A stretch of DNA of 49,676 nucleotides from NCBI GenBank assembly GCA_964503935.1, contig CAZDCJ010000002.1:1-49676 (forward strand), read 5' to 3'. This stretch comes from an uncultured Candidatus Saccharibacteria bacterium. Its GTDB lineage: Bacteria; Patescibacteriota; Minisyncoccia; JAHIHE01; JAGLIN01. Made by a program: the position numbers and the translations under genes. Under the pieces are notes generated by a model. That model was not told where the DNA came from. It made no database searches and was given only the letters and a program-made list of their open reading frames with translations. This document shows, one piece after another, positions 1-49,676 of this stretch (positions are counted from its first letter, which is position 1; the number at the start of each line of letters is the position of its first letter).

Positions 1-14
1 CGATACGACCCGAT

Positions 15-1565
15 CTACTTCCTCACCTTCTCCGTCACCCAGAATTCCATGTATTTCCCGAAAAGCATCCGCGTCTGCGCATCAAGCATCGGCAATGCCC
101 CCAACGGGATAGATACGATCGGCGAGAGCACCCACTGCAGGACCATCATGGTTTTCTTCCAACGGGGCGTCCCTTCCGGCGCGGGCGGCAGAAGATAAAG
201 CGAGGTAAAGAGCGAAGTCAGGAGTCCGACCATCGCGAAAGTCATGAGATATCCCAGCACCTTGGGGAGCGTAAGAGCAAAGATAGTACGGTTGAATTCC
301 TCACCGCCGAACCAGATCGGCATCCAGCCGAAAAGAGTGATGATGATCGGCGACACTCCCCACGAGATGCGGCCGATGAATTCCTCCCAGGACTTGCCGA
401 TCTTCTTTCCGAGTGAGATCTTCTCGTCCCGCCATAAGGCCCGGTAGATGATCGGGATGTTCTCTATCCCCCACGCCCAACGCCGCTGCTGCTTGTACTG
501 GTTCCACACGGTCTTGCGGTAATTCTCCGCCAGCACCGCATCCAGCGAAACCGGCAGATATATCGGCTCGACGCCGTAATCTCCGTGGTAAAGCATGAAG
601 CATTTCCAATAGATGATCGAATCGTCGGAGATGACGTCTCGCGGCCAGTAATTCACATCGACCAGCGTCTTAAAGCTCATGGAATGGCTGGAAAAAGTGA
701 CCATCTTCTCGCGGCGCACGCTCTGGGTGATCTGCCAGAAAGACGAAGTAATCATGATGACCCGGACCACGCTGTTAGTCTGCCAGATATTATTATTATA
801 GAGCGGCAGCGGCTGATAGCTATATTGGAGCCGCTTCGGATTCATCATGAAACGGTATGTGATGCACGAAAAATATCCCCTGTGCACGCAGGTATCGCTG
901 TCGAAAGTAGAAACTATGACATCCTCGTAGCTGATACCTTTCTCGTCCAGGAACATGCGCGCTTCTTCCCCCGCCCAGCTGGCATTAGCCCCTTTGACCT
1001 TAGCTTCGCCCAAGATGCCATCGGGGTGGAAAGTCGTGATGTAACCGAAGAAACGGCTGCCGTATCTCTCTTCCATCGCTGCCGCACGCTCTTTCGCCGC
1101 TTCACCCGCCCGCTCCTCGAAAGCCATCACTATGACCATGCGATCCTTCGGATAGTCGCTCTTGCAGATAGCCTCAAGCGTCTGCTGAAGGACTTCCAGC
1201 CCCTCCTGGTACGTCGGGATTATGACAACATGATAGATGCTGCGCCAATCTTTGATAGTGCTGTCTTCCTTCGAATCCTTGAGGGACTGGCATTTGCTGA
1301 CCCAGTCCACCTTGTCCCATATGCGCATCCGCCGGTATCCGAGCACCATAAAGACGGTAATGTAGAATACTTTCACCAGCCAGTATATGTCGAAGACCAA
1401 TATGAAGATCGCAATCGATATCGGGAGCTTGAATGACAGCAAGATGCTGACTAGAAGGAATAGCCATGTAGTAATGCCGGGAAGCATCTCGAGCGCCCTC
1501 TGTATCTTCCATTCTTTCTTGTCTTTCGGTTTTGAATCCGGGAAATCGAATCCGGGAGCAATCAT
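15..1565 (-). CDS. Membrane-embedded family-2 glycosyltransferase (processive, cellulose-synthase-like)
   Basis: 516-aa ORF with hydrophobic helices at both ends. GT-A motifs VIIPTYQEG and FDSDT, plus QxxRW (QQRRWAWG). Confidence 0.8.
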   Translation of the reverse strand: MIAPGFDFPDSKPKDKKEWKIQRALEMLPGITTWLFLLVSILLSFKLPISIAIFILVFDIYWLVKVFYITVFMVLGYRRMRIWDKVDWVSKCQSLKDSKEDSTIKDWRSIYHVVIIPTYQEGLEVLQQTLEAICKSDYPKDRMVIVMAFEERAGEAAKERAAAMEERYGSRFFGYITTFHPDGILGEAKVKGANASWAGEEARMFLDEKGISYEDVIVSTFDSDTCVHRGYFSCITYRFMMNPKRLQYSYQPLPLYNNNIWQTNSVVRVIMITSSFWQITQSVRREKMVTFSSHSMSFKTLVDVNYWPRDVISDDSIIYWKCFMLYHGDYGVEPIYLPVSLDAVLAENYRKTVWNQYKQQRRWAWGIENIPIIYRALWRDEKISLGKKIGKSWEEFIGRISWGVSPIIITLFGWMPIWFGGEEFNRTIFALTLPKVLGYLMTFAMVGLLTSLFTSLYLLPPAPEGTPRWKKTMMVLQWVLSPIVSIPLGALPMLDAQTRMLFGKYMEFWVTEKVRK

Positions 1566-1738
1566 AATTTGAGATTAATTATTATCAGCCGCTATAGCCT
1601 TATTCGATCCATCCTCTTTGATGATATAAGGCTTCTTTTGTTATTTCATTCACCCCCTCAAGCATCAATCTTCGTCATATCCGGATTACCATGTTATACA
1701 GGTTAACCTACTATAAGAATACAAGCAAGGACAAAAAT

Positions 1739-1890
1739 GTCAGCATTACGACTGATAAGAAGCATCTTTGGATTCATTCCCCTCTCTAAGAGGGGTGGCG
1801 CAAAGCGCCAGGGTGTGTCGTATAGGCTCGGAATTGCCCCCCCCCCGATCAGGTTGAGGGTAAGCCCTGCCCTCGGATCCTCGCAATGAC
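1739..1890. repeat. REP/MITE-like intergenic hairpin cluster, degenerate copy
   Basis: Ends in ctcgcaatgac (1880-1890), with a degenerate left end gtcagcattacg. Internal hairpins cccctctctaagagggg and ggcgcaaagcgcc. Confidence 0.4.
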
Positions 1891-1914
1891 GGTAAGGCAT
1901 ACCTCAAGTATAAA

Positions 1915-2721
1915 TCAAATCTTTTCCCTGGCAAAGCGGAGATAGGTCTCGAAGGAATTCACCTGTCGGTCGATATTGAACTCTATGAAATTCTTCATAA
2001 GGAGCGCGGCGCGGAATATCGCCCCGTACTCGGCCTTGATCCGCGAGAGCTCGGCAAGCTTATCCGATACCGCTTTCCCATAATCGGGACTATCGCGATC
2101 CACGACCAGGAACCGCATCAACTTAATAGCCTCATCGGACACATGGACCGCATCCGGAATCCTCGCCGCGCATGCCGTATCAAGGACTCCGCCCAGCGAA
2201 AAGCTGAAGTAGTTCTTGCCCGCGTATATCTTCTCTCCGCAAAAGACGCACTTGTCAGACTGCGGAGAGAAACCGGAAAGCGACAGGAGATTCACTTCGA
2301 AGAATAGTATCAAGAGCCACCAGAGAGACTGCCTATCCTCAGGCTCCCTATCCAAGAAGACGAAAGATGACCGAAGAAGGTCGAATACGCGTCGATCATG
2401 ATATCCCTCCAAGGTCATCCGGTCCGCGATTTCCGCCATCACTGACGCGGCCATGATCCTGTCGAAAGAACGGCGGAGTGTGAGAAATGGGTCAAGGACG
2501 AAGCTGTTCGCGACAGTGTCCGTCTTCTTGCCATGGACAAGATTGAAATCCGCACACAAAAAGGGCTCAAGATGTCCCTTGAGTTTTCCCTTTGCCTTGC
2601 GCGCGCTCTTGCCTACCGCCTGCGTTTTGCCGAAATCCCGCGTATATATGCGCACCGAGAGGTTCGTTTCTCCGAAATCGCTGCGTCGCAAGATTATCCC
2701 TTGTGTGCGATAAGTGCTCAT
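1915..2721 (-). CDS. recO: DNA repair protein RecO
   Basis: 268 aa. N-terminus MSTYRTQGIILRRSDFGETNL is typical of the RecO OB fold. CxxC zinc motif CVFCGEK. ATGA overlap with the ileS stop. Confidence 0.85.
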   Translation of the reverse strand: MSTYRTQGIILRRSDFGETNLSVRIYTRDFGKTQAVGKSARKAKGKLKGHLEPFLCADFNLVHGKKTDTVANSFVLDPFLTLRRSFDRIMAASVMAEIADRMTLEGYHDRRVFDLLRSSFVFLDREPEDRQSLWWLLILFFEVNLLSLSGFSPQSDKCVFCGEKIYAGKNYFSFSLGGVLDTACAARIPDAVHVSDEAIKLMRFLVVDRDSPDYGKAVSDKLAELSRIKAEYGAIFRAALLMKNFIEFNIDRQVNSFETYLRFAREKI

Positions 2722-5700
2722 TTCTTTATACCTAAGATTACTTTTTCGCCGCTTAAGTCGAGCTCCGCCATGCCGTCAAACTCTTCCGAAACGACAGCAT
2801 CGACCGCATCAAGCTGGCGAAGGAGACATTCTTTCCTGATTTCCTCTGTCCACTGCCCGAACATCTTCCTGGCTTTGACTTCGCCTTCGGATACCGAATA
2901 CTTTACACTTACGATGTCATCACGCTCATACTTCGCGTTCTTGCGCATCGCCTGGATCTGCCGGATGACCTCGCGCGCCGCGCCTTCGAGCTCCAGCTCT
3001 TCGGTAAGGTTGAGATCAAGCGCCACACGGATACTGCCTTCGGGAGAAATGCCCCAGCCTTCCCTTTCCATAACCGCATCGATGACTTCCACTTCTTTGA
3101 CATTCAGCTCGTCTTTGAGGATATCGATAAGCTCGTCTCTGAGCTCCCCTGCTCCCGCTTTCTGGACCGACAAAGTCCGGAGTGGCATCCGGACTTTCAT
3201 CCGGTTCTGCGCCCTGACCGCGAGACCGAGCGTCACGACCTCGCGCGCCGCTTCCATCTGCTTGCTCAATTCATTATCAATCTTATCACTATCAGCTTCC
3301 GGAAATCTTTCCAAATGCACTGACTTCTTATCCGTGAGATTCTTGAATATCTCGTCCGCGATGAACGGCATGAACGGCGCCATCAGCTTCGTAAATGTCA
3401 CGAGGACGTGATAGAGTGTATGGTAAGCCGCCAATCTGTCCGCCGCAGCTTCCGAGGTGAAGCGCCGACGCGACCTTCTCACATACCAGTTGGAAAGCTC
3501 ATCCATGAAATCCATGAGCGGCCGCGATGCTTTCACCAGGTCGTAATCCTGCATCTCCCGATCGACTTCCGAAATCAGCAGATTGAGCTCAGAAATGATC
3601 CATCTGTCGAGAAGATTATCAGACTCCTTGTAATCCGTTATTTCCTCTCTTTCGATCTTGCCCAATTCCGCATTCATCACGAAGAACGAATATGTATTCC
3701 AGAGCGTCAGCACGAATTTCTTGAGGACCTCGTCCACGCCCTTTTCCGAAAATCTGAGATTCTCCGCCTTCATGACCGGCGAGGTGAAGAGGTAATAGCG
3801 CAGGGCATCCGCGCCGTATTTCTCGAGGATTACGTTCGGATCCGGATAATTCTTGAGTTTCTTGCTCATCTTCTGTCCGTCTTCCGCAAGAACGATCCCA
3901 TTCACGATCACATTCTTGAAAGCCGGCTTGTCGAAGAGGGCGGTCGAGAGAACCATGAGCGTATAGAACCACCCGCGGGTCTGGTCGATGCCTTCCGCGA
4001 TAAAATCCGCCGGATAGCTCGTTTCAAACTTCTCCTTGTTCTCGAAAGGATAATGGAGCTGCGCGTACGGCATGGAGCCCGACTCGAACCAGCAATCGAA
4101 CACGTCGCCGACGATCTTCATCGGCCTCCCGCACTCCGGGCAAGCAAGACAGATCTCGTCGATATACGGCTTATGCAGATCGAATCGCTTGCCGTCTTCG
4201 CGGACGTAAAAAGTCCTGGTTTTGGCATTCTGTATCTTCATCTCGATAGCAAAATAGCTTTCCACATCAAGATCATTCAGGATCTTCTCCAGCATCGCCC
4301 CTACGATACCATGAGCGACGACCAAGATATTTTTGCCCGGATATTTCTCTATGCACTCTCCGATGAACTCCCCAACTCTCTTTTCCGCATCGACTCTCGA
4401 CTCGCCATCACCGCCAAAGCGAAAATTATATCTCTCTTGCACATTGCCGAATGTCTTCTTATAATCACGATAAAGTTCGTTCTTTTCCTGCAGCTCGGCA
4501 TTAGTGAATCCATCCCAAGCTCCATAATCCATTTCACGGATGAGTTCGCTCTTCTCTATGGGCATATCCAGCACTTCGGCGATGATTTCCGCAGTTTCCA
4601 TGGCACGCATGACCGGTGAAGATAGTATAATATCCACCTTCTCGTTCTTGAGCTGCCGGGCCAGATCTTCGGACTGTTTTCTTCCTTCAGGAGCCAGATG
4701 ATGGTTGTTATTCCCGCTGGAACGGACACCCAGGATATTGCTCTCGGCGATGCCATGCCGCGCGAAGATAAATTTCGTTATCTTCCTGTCAGTCTTCGCG
4801 CGAAGCTCATCGATTGAACCGATCACTTCCGTCTTGCCGCAGTCCGCGCATTTCCATATCGGAAGCGGCGCACCCCAGAAACGGCTGCGGGAGATCGCCC
4901 AGTCGCGCGCATCCTCCAGCCATTTGCCGAAGCGTCCGTCCTTGATGTATCCCGGCACCCAGTTCACCTGCTGATTGTTCTTTACGAGACTGTCCTTGAG
5001 CTTCGTCACCTCGACGAACCATGACCCTGAGGCGTAATTGAGGAGCGGTGTGTCGCATCTCCAACAGTGCGGATAGCTATGCTTGTAATTCTCCCAAGCG
5101 AAAAGCTTCCCTCTGTCATTAAGATAATTTTTTACATGTTCATCTGTCTCGCGGGAATTACGTTTGGGCTTTACTTCCCTGCCTTGTCCTTCCTTATCGA
5201 CAAAATATGATTTCTCGTCCTCCGACATCGCATCCATGAAATCAACGAAATGTCCGGTGCGGCTGACATGCTGCACGAACGGCAGTTTCTCCTCGCGCCC
5301 GAGTCTCATGTCGTCCTCGCCGAACGCCGGCGCGATGTGCACCACGCCCACGCCTTCTTCCGTCGTCACGAAATCCCCCGCATAGATTTTCCATCCATTC
5401 TCTCGGTTCACAAGGTCCTCTTTCTCCGCATAGTAGTTAAAAAGAGGTTCATATTCAAGACCGACAAGTTGTTTGCCCTTAAATCGTTTGACTTCTTCTC
5501 CATGTGAGGCCAACATCTGATACACAGAAGCTTTGTCGTTTGGATTTCCTCCAGGAAAATTTCCATATTCACTATACTCTATCCATTCTTTATTAGTCTT
5601 CTCTCTCCATTGCTTAGCTATATCCGCGGACAAAATATAGAAGATGCCCCTATCATTCAACATCACATATTCAATATCCTCCCCCACCGCCAGCGCCACG

Positions 5701-6566
5701 TTCCCCGGCAGCGTCCACGGCGTCGTAGTCCAGGCCAGGATATATACATCGCTGCCATCCTGAGCCTTAGCGAAGGATCCCGTTATATCCTGCATAAGTT
5801 CGGGATTCTTCACTTCGCTATCGCTCCGTTCAGAATGACTGCCCTTTTCCCCCTCAACACTCTCCGGATCCGCGTCATTCCCCTCTTGAGAAGGGCTAGG
5901 GGTGTGTAGTATTTTCTCCGCGCTCTCCTTCGTAAGCTTGAACTTAACCGTCGCGGAAATGTCCGTGACATCCTTGTACCCCTGTGTCACCTCGAAATTG
6001 GAAAGCGTCGTCTCACACCGCGGACAAAGATGCATCGCCTTATATCCTTCGTAAGCCAGCCCTTTCTTGTACACTTCGGAAAAGACCCACCAGATCGATT
6101 CGGTATATTTCCAATCCATCGTCCGGTAGTCATTCTCCATGTCCACCCAGCGCCCGACGCGGGGAATGAACTCCTTCCACTCCTTGGCATATCTCTGGAC
6201 CGATCCGCAGCACGCTTCGTTGAACTTATCGACGCCCAGCTTCTCGATCTGCTGTTTATTCTCGATTCCGAGCTCCTTCTCGATGAGATTCTCGACCGGC
6301 AAGCCATGGCAGTCCCAGCCCCAGCGGCGGTCGACGCGCCTTCCTTTCATTGTCCAGTAGCGCGGCACCGCGTCCTTGATAAGACTCGCCACCACATGCC
6401 CATAGTGCGGCAATCCGGTCGCGAATGGCGGCCCGTCATAAAAGCTGAAAGCCGGCCGGCCGCCGTCCGACATCGACTCTTCGAAGATTTTCTCGTTTTT
6501 CCAGGACTCCATGGTTTCCTTTTCCATCTCGGGGAAATTCCGCCTCGGATCTACCCTCTTGAACAT
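2718..6566 (-). CDS. ileS: Isoleucyl-tRNA synthetase, unusually long at 1282 aa, carrying an inserted histidine-phosphatase domain
   Basis: HIGH-type motif PHYGH, KMSKS motif KMSKKL, editing-domain signature WTTTPWTLPGN, and Cys knuckles CADCGK and CPECGRPM. Extra segment with RHG...VVAHG at residues ~596-793. Confidence 0.95.
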   Translation of the reverse strand: MFKRVDPRRNFPEMEKETMESWKNEKIFEESMSDGGRPAFSFYDGPPFATGLPHYGHVVASLIKDAVPRYWTMKGRRVDRRWGWDCHGLPVENLIEKELGIENKQQIEKLGVDKFNEACCGSVQRYAKEWKEFIPRVGRWVDMENDYRTMDWKYTESIWWVFSEVYKKGLAYEGYKAMHLCPRCETTLSNFEVTQGYKDVTDISATVKFKLTKESAEKILHTPSPSQEGNDADPESVEGEKGSHSERSDSEVKNPELMQDITGSFAKAQDGSDVYILAWTTTPWTLPGNVALAVGEDIEYVMLNDRGIFYILSADIAKQWREKTNKEWIEYSEYGNFPGGNPNDKASVYQMLASHGEEVKRFKGKQLVGLEYEPLFNYYAEKEDLVNRENGWKIYAGDFVTTEEGVGVVHIAPAFGEDDMRLGREEKLPFVQHVSRTGHFVDFMDAMSEDEKSYFVDKEGQGREVKPKRNSRETDEHVKNYLNDRGKLFAWENYKHSYPHCWRCDTPLLNYASGSWFVEVTKLKDSLVKNNQQVNWVPGYIKDGRFGKWLEDARDWAISRSRFWGAPLPIWKCADCGKTEVIGSIDELRAKTDRKITKFIFARHGIAESNILGVRSSGNNNHHLAPEGRKQSEDLARQLKNEKVDIILSSPVMRAMETAEIIAEVLDMPIEKSELIREMDYGAWDGFTNAELQEKNELYRDYKKTFGNVQERYNFRFGGDGESRVDAEKRVGEFIGECIEKYPGKNILVVAHGIVGAMLEKILNDLDVESYFAIEMKIQNAKTRTFYVREDGKRFDLHKPYIDEICLACPECGRPMKIVGDVFDCWFESGSMPYAQLHYPFENKEKFETSYPADFIAEGIDQTRGWFYTLMVLSTALFDKPAFKNVIVNGIVLAEDGQKMSKKLKNYPDPNVILEKYGADALRYYLFTSPVMKAENLRFSEKGVDEVLKKFVLTLWNTYSFFVMNAELGKIEREEITDYKESDNLLDRWIISELNLLISEVDREMQDYDLVKASRPLMDFMDELSNWYVRRSRRRFTSEAAADRLAAYHTLYHVLVTFTKLMAPFMPFIADEIFKNLTDKKSVHLERFPEADSDKIDNELSKQMEAAREVVTLGLAVRAQNRMKVRMPLRTLSVQKAGAGELRDELIDILKDELNVKEVEVIDAVMEREGWGISPEGSIRVALDLNLTEELELEGAAREVIRQIQAMRKNAKYERDDIVSVKYSVSEGEVKARKMFGQWTEEIRKECLLRQLDAVDAVVSEEFDGMAELDLSGEKVILGIKK

Positions 6567-6654
6567 ATATTTTAGATTAAGATGCTTAACATGAATATCA
6601 CAACCGACATGATTGATCCGATAAGCTTTATATCATGAAGAAAATCCCACCATT

Positions 6655-6774
6655 GTCATTCCGAGAACTTGGCTACGCCGAGCATAAACTCCGCGAGGAA
6701 TCCCTCTCTTAAGTCAGAAATGTACGATAAACAGGCAAGATGAGTGATGATCGAGGGATTCTTACCAGAATGAC
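6655..6774. repeat. MITE-like inverted-repeat element (gtcattccgag ... agaatgac)
   Basis: Terminal motifs gtcattccgag (6655-6665) and cagaatgac (6766-6774). Internal inverted repeat gaggaatccctc / gagggattc. Same family as the copies at 19096, 20843 and 36821. Confidence 0.6.
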
Positions 6775-7039
6775 AAATTGATGGATTTGTCGCGAGATAT
6801 AAGGCTCATAGGACTGATTTAGATAGTTTCTATATCCTATATGCTTGCTATTGACAACATTAATCTTAAGCCAAAAAGAGGTAAAAGTAAAGAAAAAAGA
6901 ACCGAATATAGATCCGGTTCAAACTCAGGTTTCGGCGCGATTTTCCGCTTTGATTTACTTTCTGTTTTTCCAAAAGACGTCTTTTGTCCGATATCTTCTT
7001 TCGTCTCCAAAGAACGATATTTCCCGACACGCGAGGAAA

Positions 7040-7558
7040 TCACACATATCCCGGAATATTCTTATCTTTCTGATATTTTTCTCCTAGATGAGATTGCATC
7101 ATCTTCACCAGATCCTCTTCATCCGCCACCTCTGCGATAAAGATGCTACCGCCACAAGGAATTAGCGCCAGTTTCTTGTCAAAAACTGATTCTGCCTGAG
7201 AACGCGTAATTCTCATCTTGGTATTACAGCGGAAGAAACACTTGGCCAAGGAGCACTTGGCGTCTATCTCCTTTATCCGCTTGCGGGAGTCGATTTCCAG
7301 CTTTTCGAAATCTCTTCCGCCGAGGATTTCCTATATCTTCTTCTCATATCGATCGACAAGATCGATGGCCAGTTCTTCGAAACCATTGATAGGACCCCAT
7401 TTTTTCATTCCCATTTCTTGGAGCATCTTCTCGAATTCGAATTCTTTGCTACGCTCGGCATCGCTTGGAAGGAGCGATTCATCGCATTTCTCACGATACA
7501 GATCGTTCAGATCCGCCAGTATTTCTCCCAAGATGCCGGAAAGGACGCACCGCGGCAT
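7040..7558 (-). pseudogene. Orphan gene interrupted by one in-frame TAG (75-aa and 69-aa ORFs in the same frame)
   Basis: ORFs 7331..7558 and 7040..7249 share a frame (offset 309 nt). The only stop between them is TAG at 7331-7333, and the translation continues ...EKKI*EILGGRDFEKLEIDSRKRIKEIDAKCSLAKCFF... Confidence 0.4.
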
Positions 7559-7721
7559 ATCCGCATAGACAAAATCGATTCTTTTTTCCAGAATATCAAC
7601 TCTTTTTGTTTTTATGCATATTTTATGCGTTAGTTATTCTATCCTTGAAACGACGATGCGTCAACGGACGCGGCACGAAAACAAAAAAATAGCCGAGTCT
7701 CGCGACTTGGCATCGGAATAT

Positions 7722-8339
7722 TCATACATATCCCGTTAAATCATCCTCTCTTGTAATTTGTCCGCAATTCTTTTCCGGAACCACATTCTTCGTAAAATCA
7801 TTCGACGGAACGAAAGTAATAAAGATCTGCGGCTTTTTCAACAACCAAACCGAATAATCCTCATCTACATCGAATCCGGGAAAACCATACTGCTCGTTTT
7901 CTTCGAAATTATCCTCGGATATGCCCACTTCGAACATCGCGCCGGCCACAATACACCGTCCGGTCAATGCTTGATATTCCTTAATCTTTATCAGTTCCCC
8001 TTCCGCAAGATTACCTTTTTTTCTGCGGAATGCCTCGATCTTATACTCGTAAATCTTATGCAGGGTAAACCAAAGCTTGTCTTCTTCTCTCATCGAGCGC
8101 AGTTTTTTTTCCGTTCTCGATTTATCCAGCGGCGCAGGCTGTATGAATATCTGATTTTCATGAAGAAGAAAGATATCACGCAACGGAGTGTTTTGCAGCG
8201 GGAATTTGGCTGCCATTTCCTCTACGCTCTTTGCCGATAACCATTCTTCCGTATCATTTCCGACCGACGTTTCTCCGGGGACTGATGCTTCATTATCTCT
8301 TTCTTCGCATATTTCCTCCATATTTTCACCTTCTCCCAT
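7722..8339 (-). CDS. Hypothetical acidic protein (205 aa)
   Basis: Long ORF in an AT-richer block. No family recognised by eye. Confidence 0.5.
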   Translation of the reverse strand: MGEGENMEEICEERDNEASVPGETSVGNDTEEWLSAKSVEEMAAKFPLQNTPLRDIFLLHENQIFIQPAPLDKSRTEKKLRSMREEDKLWFTLHKIYEYKIEAFRRKKGNLAEGELIKIKEYQALTGRCIVAGAMFEVGISEDNFEENEQYGFPGFDVDEDYSVWLLKKPQIFITFVPSNDFTKNVVPEKNCGQITREDDLTGYV

Positions 8340-8464
8340 TTCAATGTACGTTTTTATTGCATTTTTTTCATCTTACACAAATCCCCCCGAAAGTCAATCG
8401 CTATTGACGACTGACGATTTATATGCCATAGATTATGCGAGATTAAAGCTTGAGGAGGAATCGT

Positions 8465-8836
8465 ATGTGCTTAAACGAAAAGATAGAAGGATTGGAAAGA
8501 TTGCATGCCGTAATCGTAAGCATGACGGAAAGAGATTGTTCCATGCCCGGTCCTGGTCCTGTTTTTTTCCATAGCCTGGAGGAAATGAAAAAAGCAAAAG
8601 AGGAAGGAACGGAGTATATGGAATGGCTCTCCCCCATGGCAATACTGGTAATCGGCATCTCAGGAGGCTTTTGTCTCGACCCCGGCCAGATCAATGATAT
8701 CGAAGAAGAAGACAAGATATGGAAAATGATCGAGTCGGCGGCAAGTGAAGGAAAAGGCCTGAGCCAACTTTTGGAAGAAGTAAACAAACTGATTGCAGAA
8801 GATTCATCCAAAAGCACGAAGAAGAACGACATCTGA
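8465..8836 (+). CDS. Hypothetical protein (123 aa)
   Basis: ATG at 8465, 6 nt after the SD gaggagg (8452-8458). In frame with track ORF 8450..8836. Confidence 0.55.
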   Translation: MCLNEKIEGLERLHAVIVSMTERDCSMPGPGPVFFHSLEEMKKAKEEGTEYMEWLSPMAILVIGISGGFCLDPGQINDIEEEDKIWKMIESAASEGKGLSQLLEEVNKLIAEDSSKSTKKNDI

Positions 8837-8886
8837 TAAAAAGATGTCATTTTTTTGTCATGCGCTCATTTATATCCGCATCCGCC

Positions 8887-8915
8887 TTGGCGGATACGCC
8901 TAATTACTGTATAAT
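8887..8915 (+). promoter_or_regulatory. Sigma70-like promoter for the 8942 gene
   Basis: TTGGCG-17 nt-TATAAT, ~27 nt upstream of the ATG. Confidence 0.5.
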
Positions 8916-8941
8916 CTGTACAGATAAATATTAAGAAAGCT

Positions 8942-9784
8942 ATGGACGATACAAACAAGCAAGCGATAGGAATAGCGCTCGTGCTATCGCTCGTAATCAC
9001 CGCCGTGGCACTTTATTTCTATTTTTCAGATCCTACGAATAAGATAGGCCGGCAGACAGCCGTAGTCAAAGAATCCGATACGGACGATACGGAAGAAGAA
9101 ACCGATGATAAAAATGATGATGCGATAGAAAGTACTTCAGAGGGCACTACCGGATTTATCAAGCCGACCGAAGGAACCAGTACTCCGGCGAAAAACGGTT
9201 GGATGAGCTATACCAGCTCCCAAGGAATCTCCTTCGATTATCCCGAAAAGGTATCCGGCACTGACTGCAGCGGAAAGACCGGAGTCGCTGTCCCCCTGAA
9301 AGCTTTCGAAGACTCTGGAAATGACTCCATATATCTCACCGCCGACTGCTCTGACACGCTGGAAAGCCTCCGCAAGGATACACTGGGGGTCTCCGCCGCC
9401 AAAGACGGATACAAACAGGAAAAGGTTGCGGGAGAATGGAACATCGTCCTTGCTCCGATCAAGAACGAAGACGACCTGGATGCCTTCATCGGAAAGCATT
9501 ATGGCACAGGCGGATGCGAAGCCGGCGAGCGACAGCTGATCAAAGGACAGGACGACATCTATATCGTCACCATAGACGGGAAAGACTGGGCAAACCCCGG
9601 CGACCGTATCAGCATAAGCAAGACCTGCAAGGTGGATTATGCCTACAAGATACTGTATGCGCCGAAAAAGGGGAAAGCCGTATCTGTAATCCTCGGACAA
9701 GGCTGCACCTTCAAATCCGTGGATGACCAGGAAGACTGCTATGAAATGGAAGACAAGATCATCGCGAGTATGACCTTCGATTGA
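8942..9784 (+). CDS. Membrane-anchored secreted Cys-containing protein, paralog A
   Basis: N-terminal TM helix, acidic linker, then a domain clearly homologous to ORF 30739..31464 (GW.SY.SS.GISF.YPEK, FED, CSDTLESL). Confidence 0.7.
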   Translation: MDDTNKQAIGIALVLSLVITAVALYFYFSDPTNKIGRQTAVVKESDTDDTEEETDDKNDDAIESTSEGTTGFIKPTEGTSTPAKNGWMSYTSSQGISFDYPEKVSGTDCSGKTGVAVPLKAFEDSGNDSIYLTADCSDTLESLRKDTLGVSAAKDGYKQEKVAGEWNIVLAPIKNEDDLDAFIGKHYGTGGCEAGERQLIKGQDDIYIVTIDGKDWANPGDRISISKTCKVDYAYKILYAPKKGKAVSVILGQGCTFKSVDDQEDCYEMEDKIIASMTFD

Positions 9785-9806
9785 GATATCGGATTCCGGG
9801 AGATTT

Positions 9807-9834
9807 AAAAGCACCGTTTTAAGACGGTGTTTTA
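9807..9834. terminator. Bidirectional intrinsic terminator between convergent genes
   Basis: aaaagcaccgt-tttaag-acggtgtttt: a hairpin flanked by an A-run and a T-run. Confidence 0.6.
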
Positions 9835-9904
9835 ATGTTCAGATAATCTGCATACGGAGAGATTTCCGACTACACGCCCCTGTATCGACACAAGACGCTT
9901 CACC

Positions 9905-11074
9905 TTATCTCCTGCTGCTACCCACCTCCTCGAATACCTTCAAGGTCTTTCTTGCCGTATTCTCCCAGTGATATTTGCGCGCCTGCACCAGACCTTTCTC
10001 TTTCATCTCCGAGCAGAGGCTCTCATCGCGGAGTATCTCCAAGATGGCATCGCGGATGCCGTCCGTATCATAAGGATCGACCAACTTGGCCGCACCGCCG
10101 GTTATTTCCGGATACGAAGTTACATTCGAGCATACCACCGGCACACCGGACGCGAAAGCTTCGAGCACCGTCGAACCGAAATCCTCGTAAATCGGCACGG
10201 AGACGAATACCTCCGCCCCGTCGAAAAGCGGATTGAGATCCTGAGACTCGACATAGCCGGTGAAGATCACTTCGTTCTTGAGTCCGAAATCCTTCGCGGT
10301 CTGCTTGATCTCGTCCGCCATCCATCCGCTCTTTCCCGCCAAGACAAGCTTATAATCCGACTTCGGCATATCGCTCTTGAGGATCATCCGCAACCGGGCG
10401 AATGCTTCGATCAGCCGCGAAAGATTGTTAAGCGGCTTGATCGTATTTAAGAAAAGGATATATTCTCCGTCTATCCGATACTTGGTCTTTACTGCCTGGA
10501 TATCCTCCAGCGAGGACACCTTGTAAAATTTCTCATCGAAAGCATTGGGTATAACATGGACCTTCTTCTCGTCCACATAGAAATATTCCATGAGATCTTT
10601 CTTGGCAGCTCCGCAACTCGCGATTACTGCTTCCGCCCGCTTGTAGGCCGGCGCCTTGATGCGGTATTTTACCAGATCCTTCTTCGGGAAAAGCTCCGGA
10701 TTCTTGTTGAGCGCGAGATCATGAGCCGTCGCGACGAATTTTCGGCGATAGCCTATCGGCAGCCTCCCGCCAGGCACGTGGAGCACGTCCACATTCTCCC
10801 GCATGAAAAAGGCATTCGCGAGTGTCTCGCTGTATACCACCGGCAAAAAGCTCTTATAGTAAGAGAACGGGAAACGGCGCACTTTCACATTCTTGCGTTC
10901 CTGGATTTTCTCCAAGTCTTTTTCCCGCACCCGATAATTCACGAATACGACATATTGGTTCTCCGTATCAGCCTTGAGAAGATGCCGCGTCAACTGATAT
11001 GTATAATGCCCCAGTCCGGCCGCGCTTCCCATCGCAGGATTTAAAACCGTTTGGGCATCTATTCCTATTCTCAT
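9905..11074 (-). CDS. Family-4 glycosyltransferase (GT-B, retaining)
   Basis: 389 aa. N-terminus MRIGIDA. C-terminal GT4 signature EDFGSTVLEAFASGVPVVCS...GGAAKLVDP. Confidence 0.85.
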   Translation of the reverse strand: MRIGIDAQTVLNPAMGSAAGLGHYTYQLTRHLLKADTENQYVVFVNYRVREKDLEKIQERKNVKVRRFPFSYYKSFLPVVYSETLANAFFMRENVDVLHVPGGRLPIGYRRKFVATAHDLALNKNPELFPKKDLVKYRIKAPAYKRAEAVIASCGAAKKDLMEYFYVDEKKVHVIPNAFDEKFYKVSSLEDIQAVKTKYRIDGEYILFLNTIKPLNNLSRLIEAFARLRMILKSDMPKSDYKLVLAGKSGWMADEIKQTAKDFGLKNEVIFTGYVESQDLNPLFDGAEVFVSVPIYEDFGSTVLEAFASGVPVVCSNVTSYPEITGGAAKLVDPYDTDGIRDAILEILRDESLCSEMKEKGLVQARKYHWENTARKTLKVFEEVGSSRR

Positions 11075-11135
11075 AAGTTTGAAAATTAAAATTTAATGTC
11101 CGAACGTTAGTTGATTAAAGGACTGGTTGTTATCT

Positions 11136-11164
11136 AATTATAAATTAGCCATATCTGGTGTCAA
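11136..11164 (-). promoter_or_regulatory. Sigma70-like promoter for the GT4 gene
   Basis: Minus strand TTGACA-17 nt-ATAATT. Confidence 0.45.
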
Positions 11165-11308
11165 ATATCGGATATCCCGATTTCCGGATCTTGGCTATTC
11201 TTGCCTGCATATCGGTCCGCATCCATCTTATCGGCTAAAGGACCGGGCATAAGCCCGGCCCTCTCCTTCCGGCTAGCGATAAGCTAGGATTTTGTCGTGA
11301 GTCGTAAG

Positions 11309-11923
11309 TTATAAACTGTCAGTCGTCTCAGCACATCGTATACCAATCCCCGCCCCATAGGATCCGTATAACCGACAGCGGCCAATATGGATCACTATCC
11401 ACACCGCAAGCACGTAAGCAAAGCCGAGGAGCGCGCTCCATAGGACGGATTTTATCCTGGCCATCTTATCGGATGCACCCACGCTCGTCATGACAAGAAG
11501 CTGCCCCAGGATTATGATAAGGAAGGCAAAAATACCCACGATTTTCACGAGAAATTCGGCTATCATCTGGAGCGCAAGCGAGATTGAAAAGAAATCGCAC
11601 TTATCGCATTCGTTCCAATCGGTATCAGGATCGTTCGTATTTCTGCCGCACGAGATAAGTCCGGCTGAATCTTCGACATCAGTGCAAGCTGCGGTCGCGG
11701 TCTCAGCGGACTCTCGCAGCTCAGAGTAGAGAGGATCCGGTTTGATCGCCTCAAGCAATTTCGCCACGTCTCCATAGATATAGGAAGAGGTAAGCGATAC
11801 AGGGTCTCCGGGATCGGTAAATTGCGGAGTATGTCCACCTCCCGAACTGCCAGAACCGGAGCCACTGCCGCCACCCGTATCAAAATCCAAGGCAAAGTTA
11901 TCTTCTTTCGGTGCAGGCGGCAT
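11309..11923 (-). CDS. Putative pilin-like protein (TrbC/VirB2-like, CPR-type T4SS pilin architecture)
   Basis: Gly/Ser-rich N-terminus and a Cys pair (CDKCDF), then two TM helices separated by a short loop (ILGQLLVMTSVGASDKMARIKSVLWSALLGFAYVLAVWIV). Confidence 0.45.
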   Translation of the reverse strand: MPPAPKEDNFALDFDTGGGSGSGSGSSGGGHTPQFTDPGDPVSLTSSYIYGDVAKLLEAIKPDPLYSELRESAETATAACTDVEDSAGLISCGRNTNDPDTDWNECDKCDFFSISLALQMIAEFLVKIVGIFAFLIIILGQLLVMTSVGASDKMARIKSVLWSALLGFAYVLAVWIVIHIGRCRLYGSYGAGIGIRCAETTDSL

Positions 11924-11985
11924 CGTCTCCTGTCTTGTCTTTCCGGTCAGACTGGCTTGGGAAGTATTACCATAGACTCCCGCGT

Positions 11986-13445
11986 TTATCCGACCGCCGT
12001 CATAATCCGGCTCGTTGGAGTAATCGCTCGAAGGGGGCCGGCATCGATACCCGAAGGATTGACCGTATCAGATACCCAGGCATTCTGGGAAGGACTCCAC
12101 CGTCCCGCAATCGATTTTATATGATAATCTTTATTCCCGCGGTCTGCGTACAGAGGATCCGCGTTCACATCAGATGAGGAGCTGACGTTCTTGTAATTGC
12201 CGCCGACATTCCCGTACACCGGGTTGTTTTCCAGAATAAGCTGCCCTTCCGCCGTATTGTAATTGATGACGCCCTGCCCGCTCTGCGAAGCACCCCCCCC
12301 CGGACTGCCGCTCTTGTTGCCTCCGCGCTTCACGCTGTTAGTGACGATATTGTTGCGTATATGCACGTCATATTTGCCGCTCGTACTGTTTGACTGCAGG
12401 CCCAGCGATTCCAGATAGACGATTCCGCCGGCATAATTCCCGTCCAGAGTATTGTTTTCAATGACTACGTTATAGACCCCGCTCGTCACGATACCCGCCA
12501 TCCAGTCATAAGACGAATGTCAACCACAGTCGGCGATGATATTGTGGTGGATATGGACGTTCTTCACCTGGCCCCTCGTATACGAAGGGCTGTCGAATGC
12601 GACAAGCCGGATGCCTGCCTGCCAAGTGTGGTAAAGGAGGTTATTATAGACTTCTATATCATGAAGATCATCGCCCTTGCCCCCCTCTGCAGTTCCAGCC
12701 CCGGTCCGCCGGGAGAAAAATATTCGCCTTCTTTGGCATAGATAAAATTATCATGTATCCTGACGTAGCTGCTGCCGAAGAGCCGCACTCCCGCGTTGCC
12801 TCGGGTCCTTATGTTATTGTCGTATATGTCCCCGTTCTGGCATGACTGCAGAACAATAGCATCATGCCCGAGCGTATCTGCCTTGAGACCGAAGATCCGC
12901 ACATTCATGCTATATCTCACCTTTATCCCGTCGCCGGGACTGTTATGCCAATGCATGTCATAGGCCTCCAAATCATTGTACGAGATATTCATAAAATTCC
13001 TGCGGCCATCTCCGATGCCCTTATCAGAATCGCCGCGATTATTGTTATTGTAATCTCCGTCAATCTCAAATCCCCGGATCACGATCGTATTCTTGCCCGT
13101 AGAAGACTTGCTTCCGCTATTCTCGATCGATGCATCATTAAGGGATCCTTCCGGCCAGAAGCTTTCCGCAAAAGTTAGTACAGTCCCCGATTCCCCTTCG
13201 GGGGTAGTGCTGTCACCAATCCGTATGGTATTGGATGCGACATATCTCCCCTTCTTGAGATGGACGATCGACCCCGGGCTTTTTGCGGCTTCCGTGAGCG
13301 CCTCATTGATCTGCGCCTGATCGGCGCTGCCGTCGCAATTGTAATTCCCGCTTCCGTCCCTTGAGACATGATAAATAGCGGCATCGGCCGCAGGAGCAAG
13401 AGCGCTTGTCAGGACAATGACGGCAAAAGACGCCATCAAAAACAC
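11986..13445 (-). pseudogene. Secreted right-handed beta-helix (PbH1/pectate-lyase-like) repeat protein, disrupted
   Basis: Signal peptide MFLMASFAVIVLTSALAPAADA. Repeats NNIRTRGNAGVRLF, IHDNFIY, IENNTLDGN and IRNNIVTN. The frame changes near the C6/G6 run at 12680-12685, and there is an in-frame TGA at 12520-12522 (..HHNIIADCG*HSSYDWMAGIV..). Confidence 0.6.
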
Positions 13446-13657
13446 CCCCCCATCCGTTCTTCGTCTTGATTCTGTTATCTCCTAAATATCAAAATTAGAT
13501 TTGCGTACCCCCGTAGTCTTGCCGAGACCACATACCGATATGCACGACTGTCGCACAGAGAATCCTTTAAAATATAATCGTATCATCCCTATCCTGCGCG
13601 AGCAATCTCGCAAGGACAAGAAATTGATTTTCCCCGTTTCTATGTTAAACTTAGCTT

Positions 13658-14110
13658 ATGGAAAATTACGCGGTAAACAAACGAGCGACCTTTGACTACG
13701 AACTCCTAGAGAAGATGGAGGGCGGTTTGGTCTTGTCCGGATATGAAGTAAAGGCTATAAAAACCGGACATCTGAGCCTCAAAGGGGCCTTCCTGACCGT
13801 CCATGAGGGCGAACTCTACCTCACCAACGCCCATATCCCCGCTTACCAAAGACTAAATACGCCCGAAAAATACGACGAATACCGTGCCCGCAAGGTATTG
13901 GTAAAAAAGCGCGAACTTGATTCCCTGATAGGCAAGATCAAGCAGAAAGGCTTGACATTAGTGCCTGTTAGGGTATACTCAAGTCACAGGCTTATAAAGC
14001 TGGAGTTTGCTGTTGGCAAGGGAAAAAAGCTCATGGATAAGCGCGAAGACATCAAGAAGCGCGAGGCAAATATCAGCATGCGTAGAGCCCTCCGGGGAAA
14101 CAAAGAGTAA
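13658..14110 (+). CDS. smpB: SsrA-binding protein SmpB
   Basis: 150 aa. NKRATFDYELLEKMEGGLVLSGYEVKAIK is canonical. The gene lies immediately upstream of the tmRNA. Confidence 0.95.
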   Translation: MENYAVNKRATFDYELLEKMEGGLVLSGYEVKAIKTGHLSLKGAFLTVHEGELYLTNAHIPAYQRLNTPEKYDEYRARKVLVKKRELDSLIGKIKQKGLTLVPVRVYSSHRLIKLEFAVGKGKKLMDKREDIKKREANISMRRALRGNKE

Positions 14111-14197
14111 CTTCCCACAAGTCTTACCTCGCCGGATGACAGTGATTGATAATCTTACCCCTCATAGGTCATGAGTCACCAATCATCGGTCATTTTC

Positions 14198-14594
14198 GGG
14201 GATGTATTTTGGCTTCGATAGGAATCTTGTTCATTGATTGCCAATCGAGCACGCAGCCTGGCTCGTAAAAACCGGCTGCAAACACGTAAGTGCAAACACA
14301 TTTACAAGCAAAGTAGCTAACCTTTTCAGGACTGCTGCTTTCGCTCCCGCTGTTGCTTAAATAGCTGACAGCCATCGGACTATCGAAGCTTGATAGATAG
14401 ACCCCAGTGTCATACATCAAGCGTAGGAATCGAGAGCTGGCTGCGCCTTGATTCTGAAACTTAAGCGGCCTCGGATCTGCCGGATCTCGTCCGTTCTTTA
14501 CCTGCAGATCTTAAAACAGACGAACGGGCTATATTGGTAGAAAATTTCTGGACGGATTATCTAGACGCGGGTTCGACTCCCGCCATCTCCACCA
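14198..14594 (+). ncRNA. ssrA: tmRNA (ssrA)
   Basis: 5' end GGGGATG..., 3' tRNA-like end GGACGCGGGTTCGACTCCCGCCATCTCCACCA. Candidate tag ORF 14292-14360 ends ..APAVA-TAA. Confidence 0.9.
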
Positions 14595-14676
14595 AAGGCC
14601 ATGGGGCCTTACGTTTAATAATTAAAGTAAAGCTATAGCAACTACAAAAAACTTTAGGATCAACCAAGAGATAAGA

Positions 14677-15186
14677 GTGCCCAAAGTTACGGTCATCGAC
14701 GATTTGGGGACGAACCTGGGGCTTATGGAAACATCCAAAGCGATTGAGATTGCACGCGAGAGAGAATTGGATCTGGTCGAGGTTTCCCCTAACCTGAATC
14801 CCCCCGTCTGCAAGATCATGGATTACGGGAAGCACCGCTACAAGACCTCGAAACAGACCAGGCAGCACAACGCCCGGCAGAAGAAAGTAGAAACAAAGAA
14901 CGTACGCCTCAGTGTCCGCACCGAAGGACACGACCTGGACTTTAAAGCACGAAACGTGGTCAAGTTCATGACCAAAGGACATCGGGTAAAAGCCGAGATG
15001 GTTTTGAAGGGGCGCGAAAAGGCGAATATGGATTTCGCCGAGGCGAAATTCCGCAAATTCGTGGACGGAATTGCAGAGATGACCAAGACCGATACCAGCC
15101 TTGCTGAAAAAGAGATCGTCAAGATCCAGGATGTCCTGAAGAGTCCCCAAGGTTTCAGCGTCATCATAGAATTCAAGAGAAGCTGA
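14677..15186 (+). CDS. infC: Translation initiation factor IF-3 (true start probably upstream at a non-AUG codon)
   Basis: The track ORF starts at GTG 14677. The in-frame upstream sequence encodes the conserved IF-3 N-terminus ..FRINQEIRVPKVTVID. The gene heads the infC-rpmI-rplT operon. Confidence 0.9.
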   Translation: MPKVTVIDDLGTNLGLMETSKAIEIARERELDLVEVSPNLNPPVCKIMDYGKHRYKTSKQTRQHNARQKKVETKNVRLSVRTEGHDLDFKARNVVKFMTKGHRVKAEMVLKGREKANMDFAEAKFRKFVDGIAEMTKTDTSLAEKEIVKIQDVLKSPQGFSVIIEFKRS

Positions 15187-15252
15187 CCCGGAGCGTCGGT
15201 AAGACGCAGCAAAGAGTGCATTCATCATATATAATCAGAATAATTCATCATA

Positions 15253-15444
15253 ATGAAAATCAAGACTAAAAGAGCGGTAGCCAAGAGATTCAAGCTTTCC
15301 AGGACCGGAAAAGTGATCGCCCGCAAAGCCAACCAGGATCATTTCAATTCCACTGACACCGGTAACCAGACCCGCGCCAAGAGGACTGACAAGAGCCTGA
15401 AGAGCGGACTCAAGAAGATCATCAAGAGACAGCTAGCCAAGTAA
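15253..15444 (+). CDS. rpmI: 50S ribosomal protein L35
   Basis: 63 aa, MKIKTKRAVAKRFKLSRTGKV. Operon position. Confidence 0.95.
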   Translation: MKIKTKRAVAKRFKLSRTGKVIARKANQDHFNSTDTGNQTRAKRTDKSLKSGLKKIIKRQLAK

Positions 15445-15469
15445 TAAATCTAACTTAAGTTTCAAAGAT

Positions 15470-15823
15470 ATGACAAGAATCAAACGAGGCGTCACCGCCA
15501 ACAAGCGCAGAAAGAACGTCCTCAAGAGAGCCAAGGGATATTTACGCGATCGAAGAAGCAAGTACCGATACGCCAAGATGGCGGTCATCAAGGCCGGCAC
15601 CAACGCCTATCGCGACCGCAAGCGCAAGAAGCGGCTGATGCGCGGCCTCTGGCAGATCAGGATCAACGCCGCAGTGAGAGAATTCGGAATGAGCTACAGC
15701 AGATTCATCCACGCCCTCAAGCTATCCAACATCGAGATAGACCGTAAGGTCCTTTCCGAGATCGCCATGGAGAATCCGGCCGTATTCGAAGCCATAGCCA
15801 AGAAGGCCCAGGAAGCGAAATAA
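15470..15823 (+). CDS. rplT: 50S ribosomal protein L20
   Basis: 117 aa, MTRIKRGVTANKRRKNVLKRAKGY. Confidence 0.95.
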   Translation: MTRIKRGVTANKRRKNVLKRAKGYLRDRRSKYRYAKMAVIKAGTNAYRDRKRKKRLMRGLWQIRINAAVREFGMSYSRFIHALKLSNIEIDRKVLSEIAMENPAVFEAIAKKAQEAK

Positions 15824-15838
15824 ACCAGGTTTGCATAT

Positions 15839-15874
15839 AAGACCACCGGTTCGAGCCGGTGGTCTTCTTTTATC
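15839..15874 (+). terminator. Intrinsic terminator of the infC-rpmI-rplT operon
   Basis: aagaccaccgg-ttcga-gccggtggtctt followed by cttttatc. Confidence 0.75.
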
Positions 15875-15904
15875 AAAATAAAAAATAGCCCGATGGATGG
15901 CTAT
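15875..15904 (-). terminator. Intrinsic terminator (minus strand) of the 15912..16178 unit
   Basis: Minus strand atagcc-atccatcg-ggctat followed by TTTTTTATTTT. Confidence 0.6.
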
Positions 15905-15911
15905 ATTCATA

Positions 15912-16178
15912 TCATATATGCTTTTGCTTTTTCCTCCCGAAAGAAAACGAACCGCCTCCTTTACTTTTTTTATTTCTTTTATACTCTTTTATCCCTAGGG
16001 CAGTGATTGCTACCAGATTAATCTCCTTACTGCCCTTCAAATTACCCCTTACGACCGATCCGCTTTTTTCTAATGCTTTGACCTCCGCTCCATAACCATC
16101 CAAACAATTGACATTCATCGCCGGCACACGTCCGGAGTGCTGGCACCAGAGAGATCCAGTCTCTGCAACCATTGCCAA
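15912..16178 (-). CDS. Hypothetical small basic protein (86-88 aa), or possibly a non-coding transcript
   Basis: TTG at 16178 or ATG at 16172, with AGGAAG 8 nt upstream of the ATG. Has its own promoter and terminator. No family recognised. Confidence 0.35.
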   Translation of the reverse strand: MAMVAETGSLWCQHSGRVPAMNVNCLDGYGAEVKALEKSGSVVRGNLKGSKEINLVAITALGIKEYKRNKKSKGGGSFSFGRKKQKHI

Positions 16179-16254
16179 AACTTCCTGGATACGACTATTG
16201 TTGCCTTTTAACGTTCCATCCTCCTTGGACCCAGACTCTTTTTATTTCATATCA

Positions 16255-16284
16255 ATTATATGTCGGTCGGATACAGGCTATCAA
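16255..16284 (-). promoter_or_regulatory. Strong sigma70-like promoter
   Basis: Minus strand TTGATA-18 nt-TATAAT. Confidence 0.55.
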
Positions 16285-16356
16285 TCGACCACAGAAAGAA
16301 TTCCGCTCTCGCCCCAGACGCGAAATGCATACGACAGGTCTTTCGAATAATAAAAA

Positions 16357-16380
16357 ATCCTCGGAATTCCTTCCGAGGAT
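16357..16380. terminator. Bidirectional intrinsic terminator
   Basis: atcctcggaa-ttcc-ttccgaggat, a perfect 10-bp stem with an A-run before it and a T-run after it. Confidence 0.65.
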
Positions 16381-16465
16381 TTTCTGTCATTTTTTTCATT
16401 TATCGTACGGGTTCTTAGAGTCCGCCCTCCGATTTCTTGGACTCATCTTCAAAATCTTTTTCCAG

Positions 16466-16714
16466 CTATTCCGAGGTCATTGTGATGCGGTACTGATCAG
16501 ATAAAAGAGTGATGTATCCCAGATCGGCCAATATGACTGCCGTGGAACGGGCATCTTTTATGTGCCAGAAAAGTTCTGCAAAGGTAATCGTCAGATATCC
16601 TTCCTCTTTGGAATCTACGAAACCCGCTTTGATCTTCCGGTAAAATTCTAGCAACCCTTCTTTTCCAAGCTGGCTTGCGCCTATTCTTACTTTCAACACT
16701 TCCGGTCGTGGCAA
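16466..16714 (-). CDS. Hypothetical small protein (82 aa)
   Basis: ORF with its own promoter (TTTACA-17-TAAGAT) and terminator. Confidence 0.5.
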   Translation of the reverse strand: MPRPEVLKVRIGASQLGKEGLLEFYRKIKAGFVDSKEEGYLTITFAELFWHIKDARSTAVILADLGYITLLSDQYRITMTSE

Positions 16715-16757
16715 TCCTGTTTCCAGGCCTTAACCTCCTTTATCCTTTATTTTCCAT

Positions 16758-16855
16758 ATCTTAGAGAATGACCCGCCGATTGTAAAACGCATGATAACGT
16801 AAATCGCGAAACCAACCTAATCAGTCGAATAGTTTCCATGTCTCGCGATTTACGT
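16758..16855 (-). promoter_or_regulatory. Promoter plus upstream palindrome (operator-like)
   Basis: -10 TAAGAT (16758-63) and -35 TTTACA (16781-86). 13-bp perfect inverted arms acgtaaatcgcga (16797-16809) and tcgcgatttacgt (16843-16855). Confidence 0.5.
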
Positions 16856-16873
16856 ATTAAATATATAAAAATC

Positions 16874-16898
16874 TAGCCAGTCTTTTTCCGACTGGCTA
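16874..16898 (-). terminator. Intrinsic terminator of the 16962..17765 gene
   Basis: Minus strand tagccagtc-ggaaaaa-gactggcta followed by GATTTTTATAT. Confidence 0.6.
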
Positions 16899-16961
16899 AT
16901 CTCAGGCTTATTTAGCAGGAATATACATCCTCTTACCGGCAAAATCTTATGATTTAGCCGC

Positions 16962-17765
16962 TTACTTACGATCCAAGACAGACCTTATCTTTCTTTCTAA
17001 TATAGTATTTTTCTTTTCTGATTGCGGATCTCCCAGTATTATTTTCGGCATATCGAACAGCGCATATCTTTTCTCTTCCGATTTCATATCCTCGCGCAGG
17101 AGCTTCATGTCGCAATGGACCTTGAGGACAGATTTTACGTCCGCTGGCTCAAATCCCATTTGGCCATAGAACGCGATGGCATCAGCTTCGCTCACGAAAC
17201 CGTATGGAGCCTCTTCGATCGGCTCTTGCCGGAAGAGAAGAGCAAAAAGCATCAACTCATCCGCTAAATCCTCCCGATAAAGCTTGACCTCGCAGATGCT
17301 CATCTCGCGCTCAGAATTGATCGCATTTCCGATCTCTGCGATCTTTCCGGCAACTTCCGCTTCTCCTTCGAGGACCAAAACGTATAATGTAACTAGCTTT
17401 CTCCGTAGAAGTTCCGCGACCGAAATCGGCCGTAGCTTTTCTTTGAGCTTCTCATATCTTTCCGGATCTTCCACGAAGGAGGCCTCGAGCGACGTATTCC
17501 AAAGCGGCATATGGTATCGCAGCGCCTCTTCGAAACTGCCATAAGGAGTCTTCTCGTTAAGAGATATTTCTCCGCTTGCAGGATCGACAGATACCATCCC
17601 TACTGTCTCCAGATATCGCACCGCCTCTTCCGCCACGTCGCGGATATCGGGATATATCTTTAAAGACGCAGGTGTAAGCACTCCTTCTTTAAGAGCAAGC
17701 TTGATCCGTCGCCAAACTTCTTCTATCCGAGGAATCTCTTCCGGAATCTTACCCATTGGGTCCAT
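16962..17765 (-). CDS. Hypothetical protein with an N-terminal winged-helix-like segment (267 aa)
   Basis: Segment AEEAVRYLETVGMVSVDPASGEISLNEK is paralogous to ASDAIRILKNVGAISVNEATGCISVSEK in ORF 19427..19753. Confidence 0.6.
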   Translation of the reverse strand: MDPMGKIPEEIPRIEEVWRRIKLALKEGVLTPASLKIYPDIRDVAEEAVRYLETVGMVSVDPASGEISLNEKTPYGSFEEALRYHMPLWNTSLEASFVEDPERYEKLKEKLRPISVAELLRRKLVTLYVLVLEGEAEVAGKIAEIGNAINSEREMSICEVKLYREDLADELMLFALLFRQEPIEEAPYGFVSEADAIAFYGQMGFEPADVKSVLKVHCDMKLLREDMKSEEKRYALFDMPKIILGDPQSEKKNTILERKIRSVLDRK

Positions 17766-17810
17766 ATAAGTTTTTATTTTTTCACTCTCCTTTTTTGGAG
17801 TATCCTATTA

Positions 17811-17839
17811 TTTCTAGCACGAAAAATCGATCATGTAAA
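17811..17839 (-). promoter_or_regulatory. Sigma70-like promoter for 16962..17765
   Basis: Minus strand TTTACA-17 nt-TAGAAA. The hairpin tgtccgacccgtcggaca abuts the -35 box. Confidence 0.4.
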
Positions 17840-18046
17840 TGTCCGACGGGTCGGACAAGTCTCATCAATCAGACCGTACCTGTCAAATAAAAAAGATTCC
17901 ATATGGCCTTTTGGCCTGGAACCTTTACTGTACCGCTTTTCCTCCTAGTTTTATCCTTTCGTCCATATGATTCTTAAGACGCGTACATCTGTCTTCTATC
18001 CGTCGCCTTGCTCCCCCGGGAGTCCAATACAAATGCCCCCCTGCAA

Positions 18047-18520
18047 TCAATATCTCGTCGCATATAAAAATCCCACATTGTATGGGCTAAAGCATGCATC
18101 ATGGATGGAATCTACCCCATAGCCCAATAGCAGGAAATATTCGACTGTATCTTGTTCTCTTACAGCGCTCTCTTCGATTTTCCACGGCGACAATTCACCC
18201 TCCAAGACATTTTCCGCCGCGATATCCTCTTCTTCTCCTTTCTGAGAAAAGAATACGAATGTTATGATTTCCTCGCGCAAGCTATCTCCGGAACTCTTTT
18301 TCTTAGAGATACCTTTTATACTGGCGACAATAGACCTCTTTTTCCTCCTTATTTTTCGTGTTTTCAGAGTTCCCCGCCCTACGCTTTTCAGCTCCTCCCG
18401 GAAATTCATCATAAAGAAAACCGACAATCCTCTCTTGAACATATCTTCTACGGGCATTTCCAGAAGAATAGTATCGGTTTCCTTATTCTTGGGAAGATAT
18501 TTTTCAAACGGCCTTTTCAA
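18047..18520 (-). CDS. Hypothetical protein (157 aa, Lys/Arg-rich centre)
   Basis: ORF only. AT-rich island. Confidence 0.4.
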   Translation of the reverse strand: MKRPFEKYLPKNKETDTILLEMPVEDMFKRGLSVFFMMNFREELKSVGRGTLKTRKIRRKKRSIVASIKGISKKKSSGDSLREEIITFVFFSQKGEEEDIAAENVLEGELSPWKIEESAVREQDTVEYFLLLGYGVDSIHDACFSPYNVGFLYATRY

Positions 18521-18611
18521 TCCCGGCTTTTGTTCTTTTACGATATCGCCCTCTATTTATCGCTGAGATATTCTTAACACGAAAAGCTAACCCTGTTGCC
18601 TTTTAAAAATC

Positions 18612-18636
18612 CCCATAGTCTCATCGCGACTATGGG
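18612..18636 (-). terminator. Intrinsic terminator of the 18647..18982 gene
   Basis: Minus strand cccatagtc-gcgatga-gactatggg followed by GATTTTTAAAA. Confidence 0.6.
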
Positions 18637-18646
18637 ATAATAGGAT

Positions 18647-18982
18647 TCATATACATATTTGCTCCGCTTCCGCGATGCAGGCGTCTGTCGCGGTTATCAA
18701 GGAAGATGAAGCGTTTATCTTGATCGCATCATCACGACAAGACTCTCCGACTCTTCCCCTCCCAAAACGTATTATCTCCAGTTCCTCCAAAGACTCGAGT
18801 AAATCCGCATAATCATATCTTTTTCCGCCACTTCTCTTTTCCAGCATAGAAGAAGTGAAACTCTGTCCCGGAGCAATCTCGGTCTGATAATTGACAATCT
18901 GGCAAAATACCTCTTCGAGTCTTGCCGGATTCTCTCCGATGCCGTGTTCACTGATGGCATTCAAAAATAGCATTTTGTTCAA
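18647..18982 (-). CDS. Hypothetical small protein (111 aa)
   Basis: ORF with its own promoter and terminator. Confidence 0.5.
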   Translation of the reverse strand: MNKMLFLNAISEHGIGENPARLEEVFCQIVNYQTEIAPGQSFTSSMLEKRSGGKRYDYADLLESLEELEIIRFGRGRVGESCRDDAIKINASSSLITATDACIAEAEQICI

Positions 18983-19030
18983 TTGCGTACATACGCCCCC
19001 TTTAAAATAACCGTTTTTATTTCTGAAATA

Positions 19031-19059
19031 TTTTTATCATAAATGGATGTGTTTGTAAA
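19031..19059 (-). promoter_or_regulatory. Promoter for 18647..18982
   Basis: Minus strand TTTACA-17 nt-TAAAAA. Same architecture as 16758-16786. Confidence 0.45.
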
Positions 19060-19095
19060 GACACGGCTACGTGAATCGCGAAACTAAGCCTTGTT

Positions 19096-19263
19096 TGTCA
19101 TTCCGAGCCCCCGGATCAAGTCCGGGGCAGACTCCGGACGTGCCGAGGTCACAGATCGCCCGGAGGGTGGAATCCCTCTTTTAAAATAAAACTATACGAT
19201 AATGGGTAAGATAAGCGGTAATGAAGGGATCCCTCCACTTCGCTATCGCTCCGGTCGGGATGA
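19096..19263. repeat. MITE-like inverted-repeat element inserted inside a palindrome
   Basis: Termini gtcattccgag (19096-19106) and tcgggatgac (19254-19263). Internal ggaatccctc / gggatccctcc. Flanked by arms acgtgaatcgcgaaacta (19069-86) and tagtttcgcgattcac (19313-28). Confidence 0.65.
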
Positions 19264-19426
19264 CAAAAGGTAGAATTTATCACGATGTACAGGGCTTATG
19301 GTATGAATTTAAATAGTTTCGCGATTCACTTACAGCTGATTAAAAACACAAAATAAAAACCTCGATAACCAGTCTGATTACCGAGTAACTATTTGTAGCT
19401 CTCTGCATCTTATCTGCTCAAAGGAG

Positions 19427-19753
19427 TCAGCGAAGACAACATTCTCGGATTATTATTGCAGCACCCGCTGCTGCTTGGCTGCTTGGCGTACCTTCTTCTC
19501 CGCATTCTTCCATAAAAGATAATCGCGGATCCTTGCATATCGCAAATTTCTCGCTTACGGATATACAACCCGTAGCTTCATTGACAGAGATTGCTCCAAC
19601 ATTCTTCAGAATGCGGATTGCGTCACTTGCTATGTGGCCAAACCTTGAGCCTTTGACAGACTCGACTGTCGCTCCTTTGTCCTTTTCCATTTTCCGTATT
19701 TCAAACAGTACGCTTGCCACTACGGCAGAACTTATTACATTTGCGCCTTTCAT
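19427..19753 (-). CDS. Hypothetical small winged-helix-like protein (108 aa)
   Basis: SD agggaggg upstream of the ATG. Paralogous segment shared with ORF 16962..17765. Confidence 0.55.
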   Translation of the reverse strand: MKGANVISSAVVASVLFEIRKMEKDKGATVESVKGSRFGHIASDAIRILKNVGAISVNEATGCISVSEKFAICKDPRLSFMEECGEEGTPSSQAAAGAAIIIRECCLR

Positions 19754-19783
19754 CTTTGCGTTAACCCTCCCTTTATTGCCTAT

Positions 19784-19811
19784 ATATTATCACAAAATTA
19801 ATATTTATCAA
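19784..19811 (-). promoter_or_regulatory. Sigma70-like promoter for 19427..19753
   Basis: Minus strand TTGATA-16 nt-TAATAT. Confidence 0.45.
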
Positions 19812-19854
19812 GGTAAATTCCGTATAAAAATACGCATTCTCATGCGTCAATCCT

Positions 19855-20811
19855 TTACCACCTGTACACATCAAACACCCAGTCCACCAATCTTCCCATC
19901 TCCGTGAAACGGTTCTCGGCATTGAGGACCACCGAGATCACCTTGTGCTTTTTGTCCGCCGTTTCCGAAATCAGCAGGAGGCATTCCCCCGCGTCCAGCG
20001 TATATCCGGTCTTGCCGCCATAGATGTTCTCCCGCTGTCCGAGGAGCTCGTCGGTAGTCTTCACATGATGCGTCCGTTTCTTATCCAGTGAATAGACGGT
20101 CGCTTCAGGCAGGCGGGAGATTTCCCAGAGCTTGTCTTGAGAGAGCGCATAGTCCGCAAGTTGCGCCGTCTCGAATGCCGTCGAGCGATTATCCGCTCCT
20201 GCGCCGTCCAGTCCGGTCGGATTGATAAATACAGTGTTCTCGAGACCGAGTATCTTCGCTTTATCATTCATCATTACGACAAAATTTTCTACCGTCCCGC
20301 CCGTATGCTCCGCGAGTGCAACTGCTGCGGTGTTATTTGAATCAATGATCATGACCGTGAGAAGATCTCCGAGACGTATCTGCTCGCCCGCAGTGAGCCC
20401 GGCCTTGTCTCCGAAAGCCTCCATCGCCCGCGGCGATATCGTCACCGTCTCGTCTAGTGATTTATTTTCCAGTACCAGGAGCGCCGTCATCACTTTCGTG
20501 AGGCTCGCGATCGGCATCGGCTTCTTGGAATTCTTTTCATAAAGCGGATAATCCGTTCCCGCGTCCATCGCGAAAGCCGCTACAGCACCAAGATCCAGGT
20601 CCGCGCTCTTGGTCTTCTCCGGAAGCATTTCCAAGTCGGAACCCAGCTTGAGCTCATCCCCCCATAGAGGATCGTCTTCTCTTACCAAGTCCGTATCGAC
20701 AACATCCCAATCGACGAATTGCGCCAGAAAAGCGCTGCGGCTTTCTTCCGCACTCAAGAGATGGAATTGGTTGAATATCGCCAGGGCGATGATCGCGATT
20801 TGTTCAAGCAT
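19855..20811 (-). CDS. D-alanyl-D-alanine carboxypeptidase (S11, PBP5-like)
   Basis: SxxK (ASLTKVM), SxN (DSNNTAA) and KTG (GKTGYT) motifs. Confidence 0.85.
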   Translation of the reverse strand: MLEQIAIIALAIFNQFHLLSAEESRSAFLAQFVDWDVVDTDLVREDDPLWGDELKLGSDLEMLPEKTKSADLDLGAVAAFAMDAGTDYPLYEKNSKKPMPIASLTKVMTALLVLENKSLDETVTISPRAMEAFGDKAGLTAGEQIRLGDLLTVMIIDSNNTAAVALAEHTGGTVENFVVMMNDKAKILGLENTVFINPTGLDGAGADNRSTAFETAQLADYALSQDKLWEISRLPEATVYSLDKKRTHHVKTTDELLGQRENIYGGKTGYTLDAGECLLLISETADKKHKVISVVLNAENRFTEMGRLVDWVFDVYRW

Positions 20812-20842
20812 CGTAATTATGTTTCAGAAATTATCTGGTCCT

Positions 20843-20974
20843 GTCATTGCGAGGAGCCGCATTAGCGGTGACGCGGCAATCCCAGAACTACGATTTACTG
20901 GGCTTCTTGCGGCGTTATTATCTGCATAGGCTCGGGATGGCTACGCTCATCACAAGCTCCAAGCTCGCAATGAC
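20843..20974. repeat. MITE-like element with perfect 11-bp terminal inverted repeats
   Basis: gtcattgcgag (20843-53) and ctcgcaatgac (20964-74). Confidence 0.65.
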
Positions 20975-21068
20975 ATGTAGGGGCCGGACTTTGCATCTAG
21001 GAGTATAGGACTTTAGTCCGCACATTCTGGGTCCGCCAGCATGGGATAACAGCGCAGACTAAAGCCTG

Positions 21069-21722
21069 CTACTCCATTGCGGAATCAGGTTTTTTTTCAG
21101 TTGCCTCAATCCCCCGTTTTTCTTCCTCCGCTGTCTCCTGCTTCTCTGGCGCCTCGCCGCCGTCTTCATTCTTCATTATCCGTTCGGAGACAAGTTCCCT
21201 TTCCCGCATCTCCGCATACCGGGGCAGATCTTCGGCTTTTTCTATACCGAGATGCCGCAAGAAATCGAACGACATCTTGTAGAGGTACGACCGTGCATCA
21301 CTGGGATTGTCGATCTTCTCCACCAGGCCGCGGATGGCGAGCTGACGGAGTGTGAAACTCGTGTTCACCCCGCGGATTTCCTCAATCTCGGCGCGAGAGA
21401 GCGGACCACGGTAAGCGACGATAGAAATCGTCTCCAGCGCCGAGCGCGAAAGATCCCCTTCGATATCAATCTTCATCAGTTTCTCTACTGTCGGCGCGTT
21501 CTCGCCCGCCGTCACCATCTGCGCCTTATTGTCATTCACGATGATCCGCAAACCTCCCCGTCTCTCTTTGTAATCCTCAGCTAGCTGCGCTGCCGATTCT
21601 TTGAGGACGCCCTCCGTCTCCCCTGTCACTTTGCGGAGCTTCTCGAAGCTCATCGGCTCCCCCGAGACGAAGAGCAAGCTTTCCAAACGGGATTTGATAT
21701 CGCTTTCCATGGTGTTATTCAT
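21069..21722 (-). CDS. scpB: Segregation and condensation protein B
   Basis: LESLLFVSGEPMSFEKL and IVAYRGPLSRAEIEEIRGVN. ATGA overlap with scpA. Confidence 0.9.
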   Translation of the reverse strand: MNNTMESDIKSRLESLLFVSGEPMSFEKLRKVTGETEGVLKESAAQLAEDYKERRGGLRIIVNDNKAQMVTAGENAPTVEKLMKIDIEGDLSRSALETISIVAYRGPLSRAEIEEIRGVNTSFTLRQLAIRGLVEKIDNPSDARSYLYKMSFDFLRHLGIEKAEDLPRYAEMRERELVSERIMKNEDGGEAPEKQETAEEEKRGIEATEKKPDSAME

Positions 21723-22447
21723 ATTTTCTTAATGCTGATCTCTCCGAACATCTCTTCCTGATCGATCTCGGCCTGGTTCTTGCGTACCAGTTCCAGCATG
21801 GCAAGGAACGTGACCACAACCTCCATCTTATCCTTCTTGCCGGCAATGATGCTCTGGAAGGTCACCCGCATCCGGTCCCAGATATGCTGCTTAATCTCGT
21901 TGATCTTGTCGGTTATCGAAATTTTGATGATTTGCTTCCTTTCTCCGATCTCTTCCTTTACCGGCATCTTAGTGATCGCGACAGCGAACAATCCCTCCAG
22001 ATCGCCGAGCCGGAGGTTATCAGGCGGACAAAACACCGCCCCTACCCCCAGAAAACCCTGCCGATCATAGGATATGGATTTGCTTTCATAGAACGCTCGT
22101 ATCTGCGGAAAAACCTCTTTAAAACGTTTGTATTCGCGAAGCCTGCGCTTGAGTTCTTCAATATCTTCTTCTTCCTCCTTCTCGAGCTCGAGAAGCGGCA
22201 GTATCGCCCGCGACTTGATGAGTACCAGCTTCCCCGCGATAAGCAGAAATTCGGAAAGATGCTCCGGTCCGATGCTATCGCTGTTTTCTTGCATGTAATT
22301 GATGAACTGGTCTGCCACGCGGGAAAGCGAGATATCAGTGATATCAAGCTTATTCTTGAGTATCAGCTCCAAAAGCAAATCCATCGGCCCCTCAAAGACA
22401 TTCTCCTCAGAATTCCGGATTTTCTTGGCTGTTACGATATACGGCAT
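21719..22447 (-). CDS. scpA: Segregation and condensation protein A
   Basis: FEGPMDLLLELILKNKLDITDISLSRVADQF. Confidence 0.9.
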   Translation of the reverse strand: MPYIVTAKKIRNSEENVFEGPMDLLLELILKNKLDITDISLSRVADQFINYMQENSDSIGPEHLSEFLLIAGKLVLIKSRAILPLLELEKEEEEDIEELKRRLREYKRFKEVFPQIRAFYESKSISYDRQGFLGVGAVFCPPDNLRLGDLEGLFAVAITKMPVKEEIGERKQIIKISITDKINEIKQHIWDRMRVTFQSIIAGKKDKMEVVVTFLAMLELVRKNQAEIDQEEMFGEISIKKI

Positions 22448-22524
22448 ATATGCTTGGTTCGGCTAAAAAGACACCCTTGATTCAGCTTAAGAGACAGCGG
22501 GAAAACCCGGCTCAATCTTTATTT

Positions 22525-22553
22525 ATTCTATCAAAATCACCGCCTCCTGACAA
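22525..22553 (-). promoter_or_regulatory. Sigma70-like promoter for scpAB
   Basis: Minus strand TTGTCA-17 nt-TAGAAT. Confidence 0.5.
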
Positions 22554-22559
22554 ATCAAA

Positions 22560-22582
22560 GGTGCCTTATCTTTAAAGGCACC
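22560..22582 (-). terminator. Intrinsic terminator
   Basis: Minus strand ggtgcctt-taaagat-aaggcacc followed by TTTGATTTG. Confidence 0.5.
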
Positions 22583-22627
22583 AAAGGGGCTTTTGCTTAT
22601 TTCGACTTTTTATTTTTGACTTTCGCT

Positions 22628-22804
22628 TCACAGCCAATAAAAAACGACCCTGTTCTCCTGCGAAAAGTATGTTATTACTGCTCCGCTGAAACCCTCGGGG
22701 CCCATCGCATCCATTTCATCAATTATTGCCGAGATTAATACCTCGGCGCTCTCCCGGATATCTCCCGTGGTCGTGCCCGGAGCATCCTTCTCATATGCGA
22801 ACAT
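22628..22804 (-). CDS. Possible small protein (58 aa, below the track cutoff)
   Basis: Hand translation gives MFAYEKDAPGTTTGDIRESAEVLISAIIDEMDAMGPEGFSGAVITYFSQENRVVFYWL. Followed by a terminator. The SD is weak. Confidence 0.3.
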   Translation of the reverse strand: MFAYEKDAPGTTTGDIRESAEVLISAIIDEMDAMGPEGFSGAVITYFSQENRVVFYWL

Positions 22805-23061
22805 ACTAGACTTCTTTCTCTACCCCTCTTCCGTTCTCATGCGTGTCATCTCACGGATGGAGGCTTCCGTCATACACCCTGTCTCTACGAGAGATTGCTT
22901 CAAGAATTCTCTTATGGAGGCCGTCTCCGTAGGCCTTATGCCTATCAGACTCATCCTGATCTCTGGTCTATGCCGATCACTATATAGCTCTGCGGCAAAT
23001 ATGAGAAAGACCCGGCCTTACGGATATACGAGGTCACATCCTTTGATGCGTCAAGCAAATA

Positions 23062-23448
23062 TCATATTTTCGCGCTCCAGAGATCATGCAGATTACAATA
23101 AGTGCGCGCTTCCACATTCTCGCCCAAGACAGAGATGCAGAATTCCGCTTCAGGTTCGTCGCCCACCCGAAGCTCCCGCCGATAGACCCGGTCACCGGCA
23201 ATAAGCTCTATCCATTCGATATGATGTTCCGGAATCATCGGATGCCTCTCCGCCCCAATCCGCACGCGGTAGCCCGATTCCGTCTTCTCGATTACCGGTA
23301 CATGCTTTTCCGAACTGGCATCTACCGTATTGGGCATGAGCACGTACATCGGCTTATCGCAGCAAGACATCTCGCAGAACCCTCCGCGCACCGCTTCCAC
23401 CATATTCTCGCACGTCTGGCATTTATAGATGCGTCTTATCTCTGCCAT
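23062..23448 (-). CDS. dfx: Desulfoferrodoxin (2Fe superoxide reductase)
   Basis: N-terminal desulforedoxin-like Cys motifs (CQTCENM...CC) plus a C-terminal neelaredoxin-type domain (KHVPVIE...HPM..EHHIEWI...CNLHDLW). Confidence 0.9.
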   Translation of the reverse strand: MAEIRRIYKCQTCENMVEAVRGGFCEMSCCDKPMYVLMPNTVDASSEKHVPVIEKTESGYRVRIGAERHPMIPEHHIEWIELIAGDRVYRRELRVGDEPEAEFCISVLGENVEARTYCNLHDLWSAKI

Positions 23449-23506
23449 ATTTTTGCTTTAAAGATAAATAGAGACTTACCTCAAATTTCTTGAGAAAAAT
23501 TCCGGA

Positions 23507-24379
23507 CTACTCCTGGCAAGCGCGGCAGAAATTCGTTCCCCGCCCCGCAACTACAGTCCTCTGGACGATCCCACCGCAGCCGACACACGGCTTTCCCTGC
23601 CGCCCATAGATCTTAAGGAAATCCTGGAAGCTCCCCTTTTTGCCCGCAGCGTCCACATAATCGCTGAAGCTCGTCCCGCGCTTTTGCACCGCCTTCCGGA
23701 GAATGCGCTTAATCGAGCCATGAAGTATCTTGATTTCTTCGCGTGTAAGGCTCGCAACGCTGCGCATCGGCATGATTCGCGCGTCAAAAAGTATCTCATC
23801 CGCATAGATATTGCCGATGCCCGCGATACACTGCTGATTGAGAAGAAATGCCTTGATATTGGTCTTGCGCCCCTCCATGACTTCTTCCAACTTCCGCCAG
23901 GTGAATTTCTTATCGAGCGGCTCGGGACCGAATTTCGAAATCTTCGCCCGAAGTCCCGCTTTATCCACGATCTCAAGATATCCGAACTTGCGGCTATCGC
24001 AGAAAAGAAGCGCACCAGCATCCTTGAAACATAGTATGAAATGGCAATGCGTGTGCGCATAGCTCTTCTTGTGCGGATAGCTGTTTCCTCCCCACATAGC
24101 ATCGCATTCCTCGAAATACACCAGCCTTCCGGTCATCCCCAGTCTTGCCAGGAAGTAATCGCCGGTCAGCTCGCCATTCTCTCTCGCGATTTCAAAGATC
24201 AGCATCTTCCCCCTTCTCCCGATATCCGTGAACTTGTCTCCCCGAAGCGCCCTGGTGAAACGCAAACGCGGACTGCGCAGGACCTCCTCATTATTTATCC
24301 GCACGGACAAGACAGGCTTTTCCAAAACCTTTTCCAGGAGCCCTCGACGGATTGTCTCGATTTCGGGAAGTTCCGGCAT
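23507..24379 (-). CDS. mutM: Formamidopyrimidine-DNA glycosylase
   Basis: N-terminus MPELPEIETIRRGL. C-terminal zinc finger CVGCGG...FCRACQ. Confidence 0.9.
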   Translation of the reverse strand: MPELPEIETIRRGLLEKVLEKPVLSVRINNEEVLRSPRLRFTRALRGDKFTDIGRRGKMLIFEIARENGELTGDYFLARLGMTGRLVYFEECDAMWGGNSYPHKKSYAHTHCHFILCFKDAGALLFCDSRKFGYLEIVDKAGLRAKISKFGPEPLDKKFTWRKLEEVMEGRKTNIKAFLLNQQCIAGIGNIYADEILFDARIMPMRSVASLTREEIKILHGSIKRILRKAVQKRGTSFSDYVDAAGKKGSFQDFLKIYGRQGKPCVGCGGIVQRTVVAGRGTNFCRACQE

Positions 24380-24500
24380 ATGTGTATATTAAAGGTCTAA
24401 GAAGTATGGCATATTTATCACCTTCAGTAAAGAGTCCGACTGGCGAGATTTACCGAATCTTTAAGACAAAAAAATCTGATGGGAAATTATCCATCATTTT

Positions 24501-24677
24501 TTACCTTTTTGCGCCTTGCATCGTCTCAGGATCCATATCTTCCGGATCGAATTCTTTTGCTTCTGAAGCCTCTTCTTCGGAGTGTCCGTTACCCTGCATA
24601 GCTTCAAGCAGGTAGTGCATTTCTTCTTTTAAATCTTCGTCTTTTACCTCCTCCCCAATCATTCGCACCGGTCTCAT
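24501..24677 (-). CDS. Small acidic protein (58 aa, below the track cutoff)
   Basis: SD ggagga 7 nt upstream of the ATG at 24677. TTGACA box at 24738-24743. Translation MRPVRMIGEEVKDEDLKEEMHYLLEAMQGNGH... Confidence 0.4.
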   Translation of the reverse strand: MRPVRMIGEEVKDEDLKEEMHYLLEAMQGNGHSEEEASEAKEFDPEDMDPETMQGAKR

Positions 24678-24772
24678 TTTTCAATCCTCCATCACTCATT
24701 TTATTGATAGGATTAAAATAGTACCAAATAGCTTTTTTGTCAATAAATAAAAGCGATATGGAAAGTATCGCT

Positions 24773-25195
24773 TCAACTATAGACCACCTCCGCATATAGC
24801 GCTTCTCTTCTGCCTTGGAAAATCATCTTTATCGGATCCCTCTTATTTTCACTCGCCAAAGACGGTTTCTTCGGCGCTTCCAAATCCTGATCCTGGCCCT
24901 CCTTCTCGTCAGTGCCAGTTTCCCTGTCCTGCACCTTTTTCCGAAGAGAATTGGAATCCTTCCGCGACAAGGGATGCTTGAATTTAACCTCGAAAGAACC
25001 TTTGTCTTTTTTTCTTTCAATTTTCTTTTTCTTGATCCTCCCCCTTATCTCCTTGGCCATCTCATCAATATCCGTCTCTTTCAGTTCCGTCGCATCGTCC
25101 TTACGGACATTTTTTTCCGAAATTGCCCTCTTAAAGACCGATGTTTCTATCCGTCCGTTTCGCAGCAAGCTTTTACGCACTTCCATTATCTGCAA
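24773..25195 (-). CDS. Hypothetical Lys-rich protein (140 aa)
   Basis: ORF followed by a hairpin (aagcgata / tatcgctt) and a T-run. Confidence 0.45.
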   Translation of the reverse strand: MQIMEVRKSLLRNGRIETSVFKRAISEKNVRKDDATELKETDIDEMAKEIRGRIKKKKIERKKDKGSFEVKFKHPLSRKDSNSLRKKVQDRETGTDEKEGQDQDLEAPKKPSLASENKRDPIKMIFQGRREALYAEVVYS

Positions 25196-25305
25196 GAATA
25201 TGACCCCCCTTTCTTTTGAGAAAAATAATAACCGAATATCTCCCTTTTGTCAAAAAAAGACGCGACTGTAAGCCGCATCCTTCATATATAAAAATCCATA
25301 AATTC

Positions 25306-26319
25306 TTAAGCAATCTTCTTTTCGAGCTTGCCTGTCGGAATCTTCCCCAGGTCCTCGAATTTGTCGAATTCATCTACGATTTCCTCGCCGATGATCTCCT
25401 CGATCACATCCTCGATGGTGACGATTCCTACCACACCGTCCTTATTGTCGGCGACCACAAAAAGATGATTACGGGTACGCTTGAAATCATTTAGGAGGTC
25501 ATCAAGCCTCTTCTCCGGATTCACGAAGATGACGCTCCGCCTGGCCAGCTGCCCGGCGCTTTTCCCAGCAAGATCATGACCAACCATGTCTTTGACATAC
25601 AGGATGCCCACGATATTGTCCAGTGCCCCTTCATAAACCGGGATACGCGAATGGCCACACTCCCGAATCTCATCGATATTCGTATGATTCAAGTCCTTCT
25701 CGAAAGGCACCGCTGTCATCGCGGCCCGCGGCGTCATGATCTGCCTCGCGGTCTTATCTGAATAAGAGAGAGCTCCCTTCATGATCTTCTTCTCATCGCT
25801 ATCGATAGAGCTCTCCCTAAGCCCGCCCTGATACTCGATGAATTTTTCCAGCTCCTTCTTGGTATAGACGGTAGGAGTCTTCTCCCCCAAAAGCTTATCA
25901 AGAAATATCGAAAGCGGCTTCGCGACCGGATAGAATATGAAGATGAAGAACTCCGCAAGCGGAATAGTCTTCGAAGCCAGCTTGAAAGCATAGCGCGCGA
26001 AGATCGCCTGCGGCAGTATCTCGCCTATGATAACGATAAGAGCTGTCGAAATAAGGCTGGCAGCCACACTAGTGGTAAGGGTCCCTATATATACCGATAA
26101 GATCGAATTTACCGTCACATTTCCCAGAATCAGCGTACAAAGCAGGAGATTGCCTTTCTTCCGGACATTATAGATCCTTTCGGCAGTCTTATCGCCTAAC
26201 TCGGCCTTATACCTCAGATGTCCCTTCGAGAGAGTAAAGAGCCCCAAGGTAAGCCCGGAGAAAAGCGCCGAACAAGAAAGCAGCGCGGTTACAGGAAATA
26301 AGAGCGTAGCATCACCCAT
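25306..26319 (-). CDS. CNNM-type transporter (DUF21 membrane domain plus CBS pair; TlyC/CorB-like)
   Basis: Four N-terminal TM helices, then CBS-pair sequence (IMTPR..., VVDEFG-like VADNKDGVVGIVTIEDVIEEIIGEI). Confidence 0.85.
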   Translation of the reverse strand: MGDATLLFPVTALLSCSALFSGLTLGLFTLSKGHLRYKAELGDKTAERIYNVRKKGNLLLCTLILGNVTVNSILSVYIGTLTTSVAASLISTALIVIIGEILPQAIFARYAFKLASKTIPLAEFFIFIFYPVAKPLSIFLDKLLGEKTPTVYTKKELEKFIEYQGGLRESSIDSDEKKIMKGALSYSDKTARQIMTPRAAMTAVPFEKDLNHTNIDEIRECGHSRIPVYEGALDNIVGILYVKDMVGHDLAGKSAGQLARRSVIFVNPEKRLDDLLNDFKRTRNHLFVVADNKDGVVGIVTIEDVIEEIIGEEIVDEFDKFEDLGKIPTGKLEKKIA

Positions 26320-26365
26320 ATATATAGTTAACTGTTAAGGCCAGATAATCCGGCATTTAGCTCGT

Positions 26366-26394
26366 ATGATACCAGATTTTACGATATATGTCAA
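26366..26394 (-). promoter_or_regulatory. Sigma70-like promoter for the CNNM gene
   Basis: Minus strand TTGACA-17 nt-TATCAT. Confidence 0.55.
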
Positions 26395-26487
26395 ATATTT
26401 ACCGCCTCGAGAAAGATTTCCAAAAAAAGAAGCATCGCCTCTCGCGATACTTCTCATCCGGTCCTGTCATTGTGCTACGATTTCACC

Positions 26488-28209
26488 CTAGAAACGGCTG
26501 CTCATGACATCACTTACCGTCTTTACTTCTATGCCCGAAGAACGCAGATAGTCCATGATCTTAGTAAAATGCGAGACACTGTAATCGTATGAATTTACAG
26601 GAGTATTTACGAGAGTATGGAAATTCAGGACGCACCATTCGCCATCATTCTTAGCGCTATCGATCCACTCCTTCACCTCTGCGACTGTCGTCCATTTGTC
26701 GAGACTCTGGCGATTGAGAGAATATCGATTGGCATGACCGAATGGCTGGTTCATCCCGTTGATATTGAAACTGGCCGTGAAGTAATCATCTAATACGCCT
26801 ACCGCTTCATCGTCCAAGGCGCCGTACGGATAAGCATACAGGCCGGAGCCGCGATAGTTTTTCGTGATAAGATAGCTTGAGACTTCGGAAAGTTCAGTCA
26901 CAAGCTGGCTGCCCGTAAGCGTCCGGAGGTCAGTATCACTGTGGCCCGCAATATCCCAGCCGCTATTATGAAGGGCGTCCACCTGCGTCTGGGTAAGATA
27001 TTTCTTAGTTCCGACAAAACTCGGAATGATGAACGCGGTAGCGTCATAACCATACGCGTCCATCAACAGCTTGCCCTTGGTGTAGGAATCCGCCCAGCCG
27101 TCATCGAAGGTGATGCTTACCACACCACTAAAGCCGCTTGTGCCAAAATGCGAGAGCCCGTCGAGTGAGAGATCCGCTGCCGTGCCATTATCTTTGACTT
27201 TGAGAAGCGCGAAATCTACATACGACCAATCAGGCGAGCCATACGCCTCGAAAGCGCTCTGCGGCATCACGACCTCGATCCACTCTCCATTGGCAGGATT
27301 CTGCAATCTGGATCTGATGTCGAAAGTATAGGTGTTGGAGAGCGTATAGCCGTCACTGGAAAGGATCAACGCAGCGGAAGCTATCTTACTCCAGTCCGAG
27401 GATTTTACATACATGCTCACCCCCCTCCCCCCGAGATCAAGCGGCGCGGAGAAAAGTTCCTTGCTTATGCCATTATTGACCGACCGCTGCACGGTGCTCA
27501 CTTTGACCGAACTCTCTCCCACGACCTTGTCAGTAGTCGAGACCGATCCCTCGCCGCCTATGAAATAGTCGTCCCAAGCCGTGTCATCGGCTACCAGGAC
27601 TTTTTCCGTATCGCCGCCGCCCCCGGACGATACTGTCGAATATCCGAAACCGTCCATATAGAGCTCAGCCGCATCAGTGCCGTTATCCTTGATCCGCAGC
27701 AGCGCCAGATCTATATTCGACCAATCAGGCGAGCCATACGCCTCGAAAGCGCTCTGCGGCATCACGACCTCGATCCACTGCCCGTCAACCGGATCAGAGA
27801 GGCTCGCCCTGATATCGAAAGTGTAAGTATCCGTCATAGCATATCCATCGCTGGAAAATAGTATGTTGGCATAGCTTATCTTGCTCCAATCCGGTGACAT
27901 TACGTAAAAACGAGGTTCACTCCCGGTAAGATCGAGAGGCGCGGACAGAAGTTCCTTGCTTATGCCATTATAGACCGACCTCTCGACCGTGTTGATCTTC
28001 ACTGAATTCTGCCCCACCACTTTAGAATCGGTCGAGACCGAACCCTCATTGCCAATATAGTAATTATCCCAAGCCGTATCCTCGGCAACATATGTCGTTT
28101 CCGATTCTGCCGAAGCTGCCGGAATATCGCCCGGGAATACGGATCCCCAGGAGAAAATAAAGACTGCCGATAAGACCAAGGCTTTTTTCAGCCAGATATC
28201 TATCTTCAT
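26488..28209 (-). CDS. Secreted polysaccharide deacetylase (NodB domain) with two tandem ~165-aa N-terminal repeat domains
   Basis: Start taken at M99 of the track ORF (signal peptide MKIDIWLKKALVLSAVFIF). NodB motifs ITFDDGW and GHS. Internal duplication ...SAFEAYGSPDWS... occurs twice. Confidence 0.85.
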   Translation of the reverse strand: MKIDIWLKKALVLSAVFIFSWGSVFPGDIPAASAESETTYVAEDTAWDNYYIGNEGSVSTDSKVVGQNSVKINTVERSVYNGISKELLSAPLDLTGSEPRFYVMSPDWSKISYANILFSSDGYAMTDTYTFDIRASLSDPVDGQWIEVVMPQSAFEAYGSPDWSNIDLALLRIKDNGTDAAELYMDGFGYSTVSSGGGGDTEKVLVADDTAWDDYFIGGEGSVSTTDKVVGESSVKVSTVQRSVNNGISKELFSAPLDLGGRGVSMYVKSSDWSKIASAALILSSDGYTLSNTYTFDIRSRLQNPANGEWIEVVMPQSAFEAYGSPDWSYVDFALLKVKDNGTAADLSLDGLSHFGTSGFSGVVSITFDDGWADSYTKGKLLMDAYGYDATAFIIPSFVGTKKYLTQTQVDALHNSGWDIAGHSDTDLRTLTGSQLVTELSEVSSYLITKNYRGSGLYAYPYGALDDEAVGVLDDYFTASFNINGMNQPFGHANRYSLNRQSLDKWTTVAEVKEWIDSAKNDGEWCVLNFHTLVNTPVNSYDYSVSHFTKIMDYLRSSGIEVKTVSDVMSSRF

Positions 28210-28539
28210 ATTTTTGGCGTTAATTATAAGATCAAAACCATACCTGCTTTCTCCTTTTTCCAAGCATGCATATGACACACAGGAAGATTTGAAAGCGGGG
28301 AAAGATGCGGAAAGGATCATATCGCCTATCCACATCTTTCCCCTTGCAGGATTCAAAGCATCTTTTATCTGCTTTATTTTTATTGGTTTTTCCGGCGGCC
28401 TGACCGGACCGCCCTCAATATGGCATGATTGGTTCTCTTTATCGTTTTTGTCTACGGAATAGTACGGAAAAAGACCAAAGCTCCCCGTTCTTCGTGGCGC
28501 CAAGGATCTTCAATCCGCCTAATTCCTTTCGCTCCAGGA

Positions 28540-28860
28540 TTACGACGATATCGTATCCTGTTCTTTTTGTATGTCTTCCTTTTCCCCTCCGGCATCGTCG
28601 ATCGCAGGGGCACTGATTCCCGTCTTTCGGATATCTTCCCCCGCTTGGGCCGATCCTCTTGCCGATCCCCCCAGGGACCAGTTAAGGACGAGAATGCCGG
28701 GCCTTTCTTTTTGTTTGCGATGTGTCTGATACAAGAGGCGCGACCACTCGCGAAAGAGATAGCACGAAACCATGACGGTCGCGAATAACTGCAGATAGAC
28801 CAATACCCCCTCCACGATGTGTACACCTGTCATCAGATATGTTGCAGAAGCTTCAAGCAC
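28540..28860 (-). CDS. Small membrane protein downstream of the GT2 gene (PgaD/IcaD-like position)
   Basis: GTG start 3 nt after the GT2 stop. Hydrophobic N-terminus GVHIVEGVLVYLQLFATVMVSCYLF. No homology recognised. Confidence 0.35.
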   Translation of the reverse strand: MLEASATYLMTGVHIVEGVLVYLQLFATVMVSCYLFREWSRLLYQTHRKQKERPGILVLNWSLGGSARGSAQAGEDIRKTGISAPAIDDAGGEKEDIQKEQDTISS

Positions 28861-28863
28861 TTT

Positions 28864-30204
28864 TCACCACTCCTGATCCGATCCTGATAGGAATAAGTAA
28901 TAGGCATAAAGCTGCTGTGCGATGGTAAACCATGCGTAGAGGAGCTGCGGCAAAAACGTAACCCGTACAAGATAGTCCCCTCTGCTGATATCCTGTACGA
29001 ACCGCAAAGAGTAGAGGCAGTCGACATACATCAACGTCATGACCACTAAGACCATCCAGCCGAGATGGAAGACCCCCAGCCACACATCCAGCAGGGCATA
29101 CCCCAACAAGAGCCCCTGGATCATGAGCATGATCCAGAAAAACCATGCATTGAGGATATCCCCCCGAGTAGTCTCATTCCAACCGTGCTGCCAAAGAGTA
29201 TCCAGTCCGCCACGGAGCCATCTTATCCGCTGCGTCCACAGCTCGCTCAGCTTGAGAGGGACCTCTGTCCATGCAAACATCCCGAACCCTGCGGCCACGT
29301 TGAAACCGCATTCCTTCAGAGTCACAGTGAGCTCATAGTCTTCGGTCATATTGTACTGGTCATAGGGAAGACAATCCAGCTTCCCCTGCTCTACCCTTCT
29401 TGCCATGACAGCTTTCACGGCTTTCACTCTGAACATCGCGCACATGCCATGCGTGACTTTTATCCGCCTATGCTGGACTACCCGGCTCCGATCGAACTCC
29501 GCGTACTCCACGTGCTGCTGATGGTAAAGCAGCTTTGCGAACAGGTTATCCGTTTGCTGTCTCATCACCCCCGCCCGCGAGCAGACGGAACCCAGCATGG
29601 AATCCAGCGAGAATTCGATCAGCCCTTCCTCCACCAGATCGGGAGCGATTAAAGTGTCTGCATCCAGGACCAGAACATAATCATATCCATTTATTCCGCT
29701 ACCCAGCTTCCGATAAGCCGCGTTGAGTGCGCCTGCTTTCTTGAACTTATTGCCCTCCGTTTCCATCAGCGTTATCCGACTTTCTCCGATAGCCATATCC
29801 CGGACGATGGCCACCGTATCATCGGTACTGTTATCGCTGACGACGAGGATATCGATCCAAGGATAAGTCTGCGAAAGCAGCGAGTTGATTGTCGCCCTTA
29901 TCCCCCTTTCTTCGTTGTGTGCCGGCACAAGCGCCACCACCCTTGCCCCGCTCCGATTTCCCTTTCCAGTTACTTCATAAAATCTCTTACGTTCCTTTGC
30001 TTTTATATCCAACCCTCCTTTGTTTCCGATATAAAACAAACCACGCCATATCATTACGTATATTACACTATCTTTGCATCCCTGTAAAGGATATGACATC
30101 CTCTGCGATCCTGAAACAGGATCATTGCCAGATAAGGCCAAATATGCTAATATGGTCAGGCTGAAAAAACAGCGAGGAAGATGTATGGAAAAAAACAAAA
30201 GCAC
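28864..30204 (-). CDS. Family-2 glycosyltransferase, PgaC/IcaA-like processive synthase (start uncertain: 30204, 30099 or 30054)
   Basis: ALVPAHNEE, VVSDNSTDDT, LVLDADT and QRIRWLRG (QxxRW). C-terminal TM helices. Confidence 0.85.
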   Translation of the reverse strand: MLLFFSIHLPRCFFSLTILAYLALSGNDPVSGSQRMSYPLQGCKDSVIYVMIWRGLFYIGNKGGLDIKAKERKRFYEVTGKGNRSGARVVALVPAHNEERGIRATINSLLSQTYPWIDILVVSDNSTDDTVAIVRDMAIGESRITLMETEGNKFKKAGALNAAYRKLGSGINGYDYVLVLDADTLIAPDLVEEGLIEFSLDSMLGSVCSRAGVMRQQTDNLFAKLLYHQQHVEYAEFDRSRVVQHRRIKVTHGMCAMFRVKAVKAVMARRVEQGKLDCLPYDQYNMTEDYELTVTLKECGFNVAAGFGMFAWTEVPLKLSELWTQRIRWLRGGLDTLWQHGWNETTRGDILNAWFFWIMLMIQGLLLGYALLDVWLGVFHLGWMVLVVMTLMYVDCLYSLRFVQDISRGDYLVRVTFLPQLLYAWFTIAQQLYAYYLFLSGSDQEW

Positions 30205-30583
30205 AAATATCTATATCCGGACCATCGAAGGCATCGAACAGATTATTTTTGTCGTAATCTTACGCGAGAATAGGTTTTCCTTTTATTGCCTGAGGGAATT
30301 CGAGTGGGAAGAGCGGCTTCTCAAACCTTTCGTCGAAGATATCCCCTTCAGACAGTTCGATGCGGTATTGGATCTATATGAGACGGCAGTCATGAGAAGA
30401 ACGGAGGGATTGTGGACTGTGGTGCAGCATTCTCTCACGAAGAGCCTGCTCCGTCCCAGTCCGCGGGAAGAAAAGGCTATCGAGAAAAAATTATATTATG
30501 AAAGAGGTTTTTTTCCATGTCTTTCGCCCGAAGACGAAAGAATACTGAAGGCTATCAAAAAACTGAAAGACAAAGGAAGGTAA
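30185..30583 (+). CDS. Hypothetical protein (132 aa)
   Basis: ATG at 30185 preceded by SD gaggaag. In frame with track ORF 30074..30583. Confidence 0.5.
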   Translation: MEKNKSTNIYIRTIEGIEQIIFVVILRENRFSFYCLREFEWEERLLKPFVEDIPFRQFDAVLDLYETAVMRRTEGLWTVVQHSLTKSLLRPSPREEKAIEKKLYYERGFFPCLSPEDERILKAIKKLKDKGR

Positions 30584-30677
30584 GACACCTTTTCCTACGC
30601 AAACGCCCCCTTCGGACGTTTGCTATTTTTTCCCGCCAGACATCTCTTTTGCCTTAAAGATAGATTCCTGATCCGAT

Positions 30678-30706
30678 TTTACATAAGACCCTCTTTGTGG
30701 TATCAT
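30678..30706 (+). promoter_or_regulatory. Sigma70-like promoter for the 30739 gene
   Basis: TTTACA-17 nt-TATCAT. Confidence 0.5.
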
Positions 30707-30738
30707 TTAAGCGACTCATTAATCAATAATAAAGCGCA

Positions 30739-31464
30739 ATGGAGAAAAAAATCCTTATGCCACTCGCGATCCTCATCGTGTTGGGCATCGGCATTATCGG
30801 GTATATGCTTACCAAAGAAGATGACCCATCTTCTCAAGAAAATAATCAGGAAATCGAAGTTCCGGTAGATTCAGAGAATGAATTCTACGATGTTCCCGCC
30901 CTGCCGCAGGGATGGAAGACGTATTCCAGTTCTCTGGGTATGTCTTTCCAGTATCCGGAAAAGATAATCAACAAAGGTTCCGGCTGCGAAGACAAGGACG
31001 GATACGTACCGATGAAGATCTTTGAGGATAAGGAAGGTGGAGATCTCTATATCGCCTTCGGATGCTCGGACACGCTGGAAGCCCTGATGGAGGAAAGCGC
31101 GGACAGCAGGAAGCCTGCCTATGGATGGAAGATCGAGACAATGAGCGCCAAGAACGACGGCGACATCGACAGCTTCCTGAAGAGCGCCTACGGACCAGGC
31201 TGCTATGTGGACGGCAAGGAGAAGTGGTTCCAGGAAGGGGTTTTAAGCATCAAGATGACCGGCGAAGACTGGGGCGCGGGAACGGATCTGGGCAATACCA
31301 CTTGTTCCTGGAGTACTCTCTATGACTTGCTTTATATCCCCGCTTCGCAGAAACTTGTCCACATCAACCACGGCCAGGAAGCTACCTTCTGCGGTAGAGA
31401 TGACGGTAACATGGAACCAGAATGCTTCGACGGAGGCATCATCGGCAGCCTGAGATTCAACTAA
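30739..31464 (+). CDS. Membrane-anchored secreted Cys-containing protein, paralog B
   Basis: Homologous to 8942..9784 (GWKTYSSSLGMSFQYPEK, FED, CSDTLEAL, conserved Cys positions). Confidence 0.7.
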   Translation: MEKKILMPLAILIVLGIGIIGYMLTKEDDPSSQENNQEIEVPVDSENEFYDVPALPQGWKTYSSSLGMSFQYPEKIINKGSGCEDKDGYVPMKIFEDKEGGDLYIAFGCSDTLEALMEESADSRKPAYGWKIETMSAKNDGDIDSFLKSAYGPGCYVDGKEKWFQEGVLSIKMTGEDWGAGTDLGNTTCSWSTLYDLLYIPASQKLVHINHGQEATFCGRDDGNMEPECFDGGIIGSLRFN

Positions 31465-31480
31465 GCAAGCAAACGACAAG

Positions 31481-31511
31481 AAAAATACCGCCTCAGACGC
31501 GGTATTTTTTT
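31481..31511. terminator. Bidirectional intrinsic terminator
   Basis: aaaaataccgc-ctcagac-gcggtattttttt. Confidence 0.7.
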
Positions 31512-31542
31512 ATATTCCCCTTCGAATCCGAAAAATAAGGCT

Positions 31543-31887
31543 TTATTCTCCATAATATCTGCATTGCTCCGCGGTCCATGCCGGGACGCTGAAAATGACG
31601 ATAGAAAGATCCCCTTTCCAAAAATATTCATCGCCCTTTTCGATGAGCACCGCGTCGCCGATGGATAGATTTGCCTCGCCTTTCCGGAAACCTGCCTTGC
31701 CATTCCCGCTTATGACGTAAGCGATTTCCTTGCATACTTCATTGACGACAAAGCCGCTTTCAGGATATCTTCCGCTTATCTGCGCCACAGCAATGCCCGC
31801 CACGCTATCGCAGAAGCCGTATTCATGCACCTTGCATCTTCCGCTGTTTGAGCAAAGCGCGCTCTTATTCTTCCGGATAATCTTCAT
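31543..31887 (-). CDS. Cupin-domain protein
   Basis: 114 aa with a beta-barrel-like pattern (..EIAYVISGNG...GDAVLIEKGDEYFW..). Confidence 0.65.
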   Translation of the reverse strand: MKIIRKNKSALCSNSGRCKVHEYGFCDSVAGIAVAQISGRYPESGFVVNEVCKEIAYVISGNGKAGFRKGEANLSIGDAVLIEKGDEYFWKGDLSIVIFSVPAWTAEQCRYYGE

Positions 31888-31894
31888 ATATTCC

Positions 31895-32314
31895 TTATGA
31901 AATCAGACCGTTTGAAACCAGCATTCCCATTACCTCTTCCGGCAATATTTCCTTGCCCGCTAATTCTGACTTATGCACCCAGACGACTTCGAAGCTGCCC
32001 CGATAGCCGGTACCTTCCTGATACTCCGGCCCCGTACCGGTGCCCGGATCTCCCCTCAGTATCCGGCAGTGGAAGATGTGCTGTTCCTGCGATTCGCCGT
32101 CAAGGTCGAAATAGCTCTTCATGAAAAATTCGCCCACTTCGACTTCAACGCCCAATTCCTCCAGGCATTCCCGTCGGAGTGCCGAGACGAGATCCGCATC
32201 GCCATCTTCAACTCCTCCGCCGGGAAAGACCCAATACTCCCGCTCATCTACCACGCGGCGGATGAAGAGATATTTTTCTCCGTCGCTGATTATCGCTCGC
32301 ACCCTTTGTCGCAT
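31895..32314 (-). CDS. NUDIX hydrolase
   Basis: Nudix box PGGGVEDGDADLVSALRRECLEELGVEV. Start taken at M11 of the track ORF. Confidence 0.85.
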   Translation of the reverse strand: MRQRVRAIISDGEKYLFIRRVVDEREYWVFPGGGVEDGDADLVSALRRECLEELGVEVEVGEFFMKSYFDLDGESQEQHIFHCRILRGDPGTGTGPEYQEGTGYRGSFEVVWVHKSELAGKEILPEEVMGMLVSNGLIS

Positions 32315-32579
32315 ATGGATAATTATGATTATTATCTGCGCCACAAGAATCTGTGATCAGACAGGAATTACTATTCCCGATATCAAGACTTGCAATATTT
32401 CTCAGAAACCCTCATTTTGTCATTTCCCGACCAAGCCGAGGACAGCTCGGGCAAGCATCAGGCCGCCCGGAGAGTGGGATCCCTTGAACGATATACGAAG
32501 TATGATAAATATCTCATGGCTGATAGTCTCCATCTGCCGGCCATCCCGAGGCTTCAACGGATAGGGAATTACAGATGAG

Positions 32580-33263
32580 CTAAAAGATATCTTCATCCCA
32601 GCTCCTGCGTCCATCACCCGATAGAGGAATCGGTTCGCCCAGATACTTCGGCCTGGAATTTATCAGCACATCCAGCCACGCTTTGACAATGGCTAATTTT
32701 TCCCGAAAATCCCGCGTCTCCTGCCCGCCGTACGCGTTCCGATCCGTGCTCACGCCTGCCGCGTCCACGCCTAACTTCTCGGCGATATACAAAGCTCGTG
32801 GCAAATGATATGCCTGGGTAACGATTATTACCGATTGCGCCTCGAATACGTCCCGCGCCCGGTAGACGCTGTCATAGGTGTCGAACCCGGCATGATCGAG
32901 GAAGATGTCCTCCGAAGGGATGCCCTTTGCAAGGAGATAATCCCTGGCGGCATTCACCTCATCGTAATCCTGCTGCCCATGATCCCCGCTTACCAGGATT
33001 TTCCTGACTTTTTCCGTTTCGTAGAGTCCGATCGCCGTCTCGACCCGGTCGCGGAACATATCGCTGAGACGGCCGCCTTCGTGCACCTTGGCGCCCAGCA
33101 CTAGCGCAGCCTGCTTTCGCGGAACCGTATCGGCATTACGGATTATCTCTCGTCCGGTCTTCCCGACCGTAAGATTTACCGCGCCCACGATCAGGATTCC
33201 CGCGGTGATAGCCGCAAAGAAGGCCAAAAGGATCCGTTTCAGATATTTCCCGTCCAGTCTCAT
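32580..33263 (-). CDS. SanA/YdcF (DUF218) family membrane-anchored protein
   Basis: N-terminal TM helix. LVLGAKV...LSDMFRDRVETAIGLY....KILVSGDHG...YDEV. is typical of SanA. Confidence 0.8.
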   Translation of the reverse strand: MRLDGKYLKRILLAFFAAITAGILIVGAVNLTVGKTGREIIRNADTVPRKQAALVLGAKVHEGGRLSDMFRDRVETAIGLYETEKVRKILVSGDHGQQDYDEVNAARDYLLAKGIPSEDIFLDHAGFDTYDSVYRARDVFEAQSVIIVTQAYHLPRALYIAEKLGVDAAGVSTDRNAYGGQETRDFREKLAIVKAWLDVLINSRPKYLGEPIPLSGDGRRSWDEDIF

Positions 33264-33286
33264 GTTTTCGCTTGCGGTTTATAACG

Positions 33287-34027
33287 CTATTTAGTGAAAT
33301 TCTCATCTGCCAGGATCCGGACCGTCTCATCCTGGATCCTCTTATAGAGCGGATTTCCGAGAGGAAAATCCGCGTCTTCCCATCGCGCAATCCCGTATTC
33401 CTTGTGCGAGATCACCATGTCGAAAAATCCTTTGGCCTTCCCGTAGTCCCCTTTTGCATAATAGGCGACGGCGCTCAGGAACGCGGGCAGCACTTCCTCG
33501 ACCGCAGTAATATCTCCTACGTACTCTGCATCGAGCAGTACCGGTTCCTGGAGATCGCAAGTCTGCTCAAGGTCATCGTCGAGGATGCTTCGGACGATAC
33601 ACACCTTCGTCGCGGCATTCGTATGGCTCCGCATGTCGATAGCATCTTCGAGCTGCTCGCTTTCCGCCTCAAGGTCCACCTCCGCTTCCTCAAGCCGCGC
33701 GCGCAGATTGTCGTCCTTCCCGCTGACCGCGTCCAGGAGCAGGCTGTCTCCTTCTGTCATCCGGGCGACATTGCGGGTGTTCGCGAAATCAATAAGGATT
33801 TCCCGTACCTTCCCTTCATCGAGCACCTCTTCTGCCTCAGCTTCGATGATAAAGAAATTCTCATCGGTCGGGACATTCTCATCGCCGCCCTTTCGATCCG
33901 CCGTCTTATCATCCGAAACCGTTGCCATGAAGGCAAAGATACCGTATAAAAGGATTGCTCCCGCCACGAAGACCAGAGCCTTGAACGCCGGAGACTCGGA
34001 GAGTCTCTCTTTTTGCCATAACACCAT
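33287..34027 (-). CDS. Hypothetical membrane-anchored acidic protein
   Basis: N-terminal TM helix (FKALVFVAGAILLYGIFAFMA). No family recognised. Confidence 0.55.
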   Translation of the reverse strand: MVLWQKERLSESPAFKALVFVAGAILLYGIFAFMATVSDDKTADRKGGDENVPTDENFFIIEAEAEEVLDEGKVREILIDFANTRNVARMTEGDSLLLDAVSGKDDNLRARLEEAEVDLEAESEQLEDAIDMRSHTNAATKVCIVRSILDDDLEQTCDLQEPVLLDAEYVGDITAVEEVLPAFLSAVAYYAKGDYGKAKGFFDMVISHKEYGIARWEDADFPLGNPLYKRIQDETVRILADENFTK

Positions 34028-34233
34028 GCTTATATCTTATTATTGATTAGATCGGCTTTGCCGACGATACAATGAAATCATGATCCATGCTTGGATTATA
34101 GCATTATTGCATCCGTTTAAGAAGTCTGCGCTAACCGCTCATACTGCCACACAGCTTGCGTCGCGCGGATAAGTCCCCTCGTCTGTCCCGTCCGTTCATC
34201 TAACCCATCAAAAGTCCTTGAGGAACAGGGAAT

Positions 34234-34977
34234 CTATCCCTCATCCCCGTGCGTATTAGTTTCGCGGCTTTTCGCTGTCCTTCTTTTTCTCATGGTTCTG
34301 GCAATTATCCAGCCTGATCCGACAGTAACTAAGACACCCAAAAGGATCAATGATCCGATCAGATTCCAAAAGACCGAGACCATGGGCTTGCCGAAGAATG
34401 CGGTTTTCAGCTGCGGGATCGCCTGTAAAGTATTGAGTGTGTCTTTTGGAGTAAATTCTTCTCTGGTTCCGATCGCAAGGACATATTTTCCCCGATTGTC
34501 CGGATTAAAGACCTCGACAAGGTAAGTCCCCGCCTCGGTCAAGACGCCTTCCGGACTTTTTTCAAGGCTACCGGCCGCATATTCCGGTCCCTCCAGATAA
34601 CTGTCTCCCGCGAACGGTTCGTAAAAACTGCTCCACGCCGCGTCTGCCGCGTCGAGCTCGGCGATCTTTTTGACTCTTTCGGCGACGTTCCCATCCGCGC
34701 CAGGCACATCGTCCTTCTTATAGATTACTGCCGAAAAATCTCTCCTTGCGCCTTCGATATCAGGAACGAGCAGGCCGACATATAACCCGAACTGCTCGTC
34801 TGAATTGATCTCATAGATATGCCTCTCGCCTTCCAGCTCGCCATAGAAAGCCTGGGAGACTTCGGGTTCAGTAACTGCGATTCTCGTACCGGTGACTATG
34901 CGCGGCTAATGAGCCAGAACCGGAGAGCCGCACAAAAAAGACACGAAAATCGCAAGGAAGATCGATGTCTTTCTCAT
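34234..34977 (-). pseudogene. Secreted, C-terminally anchored protein with an in-frame TAG after the signal peptide
   Basis: ATG 34977 gives MRKTSIFLAIFVSFLCGSPVLAH, then TAG (34906-34908), then in-frame PRIVTGTRIAVTEPEVSQAFYGELEGERHIYEI... running into track ORF 34234..34707. C-terminal TM helix plus a basic tail. Confidence 0.55.
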
Positions 34978-35012
34978 ATTTTTTCTTTATGATTTAGCTC
35001 AGGCGTACGCCC

Positions 35013-36740
35013 TTACCTTATCGCGTCGGCCACCCTCTGCGGCACTTCCCGGTCGAACGGATCCGGGATGATCTGCTCCGGCGTCGGATTCTCGACGCAA
35101 TCCGCGATCGCCTCGGCCGCACGGACAAGCATCTCATCCGTTATCTGCTTCACTTTGTGGTCGAGCGCGCCACGGAATATTCCCGGAAAAGCCAGCACAT
35201 TATTCACTTGGTTCGGAAAATCGCTCCGGCCGCTCGCCACGATATATGCTCCGGCTTCTTTCGCCTTATCCGGCATGATTTCCGGCACGGGATTTGCCAG
35301 CGCGAAGATGATAGGCTTCTCGTTCATCGTCCTTACCATCTCTCCTTTAAGCACGTCCGGCGCGCTCATCCCGATGAAGATATCCGCTCCTTTCACTGCC
35401 TGCGCGAGATCGCCTGTAATCTTCTCCGGATTAGTAATTTTCGCCATCTCATCTTTGGACGGATTCATGCAATCCCGTCCTTCGCAGACGATTCCCTTGC
35501 TGTCCGCCATGATGATATCTTTGAAGCCATATTTAAGAAGCAGCTTTGCCGTCGCGATTCCCGCCGCGCCCGCGCCGTTTACGATGATTTTCGCATCCTC
35601 TTTCGCCGCCCCGCGGAGCCGGAGCGCGTTGATAAGCCCGGCCAGGACCACGACCGCCGTGCCGTGCTGGTCGTCATGCATAACGGGAATAGAGAGCTCA
35701 GCCTTGAGTCTCTCCTCCACCTCGAAACACCGCGGCGCCGAGATATCCTCGAGATTGATGCCCGCGAAATTGGGCGCGAGCAATTTCACCGTCCGGATGA
35801 TCTCTTCCGTGTCCTGGGTATCGAGACAGACCGGAAACGCGTCCACGCCGCCGAACTTCTTGAAGAGTATCGCCTTGCCTTCCATCACCGGCAGCGCCGC
35901 CTCCGGTCCGAGATTGCCGAGTCCCAAGATCGCGCTCCCGTCGCTTACCACCGCGACCGCGTTGCCGCGAAACGTGAGCTCGAAAGACTTGTCCTTGTCC
36001 GCCGCGATCTCCCGGCACACGCCCGCCACTCCCGGCGAATAAGCCAGGCTGAGTTCTCCCCGGTCGGTCACCGGCACCTTGGAACGGATTTCCAGTTTGC
36101 CTTTATTTTTCCTGTGGAGTTCCACCGACTCCGAATAGATGTCTTGCATATGATTTTCTTTTATCTTCAAATTAATGGATTCGCTGATTTCTTCTAATAT
36201 GTGAACTAATCTTTCTGTTTCTTCTGTATCGAATATGCACATCCTACTATCCATAACTAAAAAATTTGCGATTTCTATAATAGGTAAGCATTGCTCGTAA
36301 ATATACTCATCTTCTATACCCCACCCTACCGGTGAATAATGAATAAACCGATTCCTTAAGCCATCATTCAAGATTCTCATTGCCTCTTTATGTCGTTCTT
36401 CTGCAACAAAGGGCTTACTATCTACATACCCGCCCATACGATCAGGATTCTGTATGCGATTAAAGGCACCCAAAAACTCTATTAATTTGTTTTTTTTATT
36501 AAATACATCTACGCCCCCCCCGCTAGCACGTTTTATAGGCAAACCATCCTTTTCGTTCTCCACCCAAATTCCCTCCCCCGCAGTTCCTACAAGTGCATAT
36601 AACATTAAATGGTAAATAGCATGATGGAACGATAATACAAACCATTTCAGATTTAGGTTACTTTCCGACGGAGTTTCAGAAAGAAACTGCTCCGCTCTCT
36701 CAAGGGAATCAAAAATATTTGTCTTTTCGTCAATCCTCAA
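35013..36740 (-). CDS. NAD(P)-dependent malic enzyme with an in-frame ~197-aa N-terminal extension
   Basis: From M198: MQDIYSESVELHRKNKGKLEIRSKVPV...LSLAYSPGVA...VVSDGSAILGLGNLG is canonical malic enzyme. The extension (TTG start at 36740) is AT-rich and contains LRNRFIHY. Confidence 0.9.
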   Translation of the reverse strand: MRIDEKTNIFDSLERAEQFLSETPSESNLNLKWFVLSFHHAIYHLMLYALVGTAGEGIWVENEKDGLPIKRASGGGVDVFNKKNKLIEFLGAFNRIQNPDRMGGYVDSKPFVAEERHKEAMRILNDGLRNRFIHYSPVGWGIEDEYIYEQCLPIIEIANFLVMDSRMCIFDTEETERLVHILEEISESINLKIKENHMQDIYSESVELHRKNKGKLEIRSKVPVTDRGELSLAYSPGVAGVCREIAADKDKSFELTFRGNAVAVVSDGSAILGLGNLGPEAALPVMEGKAILFKKFGGVDAFPVCLDTQDTEEIIRTVKLLAPNFAGINLEDISAPRCFEVEERLKAELSIPVMHDDQHGTAVVVLAGLINALRLRGAAKEDAKIIVNGAGAAGIATAKLLLKYGFKDIIMADSKGIVCEGRDCMNPSKDEMAKITNPEKITGDLAQAVKGADIFIGMSAPDVLKGEMVRTMNEKPIIFALANPVPEIMPDKAKEAGAYIVASGRSDFPNQVNNVLAFPGIFRGALDHKVKQITDEMLVRAAEAIADCVENPTPEQIIPDPFDREVPQRVADAIR

Positions 36741-36820
36741 ATAAATTCCTATATGATATCTTAGTTTATACCCTTATCCTATCCCCTTTTCCGCTAAAAA
36801 TCAACAAAACTCCCGATTTT

Positions 36821-37025
36821 GTCATTCCGAAATGAGCGACTGAAAGGAGCGATTGAGGAATCCCTTGTCCCCATATCAGTTGTAGATAGGTCATTTGATA
36901 CATTACACAGTTCAAGAGATCCTTGACAGGATGACAAAAGGAGGGCTCGAAAAGATAAAGAGGGTTTCGAGAGTCGAGAAAGCAGTTCCAGCTTGCTCCT
37001 GGATTCTCGTCTTCACGGGAATGAC
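36821..37025. repeat. Composite of MITE-like elements
   Basis: gtcattccga (36821-30), aggatgac (36928-35) and cgggaatgac (37016-25). Confidence 0.55.
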
Positions 37026-37217
37026 AACCGTTCATTTATTCCTCCTCAGGAGGAACTTGCCTCGCCGAAGTCCCGGCGAAGTCGGGTGGTCTGAAAGGCC
37101 GGTGTGTTGGATTTGGAGTAGCAGACTTTAGTCTGCGCGCATTTGCATTTATTTAGCGCGAAATAAATTCCGCTATTCCAAGATACGATGCCAGATAACT
37201 TTTCCTGCCCTATACAA

Positions 37218-37241
37218 AAAGGCGCGGTAAACCGCGCCTTT
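37218..37241 (-). terminator. Intrinsic terminator of the ABC-F gene
   Basis: Minus strand aaaggcgcgg-ttta-ccgcgccttt followed by TTGTAT. Confidence 0.7.
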
Positions 37242-37252
37242 CTCTTATCAAT

Positions 37253-38707
37253 CTATAGCTTCTCCAGATCCAGCACTTCGTCGAACTTTATCTCATCGGT
37301 GAATTCCTGCATATGGCTCACCACTATCATCGCCCCTTCATAGGCATTGAGCGCCTCGGCGATGACCGGGATATGGCGGAAATTGATGTGATTGGTCGGT
37401 TCATCCATTATGAGAAGCCCCGGCTTCATGAGAACCAGCCGCGCGAAAGAGAGGAGTCCCTTCTGTCCGTCAGAGAGATAAGAGATGTCATGCGCCATGA
37501 GATTTCCCGTGATCAGGAATCCTGCCGCGACCGACCGCATATACTGCTCGTCATTTCCGCTTCCCATCGCTTCTTTCAAGCAGTCGAACACATTCTGATC
37601 GTAATCGAGCGTCGAGAAATCCTGCGAATAATATCCGACTTTCGCCCCTTCGGCGATCCGAGCGCCTTCTCCTTCGCCACTCACGAGCGACCGAAGAAAC
37701 GTACTCTTACCCATCCCGTTGGGACCCGTCACGAGAAGCCTGGATGTCTTATGCAGCACCTTTCCTACCGGCTTATCTTCCGCGGCTCCGACGCGCACCA
37801 CTTTCACCGAATCGATAGTCACGAGATCGCCGCCGATATCTTCCTGTGCAGGAATCGTGAATCTGCGGATAGTCTTATCCTCGCGCCGGACCTCCACCAT
37901 ATTCTCTTCCAATTCCGCTGTCTCTTCCTTCAGTTTGGAAGCGAGCTTGCGCATCTTGCCTCCTTTGTGCGCGAAGAAATTCACTTTCTCTTTGCGGTCC
38001 TGGATCTGCTTCTCGAGCTGCGCGTTCTTCTTCTGCTCCTTCTCGATCCGCGCGTTGATCTCCTCGACCACAGTAAAATAATCCCCGACATATGTCTCGA
38101 CCTTCTTGGTGAAGCTGTCAAGATAGAGTACGCCTTCCGTGAAGCAGTTGAGGAATCCCGCATCGTGCGAGATCACGATGAGCGTCTTGTCGTAGCCCAT
38201 GAGAAAACTCACGAGATGGTCTATCCCCTTGTCGTCGAGATTGTTGGTCGGCTCATCGAGCAGCAGGATATCCGGATTCTGAATGAGCGCGAACGCGAGC
38301 CGGAGCCGCGCCTGCTGTCCGCCGGAGAGTCCGCCCACTTTCTGGTCCGGCGAGACTTCCAGATTGACCACGCGCAGCACCTTGCTCGCAAGAGTCAGGA
38401 GGTTGGGCTGTACTGCCGCAAAAGCCCTGGCGAAATATTCCGCCACTGTGAGCTCTATTTCTTCCCGCGCCATGGACTGCGGCGCTGCGGCGATAGACAA
38501 ATCTTTATTGATCGAGATGAGGCCCTTGGTCGCCTGAAGCTCTCCGCGGATAAGCTTGAAGATGGTACTCTTTCCCGCCCCGTTCTGCCCCATCAGCGTG
38601 ATCTTTGCCCCTTTATGCACGCAAAAACTCGCCTCCGCAAGGAGCGGCTTCTTGTGCACATACTCGAATGTCACTTCATCAAACCGGATAATTACTTCCT
38701 CTGCCAT
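37253..38707 (-). CDS. ABC-F family ATPase (two ABC cassettes, no TM domain)
   Basis: Two Walker A motifs (GQNGAGKST, GPNGMGKST) and two signature motifs (LSGGQQARL, LSDGQKGLL). Confidence 0.9.
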   Translation of the reverse strand: MAEEVIIRFDEVTFEYVHKKPLLAEASFCVHKGAKITLMGQNGAGKSTIFKLIRGELQATKGLISINKDLSIAAAPQSMAREEIELTVAEYFARAFAAVQPNLLTLASKVLRVVNLEVSPDQKVGGLSGGQQARLRLAFALIQNPDILLLDEPTNNLDDKGIDHLVSFLMGYDKTLIVISHDAGFLNCFTEGVLYLDSFTKKVETYVGDYFTVVEEINARIEKEQKKNAQLEKQIQDRKEKVNFFAHKGGKMRKLASKLKEETAELEENMVEVRREDKTIRRFTIPAQEDIGGDLVTIDSVKVVRVGAAEDKPVGKVLHKTSRLLVTGPNGMGKSTFLRSLVSGEGEGARIAEGAKVGYYSQDFSTLDYDQNVFDCLKEAMGSGNDEQYMRSVAAGFLITGNLMAHDISYLSDGQKGLLSFARLVLMKPGLLIMDEPTNHINFRHIPVIAEALNAYEGAMIVVSHMQEFTDEIKFDEVLDLEKL

Positions 38708-38782
38708 GATATTGTCATAAACTAAAAAAAACAGCTCTTATCTTCATGAGTCGTATGGAAGATATGCTTCCTTTGTATATTG

Positions 38783-38811
38783 ATGATAACGCAATTTGCC
38801 GGCAAAGTCAA
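38783..38811 (-). promoter_or_regulatory. Sigma70-like promoter for the ABC-F gene
   Basis: Minus strand TTGACT-17 nt-TATCAT. Confidence 0.55.
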
Positions 38812-38975
38812 TAAAAATCCGGCAAAATAAAAAGCCTACTTGGTATAATCACCGTTCGGCATTTTCTTCGCGTCATTTATCATTCGAGATTCGCAGTATC
38901 AAGAGTCTTCTTAGCTTTTTCCTTAAGGAAAAAGCGGCCCTCAACCCGATCGTGTCTTTCCCCTTTTATCCGTTC

Positions 38976-39779
38976 TCAGATTATTATCCCCAAAAATGGA
39001 TCTTTTTCCACCTTTTTTATCCTCTTTATAGCAGCGTAGAAATCATTTCTCCTGAATTTATCCCTGTCCCACTTGGTGGTAATCTGTTTCAGGCCCAAAT
39101 CATAGAGTTCCTCTGCCTCATGATTGCGTATCTCCGGATCATGATTGAGTAGTCCTCTTATGGCGATAAATAAGACATTGGGGTATATCTTCGCTCCATT
39201 CTTATGCATATCGACGATTTCTTTCCATTGATCGCACGCAAAATGGGCTGCAGTCTTTTTTTCCTTGCCTGATTCTTCAAACCATCCCATTCTCAGATAT
39301 TCATTCCCGAGCTTGAGGAGAAGTATCGATCTTTCTACAGGTTCTCCTGCCTTTTTCGTCCGCTCGAGAGTCCGATAAAGTTCAATGCCTTGTTCCAGTT
39401 TGTTGAATATTCTGAGGACCATCAGACCCTGATCCGACAAATAGCTGCCTGAAAGGTCTTCTTTCTCCCTTTCCTTCAAAAATTTGCTGGCATCAAAAAG
39501 GATCCTCGTAGCGAAATCCTTCCGGCTCGGAACCAGTTCCGGCACCGCCATGAGAGCTTTTTCCATCCACGTCCGACTTGCCTTATAATAATTCACCTTG
39601 GTCTCCATATCTTCTTGCGCCTCTCCCAGCTGATAGTTGCACCAGCCGGCGACAGCGCAGAAGCCGGAAACGAAGTCATAGTTCCTCTTCTTTTCATATT
39701 TCTTCGTGTATTCCTCAGTCTCTTTCAGCAGCCCCGCGAGATCGGCGATTTTCATAAGAGCTGAGAGACTTGCATACAT
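38976..39779 (-). CDS. Hypothetical helical protein (267 aa)
   Basis: ORF in an AT-rich block. The frame stays open upstream of the first ATG. Confidence 0.55.
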   Translation of the reverse strand: MYASLSALMKIADLAGLLKETEEYTKKYEKKRNYDFVSGFCAVAGWCNYQLGEAQEDMETKVNYYKASRTWMEKALMAVPELVPSRKDFATRILFDASKFLKEREKEDLSGSYLSDQGLMVLRIFNKLEQGIELYRTLERTKKAGEPVERSILLLKLGNEYLRMGWFEESGKEKKTAAHFACDQWKEIVDMHKNGAKIYPNVLFIAIRGLLNHDPEIRNHEAEELYDLGLKQITTKWDRDKFRRNDFYAAIKRIKKVEKDPFLGIII

Positions 39780-39944
39780 CTCATATTCTTCATGACCGCC
39801 CCCGTCTTTTAGGAAATCTAGCAGGATAATCCCACCTCCATGGTTTTCGCTCGCTTTTATTTTTATGCTGTTTTATCGAGCCTTCGGATCCCGCAATCTT
39901 TACGAAATCCGAAGGCTCGACATGATCTTTTTAAGGAACCCTAC

Positions 39945-39973
39945 GTGATATTAATAAATCCGGATATTGTCAA
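39945..39973 (-). promoter_or_regulatory. Sigma70-like promoter
   Basis: Minus strand TTGACA-17 nt-TATCAC, followed by GTAGGGTT. Confidence 0.5.
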
Positions 39974-39980
39974 TTTTTGA

Positions 39981-40022
39981 GAAAGAAAAAGCGCCGATCA
40001 TCATTTTTGACTGATCGGACGC
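39981..40022 (-). terminator. Intrinsic terminator of 40044..41021
   Basis: Minus strand gcgtccgatca-loop-tgatcggcgc followed by TTTTTCTTTC. Confidence 0.6.
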
Positions 40023-40043
40023 TTTCTGGGTTTTCCCCATTTT

Positions 40044-41021
40044 TTATCTTACGACCGCCTGACCGCTATTATCCCGCCCCTGGCTCTCGATTTCGAAGCC
40101 CGTTATTCGTTCTGGGTTTTCCGATTTCAAGGGAATATTTATAGTTACTGAATCATTCCCTTGGATGTTTGCGCTATAGGATCTGATCTCCGCATGTCCG
40201 GTCTTGGTGAGCTTGCTGATGACTACGCGCGTAGCATTCTCGTTCCCGACGCCATGGCATGTGACATTCACCGAGGGCCATCTCTTACCCAAAGACTCAT
40301 CTACCTTGTAGATGATGCTATCTATCTGGATATATGGAGACGAATTGAGACCGGTATCATCGCGGATGAGACGTATCTCTTTGATACCCGTAAACTCGCG
40401 AGATATCCACGGCTTCTCGACCTTGCAGTAGCCGACCTCGACAGGCGCCACGCCTACCGGCAGCAGCACTCCTCCGAGTCCGTCTACCAACATCCTCTCG
40501 CCTGGTTCCAGAAGCTGATATGCCGGTTTTGGATAAACATAAGCCGGACCGAACGCCTCATGGACTTCCACGTACGCCGTGATATTCGTTTCCACTAGCG
40601 CCTTCATCAGATACCCCGTACCGTTTTCCGTGATACGATCATCGCGGATGAAGTTCATTGCGAGAACTTGTACATCTTCCGAAGTCCGAGAGAGATTCCC
40701 CGGCACGCTCACATTATCGGCAAAGCCTTCTCCATAGGCGATCCTATAGACATTGGAGTTTGTCGGTACGCAGCCTTCGCTCTGATTGGCATACAAAATT
40801 TTTTCTTTTGCTTTGAGCTCGATATCCCACTCAAATTCCTCTTGCCGCAGCTCTTCCTGCAGAGCCTGCCGCTGGGGAGAAGTAAATATCGTGGTGTTCT
40901 GAGCTACATCCTGGAGAGTAGAATTGTTTCCGTAAATTCCTTCCATCTCAGCGCCTGCGCATCCTACGAATGCGCATATCATCAATGCTGCTGCCATCAT
41001 GGATGCCAGTAGCGCTTTCAC
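40044..41021 (-). CDS. Hypothetical lipoprotein (325 aa)
   Basis: Signal peptide with a lipobox-like sequence, MICAFVGCAG. Confidence 0.6.
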   Translation of the reverse strand: MKALLASMMAAALMICAFVGCAGAEMEGIYGNNSTLQDVAQNTTIFTSPQRQALQEELRQEEFEWDIELKAKEKILYANQSEGCVPTNSNVYRIAYGEGFADNVSVPGNLSRTSEDVQVLAMNFIRDDRITENGTGYLMKALVETNITAYVEVHEAFGPAYVYPKPAYQLLEPGERMLVDGLGGVLLPVGVAPVEVGYCKVEKPWISREFTGIKEIRLIRDDTGLNSSPYIQIDSIIYKVDESLGKRWPSVNVTCHGVGNENATRVVISKLTKTGHAEIRSYSANIQGNDSVTINIPLKSENPERITGFEIESQGRDNSGQAVVR

Positions 41022-41083
41022 TCCCTAGATATTTCCCATATCAGTATTCCCCTCTTTTTATTTAAGACCATTTTTGTAACCCT

Positions 41084-41112
41084 ACGATATCATGAATTTG
41101 CCTGATTGTCAA
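41084..41112 (-). promoter_or_regulatory. Sigma70-like promoter
   Basis: Minus strand TTGACA-17 nt-TATCGT, followed by AGGGTT. Confidence 0.5.
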
Positions 41113-41139
41113 CAAATCTATTCCCCGATTCCGCCCGGA

Positions 41140-41168
41140 TTGACCTTTCCTGTATCTACTGGTATATT
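41140..41168 (+). promoter_or_regulatory. Divergent sigma70-like promoter for the 41225 gene
   Basis: TTGACC-17 nt-TATATT. Confidence 0.5.
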
Positions 41169-41224
41169 AAATAAATCAATTTGGTGTTTCTTTTTTTTCC
41201 TGAATTGAAAAAATAAAAAGAGGA

Positions 41225-41686
41225 ATGAAGATGAAACCGGATTACAGCATACTGCCGTCTGACACAACAAAAGAAGACAGCGGCTTCCTCAGGCAATTGG
41301 GGGAAAGTCAGAAGAAAGAAAATCGCGTCCTGGCAAGATTCGTCAATAGAAGGATAAACGAGATGGACACAGGCGCAGAAGAAAAAGACAGATTGAAGAA
41401 TATGGCATTCTTAGGACTCTCGGTCTTGGGCGCAGAAGATAGACGGGATCCTACCCATGTAAGAGTTACGAAAAGGAGCATCAAGAAAGCCGTAAATCAT
41501 CCGGATCTGAATGAAAATTATCTCATCGGCATGCTTCGCAGGGCGCTATCGGCAGTCATGGAATACAATTGCTACCTGAATAGCAGATGCGAGACGGCGA
41601 TAGAATCTTCCTGGATCCTGGAAGAGATCAAGATATTCTTTACGGCATACCTCTGGGAAATAAAGAAATCCGGGGTAAGGACCTGA
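41225..41686 (+). CDS. Hypothetical protein (153 aa)
   Basis: ORF with SD aagagga upstream. Confidence 0.5.
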   Translation: MKMKPDYSILPSDTTKEDSGFLRQLGESQKKENRVLARFVNRRINEMDTGAEEKDRLKNMAFLGLSVLGAEDRRDPTHVRVTKRSIKKAVNHPDLNENYLIGMLRRALSAVMEYNCYLNSRCETAIESSWILEEIKIFFTAYLWEIKKSGVRT

Positions 41687-41842
41687 CTTTCGCTTCTTAA
41701 AATAGCAGAAAAGCAATCCCTCTGCTATCTTTTTTTGCCTTTTCTTGCCAGAGCCCGTCCGGAATACCGGCACCGCCGACGCATATGAAAAGCTCCGACC
41801 TCATCGGAGCTTCCCTGATATCAAAAGGAGGGTATCTTGAGT

Positions 41843-43021
41843 TTATCGTCCGCTTTTCTTGTCTCCAGAAGCGTTTATCTCCTTTTCTACGGTATCCTTT
41901 ATCTTGTCCGTATTGACGGGATTCGTAGCTTCGATCTCTTCTATATCCTCGCCCGCGCCAGTCTGCTGTAGGGACTGGCTTTCTATCCTTTCCCGATTCT
42001 CTGTCCTCTCTTGGTTGCCTATGCCACTCCCGCTTTCAACTCTTTCTTGGTTCTCCACCCTTTCCTGCGCCCTTTCTTGGATCTTCTCTATGATTTCCAA
42101 CTTCTTCTGCGCCGATTCATCTCCCGCGGCTGCCTGTTCCTCGAGCTGGGTCTTTATCTCCTTGACGCTTTCCGTCCTTACCTGGATCTGGGTCTGCCTT
42201 TCCTCCCTGAGCGCCTCAAGGTCTTCCGCCGCGCCTTCTACTCCGCTCCTCATCTGCTCTTGGAGAGCCTGGCGCTGCTCATTATATCCTTTGACCTCTT
42301 CCAAATGCTCCTCGATGCGCGCTTTCACTTCCTCCAGATGTGCCTTGGTCTCTTCTGAGATATTCTCATTCGAAATGGCATTCAAGAGGCGCTGACTCGA
42401 TTCGGATCTCTTTTCCCGGAGCTCGCGGAGAGCCTCCGCCTTATCCTCAGGGAGCTTCTTTTCCAATTCATCCAGGATCACGTCAGTATTGCTCTGGTGA
42501 GTGGCGATATCCGCCACCAGGCCATCTATCTCCTCCCGACTCTTGTTCTTGCTCCATTTATCTTTCTTCGCCTCGACTTTCTCCATGAATCTCTCTGCCT
42601 TCTCGATCATCCTCTGTGCCTTTTCCTGCGCTTTCTCGTCATCCGGAGCCTGCTCGGCGATCATCTTAGCGATCCGCATCCGCTCTTCCGCGAACTTGAG
42701 GGCCTTCTCTGCTTTGCTCATCTCATCCCAGGTAAGAGCAAGAGACAATGTCTCACGGACACTTCTCCACCAGAGGCCGAAATTCGAGGGAACTTTGGTG
42801 ATTTCTTCGACTTCCACCCCCTCCAAGTCTTCAACTTCTTCGACGTTCTCATCTTCATCATCCGTTTCCGTAGCCATAAGGACAGCGTCTGTCACTTCTT
42901 CGTCCGTAACTGCCGTACTTGCAGCCGTCGGATCGGTCGTCGTACCTATCTCTTCTTCCGCCCATGCCGGAAGCGCTGGAATCGCCAGTGCGATTGCCAT
43001 GAACACCGCTAAGATCTTCAT
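41843..43021 (-). CDS. Secreted Glu-rich coiled-coil protein (DUF5667-like N-terminal region?)
   Basis: Signal peptide MKILAVFMAIALAIPALPAWA. Long heptad-like acidic region. C-terminal ERVENQERVES/ERTENRERIES repeats. Confidence 0.6.
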   Translation of the reverse strand: MKILAVFMAIALAIPALPAWAEEEIGTTTDPTAASTAVTDEEVTDAVLMATETDDEDENVEEVEDLEGVEVEEITKVPSNFGLWWRSVRETLSLALTWDEMSKAEKALKFAEERMRIAKMIAEQAPDDEKAQEKAQRMIEKAERFMEKVEAKKDKWSKNKSREEIDGLVADIATHQSNTDVILDELEKKLPEDKAEALRELREKRSESSQRLLNAISNENISEETKAHLEEVKARIEEHLEEVKGYNEQRQALQEQMRSGVEGAAEDLEALREERQTQIQVRTESVKEIKTQLEEQAAAGDESAQKKLEIIEKIQERAQERVENQERVESGSGIGNQERTENRERIESQSLQQTGAGEDIEEIEATNPVNTDKIKDTVEKEINASGDKKSGR

Positions 43022-43133
43022 ACTCTGTTTAGATTAAGGATTAATCCGATACCCTCCGCTTCATCTCCATTATACGACTAATCCTATGAATTTACAAAAC
43101 CTCTGCGATTCTGGATTTCCTCAGCCCGAACGA

Positions 43134-44981
43134 TCATATCTCCCAATCGACCGGCAGGGTTCCTGTAAAAGGATAGTCGCCGAATAGGATATCCGATATT
43201 CCCTCCCCCTCGCTTCCGGGCAGCCATGCCGCCACGACCGCATCCCATCCCCGGGCATTCTCCTTAATATCGAGCGGCCGGCCAGAAACGATAACCACCA
43301 CCATACGCTCGCATCTCTCCCGCATCTTCCGGATCGTTTCCAGATCCTCGTAGGAAAGAGCCGGATGCGCGTTATCTCCCCACCCTTCCGCATAAGGCTT
43401 CTCTCCCACTACCGCGATACCGACTGCGAACTTTTCTCCCGGCAACAGTGCAAGTTCTCCCTTCTCACTGAATTCCACCTGAGTACCTCCCAACACCGCC
43501 TGTCTTACTCCTCCCAGGATACTTGTTCCCTCTATCGTCTTACCCTCGCCACCCTGCCAACCTATCGTCCATCCTCCCGCCTGCCGGCCCAGGTTATCTG
43601 CCGCCGATCCGCCTACCGCGAGGCGAGGCAAATCCTTTGAGAGTGGCAATATCCCCTCCGCGTCCTTAAGAAGCACCAAAGATCGGCGCACCGCTTCGCG
43701 AGCCAGTTCCCGATGTCCGGGAGACCCGATCAAGGAAATTTCCGGAAGAGTATCGGATGCTTCGAAGAGCCCCATCGCGAATTTTGCAAGAAGGACGCGC
43801 GAAACCGCTCCGTCGATACGGGAAGAAGTCATATTCCCGTCGCGAAGGGAAGCTTTCATGCAGGAAGCGAAACGCTCGTACTCATCGGGAACCATCACCA
43901 TATCCACTCCGGCATTTACCGCCATTATCCAGGATTCGCATTCGTCATCCGCAAGACCCGAGGCGCCGTACCAATCGCTTACCACAAACCCTACAAAATC
44001 CATCTCTCCTCTGAGGACATCGGTAAGCAGATAGCGGCTACCGGTAAGCTTTTCTCCGTTCCAGCTTCCCAGTCCTACCATTACGCTGCCCACTCCTGCA
44101 TCCACGGCGGCCGCGAAAGGCGGCAGCTGCTCCCGACGCAATTCTTCTTCGCTGATAAGAGAATTCCCCTGGTCGATGCCAAAAGATTCATTCGGCGAAC
44201 TTCCCCAAAGGGATGCCCCCGCTCCTATGAAATGCTTTACAGTGGCCATAGAATGTACTCCGGCATATCTGCTGCCTTGAAAGCCTCTGACATAAGCCGT
44301 GCCCAGGAGCGCCACCTTTTGCGGGTCCGAACCGAAAGTCTCGTAAGTACGCCCCCAGCGTACATCACCCACCACGTCCACCGACGGAAAAAAGTTCCAG
44401 TTGACCCCCACTGCTGCCGCTTCTTCCGCCGTCGCCGCAGCCACTTTGCCAACCAGCTCCGCATCATTAGCCGCCCCAAGACCGATCGCTTGGGGAAATA
44501 TCGTAGCCGAAGACAGATTACCGAAACCGTGCACAGCATCCGCCCCATAAAGGAGCGGAATGCCCAGACAGCTTTGATCCGCCTCCGCCCGGTATCCGGC
44601 CGTCATCTTCCGCCACCCCTCCGAAGTGTTATCTGAAGGATTGCTCCCTCCGCCGGAGAACAGCGCTCCCAGATGATATTTCTCGATATCATCCGAACGG
44701 GCGAGACTGCCTCTTTCCACAAGCATCATCTGTCCGATCTTCTCTTCCAAAGTCATGCGTGACAGAAGGTCTCTTACTCTTTCCTGCGGCGGCAGAGAAG
44801 GATCCTTGTATGGCAGGGTTTCGTCCCCGCAGCGCCGGCCCGCCGTCCAGGATGTACTATAGAATTCCGCGACCTGATCGGCCTCTCGCAACGCAAAAAA
44901 GAGCAGGCTTCCGCCAAAAAGCAAGAGTCCTATCAATATGATGATGACCATTACGCTCTGCGAGGACAAAAAAAGTCTCAT
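43134..44981 (-). CDS. Glycoside hydrolase family 3 (BglX-like), membrane-anchored
   Basis: LEEKIGQMM, GADAVHG, KHFIGAG and the nucleophile motif GFVVSDW. N-terminal TM helix. Confidence 0.9.
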   Translation of the reverse strand: MRLFLSSQSVMVIIILIGLLLFGGSLLFFALREADQVAEFYSTSWTAGRRCGDETLPYKDPSLPPQERVRDLLSRMTLEEKIGQMMLVERGSLARSDDIEKYHLGALFSGGGSNPSDNTSEGWRKMTAGYRAEADQSCLGIPLLYGADAVHGFGNLSSATIFPQAIGLGAANDAELVGKVAAATAEEAAAVGVNWNFFPSVDVVGDVRWGRTYETFGSDPQKVALLGTAYVRGFQGSRYAGVHSMATVKHFIGAGASLWGSSPNESFGIDQGNSLISEEELRREQLPPFAAAVDAGVGSVMVGLGSWNGEKLTGSRYLLTDVLRGEMDFVGFVVSDWYGASGLADDECESWIMAVNAGVDMVMVPDEYERFASCMKASLRDGNMTSSRIDGAVSRVLLAKFAMGLFEASDTLPEISLIGSPGHRELAREAVRRSLVLLKDAEGILPLSKDLPRLAVGGSAADNLGRQAGGWTIGWQGGEGKTIEGTSILGGVRQAVLGGTQVEFSEKGELALLPGEKFAVGIAVVGEKPYAEGWGDNAHPALSYEDLETIRKMRERCERMVVVIVSGRPLDIKENARGWDAVVAAWLPGSEGEGISDILFGDYPFTGTLPVDWEI

Positions 44982-45138
44982 AAATTTAAGCTAGGGATTA
45001 AGATCGTCGTGACGATAACGATACTGTGCCTTCCTGCTTTCCTATGAAACCTGCAGAATCTGCCCGATGCGTTTTCCAATGTGCCAAGAAACATCTTAGT
45101 CCTTCCATGATAGCTTGTTTTATGCTATATGGCAAACA

Positions 45139-45690
45139 TCAGGCATAAGTCTCTTTCAGTCTGCCAAGCATCTCATGGAGCTCCTCATGGCGTCCGATGC
45201 CTATCACTTCCGTCTCCAACCGCTCGAATTTTTCCTCCAATTCTCCGAGTTCCGCTTCCGACAGGAAATGCTCCGCCTGCGGAAACAGGATTCCGTTTTC
45301 CGTCGCGATGTGCTGGTCCAGAAGAGCGACGTATCTCTGCGAGTTCGAGATAAAGCCCTCGGCAAACTTCTTCTCGCTTTCATCTCTTTTTTCCGCCGCC
45401 TCCTCCATATTCTGGATGTATCCCCTTCCTTCAGCATGCTCCTTCGTGAGCAGATCCATCAGATCGGCTTCTTCCTTGATGCCGTTCTTCCTCATCATCG
45501 GAAAGAGCAGCTTTTCCTCCTTACCGTGATGGCATCTGTCGGCAAATTCCCGCAGGAATGCCAAAGCATTCCTGACATCCCCAGTCGGAACTTTCTTATC
45601 TCTCACGATCCTCTCATCCATGCCCTTGAGGACCGCAAGCATCATCCTTATGAGACTATGCTCATTTACCAGGTCTTTTATGGGATTCAT
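45139..45690 (-). CDS. Hemerythrin-like (HHE cation-binding) domain protein
   Basis: Repeated H/E ligand pattern: NEHSLI, CHHGKEEKLLFP, KEHAEGR, QHIATENGILFP. Confidence 0.8.
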   Translation of the reverse strand: MNPIKDLVNEHSLIRMMLAVLKGMDERIVRDKKVPTGDVRNALAFLREFADRCHHGKEEKLLFPMMRKNGIKEEADLMDLLTKEHAEGRGYIQNMEEAAEKRDESEKKFAEGFISNSQRYVALLDQHIATENGILFPQAEHFLSEAELGELEEKFERLETEVIGIGRHEELHEMLGRLKETYA

Positions 45691-45890
45691 AGATTTGATT
45701 TAAGGGTTATCCTCCTATTCTATGGGAGGATCCGAGGATTGTAAACCAGATATGCACACCCCCAAAAAACAGTCCTTATGATTATGCCCGACTGGAAGAT
45801 AAAGGACCGCAAGATGCGGTCCTTACGGTCCTTAGATATACGCGTTACTGTCCCGACGCAGATACATCATGAAACCCCATGGCTTTCGAG

Positions 45891-46322
45891 CTACGAAAGA
45901 CTATTCAGCAGCTTAAGAATAGATGGACCTGCCTTTCCCAGATAGGGACGGAGGTCATGTTTCCTCTGGAATCGGATAAGGGCCTGCCGGGTAGCCCTGC
46001 CGAAATAAGCCGTCTCGTGCCCGGGCGAACCGTATCCCAGACCGGCCAAGATAAAGCCGCTGCGATTGAGGAATATCTGCAGCTGCCTCACGTCTTCCCC
46101 GCTCATGCCCTCCCGAAGATATCTCGTAAAGATGAATTTGGAAACCGGAGTAAAAGGCGCCAGAACCTGTCCTGGCTGATCGCCCGCCAAGCCTATTCCT
46201 TTTTCCGCCCCAGGGGCCGCATCTGCCGGCACGGCGTCCGCGTCATTCCCATTATCCGATATCAGGCGGATATTACGGGAAACCGACCGGGAAGATTTTC
46301 CCCAGGCAGTATGGAATTTCAC
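45891..46322 (-). CDS. Peptidoglycan-binding-domain protein, possibly 5'-truncated
   Basis: PG_binding_1-like GEDVRQLQIFLNRSGF...GYFGRATRQALIRFQRKH. GTG start. The frame is open upstream (..KPDGDHTVHVKF..) but contains no start codon. Confidence 0.55.
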   Translation of the reverse strand: MKFHTAWGKSSRSVSRNIRLISDNGNDADAVPADAAPGAEKGIGLAGDQPGQVLAPFTPVSKFIFTRYLREGMSGEDVRQLQIFLNRSGFILAGLGYGSPGHETAYFGRATRQALIRFQRKHDLRPYLGKAGPSILKLLNSLS

Positions 46323-46608
46323 ATGAACTGTGTGATCGCCATCGGGCTTATCGGCGCTGCAGCCGCGAATCTCCGGCCAAAAGGAATGTCGCGCACGCTA
46401 TCCGCCATAGCAATCGCCCAGATATTAGTCCCTGTGCTCGCGTTCACCTATCGGAAGCCCGACTTTTCTCCCCGCGTCGCAGCCGTCTTCGGCCTGGACA
46501 TGTTCTTCATGGTGCTATGGATCATATCAGCTCTGATTTTCCGGAATGCCGGCGAGACGGCCAATGGATCCTCAAGAGAAAATCCGGCTTCCTGGTCCTG
46601 GCTTACCC

Positions 46609-46643
46609 AAATAAAAACACCCAGACGGCCTGGGTATCTTTTA
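46609..46643. terminator. Bidirectional intrinsic terminator
   Basis: acccag-acggc-ctgggt with an A-run before and a T-run after. Confidence 0.55.
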
Positions 46644-46703
46644 TGGTTCAGAACCAAGCACAATATTGAAACCCGTATCCAAAGAATCTGACATCGATTG
46701 GAA

Positions 46704-47012
46704 TCATCTCGGCTGAATGGATACGACGATAAGAACGAGTGCGGTTATTACGGCAAAACTTATGACGGTTCGCATAAAGAAGGATACGGCCTCCTTCTTC
46801 TTTCCATCCAGATAGAGCCAAAGAGGTTCGCCGAAAAAGAAATAGCCCATGACTGCTACGGAAAGCACGAACAGGGACAAGGCGGCGACGGGAGCAAAAA
46901 AGGTATCGGGCGTGTCCGGCGCGCCCATGTTTTGCATTATGAACACCACGACGACGATGTATATTTCGGCATAGATGCTGTTGATCTGAGGATTCTTAGA
47001 TAGCTTTTTCAT
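46704..47012 (-). CDS. Small membrane protein (3 predicted TM helices)
   Basis: 102-aa ORF with three hydrophobic stretches. Confidence 0.55.
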   Translation of the reverse strand: MKKLSKNPQINSIYAEIYIVVVVFIMQNMGAPDTPDTFFAPVAALSLFVLSVAVMGYFFFGEPLWLYLDGKKKEAVSFFMRTVISFAVITALVLIVVSIQPR

Positions 47013-47680
47013 ATGATTTATTATGGAATTAATGAAGGAATCTGACTTTGTCCGGTTTATTCTCCGACGGGACTATTTCTTCCATCATACGCCGGATAAG
47101 ACGAAAATGAAAACACCCGGAGATTCGGGTGGCTTTTGTGCTTCTTCGGAAAAAACCTGCCGTCCGCCTCCGCCTGCTCTCATTGCCGCCTCGGCAGAGG
47201 GACTTCCGTACGATACGAAGATATCCGACCATAAGGATCGGAAGGTCAGACCTCGATTTCATCCTCTCGGGGATAAAGTGACTATCCATCGATGCCTCCG
47301 ATTCACGGCACTGGCATCAGTCAGTTTCCAGCCAATGTTTCTACCGGTTCGCGACCGGCTGTCCCGGAAGATTACCGCGCCTACCATGTCTTAAGACTCG
47401 ATTAACCGGAAATCCGGAATGCCAGCACGTGTCTCCATATCGGCCTCTGGCACTACCGGCGACAAAGTTGAGCATTTATCAAAAATAAGATAAGATATAA
47501 GGCACGCTGCATATTCACTCCCATCGATTGATAGTTATGTTCTGCTTATCCGATTTAATGTGTCAGTATGCCTGTCTGTCGCCGAAAAACCTCTCTCCTA
47601 AGCCGGATCTGCCGCATCCAGAAAGTTGATTATGCAATTTATATCCTTATCGATATAAATCTAATAATTAACAGAAAAAT

Positions 47681-48232
47681 ATGACATACGATAATTTTCG
47701 GGCATTTTTGCTCATAAGAGGCATCGCGTTCCTTCTCTTCGGCTTCCTCGCGATCAGCTGGCCGGGAATGACGTTCGTGACTCTGGTCTTTATCTTTGCT
47801 CTTCTGATCCTCTTGTCAGGCGTATCCAATCTTCTCAGCGGACTTACGGACAAGAGTCGCGCCGACGGTTATCGCTGGCTGATAGTCGCAGCCGGCATCT
47901 TCGAGGTTATCGTGGGAATCTATGCTTTCAGTAATCCGGGCATAAGCCTGGCCGCCCTGATACTACTGATCGCATCGACCTTCATCATCCGCGGTATCCT
48001 GGAAATCGCCATCGCTTTTGGCGAAGGTTATAGCAGCTCGCACAGGGTGCTTCTCATAGCCGGCGGCTTGATCGGTATCATCGCGGGAATAGTGGTCTTC
48101 CGATATCCGGTTACGGCAGGTCTCGCATTCATCTGGGTGATGGGGATATATGCGCTACTTGCCGGTTCGATCTATATCATCATGTCGATAATGCCGAAGG
48201 GAAGCGCCGATGATACCATAAGCAAGACTTGA
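47681..48232 (+). CDS. HdeD/DUF308-family membrane protein
   Basis: Six hydrophobic helices. LIRGIAFLLFGFLAISWPG and GILEIAIAF are typical of DUF308. Confidence 0.75.
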   Translation: MTYDNFRAFLLIRGIAFLLFGFLAISWPGMTFVTLVFIFALLILLSGVSNLLSGLTDKSRADGYRWLIVAAGIFEVIVGIYAFSNPGISLAALILLIASTFIIRGILEIAIAFGEGYSSSHRVLLIAGGLIGIIAGIVVFRYPVTAGLAFIWVMGIYALLAGSIYIIMSIMPKGSADDTISKT

Positions 48233-48274
48233 ACGGCGACGCGATATCCCGATGTTATCTTGCGGAAAAAAGAC

Positions 48275-48305
48275 ATAGAAACAGCCCGCTTCGGGCTGTT
48301 TCTAT
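48275..48305. terminator. Hairpin terminator (13-bp stem)
   Basis: atagaaacagccc-gcttc-gggctgtttctat. The T-run is on the minus-strand side. Confidence 0.55.
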
Positions 48306-48486
48306 GGAACTTGATCTCAGCCGGAGCAGAAATTCGATGATATATGAAAAAGTAGCTCTTCAAGGCTGCTTTCTCATCTGCGCGGGGACTGGGACGATGT
48401 TGGAAGAGTTATTCGACGATAAAAAAGAGACAATGAGTCTGGATCGTTTCCAAAGTCATTGACTCTATCAAAGCATTAACTCTTAA

Positions 48487-48681
48487 TCATAGTTGAGGCA
48501 TTTTACCTGCCAGGAAATCATCATAGCTGACTTCCCTTCCTCTTGGACCGATACCTGTCGCTATAAGGGAACCCTTAGATAATCGAACTACTTTAATATC
48601 ATTCCTACGTTTACGTCCAGTAAAAGGCACATGCTCGATTTCGATTCTACCAGTACGTGAATATCGAAATTCCCCTTTCCG
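48487..48681 (-). pseudogene. Start-less ORF remnant
   Basis: Open frame RKGEFRYSRTGRIEIEHVPFTGRKRRNDIKVVRLSKGSLIATGIGPRGREVSYDDFLAGKMPQL with no ATG, GTG or TTG near its 5' end. Confidence 0.3.
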
Positions 48682-48751
48682 CTAACCCTCAACAAAAAAC
48701 AAGCACTCTTGTATAATTAAGGTTACTTGCAATAACCCTTAAGATACGATC

Positions 48752-48940
48752 ATGCTTGCTCTTAATAAAGAAGATATCACAAAATTGTTCGTCTGGCTAG
48801 ATGATAATCTGCCCAAAGTCAGATCCGTCTCAGTAGGAAGACCAAGCAGTCTCAAAGACAGTGAACTCCTTACATTACTTATATGGAACACCCTGAGTAA
48901 CAAAAACCCAATCATTTATATCATAAAGCTCATCCCGTAG
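48752..48940 (+). mobile_element. Truncated transposase N-terminal fragment (IS5/IS982-like N-terminus)
   Basis: LFVWLDDNLP......GRPSSLKDSELLTLLIW resembles the N-terminus of DDE transposases. No catalytic domain follows. Confidence 0.4.
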
Positions 48941-49183
48941 CCGTTTAGCCTTTTTTAAATCATCACGAATCTTTCTTTGGTAATCAACTTTAGTACGTGT
49001 CTTTGGCTTTTCAGGACAGTAAATCGCATATAAACGTTTCTGAGAAAGTATATAACCATCATTTCCTCCATCTCCTGAGCTATCATCAACAACTTGAAAA
49101 TCGCTCGGCTACTCAGCGGCTAAAAGCTGGTGGCAGAGATTTTGAAATAGATCTGGATTATTTATGTCTTTTATTTGTAACAT
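48875..49183 (-). pseudogene. Truncated gene with an in-frame TAG
   Basis: MLQIKDINNPDLFQNLCHQLLAAE, then TAG (49109-49111), then PSDFQVVDDSSGDGGNDGYILSQKRLYAIYCPEKPK... Its 3' end collides with the transposase fragment. Confidence 0.4.
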
Positions 49184-49544
49184 ATCATTATTTTATATGT
49201 ACATTTTATCATTTTTCCTTATAAATTGACATATTACTAGCCTGTAGTCTAATAACATCAAATAACAACCAATACATCTTAATCACTCTGTACTGCAGTT
49301 TTTTTTAAAAAGTTGCGATAATATCAGTACAATCCAACGCCACGAGTTGGTAAGGGATAAAATTATACCAATATCGCTTTGGTCGCAAGAGATTTCTCAA
49401 GCGCATGCGTAGTGATTGCTTACAAACTTACTTGGTTTATTAGCACACAACGTATGCGCTTTTTGTTTTATCCTAAGGCAATGGGATGCGAACCGGTCGG
49501 TTGCACAGAAATATTGCCGTTGAGTTCGATACCCGTTTCTATCA

Positions 49545-49574
49545 CAAAAACCACCAGATTTTACACTGGTGGTT
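49545..49574 (-). terminator. Intrinsic terminator downstream of tRNA-Gln
   Basis: Minus strand aaccaccag-tgtaaaat-ctggtggtt followed by TTTTGTG. Confidence 0.65.
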
Positions 49575-49623
49575 CTGACTTGCTTTAGCGACGCATAAGG
49601 GTCGCTTTCACAAAAATTGTCTG

Positions 49624-49676
49624 CTCGGGGATAGGGATTCGAACCCCAATAAACAGGACCAGAACCTGTTGTCCTA
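49624..49676 (-). tRNA. tRNA-Gln (anticodon CUG), 3' portion; the 5' part lies beyond the window
   Basis: Minus strand: anticodon stem-loop ACAGG-TTCTGGT-CCTGT, T-arm TGGGG-TTCGAAT-CCCTA, acceptor 3' strand TCCCCGA, discriminator G. Confidence 0.75.

Follow-up and report, generated by a model that had tools for sequence, protein, structure and literature searches.

The window, that is, the whole stretch of 49,676 nucleotides that was analysed, carries on its minus strand an ileS gene (2718–6566) encoding a type-2, eukaryote-like isoleucyl-tRNA synthetase (IleRS) of 1282 amino acids, as identified by Pfam, NCBIfam and PDB matches. The whole protein scores 895.8 bits against the NCBIfam equivalog TIGR00392 (ileS), for which the cut-off is 621.4, and its best PDB matches are type-2 IleRS. 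Its Pfam architecture consists of tRNA-synt_1 (residues 19–593), His_Phos_1 (600–796), Anticodon_1 and DUF5915. The class I motifs are intact, HIGH being present as HYGH (54–57) and KMSKS as KMSKK (899–903), as is the motif WTTTPWTL (279–286) of the CP1 editing domain; the positions of all three are kept in the family alignment. The protein belongs neither to the ileS_w_GNAT family (NF040702, 287.8 bits against a cut-off of 1999) nor to the MupA/MupB IleRS (718–728 against 1900).

The stop of ileS overlaps by 4 nt with recO (1915–2721, minus strand). Both genes are part of a conserved (ArgRS-)IleRS-RecO block, whose synteny is seen in four other loci (L001, L004, L005 and L006). Such conservation points to an orthologous housekeeping ileS locus, and the syntenic position beside recO supports a housekeeping role for the putative ileS of the window.

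The second Zn knuckle of the synthetase is split into two distant halves on the minus strand, C573-A-D-C576 (4839–4850) and C809-P-E-C812 (4131–4142), and both Cys pairs reach a conservation of 90% or more in the family alignment. Zn sites are familiar from the IleRS of Thermus thermophilus. The second half is followed by DVFDCWFESG (4077–4106, minus strand), which in class I synthetases starts the second half of the Rossmann fold. The protein further contains an acidic, Ser-rich insertion of low complexity (residues 214–272, 59 aa; 5751–5927, minus strand), which is specific to the window, is predicted to be disordered (pLDDT 29–43) and is missing from the syntenic relative L006. This segment occupies the site where other CPR IleRS hold a NUDIX domain (reference site 218).

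A histidine phosphatase lies between the halves of the second Zn knuckle

Between C573/C576 and C809/C812, the initial annotation had recognized a complete histidine-phosphatase domain. A Pfam search, as it had suggested, gave a highly significant match to His_Phos_1 (PF00300; 127 bits and E 8e-37, the cut-off being 21.7 bits) that spans profile positions 2–189 of 194, with an envelope at residues 600–796 (nt 4179–4769), and alignments of the borders agreed with this assignment. In the alignment with the solved type-2 IleRS 8c8u, residue 591 of the window protein corresponds to residue 477 and residue 794 to residue 485, so that about 200 aa stand in place of about 7. The borders were refined with the insert-less syntenic relative (locus L006, protein P0025). 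At the DNA level, window positions 4186–4812 match 63 nt of this relative, so that the window is longer by 564 nt (188 aa) net; at the protein level, its loop PKSIG is replaced by residues ~594–785. We thus place the nested branch-1 histidine phosphatase at 4212–4787 on the minus strand. The range of residues 596–793 given previously maps exactly to nt 4188–4781 and is right in its main part, but its last eight or so residues (FYVREDGK) belong to the host.

In ordinary IleRS, both the solved ones and those of insert-less CPR relatives, the loop at this site is about 5–8 residues long. The short linker assumed by the initial annotation is thus confirmed, and the possibility that the segment is a common connective-peptide variant of IleRS was ruled out. 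An intein or another mobile element was likewise ruled out, as His_Phos_1 is the only Pfam match in the insert and covers all of it.

All the motifs quoted for the domain (RHG, SSPVMRAMETA, EMDYGAWDG and VVAHG) are present. The RHG motif (4752–4760, minus strand, as for the residues that follow) comprises R603, the predicted phospho-acceptor nucleophile H604 and G605; R and H are found in 110 of 110 homologues and G in 105. The second phosphate-binding Arg, R654 in SSPVMRAMETA (4605–4607), and the second catalytic His, H752 in VVAHG (4311–4313), are present in all 110 homologues. The predicted general acid/base, E678 in REMDYGAWDG (4533–4535), is Glu in 102 homologues and Asp in the other 8, and R730 is likewise invariant across the 110. 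GTDB was searched for related loci with a 6-sequence alignment; of the domains from 80 species loci, 79 were aligned, and R603, H604, R654 and H752 are invariant in all 79. Judged by this invariance, the catalytic residues are intact and not decayed, as first proposed, and the nested domain is very likely an active phosphatase.

Predicted structure and family of the nested domain

The AF2 model of the insert alone has a pLDDT of 95.2 and a pTM of 0.91. In the model of residues 1–1150 (pLDDT 87.3, pTM 0.82), the blocks of the insert reach pLDDT values of 87–97, while the host superimposes on the T. thermophilus IleRS (1ILE) with a TMt of 0.91. The expectation that the domain would fold independently, leaving the IleRS core undisturbed, is therefore borne out, and the models show phosphatase and synthetase as separate predicted folding modules. 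A Foldseek search with the insert returned many members of the superfamily with a probability of 1.00 and TM values of 0.70–0.82, the best matches being PspA (4ij5/4ij6), Rv2419c, CobC and PhoE.

From the modelled structure, the nearest fold is that of the small PhoE/PspA/CobC-type phosphatases and not that of phosphoglycerate mutases. A true phosphoglycerate mutase (dPGM) was rejected, since the scores are 35.8 against 81.7 for TIGR01258 and 78.9 against 225 for NF038349, and the nearest structures differ. All PRK models of dPGM also scored far under their cut-offs, with only the N-terminal ~100 residues matched. The earlier description of the domain as PGAM-like thus holds at the level of the superfamily, but the dPGM family scores do not extend it further.

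None of the NCBIfam equivalog cut-offs is reached by the domain, and all scores lie far below them. The best match, the CobC alpha-ribazole phosphatase TIGR03162, scores 97.2 against a cut-off of 162.9. The metal-independent phosphoserine phosphatase PspA (NF045917) scores 90.4 against 350, although it is the best structural match. As the domain is a member of no NCBIfam equivalog, a substrate cannot be transferred to it from free-standing relatives.

The insertion is widespread in Patescibacteria and was lost repeatedly

A survey of related genomes, also proposed in the initial annotation, showed that the insertion is not peculiar to the window: it is found lineage-wide in CPR/Patescibacteria IleRS. 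A search with the full-length protein found it at the identical site in 110 of the 121 closest homologues, and no fewer than 108 Patescibacteria species in GTDB have it there; the design is shared by hundreds of uncultured relatives. About 80 independent genome assemblies show a reading frame that runs through the insert without a break, and one cluster representative (P0015) is 100% identical. A chimeric assembly was ruled out, as the junctions are repeated in these 110 homologues and in the ~80 GTDB loci with intact reading frames. IleRS bearing the phosphatase have been in public databases since about 2015.

Over the 110 homologues, mean pairwise identity is 37% for the insert against 60% for the core, with a correlation of insert and core of r 0.66. 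In a neighbour-joining tree built on 904 core columns, insert-less IleRS are nested at no fewer than 4 places within phosphatase-bearing clades, the tree being without support values. The insert-less and fully syntenic P0025 has a core identity of 84% to the window protein, equal to that of the closest phosphatase-bearing homologue. A recent horizontal gain in the lineage of the window was rejected on the basis of the tree and of the correlation of insert and core; ancestral presence followed by repeated loss is favoured. These comparisons show an insert that, as read from the alignments, is inherited vertically with its host and evolves faster than it, yet retains its predicted catalytic residues. 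Having been lost at least 4 times, the insert appears dispensable for aminoacylation, and we are highly confident that the phosphatase is not required for this reaction.

Related domains in and beside class Ia synthetases

Distinct histidine-phosphatase domains, 30–37% identical to the type found at the site described here (site 1) in IleRS, are present in the homologous loop of CPR valyl-tRNA synthetases (ValRS). Some IleRS possess a second phosphatase site or tandem copies, with up to 4 copies, and some sister IleRS contain a NUDIX domain that is MutT-like and intact. In two genomes a stand-alone gene of the site-1 type neighbours an insert-less ileS, from which it lies 9 nt upstream in L087 and ~1 kb upstream in L083; this evidence for a phosphatase beside ileS comes from two loci, one of which is an 842-bp contig. 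Stand-alone and tandem phosphatase-phosphatase proteins of related sequence also exist. Two of the stand-alone phosphatases, P0164 and P0210, are located on short contigs.

Among the best 150 profile matches, the only multi-domain hosts identified are IleRS and ValRS; 10 of these matches were checked by Pfam and the others by length and match position, and the profile contained short IleRS flanks. The shared ValRS loop, the second IleRS site and the neighbouring genes argue that, at least as seen from sequence, the phosphatase is linked to class Ia synthetases rather than fused at random.

Discussion

We propose that, in an ancestor of this Patescibacteria (CPR) bacterium, a complete histidine phosphatase of branch 1 entered a type-2 IleRS at the tip of the hairpin formed by the second Zn knuckle, where the loop directly precedes DVFDCWFESG. 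As the insert-less relatives show, it can be lost cleanly without destroying the synthetase. The resulting protein would be bifunctional, its IleRS part charging tRNA-Ile as usual and its tethered domain working as an active phosphomonoesterase with H604 as phospho-acceptor. This domain would take no part in aminoacylation and would act on a small soluble phosphorylated substrate. As to the class of substrate, we think first of nucleotides or of compounds derived from them that arise at the synthetase or close to it, such as NMP/NDP or the Nudix products of NTPs or Ap4A, in which case a nucleotide-housekeeping activity would be physically coupled to class Ia synthetases. As a whole, this explanation of a bifunctional IleRS with a tethered nucleotide-type phosphomonoesterase seems to us reasonably probable.

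Its most specific part, a nucleotide-type substrate functionally linked to the synthetase, is put forward tentatively. The hints are the NUDIX domain of sister IleRS and the fact that the best NCBIfam match of the phosphatase is the nucleotide phosphatase CobC. However, the best structural match is a phosphoserine phosphatase, and a non-nucleotide metabolite would be equally compatible.

The repeated loss of the domain fits a coupled function as well as a dispensable passenger. In the latter case, a housekeeping phosphatase (PspA-like or broad PhoE-like), functionally unrelated to IleRS, would have lodged in a structurally tolerant loop on the surface of an essential protein whose expression is constitutive, and been kept in streamlined CPR genomes for its secured expression. 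The closest solved structures are indeed small-molecule phosphatases, namely the iPSP PspA (30% identity, TM 0.75–0.82), GpgP, CobC and PhoE; the synthetase is retained each time the insert is lost; the insert evolves much faster than its host; and related stand-alone and tandem proteins exist. A passenger, however, would not be expected to enter independently the same loop of the anciently diverged paralogues IleRS and ValRS, nor to be found at a second IleRS site, in up to 4 copies or as a stand-alone gene adjoining ileS. The restriction of multi-domain hosts to IleRS and ValRS among the best 150 profile matches, 10 of them Pfam-checked, also speaks against it, and we regard such an origin as rather unlikely.

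The coupled function that we prefer may belong to a broader pattern. CPR IleRS and ValRS could be scaffolds for functionally coupled small-molecule hydrolases (one to four histidine phosphatases, a MutT-like Nudix and, elsewhere, a GNAT), which would remove or recycle by-products of nucleotides, or toxic compounds, that arise at the adenylate site or are directed against it (dinucleotides such as Ap4A, damaged NTP/NDP, inhibitors that mimic the adenylate), or would repair the ends of tRNA. Ap4A is known to be made by synthetases. This generalization is doubtful at present.

A direct action on tRNA or on adenylates is improbable. It comes close to the idea of the initial annotation, which suggested a substrate related to nucleotides or aminoacyl-adenylates, or else a coupling of tRNA charging to signalling. 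The domain would then take 3'- or 2'-phosphates off damaged tRNA before it is charged, or destroy phosphorylated or adenylate-mimicking inhibitors at the active site. In favour of this, the domain is inserted directly before the strand that carries the active-site motif DVFDCWFESG, and the same loop is used in ValRS. IleRS with an embedded GNAT (NF040702) and sister IleRS with a NUDIX domain make enzymes on nucleotidyl or aminoacyl compounds recurrent guests. MccE and RimL, for instance, are GNAT enzymes that detoxify mimics of aminoacyl-adenylates, and SixA illustrates that the histidine-phosphatase fold can cleave P-N bonds; both could serve as precedents. Histidine phosphatases are nevertheless known to target terminal phosphoryl groups and not the diester or anhydride of aminoacyl-adenylates, and we know of no member of the superfamily that acts on RNA ends. 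The domain is, moreover, dispensable in close relatives, and a basic RNA-binding extension is not evident in it.

An artefact or a decaying domain, be it a chimera of the assembly, a mobile insertion resembling an intein or a degenerating pseudo-enzyme that is no more than a structural spacer, is effectively refuted, for although GC is slightly lower across the insert (0.45–0.50 against 0.51–0.57 in the flanks) and the exact 1282-aa product has no record in the contig index, the junctions are shared by more than 100 independent assemblies, the phosphatase model fills the insert and leaves no space for intein blocks, the catalytic residues are invariant in 110 sequences despite their low mean identity, and a cluster representative is fully identical.

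Few enzymes are as conserved as the aminoacyl-tRNA synthetases. To our knowledge, extra catalytic domains nested in their Rossmann-fold body are rare and have proved decisive where studied, as with the CP1 editing domain. We know of no study of a phosphatase nested in IleRS, and a limited literature search found none of this design, an earlier description being possible. In a very large radiation of uncultured bacteria with minimal genomes, IleRS and, independently, ValRS bear the conserved phosphatase in the same loop. If the two activities are coupled, the domain would give synthetases a new accessory role, be it in nucleotide hygiene, in defence against inhibitors or in the repair of tRNA, and could help to explain how CPR handle scavenged nucleotide pools; if the synthetases act as coupled scaffolds, minimal cells would have an unrecognised layer of synthetase-linked nucleotide housekeeping. 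If the two activities are uncoupled, the protein would show cleanly how, in nature, one domain can be nested in an essential enzyme. Pairs of nearly identical loci with and without the domain are of use in protein engineering and in dating its gain and its loss. The NCBI pipeline at present gives the phosphatase-bearing proteins no name more specific than 'class I tRNA ligase family protein', and with this generic name ileS and valS seem to be missing from many CPR annotations.

Comparison with known systems

The closest known relatives of the host are Priestia megaterium IleRS2 (8c8u; E 4e-225) and T. thermophilus IleRS (1ILE), which are of the bacterial type 2, eukaryote-like and of the mupirocin-resistant type. 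The window protein shares with them the Rossmann fold with CP1 editing domain, the two Zn knuckles, the anticodon-binding domain, the C-terminal DUF5915 domain and the HIGH and KMSKS motifs. It differs in having a phosphatase of ~190 aa where 8c8u has a linker of ~7 residues (477–485), and in the 59-aa disordered insert at 214–272, which neither of them contains.

The guest resembles the small histidine phosphatases Hydrogenobacter thermophilus PspA (4ij5), Geobacillus PhoE (1h2e), CobC (6e4b) and the GpgP Rv2419c (4pz9) in its fold, its size of ~200 aa and its set of RHG, Asn, Arg, Glu and His residues, with 22–30% identity and TM values of 0.70–0.82. These enzymes are usually dimeric. They are also free-standing, whereas the phosphatase of the window is nested in its host through its N- and C-termini.

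Other fusions offer partial parallels. The curated ileS_w_GNAT family (NF040702) sets a precedent for IleRS with a catalytic domain of foreign origin inside it, but its guest is a GNAT and, to judge by offsets in model coordinates, lies in the CP1/editing region and not in the Zn-knuckle loop. The Rv2228c-type RNase H/acid phosphatase (NF005567) joins a CobC/PhoE-like histidine phosphatase to a nucleic-acid enzyme and is the second-best NCBIfam match of the domain (92.6 bits, under the cut-off of 326); its two parts are fused end to end and not nested. Mycobacterial MutT1 (NF052459) is a two-domain enzyme that combines a Nudix and a histidine-phosphatase domain, the same two families as the guests of CPR IleRS. 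The phosphatase of MutT1 follows the Nudix step by turning 8-oxo-GDP into 8-oxo-GMP, and Ap4A is likewise hydrolysed by the enzyme. Its similarity to the phosphatase of the window is marginal (E 0.004), it is not borne by a synthetase, and the window protein is without NUDIX; it can serve all the same as a working model for a nucleotide-directed activity of the nested domain.

A histidine phosphatase nested in IleRS

The ileS ORF of the window (2718-6566, minus strand) encodes a protein of 1282 aa in which Pfam recognizes tRNA-synt_1 (19-593 and beyond), His_Phos_1, Anticodon_1 and DUF5915. With a score of 895.8, the protein lies above the curated cut-off of the NCBIfam ileS equivalog (621.4), and it falls under those of MupA/MupB and of the exception family of GNAT-containing IleRS. 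The initial annotation had placed a phosphatase inside IleRS at 4188-4781. These coordinates correspond to residues 596-793, all the motifs it quoted are present, and the Pfam search it proposed returned His_Phos_1 at residues 600-796 (E = 8e-37), covering almost the entire profile. The presence of a histidine-phosphatase domain (HP) inside the window IleRS is confirmed, far beyond chance. In the alignment to solved structures, the closest of which is the type-2 IleRS of Priestia megaterium, residues 591 and 794 match residues 477 and 485 of that enzyme, which has about seven residues where the window IleRS has about 200.

The borders of the insertion were located by comparison with P0025 (1037 aa), a cluster representative without insert from contigs L005/L006. 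These contigs show the same gene order as the window (smpB, beta-helix protein, GT4, hypotheticals, ileS, recO of 268 aa, GT2 of 516 aa) at 76-88% nucleotide identity. In the ileS alignment, 63 nt of L006 correspond to window nucleotides 4186-4812, a net difference of 564 nt; at the protein level, residues ~594-785 (RKITKF...KTRT) stand in place of a five-residue loop (PKSIG/PETIS). The loop, hereafter site 1, is preceded by a helix (...GSIDELRAK..) and followed by a strand (F(Y)V.(E)DG..FDLHKPYID). It is flanked by C573xxC576 and C809xxC812, both at least 90% conserved in the family alignment. In T. thermophilus IleRS these pairs have their counterpart in the second zinc site (Cys461/464/502/504). 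After C809xxC812 comes DVFDCWFESG, the motif that starts the second half of the Rossmann fold in class I synthetases.

Neighbouring genes

The beta-helix, disaggregatase-related gene, a single gene of 720-757 aa in L005/L006, is spread in the window (11309-13445, minus strand) over at least three ORFs (11309-11923, 11986-12501 and 12654-13445); it may be a pseudogene or reflect sequencing frameshifts. Directly after smpB (13658-14110, plus strand) lies a full-length tmRNA (14198-14594, plus strand; Rfam RF00023, 132.6 bits), a position at which ARAGORN gave no tmRNA. The N-terminal 213 residues of the malic-enzyme ORF (35013-36740, minus strand) have no Pfam match and may represent an over-extended TTG start or an extra domain.

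Fold, catalytic residues and class of the insert

For the HP plus short flanking segments, AlphaFold2 gave pLDDT 95.2 and pTM 0.91. The model of residues 1-1150 reached 87.3 and 0.82, with 87-97 in the insert blocks and disorder confined to 227-267 and 326-347. Its target-normalised TM is 0.91 to 1ILE and 0.83 to yeast IleRS, so that the host fold is undisturbed. These models predict that the insert folds independently of the IleRS core, a point the initial annotation had proposed to check. The window IleRS is a nested two-enzyme protein.

R603, H604, R654, R730 and H752, as well as G628 and S650, are invariant in all 110 insert-bearing sequences; E722 is retained in 109 and N610 in 103, and at position 678 there are 102 sequences with Glu and 8 with Asp. 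The conservation of the catalytic residues was repeated in 79 of 79 aligned HP domains from GTDB loci. The catalytic machinery is under strong purifying selection and, judged by its residues, the domain is probably competent rather than decayed, as initially suggested. Mean pairwise identity is 37% for the insert versus 60% for the IleRS core (904 columns), and the two are correlated (Pearson 0.66), as expected under vertical co-inheritance: the HP is inherited together with its host.

The nearest relatives found with Foldseek and phmmer are phosphatases of ~200 aa. The metal-independent phosphoserine phosphatase PspA of H. thermophilus is 30% identical to the HP (TM 0.75-0.82), and further near structures are E. 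histolytica PSP, Rv2419c GpgP, CobC, a riboflavin-pathway HFP and PhoE. Alignment with true mutases gave an rmsd of 6-8 Å. The HP reaches no NCBIfam equivalog cut-off (score/cut-off: CobC 97/163, RNase H-acid phosphatase 93/326, PspA 90/350), and dPGM models score it far lower still. From these structures and scores it is therefore a branch-1 phosphatase: the initial label of 'PGAM-like' holds for the superfamily and is too specific if read as PGAM proper, dPGM scores being far below cut-off.

Distribution in Patescibacteria (CPR)

The full-length homologue search gave the window's own cluster and 119 others among the matches listed. In the joint alignment, site 1 holds 198-236 residues in 110 of 121 sequences and 20-28 in the remaining 11. 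Named homologues come from MAGs of Patescibacteria, Parcubacteria, Pacebacteria and 'Altimarinota'. A scan of GTDB (one genome per species) with only two peptide patterns detected the insert in at least 108 species, labelled Paceibacterota/Minisyncoccia, Nomura-, Zambryski-, Taylor-, Ryan-, Azam-, Giovannoni- and Moranbacteria, Peregrini-/Peribacteria, Gracilibacteria and 'Saccharibacteria'; nearly all loci not clipped by a contig end show a single unbroken frame of 1100-1340 codons. This recurrence in related genomes, which the initial annotation had suggested surveying, and the intact frames rule out a chimeric assembly, leaving any artefactual explanation a negligible probability. The HP profile search of 1.84 billion representatives yielded 1294 clusters at E <= 1e-30, and HP-bearing sequences have been available in public databases from about 2015 onwards (e.g. 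GW2011 Nomurabacteria, L043).

Most named homologues are annotated by NCBI merely as 'class I tRNA ligase family protein', the only name carried by phosphatase-bearing IleRS/ValRS such as P0038, P0048, P0049, P0054, P0291 and P0293; ileS and valS are therefore under-called by automated annotation in many CPR genomes. Throughout loci L001 and L004, which come from relatives with long-read or low-coverage assemblies, ArgRS, IleRS and other genes are split into many short ORFs. This pattern is more suggestive of frameshift errors than of biology, and it accounts for the fragmentary matches of the initial homologue search.

Additional sites and guests

The HP profile also matched valine-tRNA ligases (identity by NCBIfam; 848.8 versus 704 for P0193) containing two to four HP domains. 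A search with P0193 found His_Phos_1 (PF00300) in roughly 70 of the 120 best ValRS clusters, named Peregrinibacteria or Gracilibacteria; one to four copies occur in P0193 (L090, 703-5319), P0135, P0213 and P0284-P0395. The ValRS insert lies between DWCISRQIWWGHRIPVWY and DTLDTWFSS, in the loop homologous to site 1. Within IleRS, a second HP is found between the catalytic and anticodon-binding domains (site 2) in P0096, P0107, P0113, P0115, P0126 and P0136, and also at L002 5856-8129 (proteins of 1420-1485 aa), and P0139 and P0146 carry tandem HPs at site 1.

Some CPR IleRS, with or without HP, contain an intact MutT-like NUDIX domain with a complete Nudix box (GX5EX7REVXEEXGV), located within or next to the CP1 editing region at residue ~218 (P0033, P0036, P0039, P0041, P0042, P0066-P0069, P0071) or ~330 (P0049, P0078). 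Residues 214-272 of the window IleRS (5751-5927, minus strand) form a low-complexity insert, acidic and Ser-rich (…HTPSPSQEGNDADPESVEGEKGSHSERSDSEVKNPELMQ…) and predicted to be disordered (pLDDT 29-43), which the syntenic L006 IleRS lacks. It coincides with the position of the 130-aa NUDIX of other CPR IleRS; this site thus constitutes a second insertion hot-spot.

Relationships, free copies and losses

Best-hit analysis groups the site-1 IleRS HPs coherently. HPs of site 2, of ValRS and of free tandem HP-HP proteins share no more than 30-37% identity with this group, which suggests from sequence comparison that they were acquired separately; ancient duplication may be an alternative origin. 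Closest to the site-1 group are a few free single-domain HPs (median identity 47%). On L087, the free HP P0151 (22-642) stops 9 nt ahead of the start of a CPR-type IleRS (651-842, same strand) that is 68% identical to P0148 over 62 residues. On L083, from Moranbacteria, the order is ArgRS, HP (194 aa; 3983-4567), a 311-aa ORF and insert-less IleRS (5606-8611, same strand). Both free HPs belong to the site-1 clade and lie upstream of ileS. Insert-less IleRS occupy at least four separate positions within HP-bearing clades of an NJ tree built on core columns without support values, one of which groups the window with P0017 and P0025 in a trichotomy. The host gene can survive removal of the HP.

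Possible function

Accessory domains of synthetases, such as CP1 editing and the appended domains of eukaryotes, are already known, and IleRS with an embedded GNAT is a curated NCBIfam family. To our knowledge, no IleRS or ValRS has been described whose Rossmann-fold body harbours a histidine phosphatase, and a very limited literature search found no published account of such an IleRS. The lineage-wide, multi-synthetase pattern, more than the window itself, should interest synthetase and CPR specialists.

The guest would be an active phosphomonoesterase acting on a soluble substrate and would take no part in the aminoacylation mechanism. Its single most likely specific function, proposed tentatively, is that of a nucleotide-directed phosphomonoesterase which is tethered to a class Ia synthetase and linked to its chemistry. 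Points for a possible coupling to the synthetase are that the same loop is used independently in IleRS and ValRS, that a second site and copy-number amplification exist, that free HPs adjoin ileS and that a MutT-like Nudix co-occurs. Second comes the somewhat doubtful possibility of a mere passenger, functionally unlinked to the synthetase, to which the repeated losses of the HP, its faster evolution than the host and its closest structural neighbours, metabolic phosphatases, all point. A tRNA- or adenylate-directed role is improbable. As for the nucleotide-directed function, Ap4A in cells classically stems from synthetases, and in mycobacterial MutT1 a Nudix domain and a histidine phosphatase work one after the other on 8-oxo-GTP and Ap4A, an arrangement which the Nudix/HP pairing in CPR IleRS resembles.

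Follow-up and report, generated by a model that had tools for sequence, protein, structure and literature searches.

The window analysed, a 49,676-nucleotide stretch of DNA from an uncultured Candidatus Saccharibacteria bacterium, carries on its minus strand an open reading frame of 575 codons plus a stop (35013..36740), in which a HEPN-like domain is followed by a malic enzyme with no stop codon separating the two. Residues 198-575 (35013..36149, minus strand; start ATG 36149) constitute a complete small-type NAD(P) malic enzyme of 378 aa, with malic N-terminal and NAD-binding domains in the orthologous position and Pfam matches (PF00390, 9.6e-29; PF03949, 1.1e-26) that begin at residue 214. 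PDB entries 2a9f, 2hae and 1vl6 were matched over the same residues at E ~1e-126 and aligned from their N-termini, and identity to the malic enzymes of relatives was 79-82%. The first-pass annotation had placed the canonical start at M198 and had read a further 197 open codons upstream of it, back to a TTG; both features were recovered, M198 occupying the position of the N-terminus of the orthologues (378 aa) and of the solved small malic enzymes. Like the small-type NAD(P) enzymes of known structure (2a9f; 2hae/1vl6 from Thermotoga maritima; 5cee), with which they align end to end, residues 198-575 form a self-contained enzyme, but the solved proteins matched, at 386-413 aa, have no N-terminal extension comparable to that of the 575-aa window product.

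An AF2 model of the full-length protein (pTM 0.65) placed the N-terminal domain and the enzyme in no confident contact, assigned a pLDDT below 50 to residues 201-257, and predicted that the last helix of the N-terminal domain extends into the malic N-terminus (H172-211). A junction-spanning peptide of the fused 575-aa product would be, for instance, ENHMQDIYSESVELHR, and the N-terminal peptide of a separately started malic enzyme would be MQDIYSESVELHR.

The domain was present on two of 19 related malic enzymes, the other 17 relatives having open frames of 380-416 aa and no N-terminal domain, so that the synteny check suggested by the annotation confirmed that orthologues do not generally carry it; a malic enzyme was missing from 12 of 31 relatives, one of them in the same genus. 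The same fusion was found in another genome of that genus (G002; 574 aa, same junction, ../MQDIYSE), with 58% identity to the window protein over the N-domain and 82% over the malic part. A weak match to the domain in a further genome, G003, proved spurious, falling in a GIY-YIG gene region. Since synonymous sites are saturated between the two species (pS 0.87), pN and pS are given here rather than dN/dS: for the N-domain, pN was 0.27 and pN/pS ~0.3, neither species has a stop or frameshift in it, and K32, W33, H39 and RNxxxH are kept in both. By this measure, selection acting on the N-domain between the two species is purifying. Other metagenome contigs carry alleles of 580 aa and 486 aa, and long contigs from independent metagenome studies (X1 and X3, 9.4 kb; X4, 8.9 kb) span the junction unchanged. 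In sequence terms, a fused polypeptide is encoded both by the two species and by several metagenomes of independent origin.

Borders and composition of the AT-rich segment

The segment specifying residues 1-197 (36150..36740, minus strand) is richer in AT than the enzyme body, as had been estimated by eye: GC is 0.37 (GC3 0.35) in the N-part and 0.58 (GC3 0.73) in the malic part, and windowed GC fell to 0.31-0.43 over 36050-36870 as against 0.55-0.67 in the enzyme body. Both values for the N-part lie in the lowest 2% among the genome's 854 ORFs, a result that upholds the foreign origin then suspected. Given this AT-richness and the existence of 419 homologous cluster representatives, the 197-codon open frame is, on its sequence, not a product of chance. 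Despite the saturated divergence between the two species, the GC3 of the domain is still far from the host value, a poor fit to one old insertion.

Comparison with insert-less relatives, whose native leaders read GAAATCACATG (G001) and GAAATTATATG (G011), identified copies of ATCATAT(G) at both borders of the insert, 603 nt (201 codons) apart. The right copy (36148..36154, minus strand) comprises the native leader's final bases and the malic start codon, while the left copy, ATCATAT(A/G) (36750..36757, minus strand), recognised from the border and from population contigs, is the end of the full native leader; its last triplet is ATA in the window allele, but other populations have ATG there (36750 T>C), which gives them a 580-aa product. 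The final 7-13 nt of the native leader, ATG included, are repeated immediately 5' of the malic coding sequence; this repeat is a short one, and two AT-rich stretches of 30 nt would by chance share a 7-mer or an 8-mer with probabilities of 0.11 and 0.03, respectively.

The native leader and start site lie to the left of the insert, together with a promoter-like block, TTGATT-N17-TAGGAT (36776..36804, minus strand), with TATAAA next to it at 36765-36770. In G001 and G011, block and leader lie immediately 5' of the malic ATG; in G000 and G002 they precede the N-domain start. The block was deduced from conservation alone, a strict consensus promoter scan having returned no sigma-70 site in the region, and Rfam yielded nothing relevant. 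Synteny with relatives devoid of the insert holds for either flank. That ~600 bp of foreign DNA, nearly a whole gene lacking its stop codon, was inserted in frame at the malic start codon can be regarded as established, or very nearly so.

Beyond the leader lies a mosaic of short dispersed repeats (36815..37188, no strand assigned), evident from depth spikes and copy counts: 36815-36862 is present in 11 copies, 36997-37070 in ~7, 37111-37144 in at least 22, and 37150-37188 in ~8. Dispersed repeats next to the insert, described earlier as MITE-like, are accordingly real, but they are native to the intergenic region and not tied to the insert, because repeat-derived sequence (the GGAATGACAAA end) also occurs 5' of the malic gene where relatives have no insert. 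The 28-nt motif said to be shared with a distant part of the window did not withstand comparison: aligned by hand, 36782-36809 and 48671-48698 need two gaps and agree in ~24 of their 29 aligned columns, short of near-identity, and the former is part of the malic gene's native promoter-like block. With the flank native, the proposal that the insert arrived together with MITE-like repeats, or with an element end shared over 28 nt, was rejected.

The protein family and its probable relationship to HEPN ribonucleases

The extension belongs to an unannotated family of 419 homologous cluster representatives (clusters at 50% identity), mostly from Patescibacteria, nearly all of which are stand-alone genes of 190-210 aa, usually lodged in type I restriction-modification (R-M) operons with hsdM on one side and hsdS on the other, or else in different defence islands of Patescibacteria. 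R-M embedding was observed in four loci between hsdM and hsdS and in one type III-like locus, and serine recombinases adjoin three of the relatives' loci. With X as the family member, the gene orders include HsdM-NYN-X-HsdS, HsdM-DUF3800-145aa-X-HsdS-PDDEXK-WYL-HsdR, HsdM-OLD-X-HsdS-HsdR and HsdM..X..HsdS, as well as a type III-like Res/Mod pair then X, and TIR-DUF5677-X. The link to defence systems drawn in the first-pass annotation therefore holds for the relatives' loci. Searches for partner domains in larger members (P0063, P0069, P0071, P0083 and others) gave one match only, DUF2442.

The HEPN assignment itself had been based on an Rx4-6H signature within a helical unit. The extension contains LNDGLRNRFIHYSP, and its RNxxxH motif (codons R129-N130-R-F-I-H134; 36339..36356, minus strand) closes predicted helix 3 on its C-terminal side; across 78 family members (consensus LRNxFxH), there is no variation at R129, H134 or W33, and conservation of N130 is at least 90%. 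The AF2 model of the domain (pLDDT 93.7) is all-helical, with six helices, among them, in order, H5-21, H29-50, H115-133 (set off from the preceding helix by a 64-residue insert and closed by the motif), H144-164 and an extra H172-196. The expectation of a discrete helical unit with a motif of this type was thus borne out, in the form of ~190 residues, predicted to be all-helical, with a conserved RNxxxH. By the published HEPN definition used for the comparison (PMC3710099; Anantharaman et al. 2013), the motif is of the Rx4-6H kind with a polar N, D or H straight after the arginine, and, in a comparison of helix order, the model agrees with HEPN topology.

Among R-M-embedded HEPN RNases (PrrC/RloC, Abi2/AbiD/F, AbiU2, ApeA, EC042_2821) are found the same small all-helical build, the same Rx4H with N after R where helix 3 ends, and a long insertion separating helices 2 and 3; the window domain differs from established HEPN families by its extra C-terminal helix. 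Like the stand-alone relatives, prrC also occupies the slot between hsdM and hsdS, and the relatives likewise adjoin other nucleases (NYN, OLD, PD-(D/E)XK). HEPN genes inside R-M operons are a known theme in at least 16 clades, with reported fusions to nucleases, helicases and ATPases but not to metabolic enzymes (PMC3710099). By way of contrast, the window holds no R-M system, tblastn having detected no hsdM, hsdS or hsdR across the whole genome; the domain is instead joined to a metabolic enzyme, its neighbours in the window being the malic gene and an ABC-F ATPase gene.

The profile and structure searches for a HEPN-like fold that the annotation had called for, a negative outcome of which it had named as refuting its reading, gave nothing significant. 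Pfam, PADLOC and NCBIfam made no family assignment for the window protein or any of the 78 family members. Single members gave sub-threshold matches to HEPN_Cthe2314 (0.0077), HEPN_RiboL-PSP (0.011), HEPN_Apea (0.041) and DUF3644 (0.0046), and membership of the PADLOC candidates PDC-S19 and PDC-S64, weakly matched by a few members (E 4e-5 to 2e-4), was not accepted. A PDB profile search returned spurious G-alpha matches only, and Foldseek against PDB and BFVD nothing at E<=0.001, its best E-values being 0.8 or worse; the weak matches repeatedly included HepT, AbiV, Csm6 and sacsin-HEPN chains (HEPN chains at E 0.9-4). The best-fitting solved chains were those of AbiV (Lactococcus, PDB 9bj7; TM 0.40-0.51) and HepT (7bxo, 6m6u), defence or toxin proteins of a size comparable to the domain, both within that Foldseek range. 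In hhalign comparisons, a home-made HepT alignment (30 sequences) aligned with the motif alone (P 0.028, probability 1.7%) and a home-made AbiV alignment (5 sequences) reached a probability of 0.05%. AbiV typically lacks the motif histidine (PMC3710099), whereas the family of the window domain keeps it invariant. The acidic helix-2 residue (Ex3[KR]) of many, not all, HEPN families (PMC3710099) is also missing, K32, W33 and H39 being conserved instead. The motif, the modelled helix order and the defence context of the relatives make HEPN membership likely but unproven; what did not emerge is a significant match, by profile or by structure, to any HEPN family already established.

Translation starts and the poly-G tract

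The lack of a Shine-Dalgarno sequence before the internal ATG had been advanced as an argument for a fusion protein. No such sequence is present there, but the argument is moot, because the genome barely uses them: a Shine-Dalgarno-like motif precedes 11% of 468 well-defined starts compared with 15% in the background, and insert-less orthologues are likewise without one before the malic ATG. Start contexts in this genome are A/T-rich with T at -1, a pattern that ATG 36149 fits, and its sequence context makes an internal start at this codon plausible. With ATA at the native start position of the window allele, TTG must there serve as the start of the long form. The one RNA-labelled run with the locus gave patchy contigs at a depth of 2-3 in which intergenic DNA was covered too, and was uninformative on the long form.

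A feature absent from the first-pass annotation is a poly-G tract within the domain (36514..36521, minus strand), G8 in the window, which encodes an SGGG loop at codons 74-76. Its length differs among the otherwise identical contigs (assembled contigs, not reads) of six runs, namely G8 in X1, G10 in X2, X4 and X6, and G11 in X3 and X7. The frame is preserved by G8 and G11, whereas G10 shifts it and brings a stop at codon 78; G10 is the consensus in three of the six runs. Contigs break at the tract in some runs. Two other G/C tracts in the window, compared as controls, also vary, one of them outside any ORF of at least 90 aa, and the number of G/C tracts is near chance expectation. The poly-G variation is not gene-specific, and assembly noise could explain part of it. 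No MutS was found in the genome.

Homopolymer contingency loci are known from mismatch-repair-poor bacteria, e.g. Helicobacter, Campylobacter and Mycoplasma. The present locus resembles them in its coding G8-G11 tract, in length differences between assembled population contigs that would toggle the frame, and in a genome devoid of MutS, but differs in that other G/C tracts vary too and their number is near chance, so that selection specifically for switching is not implied.

Interpretation of the fusion

The best explanation overall, and one that is probably correct albeit with considerable reservation, is that a HEPN-type R-M accessory gene has been grafted onto the malic gene to give a fusion that is encoded, switchable and dispensable. 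The donor gene belongs to the ~200-aa family, whose members in other Patescibacteria are stand-alone accessory genes; it entered an ancestor of both Saccharibacteria species, or the insert spread between them by recombination. The promoter-like block native to the malic gene would drive transcription. Ribosomes starting at the first site would read through to a 575-580-aa HEPN-like plus malic protein, and initiation at the second, identical site probably occurs as well and would yield the ordinary 378-aa enzyme, which is plausible because the organism starts at A/T-rich sites without Shine-Dalgarno sequences. The domain is most likely a HEPN-type metal-independent RNase, a class marked by RNA cleavage at a dimer-built active site with 2',3'-cyclic phosphate left behind, and a toxin or abortive-infection backup of restriction systems; with no type I system in the genome, it would here be orphaned and driven by a housekeeping promoter. 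Selection would keep it intact between species, and within species the poly-G tract would switch its frame, MutS being absent. Since the tract would toggle the frame in this way, the malic enzyme could not rely on being fused, and the domain would behave as a dispensable, contingency-type accessory function.

Some of the same observations would be expected of a decaying passenger, i.e. selfish or accidental DNA lying 5' in a gene that is not essential, with the malic enzyme made from its own ATG, the upstream frame a gene remnant in the course of being lost, and any fusion protein an irrelevant by-product. The ATA at the native start position of the window allele, the frequency of the G10 frameshift as population consensus, a composition that has not ameliorated, the absence of malic enzyme from a good many relatives (one from the same genus among them), and the lack of predicted contact between the domains are all compatible with such decay. 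It is nonetheless considered unlikely, in view of a frame that has stayed open in two species despite saturation at synonymous sites, the low pN/pS, the retention of all the family's invariant residues, and the in-frame G8, G11 and ATG-start alleles of other populations.

Distinctly improbable is a regulatory or scaffolding role, whereby an N-terminal oligomerisation or ligand-sensing module alters the malic enzyme and the R..H pair binds rather than catalyses: nearly all 419 relatives stand alone in R-M or defence loci with no metabolic partner, frameshifted alleles are common, implying that the enzyme does not need the domain, and AF2 shows no confident interface. In small malic enzymes the N-terminus contributes to the dimer interface, a point counted in favour of this role alongside the lack of a significant HEPN match in profile and structure searches, the retention of the fusion in two species, and the predicted continuation of the last helix into the malic N-terminus.

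Very doubtful is a switchable immune module, in which a HEPN-type RNase carried on a dimeric enzyme of central metabolism would have its dimer-dependent active site set by that enzyme's oligomer or ligand state (malate, NAD(P)); if true, abortive-infection RNA cleavage would be tied to phage-caused metabolic disturbance, and the poly-G tract would be a population on/off switch following loss of the R-M partner. An assembly artefact, i.e. DNA from two organisms chimerically joined, or a stop or frameshift that was overlooked, might be suspected from a genome that is a 76-contig MAG, from the sharp GC change at the junction and from contigs that break at the poly-G tract, but can for practical purposes be discounted when contigs from different studies cross the junction without base differences, a second species has the same junction, and both flanks are syntenic with insert-less relatives.

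On the favoured reading of a grafted accessory gene, the locus provides a base-pair record of a defence gene joined to a housekeeping gene, in which insertion at the start codon duplicated the initiation site so that the fusion and the original enzyme are both encodable. The literature searched yielded no account of a HEPN-like domain fused with an enzyme of central metabolism; were the fusion incidental, it would amount to a well-documented curiosity. The absence of Shine-Dalgarno sequences and of MutS, together with variable G/C tracts, bears on gene calling in this Saccharibacteria genome. The analysis also brings out a family of at least 419 clusters (50% identity) with a predicted fold of high confidence, no significant solved relative, and no significant match in Pfam, NCBIfam, PADLOC or PDB, which, as it shares its slot in type I restriction operons with the anticodon nuclease PrrC, is a candidate new R-M-linked defence effector.

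The fused reading frame and its counterparts in related genomes

The minus-strand open reading frame runs for 575 codons from a TTG at 36740 to a stop at 35013, within which Pfam assigned residues 214-559 to the N-terminal and NAD-binding domains of malic enzyme, and gave no domain for residues 1-197 (36150-36740). The malic part starts at the ATG at 36149 (MQDIYSE...), and from its first residues onwards it aligns with small malic enzymes of solved structure (2a9f, 2hae, 1vl6; E ~1e-126). GC content was 0.31-0.43 at ~36050-36870 compared with 0.55-0.67 in the enzyme body; calculated by codons, the extension has a GC of 0.37 and GC3 of 0.35, the enzyme 0.58 and 0.73, respectively, and the composition of the former lies within the lowest 2% of the 854 ORFs of the genome (median GC3 0.63). 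Open frame, Pfam limits and GC contrast thus agree that the AT-rich in-frame extension recorded in the first-pass annotation is real. The database entry for the fusion gene begins at M46, giving a product of 530 aa.

The source genome (1.1 Mb in 76 contigs, the window being contig 2) has close relatives labelled either Candidatus Saccharibacteria or Patescibacteria. Malic enzyme was found in 19 of the 31 related genomes, and in 17 of these the surrounding open frame is 380-416 codons, without the extension; they include the same-genus G001 and the related G011, with an enzyme identity of 79% for each. Among the 19, long frames occur only in the window's genome (586 codons) and the same-genus G002 (580 codons), the latter encoding a 574-aa fusion protein with an ATG start, a 58% identical N-domain and a junction (...NNY/MQDIYSE) at the identical place. 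The extension is consequently not a general property of orthologous malic enzymes (two of 19), yet neither is it a one-off. The malic enzyme gene is missing from 12 of the 31 genomes (G003, G010, G024, G025, G027, G028 and others), one of them of the same genus and 100% complete, so the enzyme itself is dispensable in the group.

The insertion site and its flanks

Comparison of the upstream regions of the window, G002, G001 and G011 revealed a block common to all four, GGAATGACAAA...TTGATT-N17-TAGGAT...TATAA(T/A/C), which looks promoter-like and which a strict consensus promoter scan did not call. In G001 and G011 the malic ATG follows ~15 nt after the block, with leaders ...TTGAAATCACATG and ...ATGAAATTATATG, respectively; in the window and G002 this block and leader run instead into the start of the N-domain. 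The window leader ends ...CTAAGATATCATATA, with ATA occupying the native ATG position; in contigs of the metagenome run X3 and the RNA-labelled run X16 ATG stands here instead (36750 T>C), with a called protein of 580 aa (MGIYLRIDEK...). Immediately 5' of the window's malic ATG lies AAAGAAAATCATATG, which again resembles the native leader end, and ATCATAT(G) is present at both insert borders in copies 603 nt (201 codons) apart. From its sequence this border repeat resembles a duplication of target-site type, with the start codon inside it; it is short, the chance of such sharing between two AT-rich 30-nt windows of the genome being 0.11 for a 7-mer and 0.03 for an 8-mer. In the native leaders a TGA lies in frame with the ATG, three codons 5' of it (open frame 380 versus 378 aa); at this position the window has GAA and G002 appears two bases short, and in both the upstream frame now passes through the right-hand leader copy.

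Short dispersed repeats make up a mosaic in the intergenic region upstream (36815-36862 in 11 copies, 37111-37144 in at least 22). The first-pass observation that the insert abuts repeats was therefore sound as to the repeats themselves, but not as to any link with the insert: insert-less genomes also carry repeat-derived sequence upstream of the malic gene, which rules out the repeats as its carriers. Across 36815-37188 several repeat families of 25-75 nt are represented, with copy numbers from 7 to at least 22 per genome spread over many contigs, and similar units are found in related genomes; one hairpin-containing unit, TGGAGTAGCAGACTTTAGTCTGCGC at 37114-37138, has an inverted copy at 21052-21076. 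A 28-nt motif thought to be shared with 48671-48698 proved, when aligned, to agree in ~24 of the 29 columns and to need two gaps, and belongs to the native promoter-like block, on which ground a shared mobile-element end was rejected; the likeness is possibly that of a promoter-type motif. Directly after the ABC-F gene stop, a G+C-rich hairpin plus T-run (37215-37245, minus strand; aaaggcgcgg-ttta-ccgcgccttttt), not listed by a simple terminator scan, is a likely intrinsic terminator between the ABC-F gene and the malic locus.

The extension family and its possible relation to HEPN domains

A full-library HMMER search with the extension recovered representatives of 419 clusters at E<=1e-3 (E<=1e-10 for 75), and as nearly all are 190-210 aa in length and match end to end, the family is one of stand-alone proteins. 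In a 78-member alignment W33, R129 and H134 were invariant, K32, H39, F89, N130 and P137 were at least 90% conserved, and the family signature was LRNxFxH(F/Y)xP. The AlphaFold2 model derived from this alignment was confident (pLDDT 93.7, pTM 0.91), with predicted helices at 5-21, 29-50, 89-96, 115-133, 144-164 and 172-196.

The definition of HEPN domains includes an Rx4-6H motif in which the residue after R is typically N, D or H (PMC3710099). The extension fits all three HEPN features described there, namely the motif, its helix position and an insert between helices 2 and 3: RNxxxH closes predicted helix 115-133, a loop and helix 144-164 then follow, and the insert comprises 64 residues. 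The window's family protein gave zero matches in Pfam, PADLOC and NCBIfam, a PDB profile search with the extension gave none, and Foldseek returned nothing from PDB or BFVD at E<=0.001. The weak Foldseek list repeatedly featured HEPN chains (HepT 7bxo and 6m6u; AbiV 9bj7, with TM up to 0.51; Csm6 6tug; sacsin HEPN 3o10), and single family members gave sub-threshold Pfam matches to HEPN_Cthe2314, HEPN_RiboL-PSP, HEPN_Apea and DUF3644, the last of which overlaps the EC042_2821 HEPN family (PMC3710099). In hhalign, the stretch paired between the family and the HepT alignment was precisely the RNxxxH motif of each, at a probability of 1.7% and P of 0.028, which is not significant; no relation to AbiV was found. 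Motif, helix topology and context, as distinct from homology statistics, mildly favour membership of the HEPN superfamily, and the HEPN-like assignment of the first-pass annotation stands to that extent, with no significant match from profile or structure searches.

The relevant context is that of stand-alone relatives. The order is HsdM - NYN - family member - HsdS at locus L001; HsdM - DUF3800 - 145 aa - family member - HsdS (overlapping) - PD-(D/E)XK - WYL - HsdR at L019, L020 and L021; HsdM - OLD-family ATPase/TOPRIM - family member - HsdS - HsdR at L026; and HsdM - three small ORFs - family member - one ORF - HsdS at L028. Between hsdM and hsdS the family member occupies the same slot as prrC, which sits between these two genes. 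In two Patescibacteria genomes it closes small islands beside large serine recombinases, which on gene order are candidate mobile defence cassettes: type III-like Res (ResIII + RE_endonuc) - Mod (N6_N4 methylase) - 294 aa - family member at L029:1167-9240, and TIR protein - DUF5677-like - family member - 131 aa at L030:4040-7995. At L023 it lies beside a serine recombinase, and at L027 it is without defence neighbours. Restriction-modification loci are also where no fewer than 16 HEPN clades have been recorded (PMC3710099). As hsdM, hsdS and hsdR were not detectable by tblastn in the window's genome, and the extension is its sole family copy, the domain is here an orphan.

Selection, poly-G length variation and predicted expression of the fusion

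Between the window's genome and G002 synonymous differences were saturated (pS 0.87 for the N-domain, 0.78 for the enzyme), and non-synonymous differences were 0.27 and 0.12, respectively; every invariant family residue was retained in both species. That 197 AT-rich codons stay open at saturated divergence indicates purifying selection on the N-domain, weaker than that on the enzyme. Insert GC3 (0.35 in the window, 0.26 in G002) barely tracks that of the host enzyme (0.73 and 0.43), a lag for which later spread by recombination through the conserved flanks is possibly a better fit than one old insertion event.

Within the insert loop, SGGG (codons 74-76) is encoded by a G8 tract at 36514-36521. 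The tract was compared across seven metagenome runs (four studies), using assembled contigs, not reads, that were otherwise identical or nearly so to the window: it was G8 and in frame in X1, G11 and in frame with one extra Gly (protein P0154) in X3 and X7, and G10 with a frameshift and stop at codon 78 in X2, X4 and X6, and contigs of X5 broke at the tract. On these contigs the N-domain is out of frame in half of the sampled populations, so it would be dispensable in the short term, and production of malic enzyme would not hinge on the fusion. Two other tracts in the window also differed between runs: C10 at 1837-1846, outside any ORF of at least 90 aa, was C8, C9 or C10, and C9 at 12293-12301, inside a 171-aa minus-strand ORF (11986-12501), was C8 in X4. 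MutS domain V (PF00488) had no match anywhere in the 98%-complete genome, from which classical mismatch repair is probably missing; if so, all homopolymers would be unstable. G/C tracts of at least 8 bases number 26 in the genome, about as many as estimated for random sequence of the same composition, and there is a single A/T tract of at least 9. On assembled contigs, slippage looks real and genome-wide, and not a device specific to the fusion gene.

Of 468 well-defined starts in the window's genome (ATG 86%, TTG 10%, GTG 4%), 11% follow an SD-like motif, where the background is 15%; the sequence upstream of starts was rich in A/T, 51% having T at -1, and showed an A/T signal at about -12 to -10. 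Extension-less orthologues likewise have no SD before the malic ATG. As starts here are not SD-linked, the AGGAA before the TTG and the missing SD at the internal ATG, previously advanced as evidence of fusion, carry no weight, and SD-reliant gene callers may set starts wrongly in this genome. Initiation at the internal ATG is plausible since both start sites share local sequence, and with no stop between the domains read-through from the first start is obligatory. In the full-length AlphaFold2 model (pTM 0.65) both domains were well modelled, their mutual arrangement was not confident (residues 201-257, pLDDT <50), and one predicted helix (H172-211) spanned the junction. The sole RNA-labelled public run yielded sparse contigs (depth 2-3) covering parts of the gene and intergenic region, and was uninformative on expression.

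The fused reading frame itself is confirmed, and its interpretation as a HEPN fusion supported in part; neither the family nor the architecture is described in the protein libraries and literature searched. The most likely explanation, read from sequence comparison, is threefold: an accessory gene, HEPN-like and restriction-linked, would have become joined in frame to the 5' end of the malic enzyme gene; the grafted domain would have been kept by selection in two Saccharibacteria species; and the enzyme's promoter would drive the fusion, probably with free enzyme alongside, homopolymer slippage frequently switching the grafted domain off. With the function of the HEPN-like domain a predicted one, such biology would fit a known theme.
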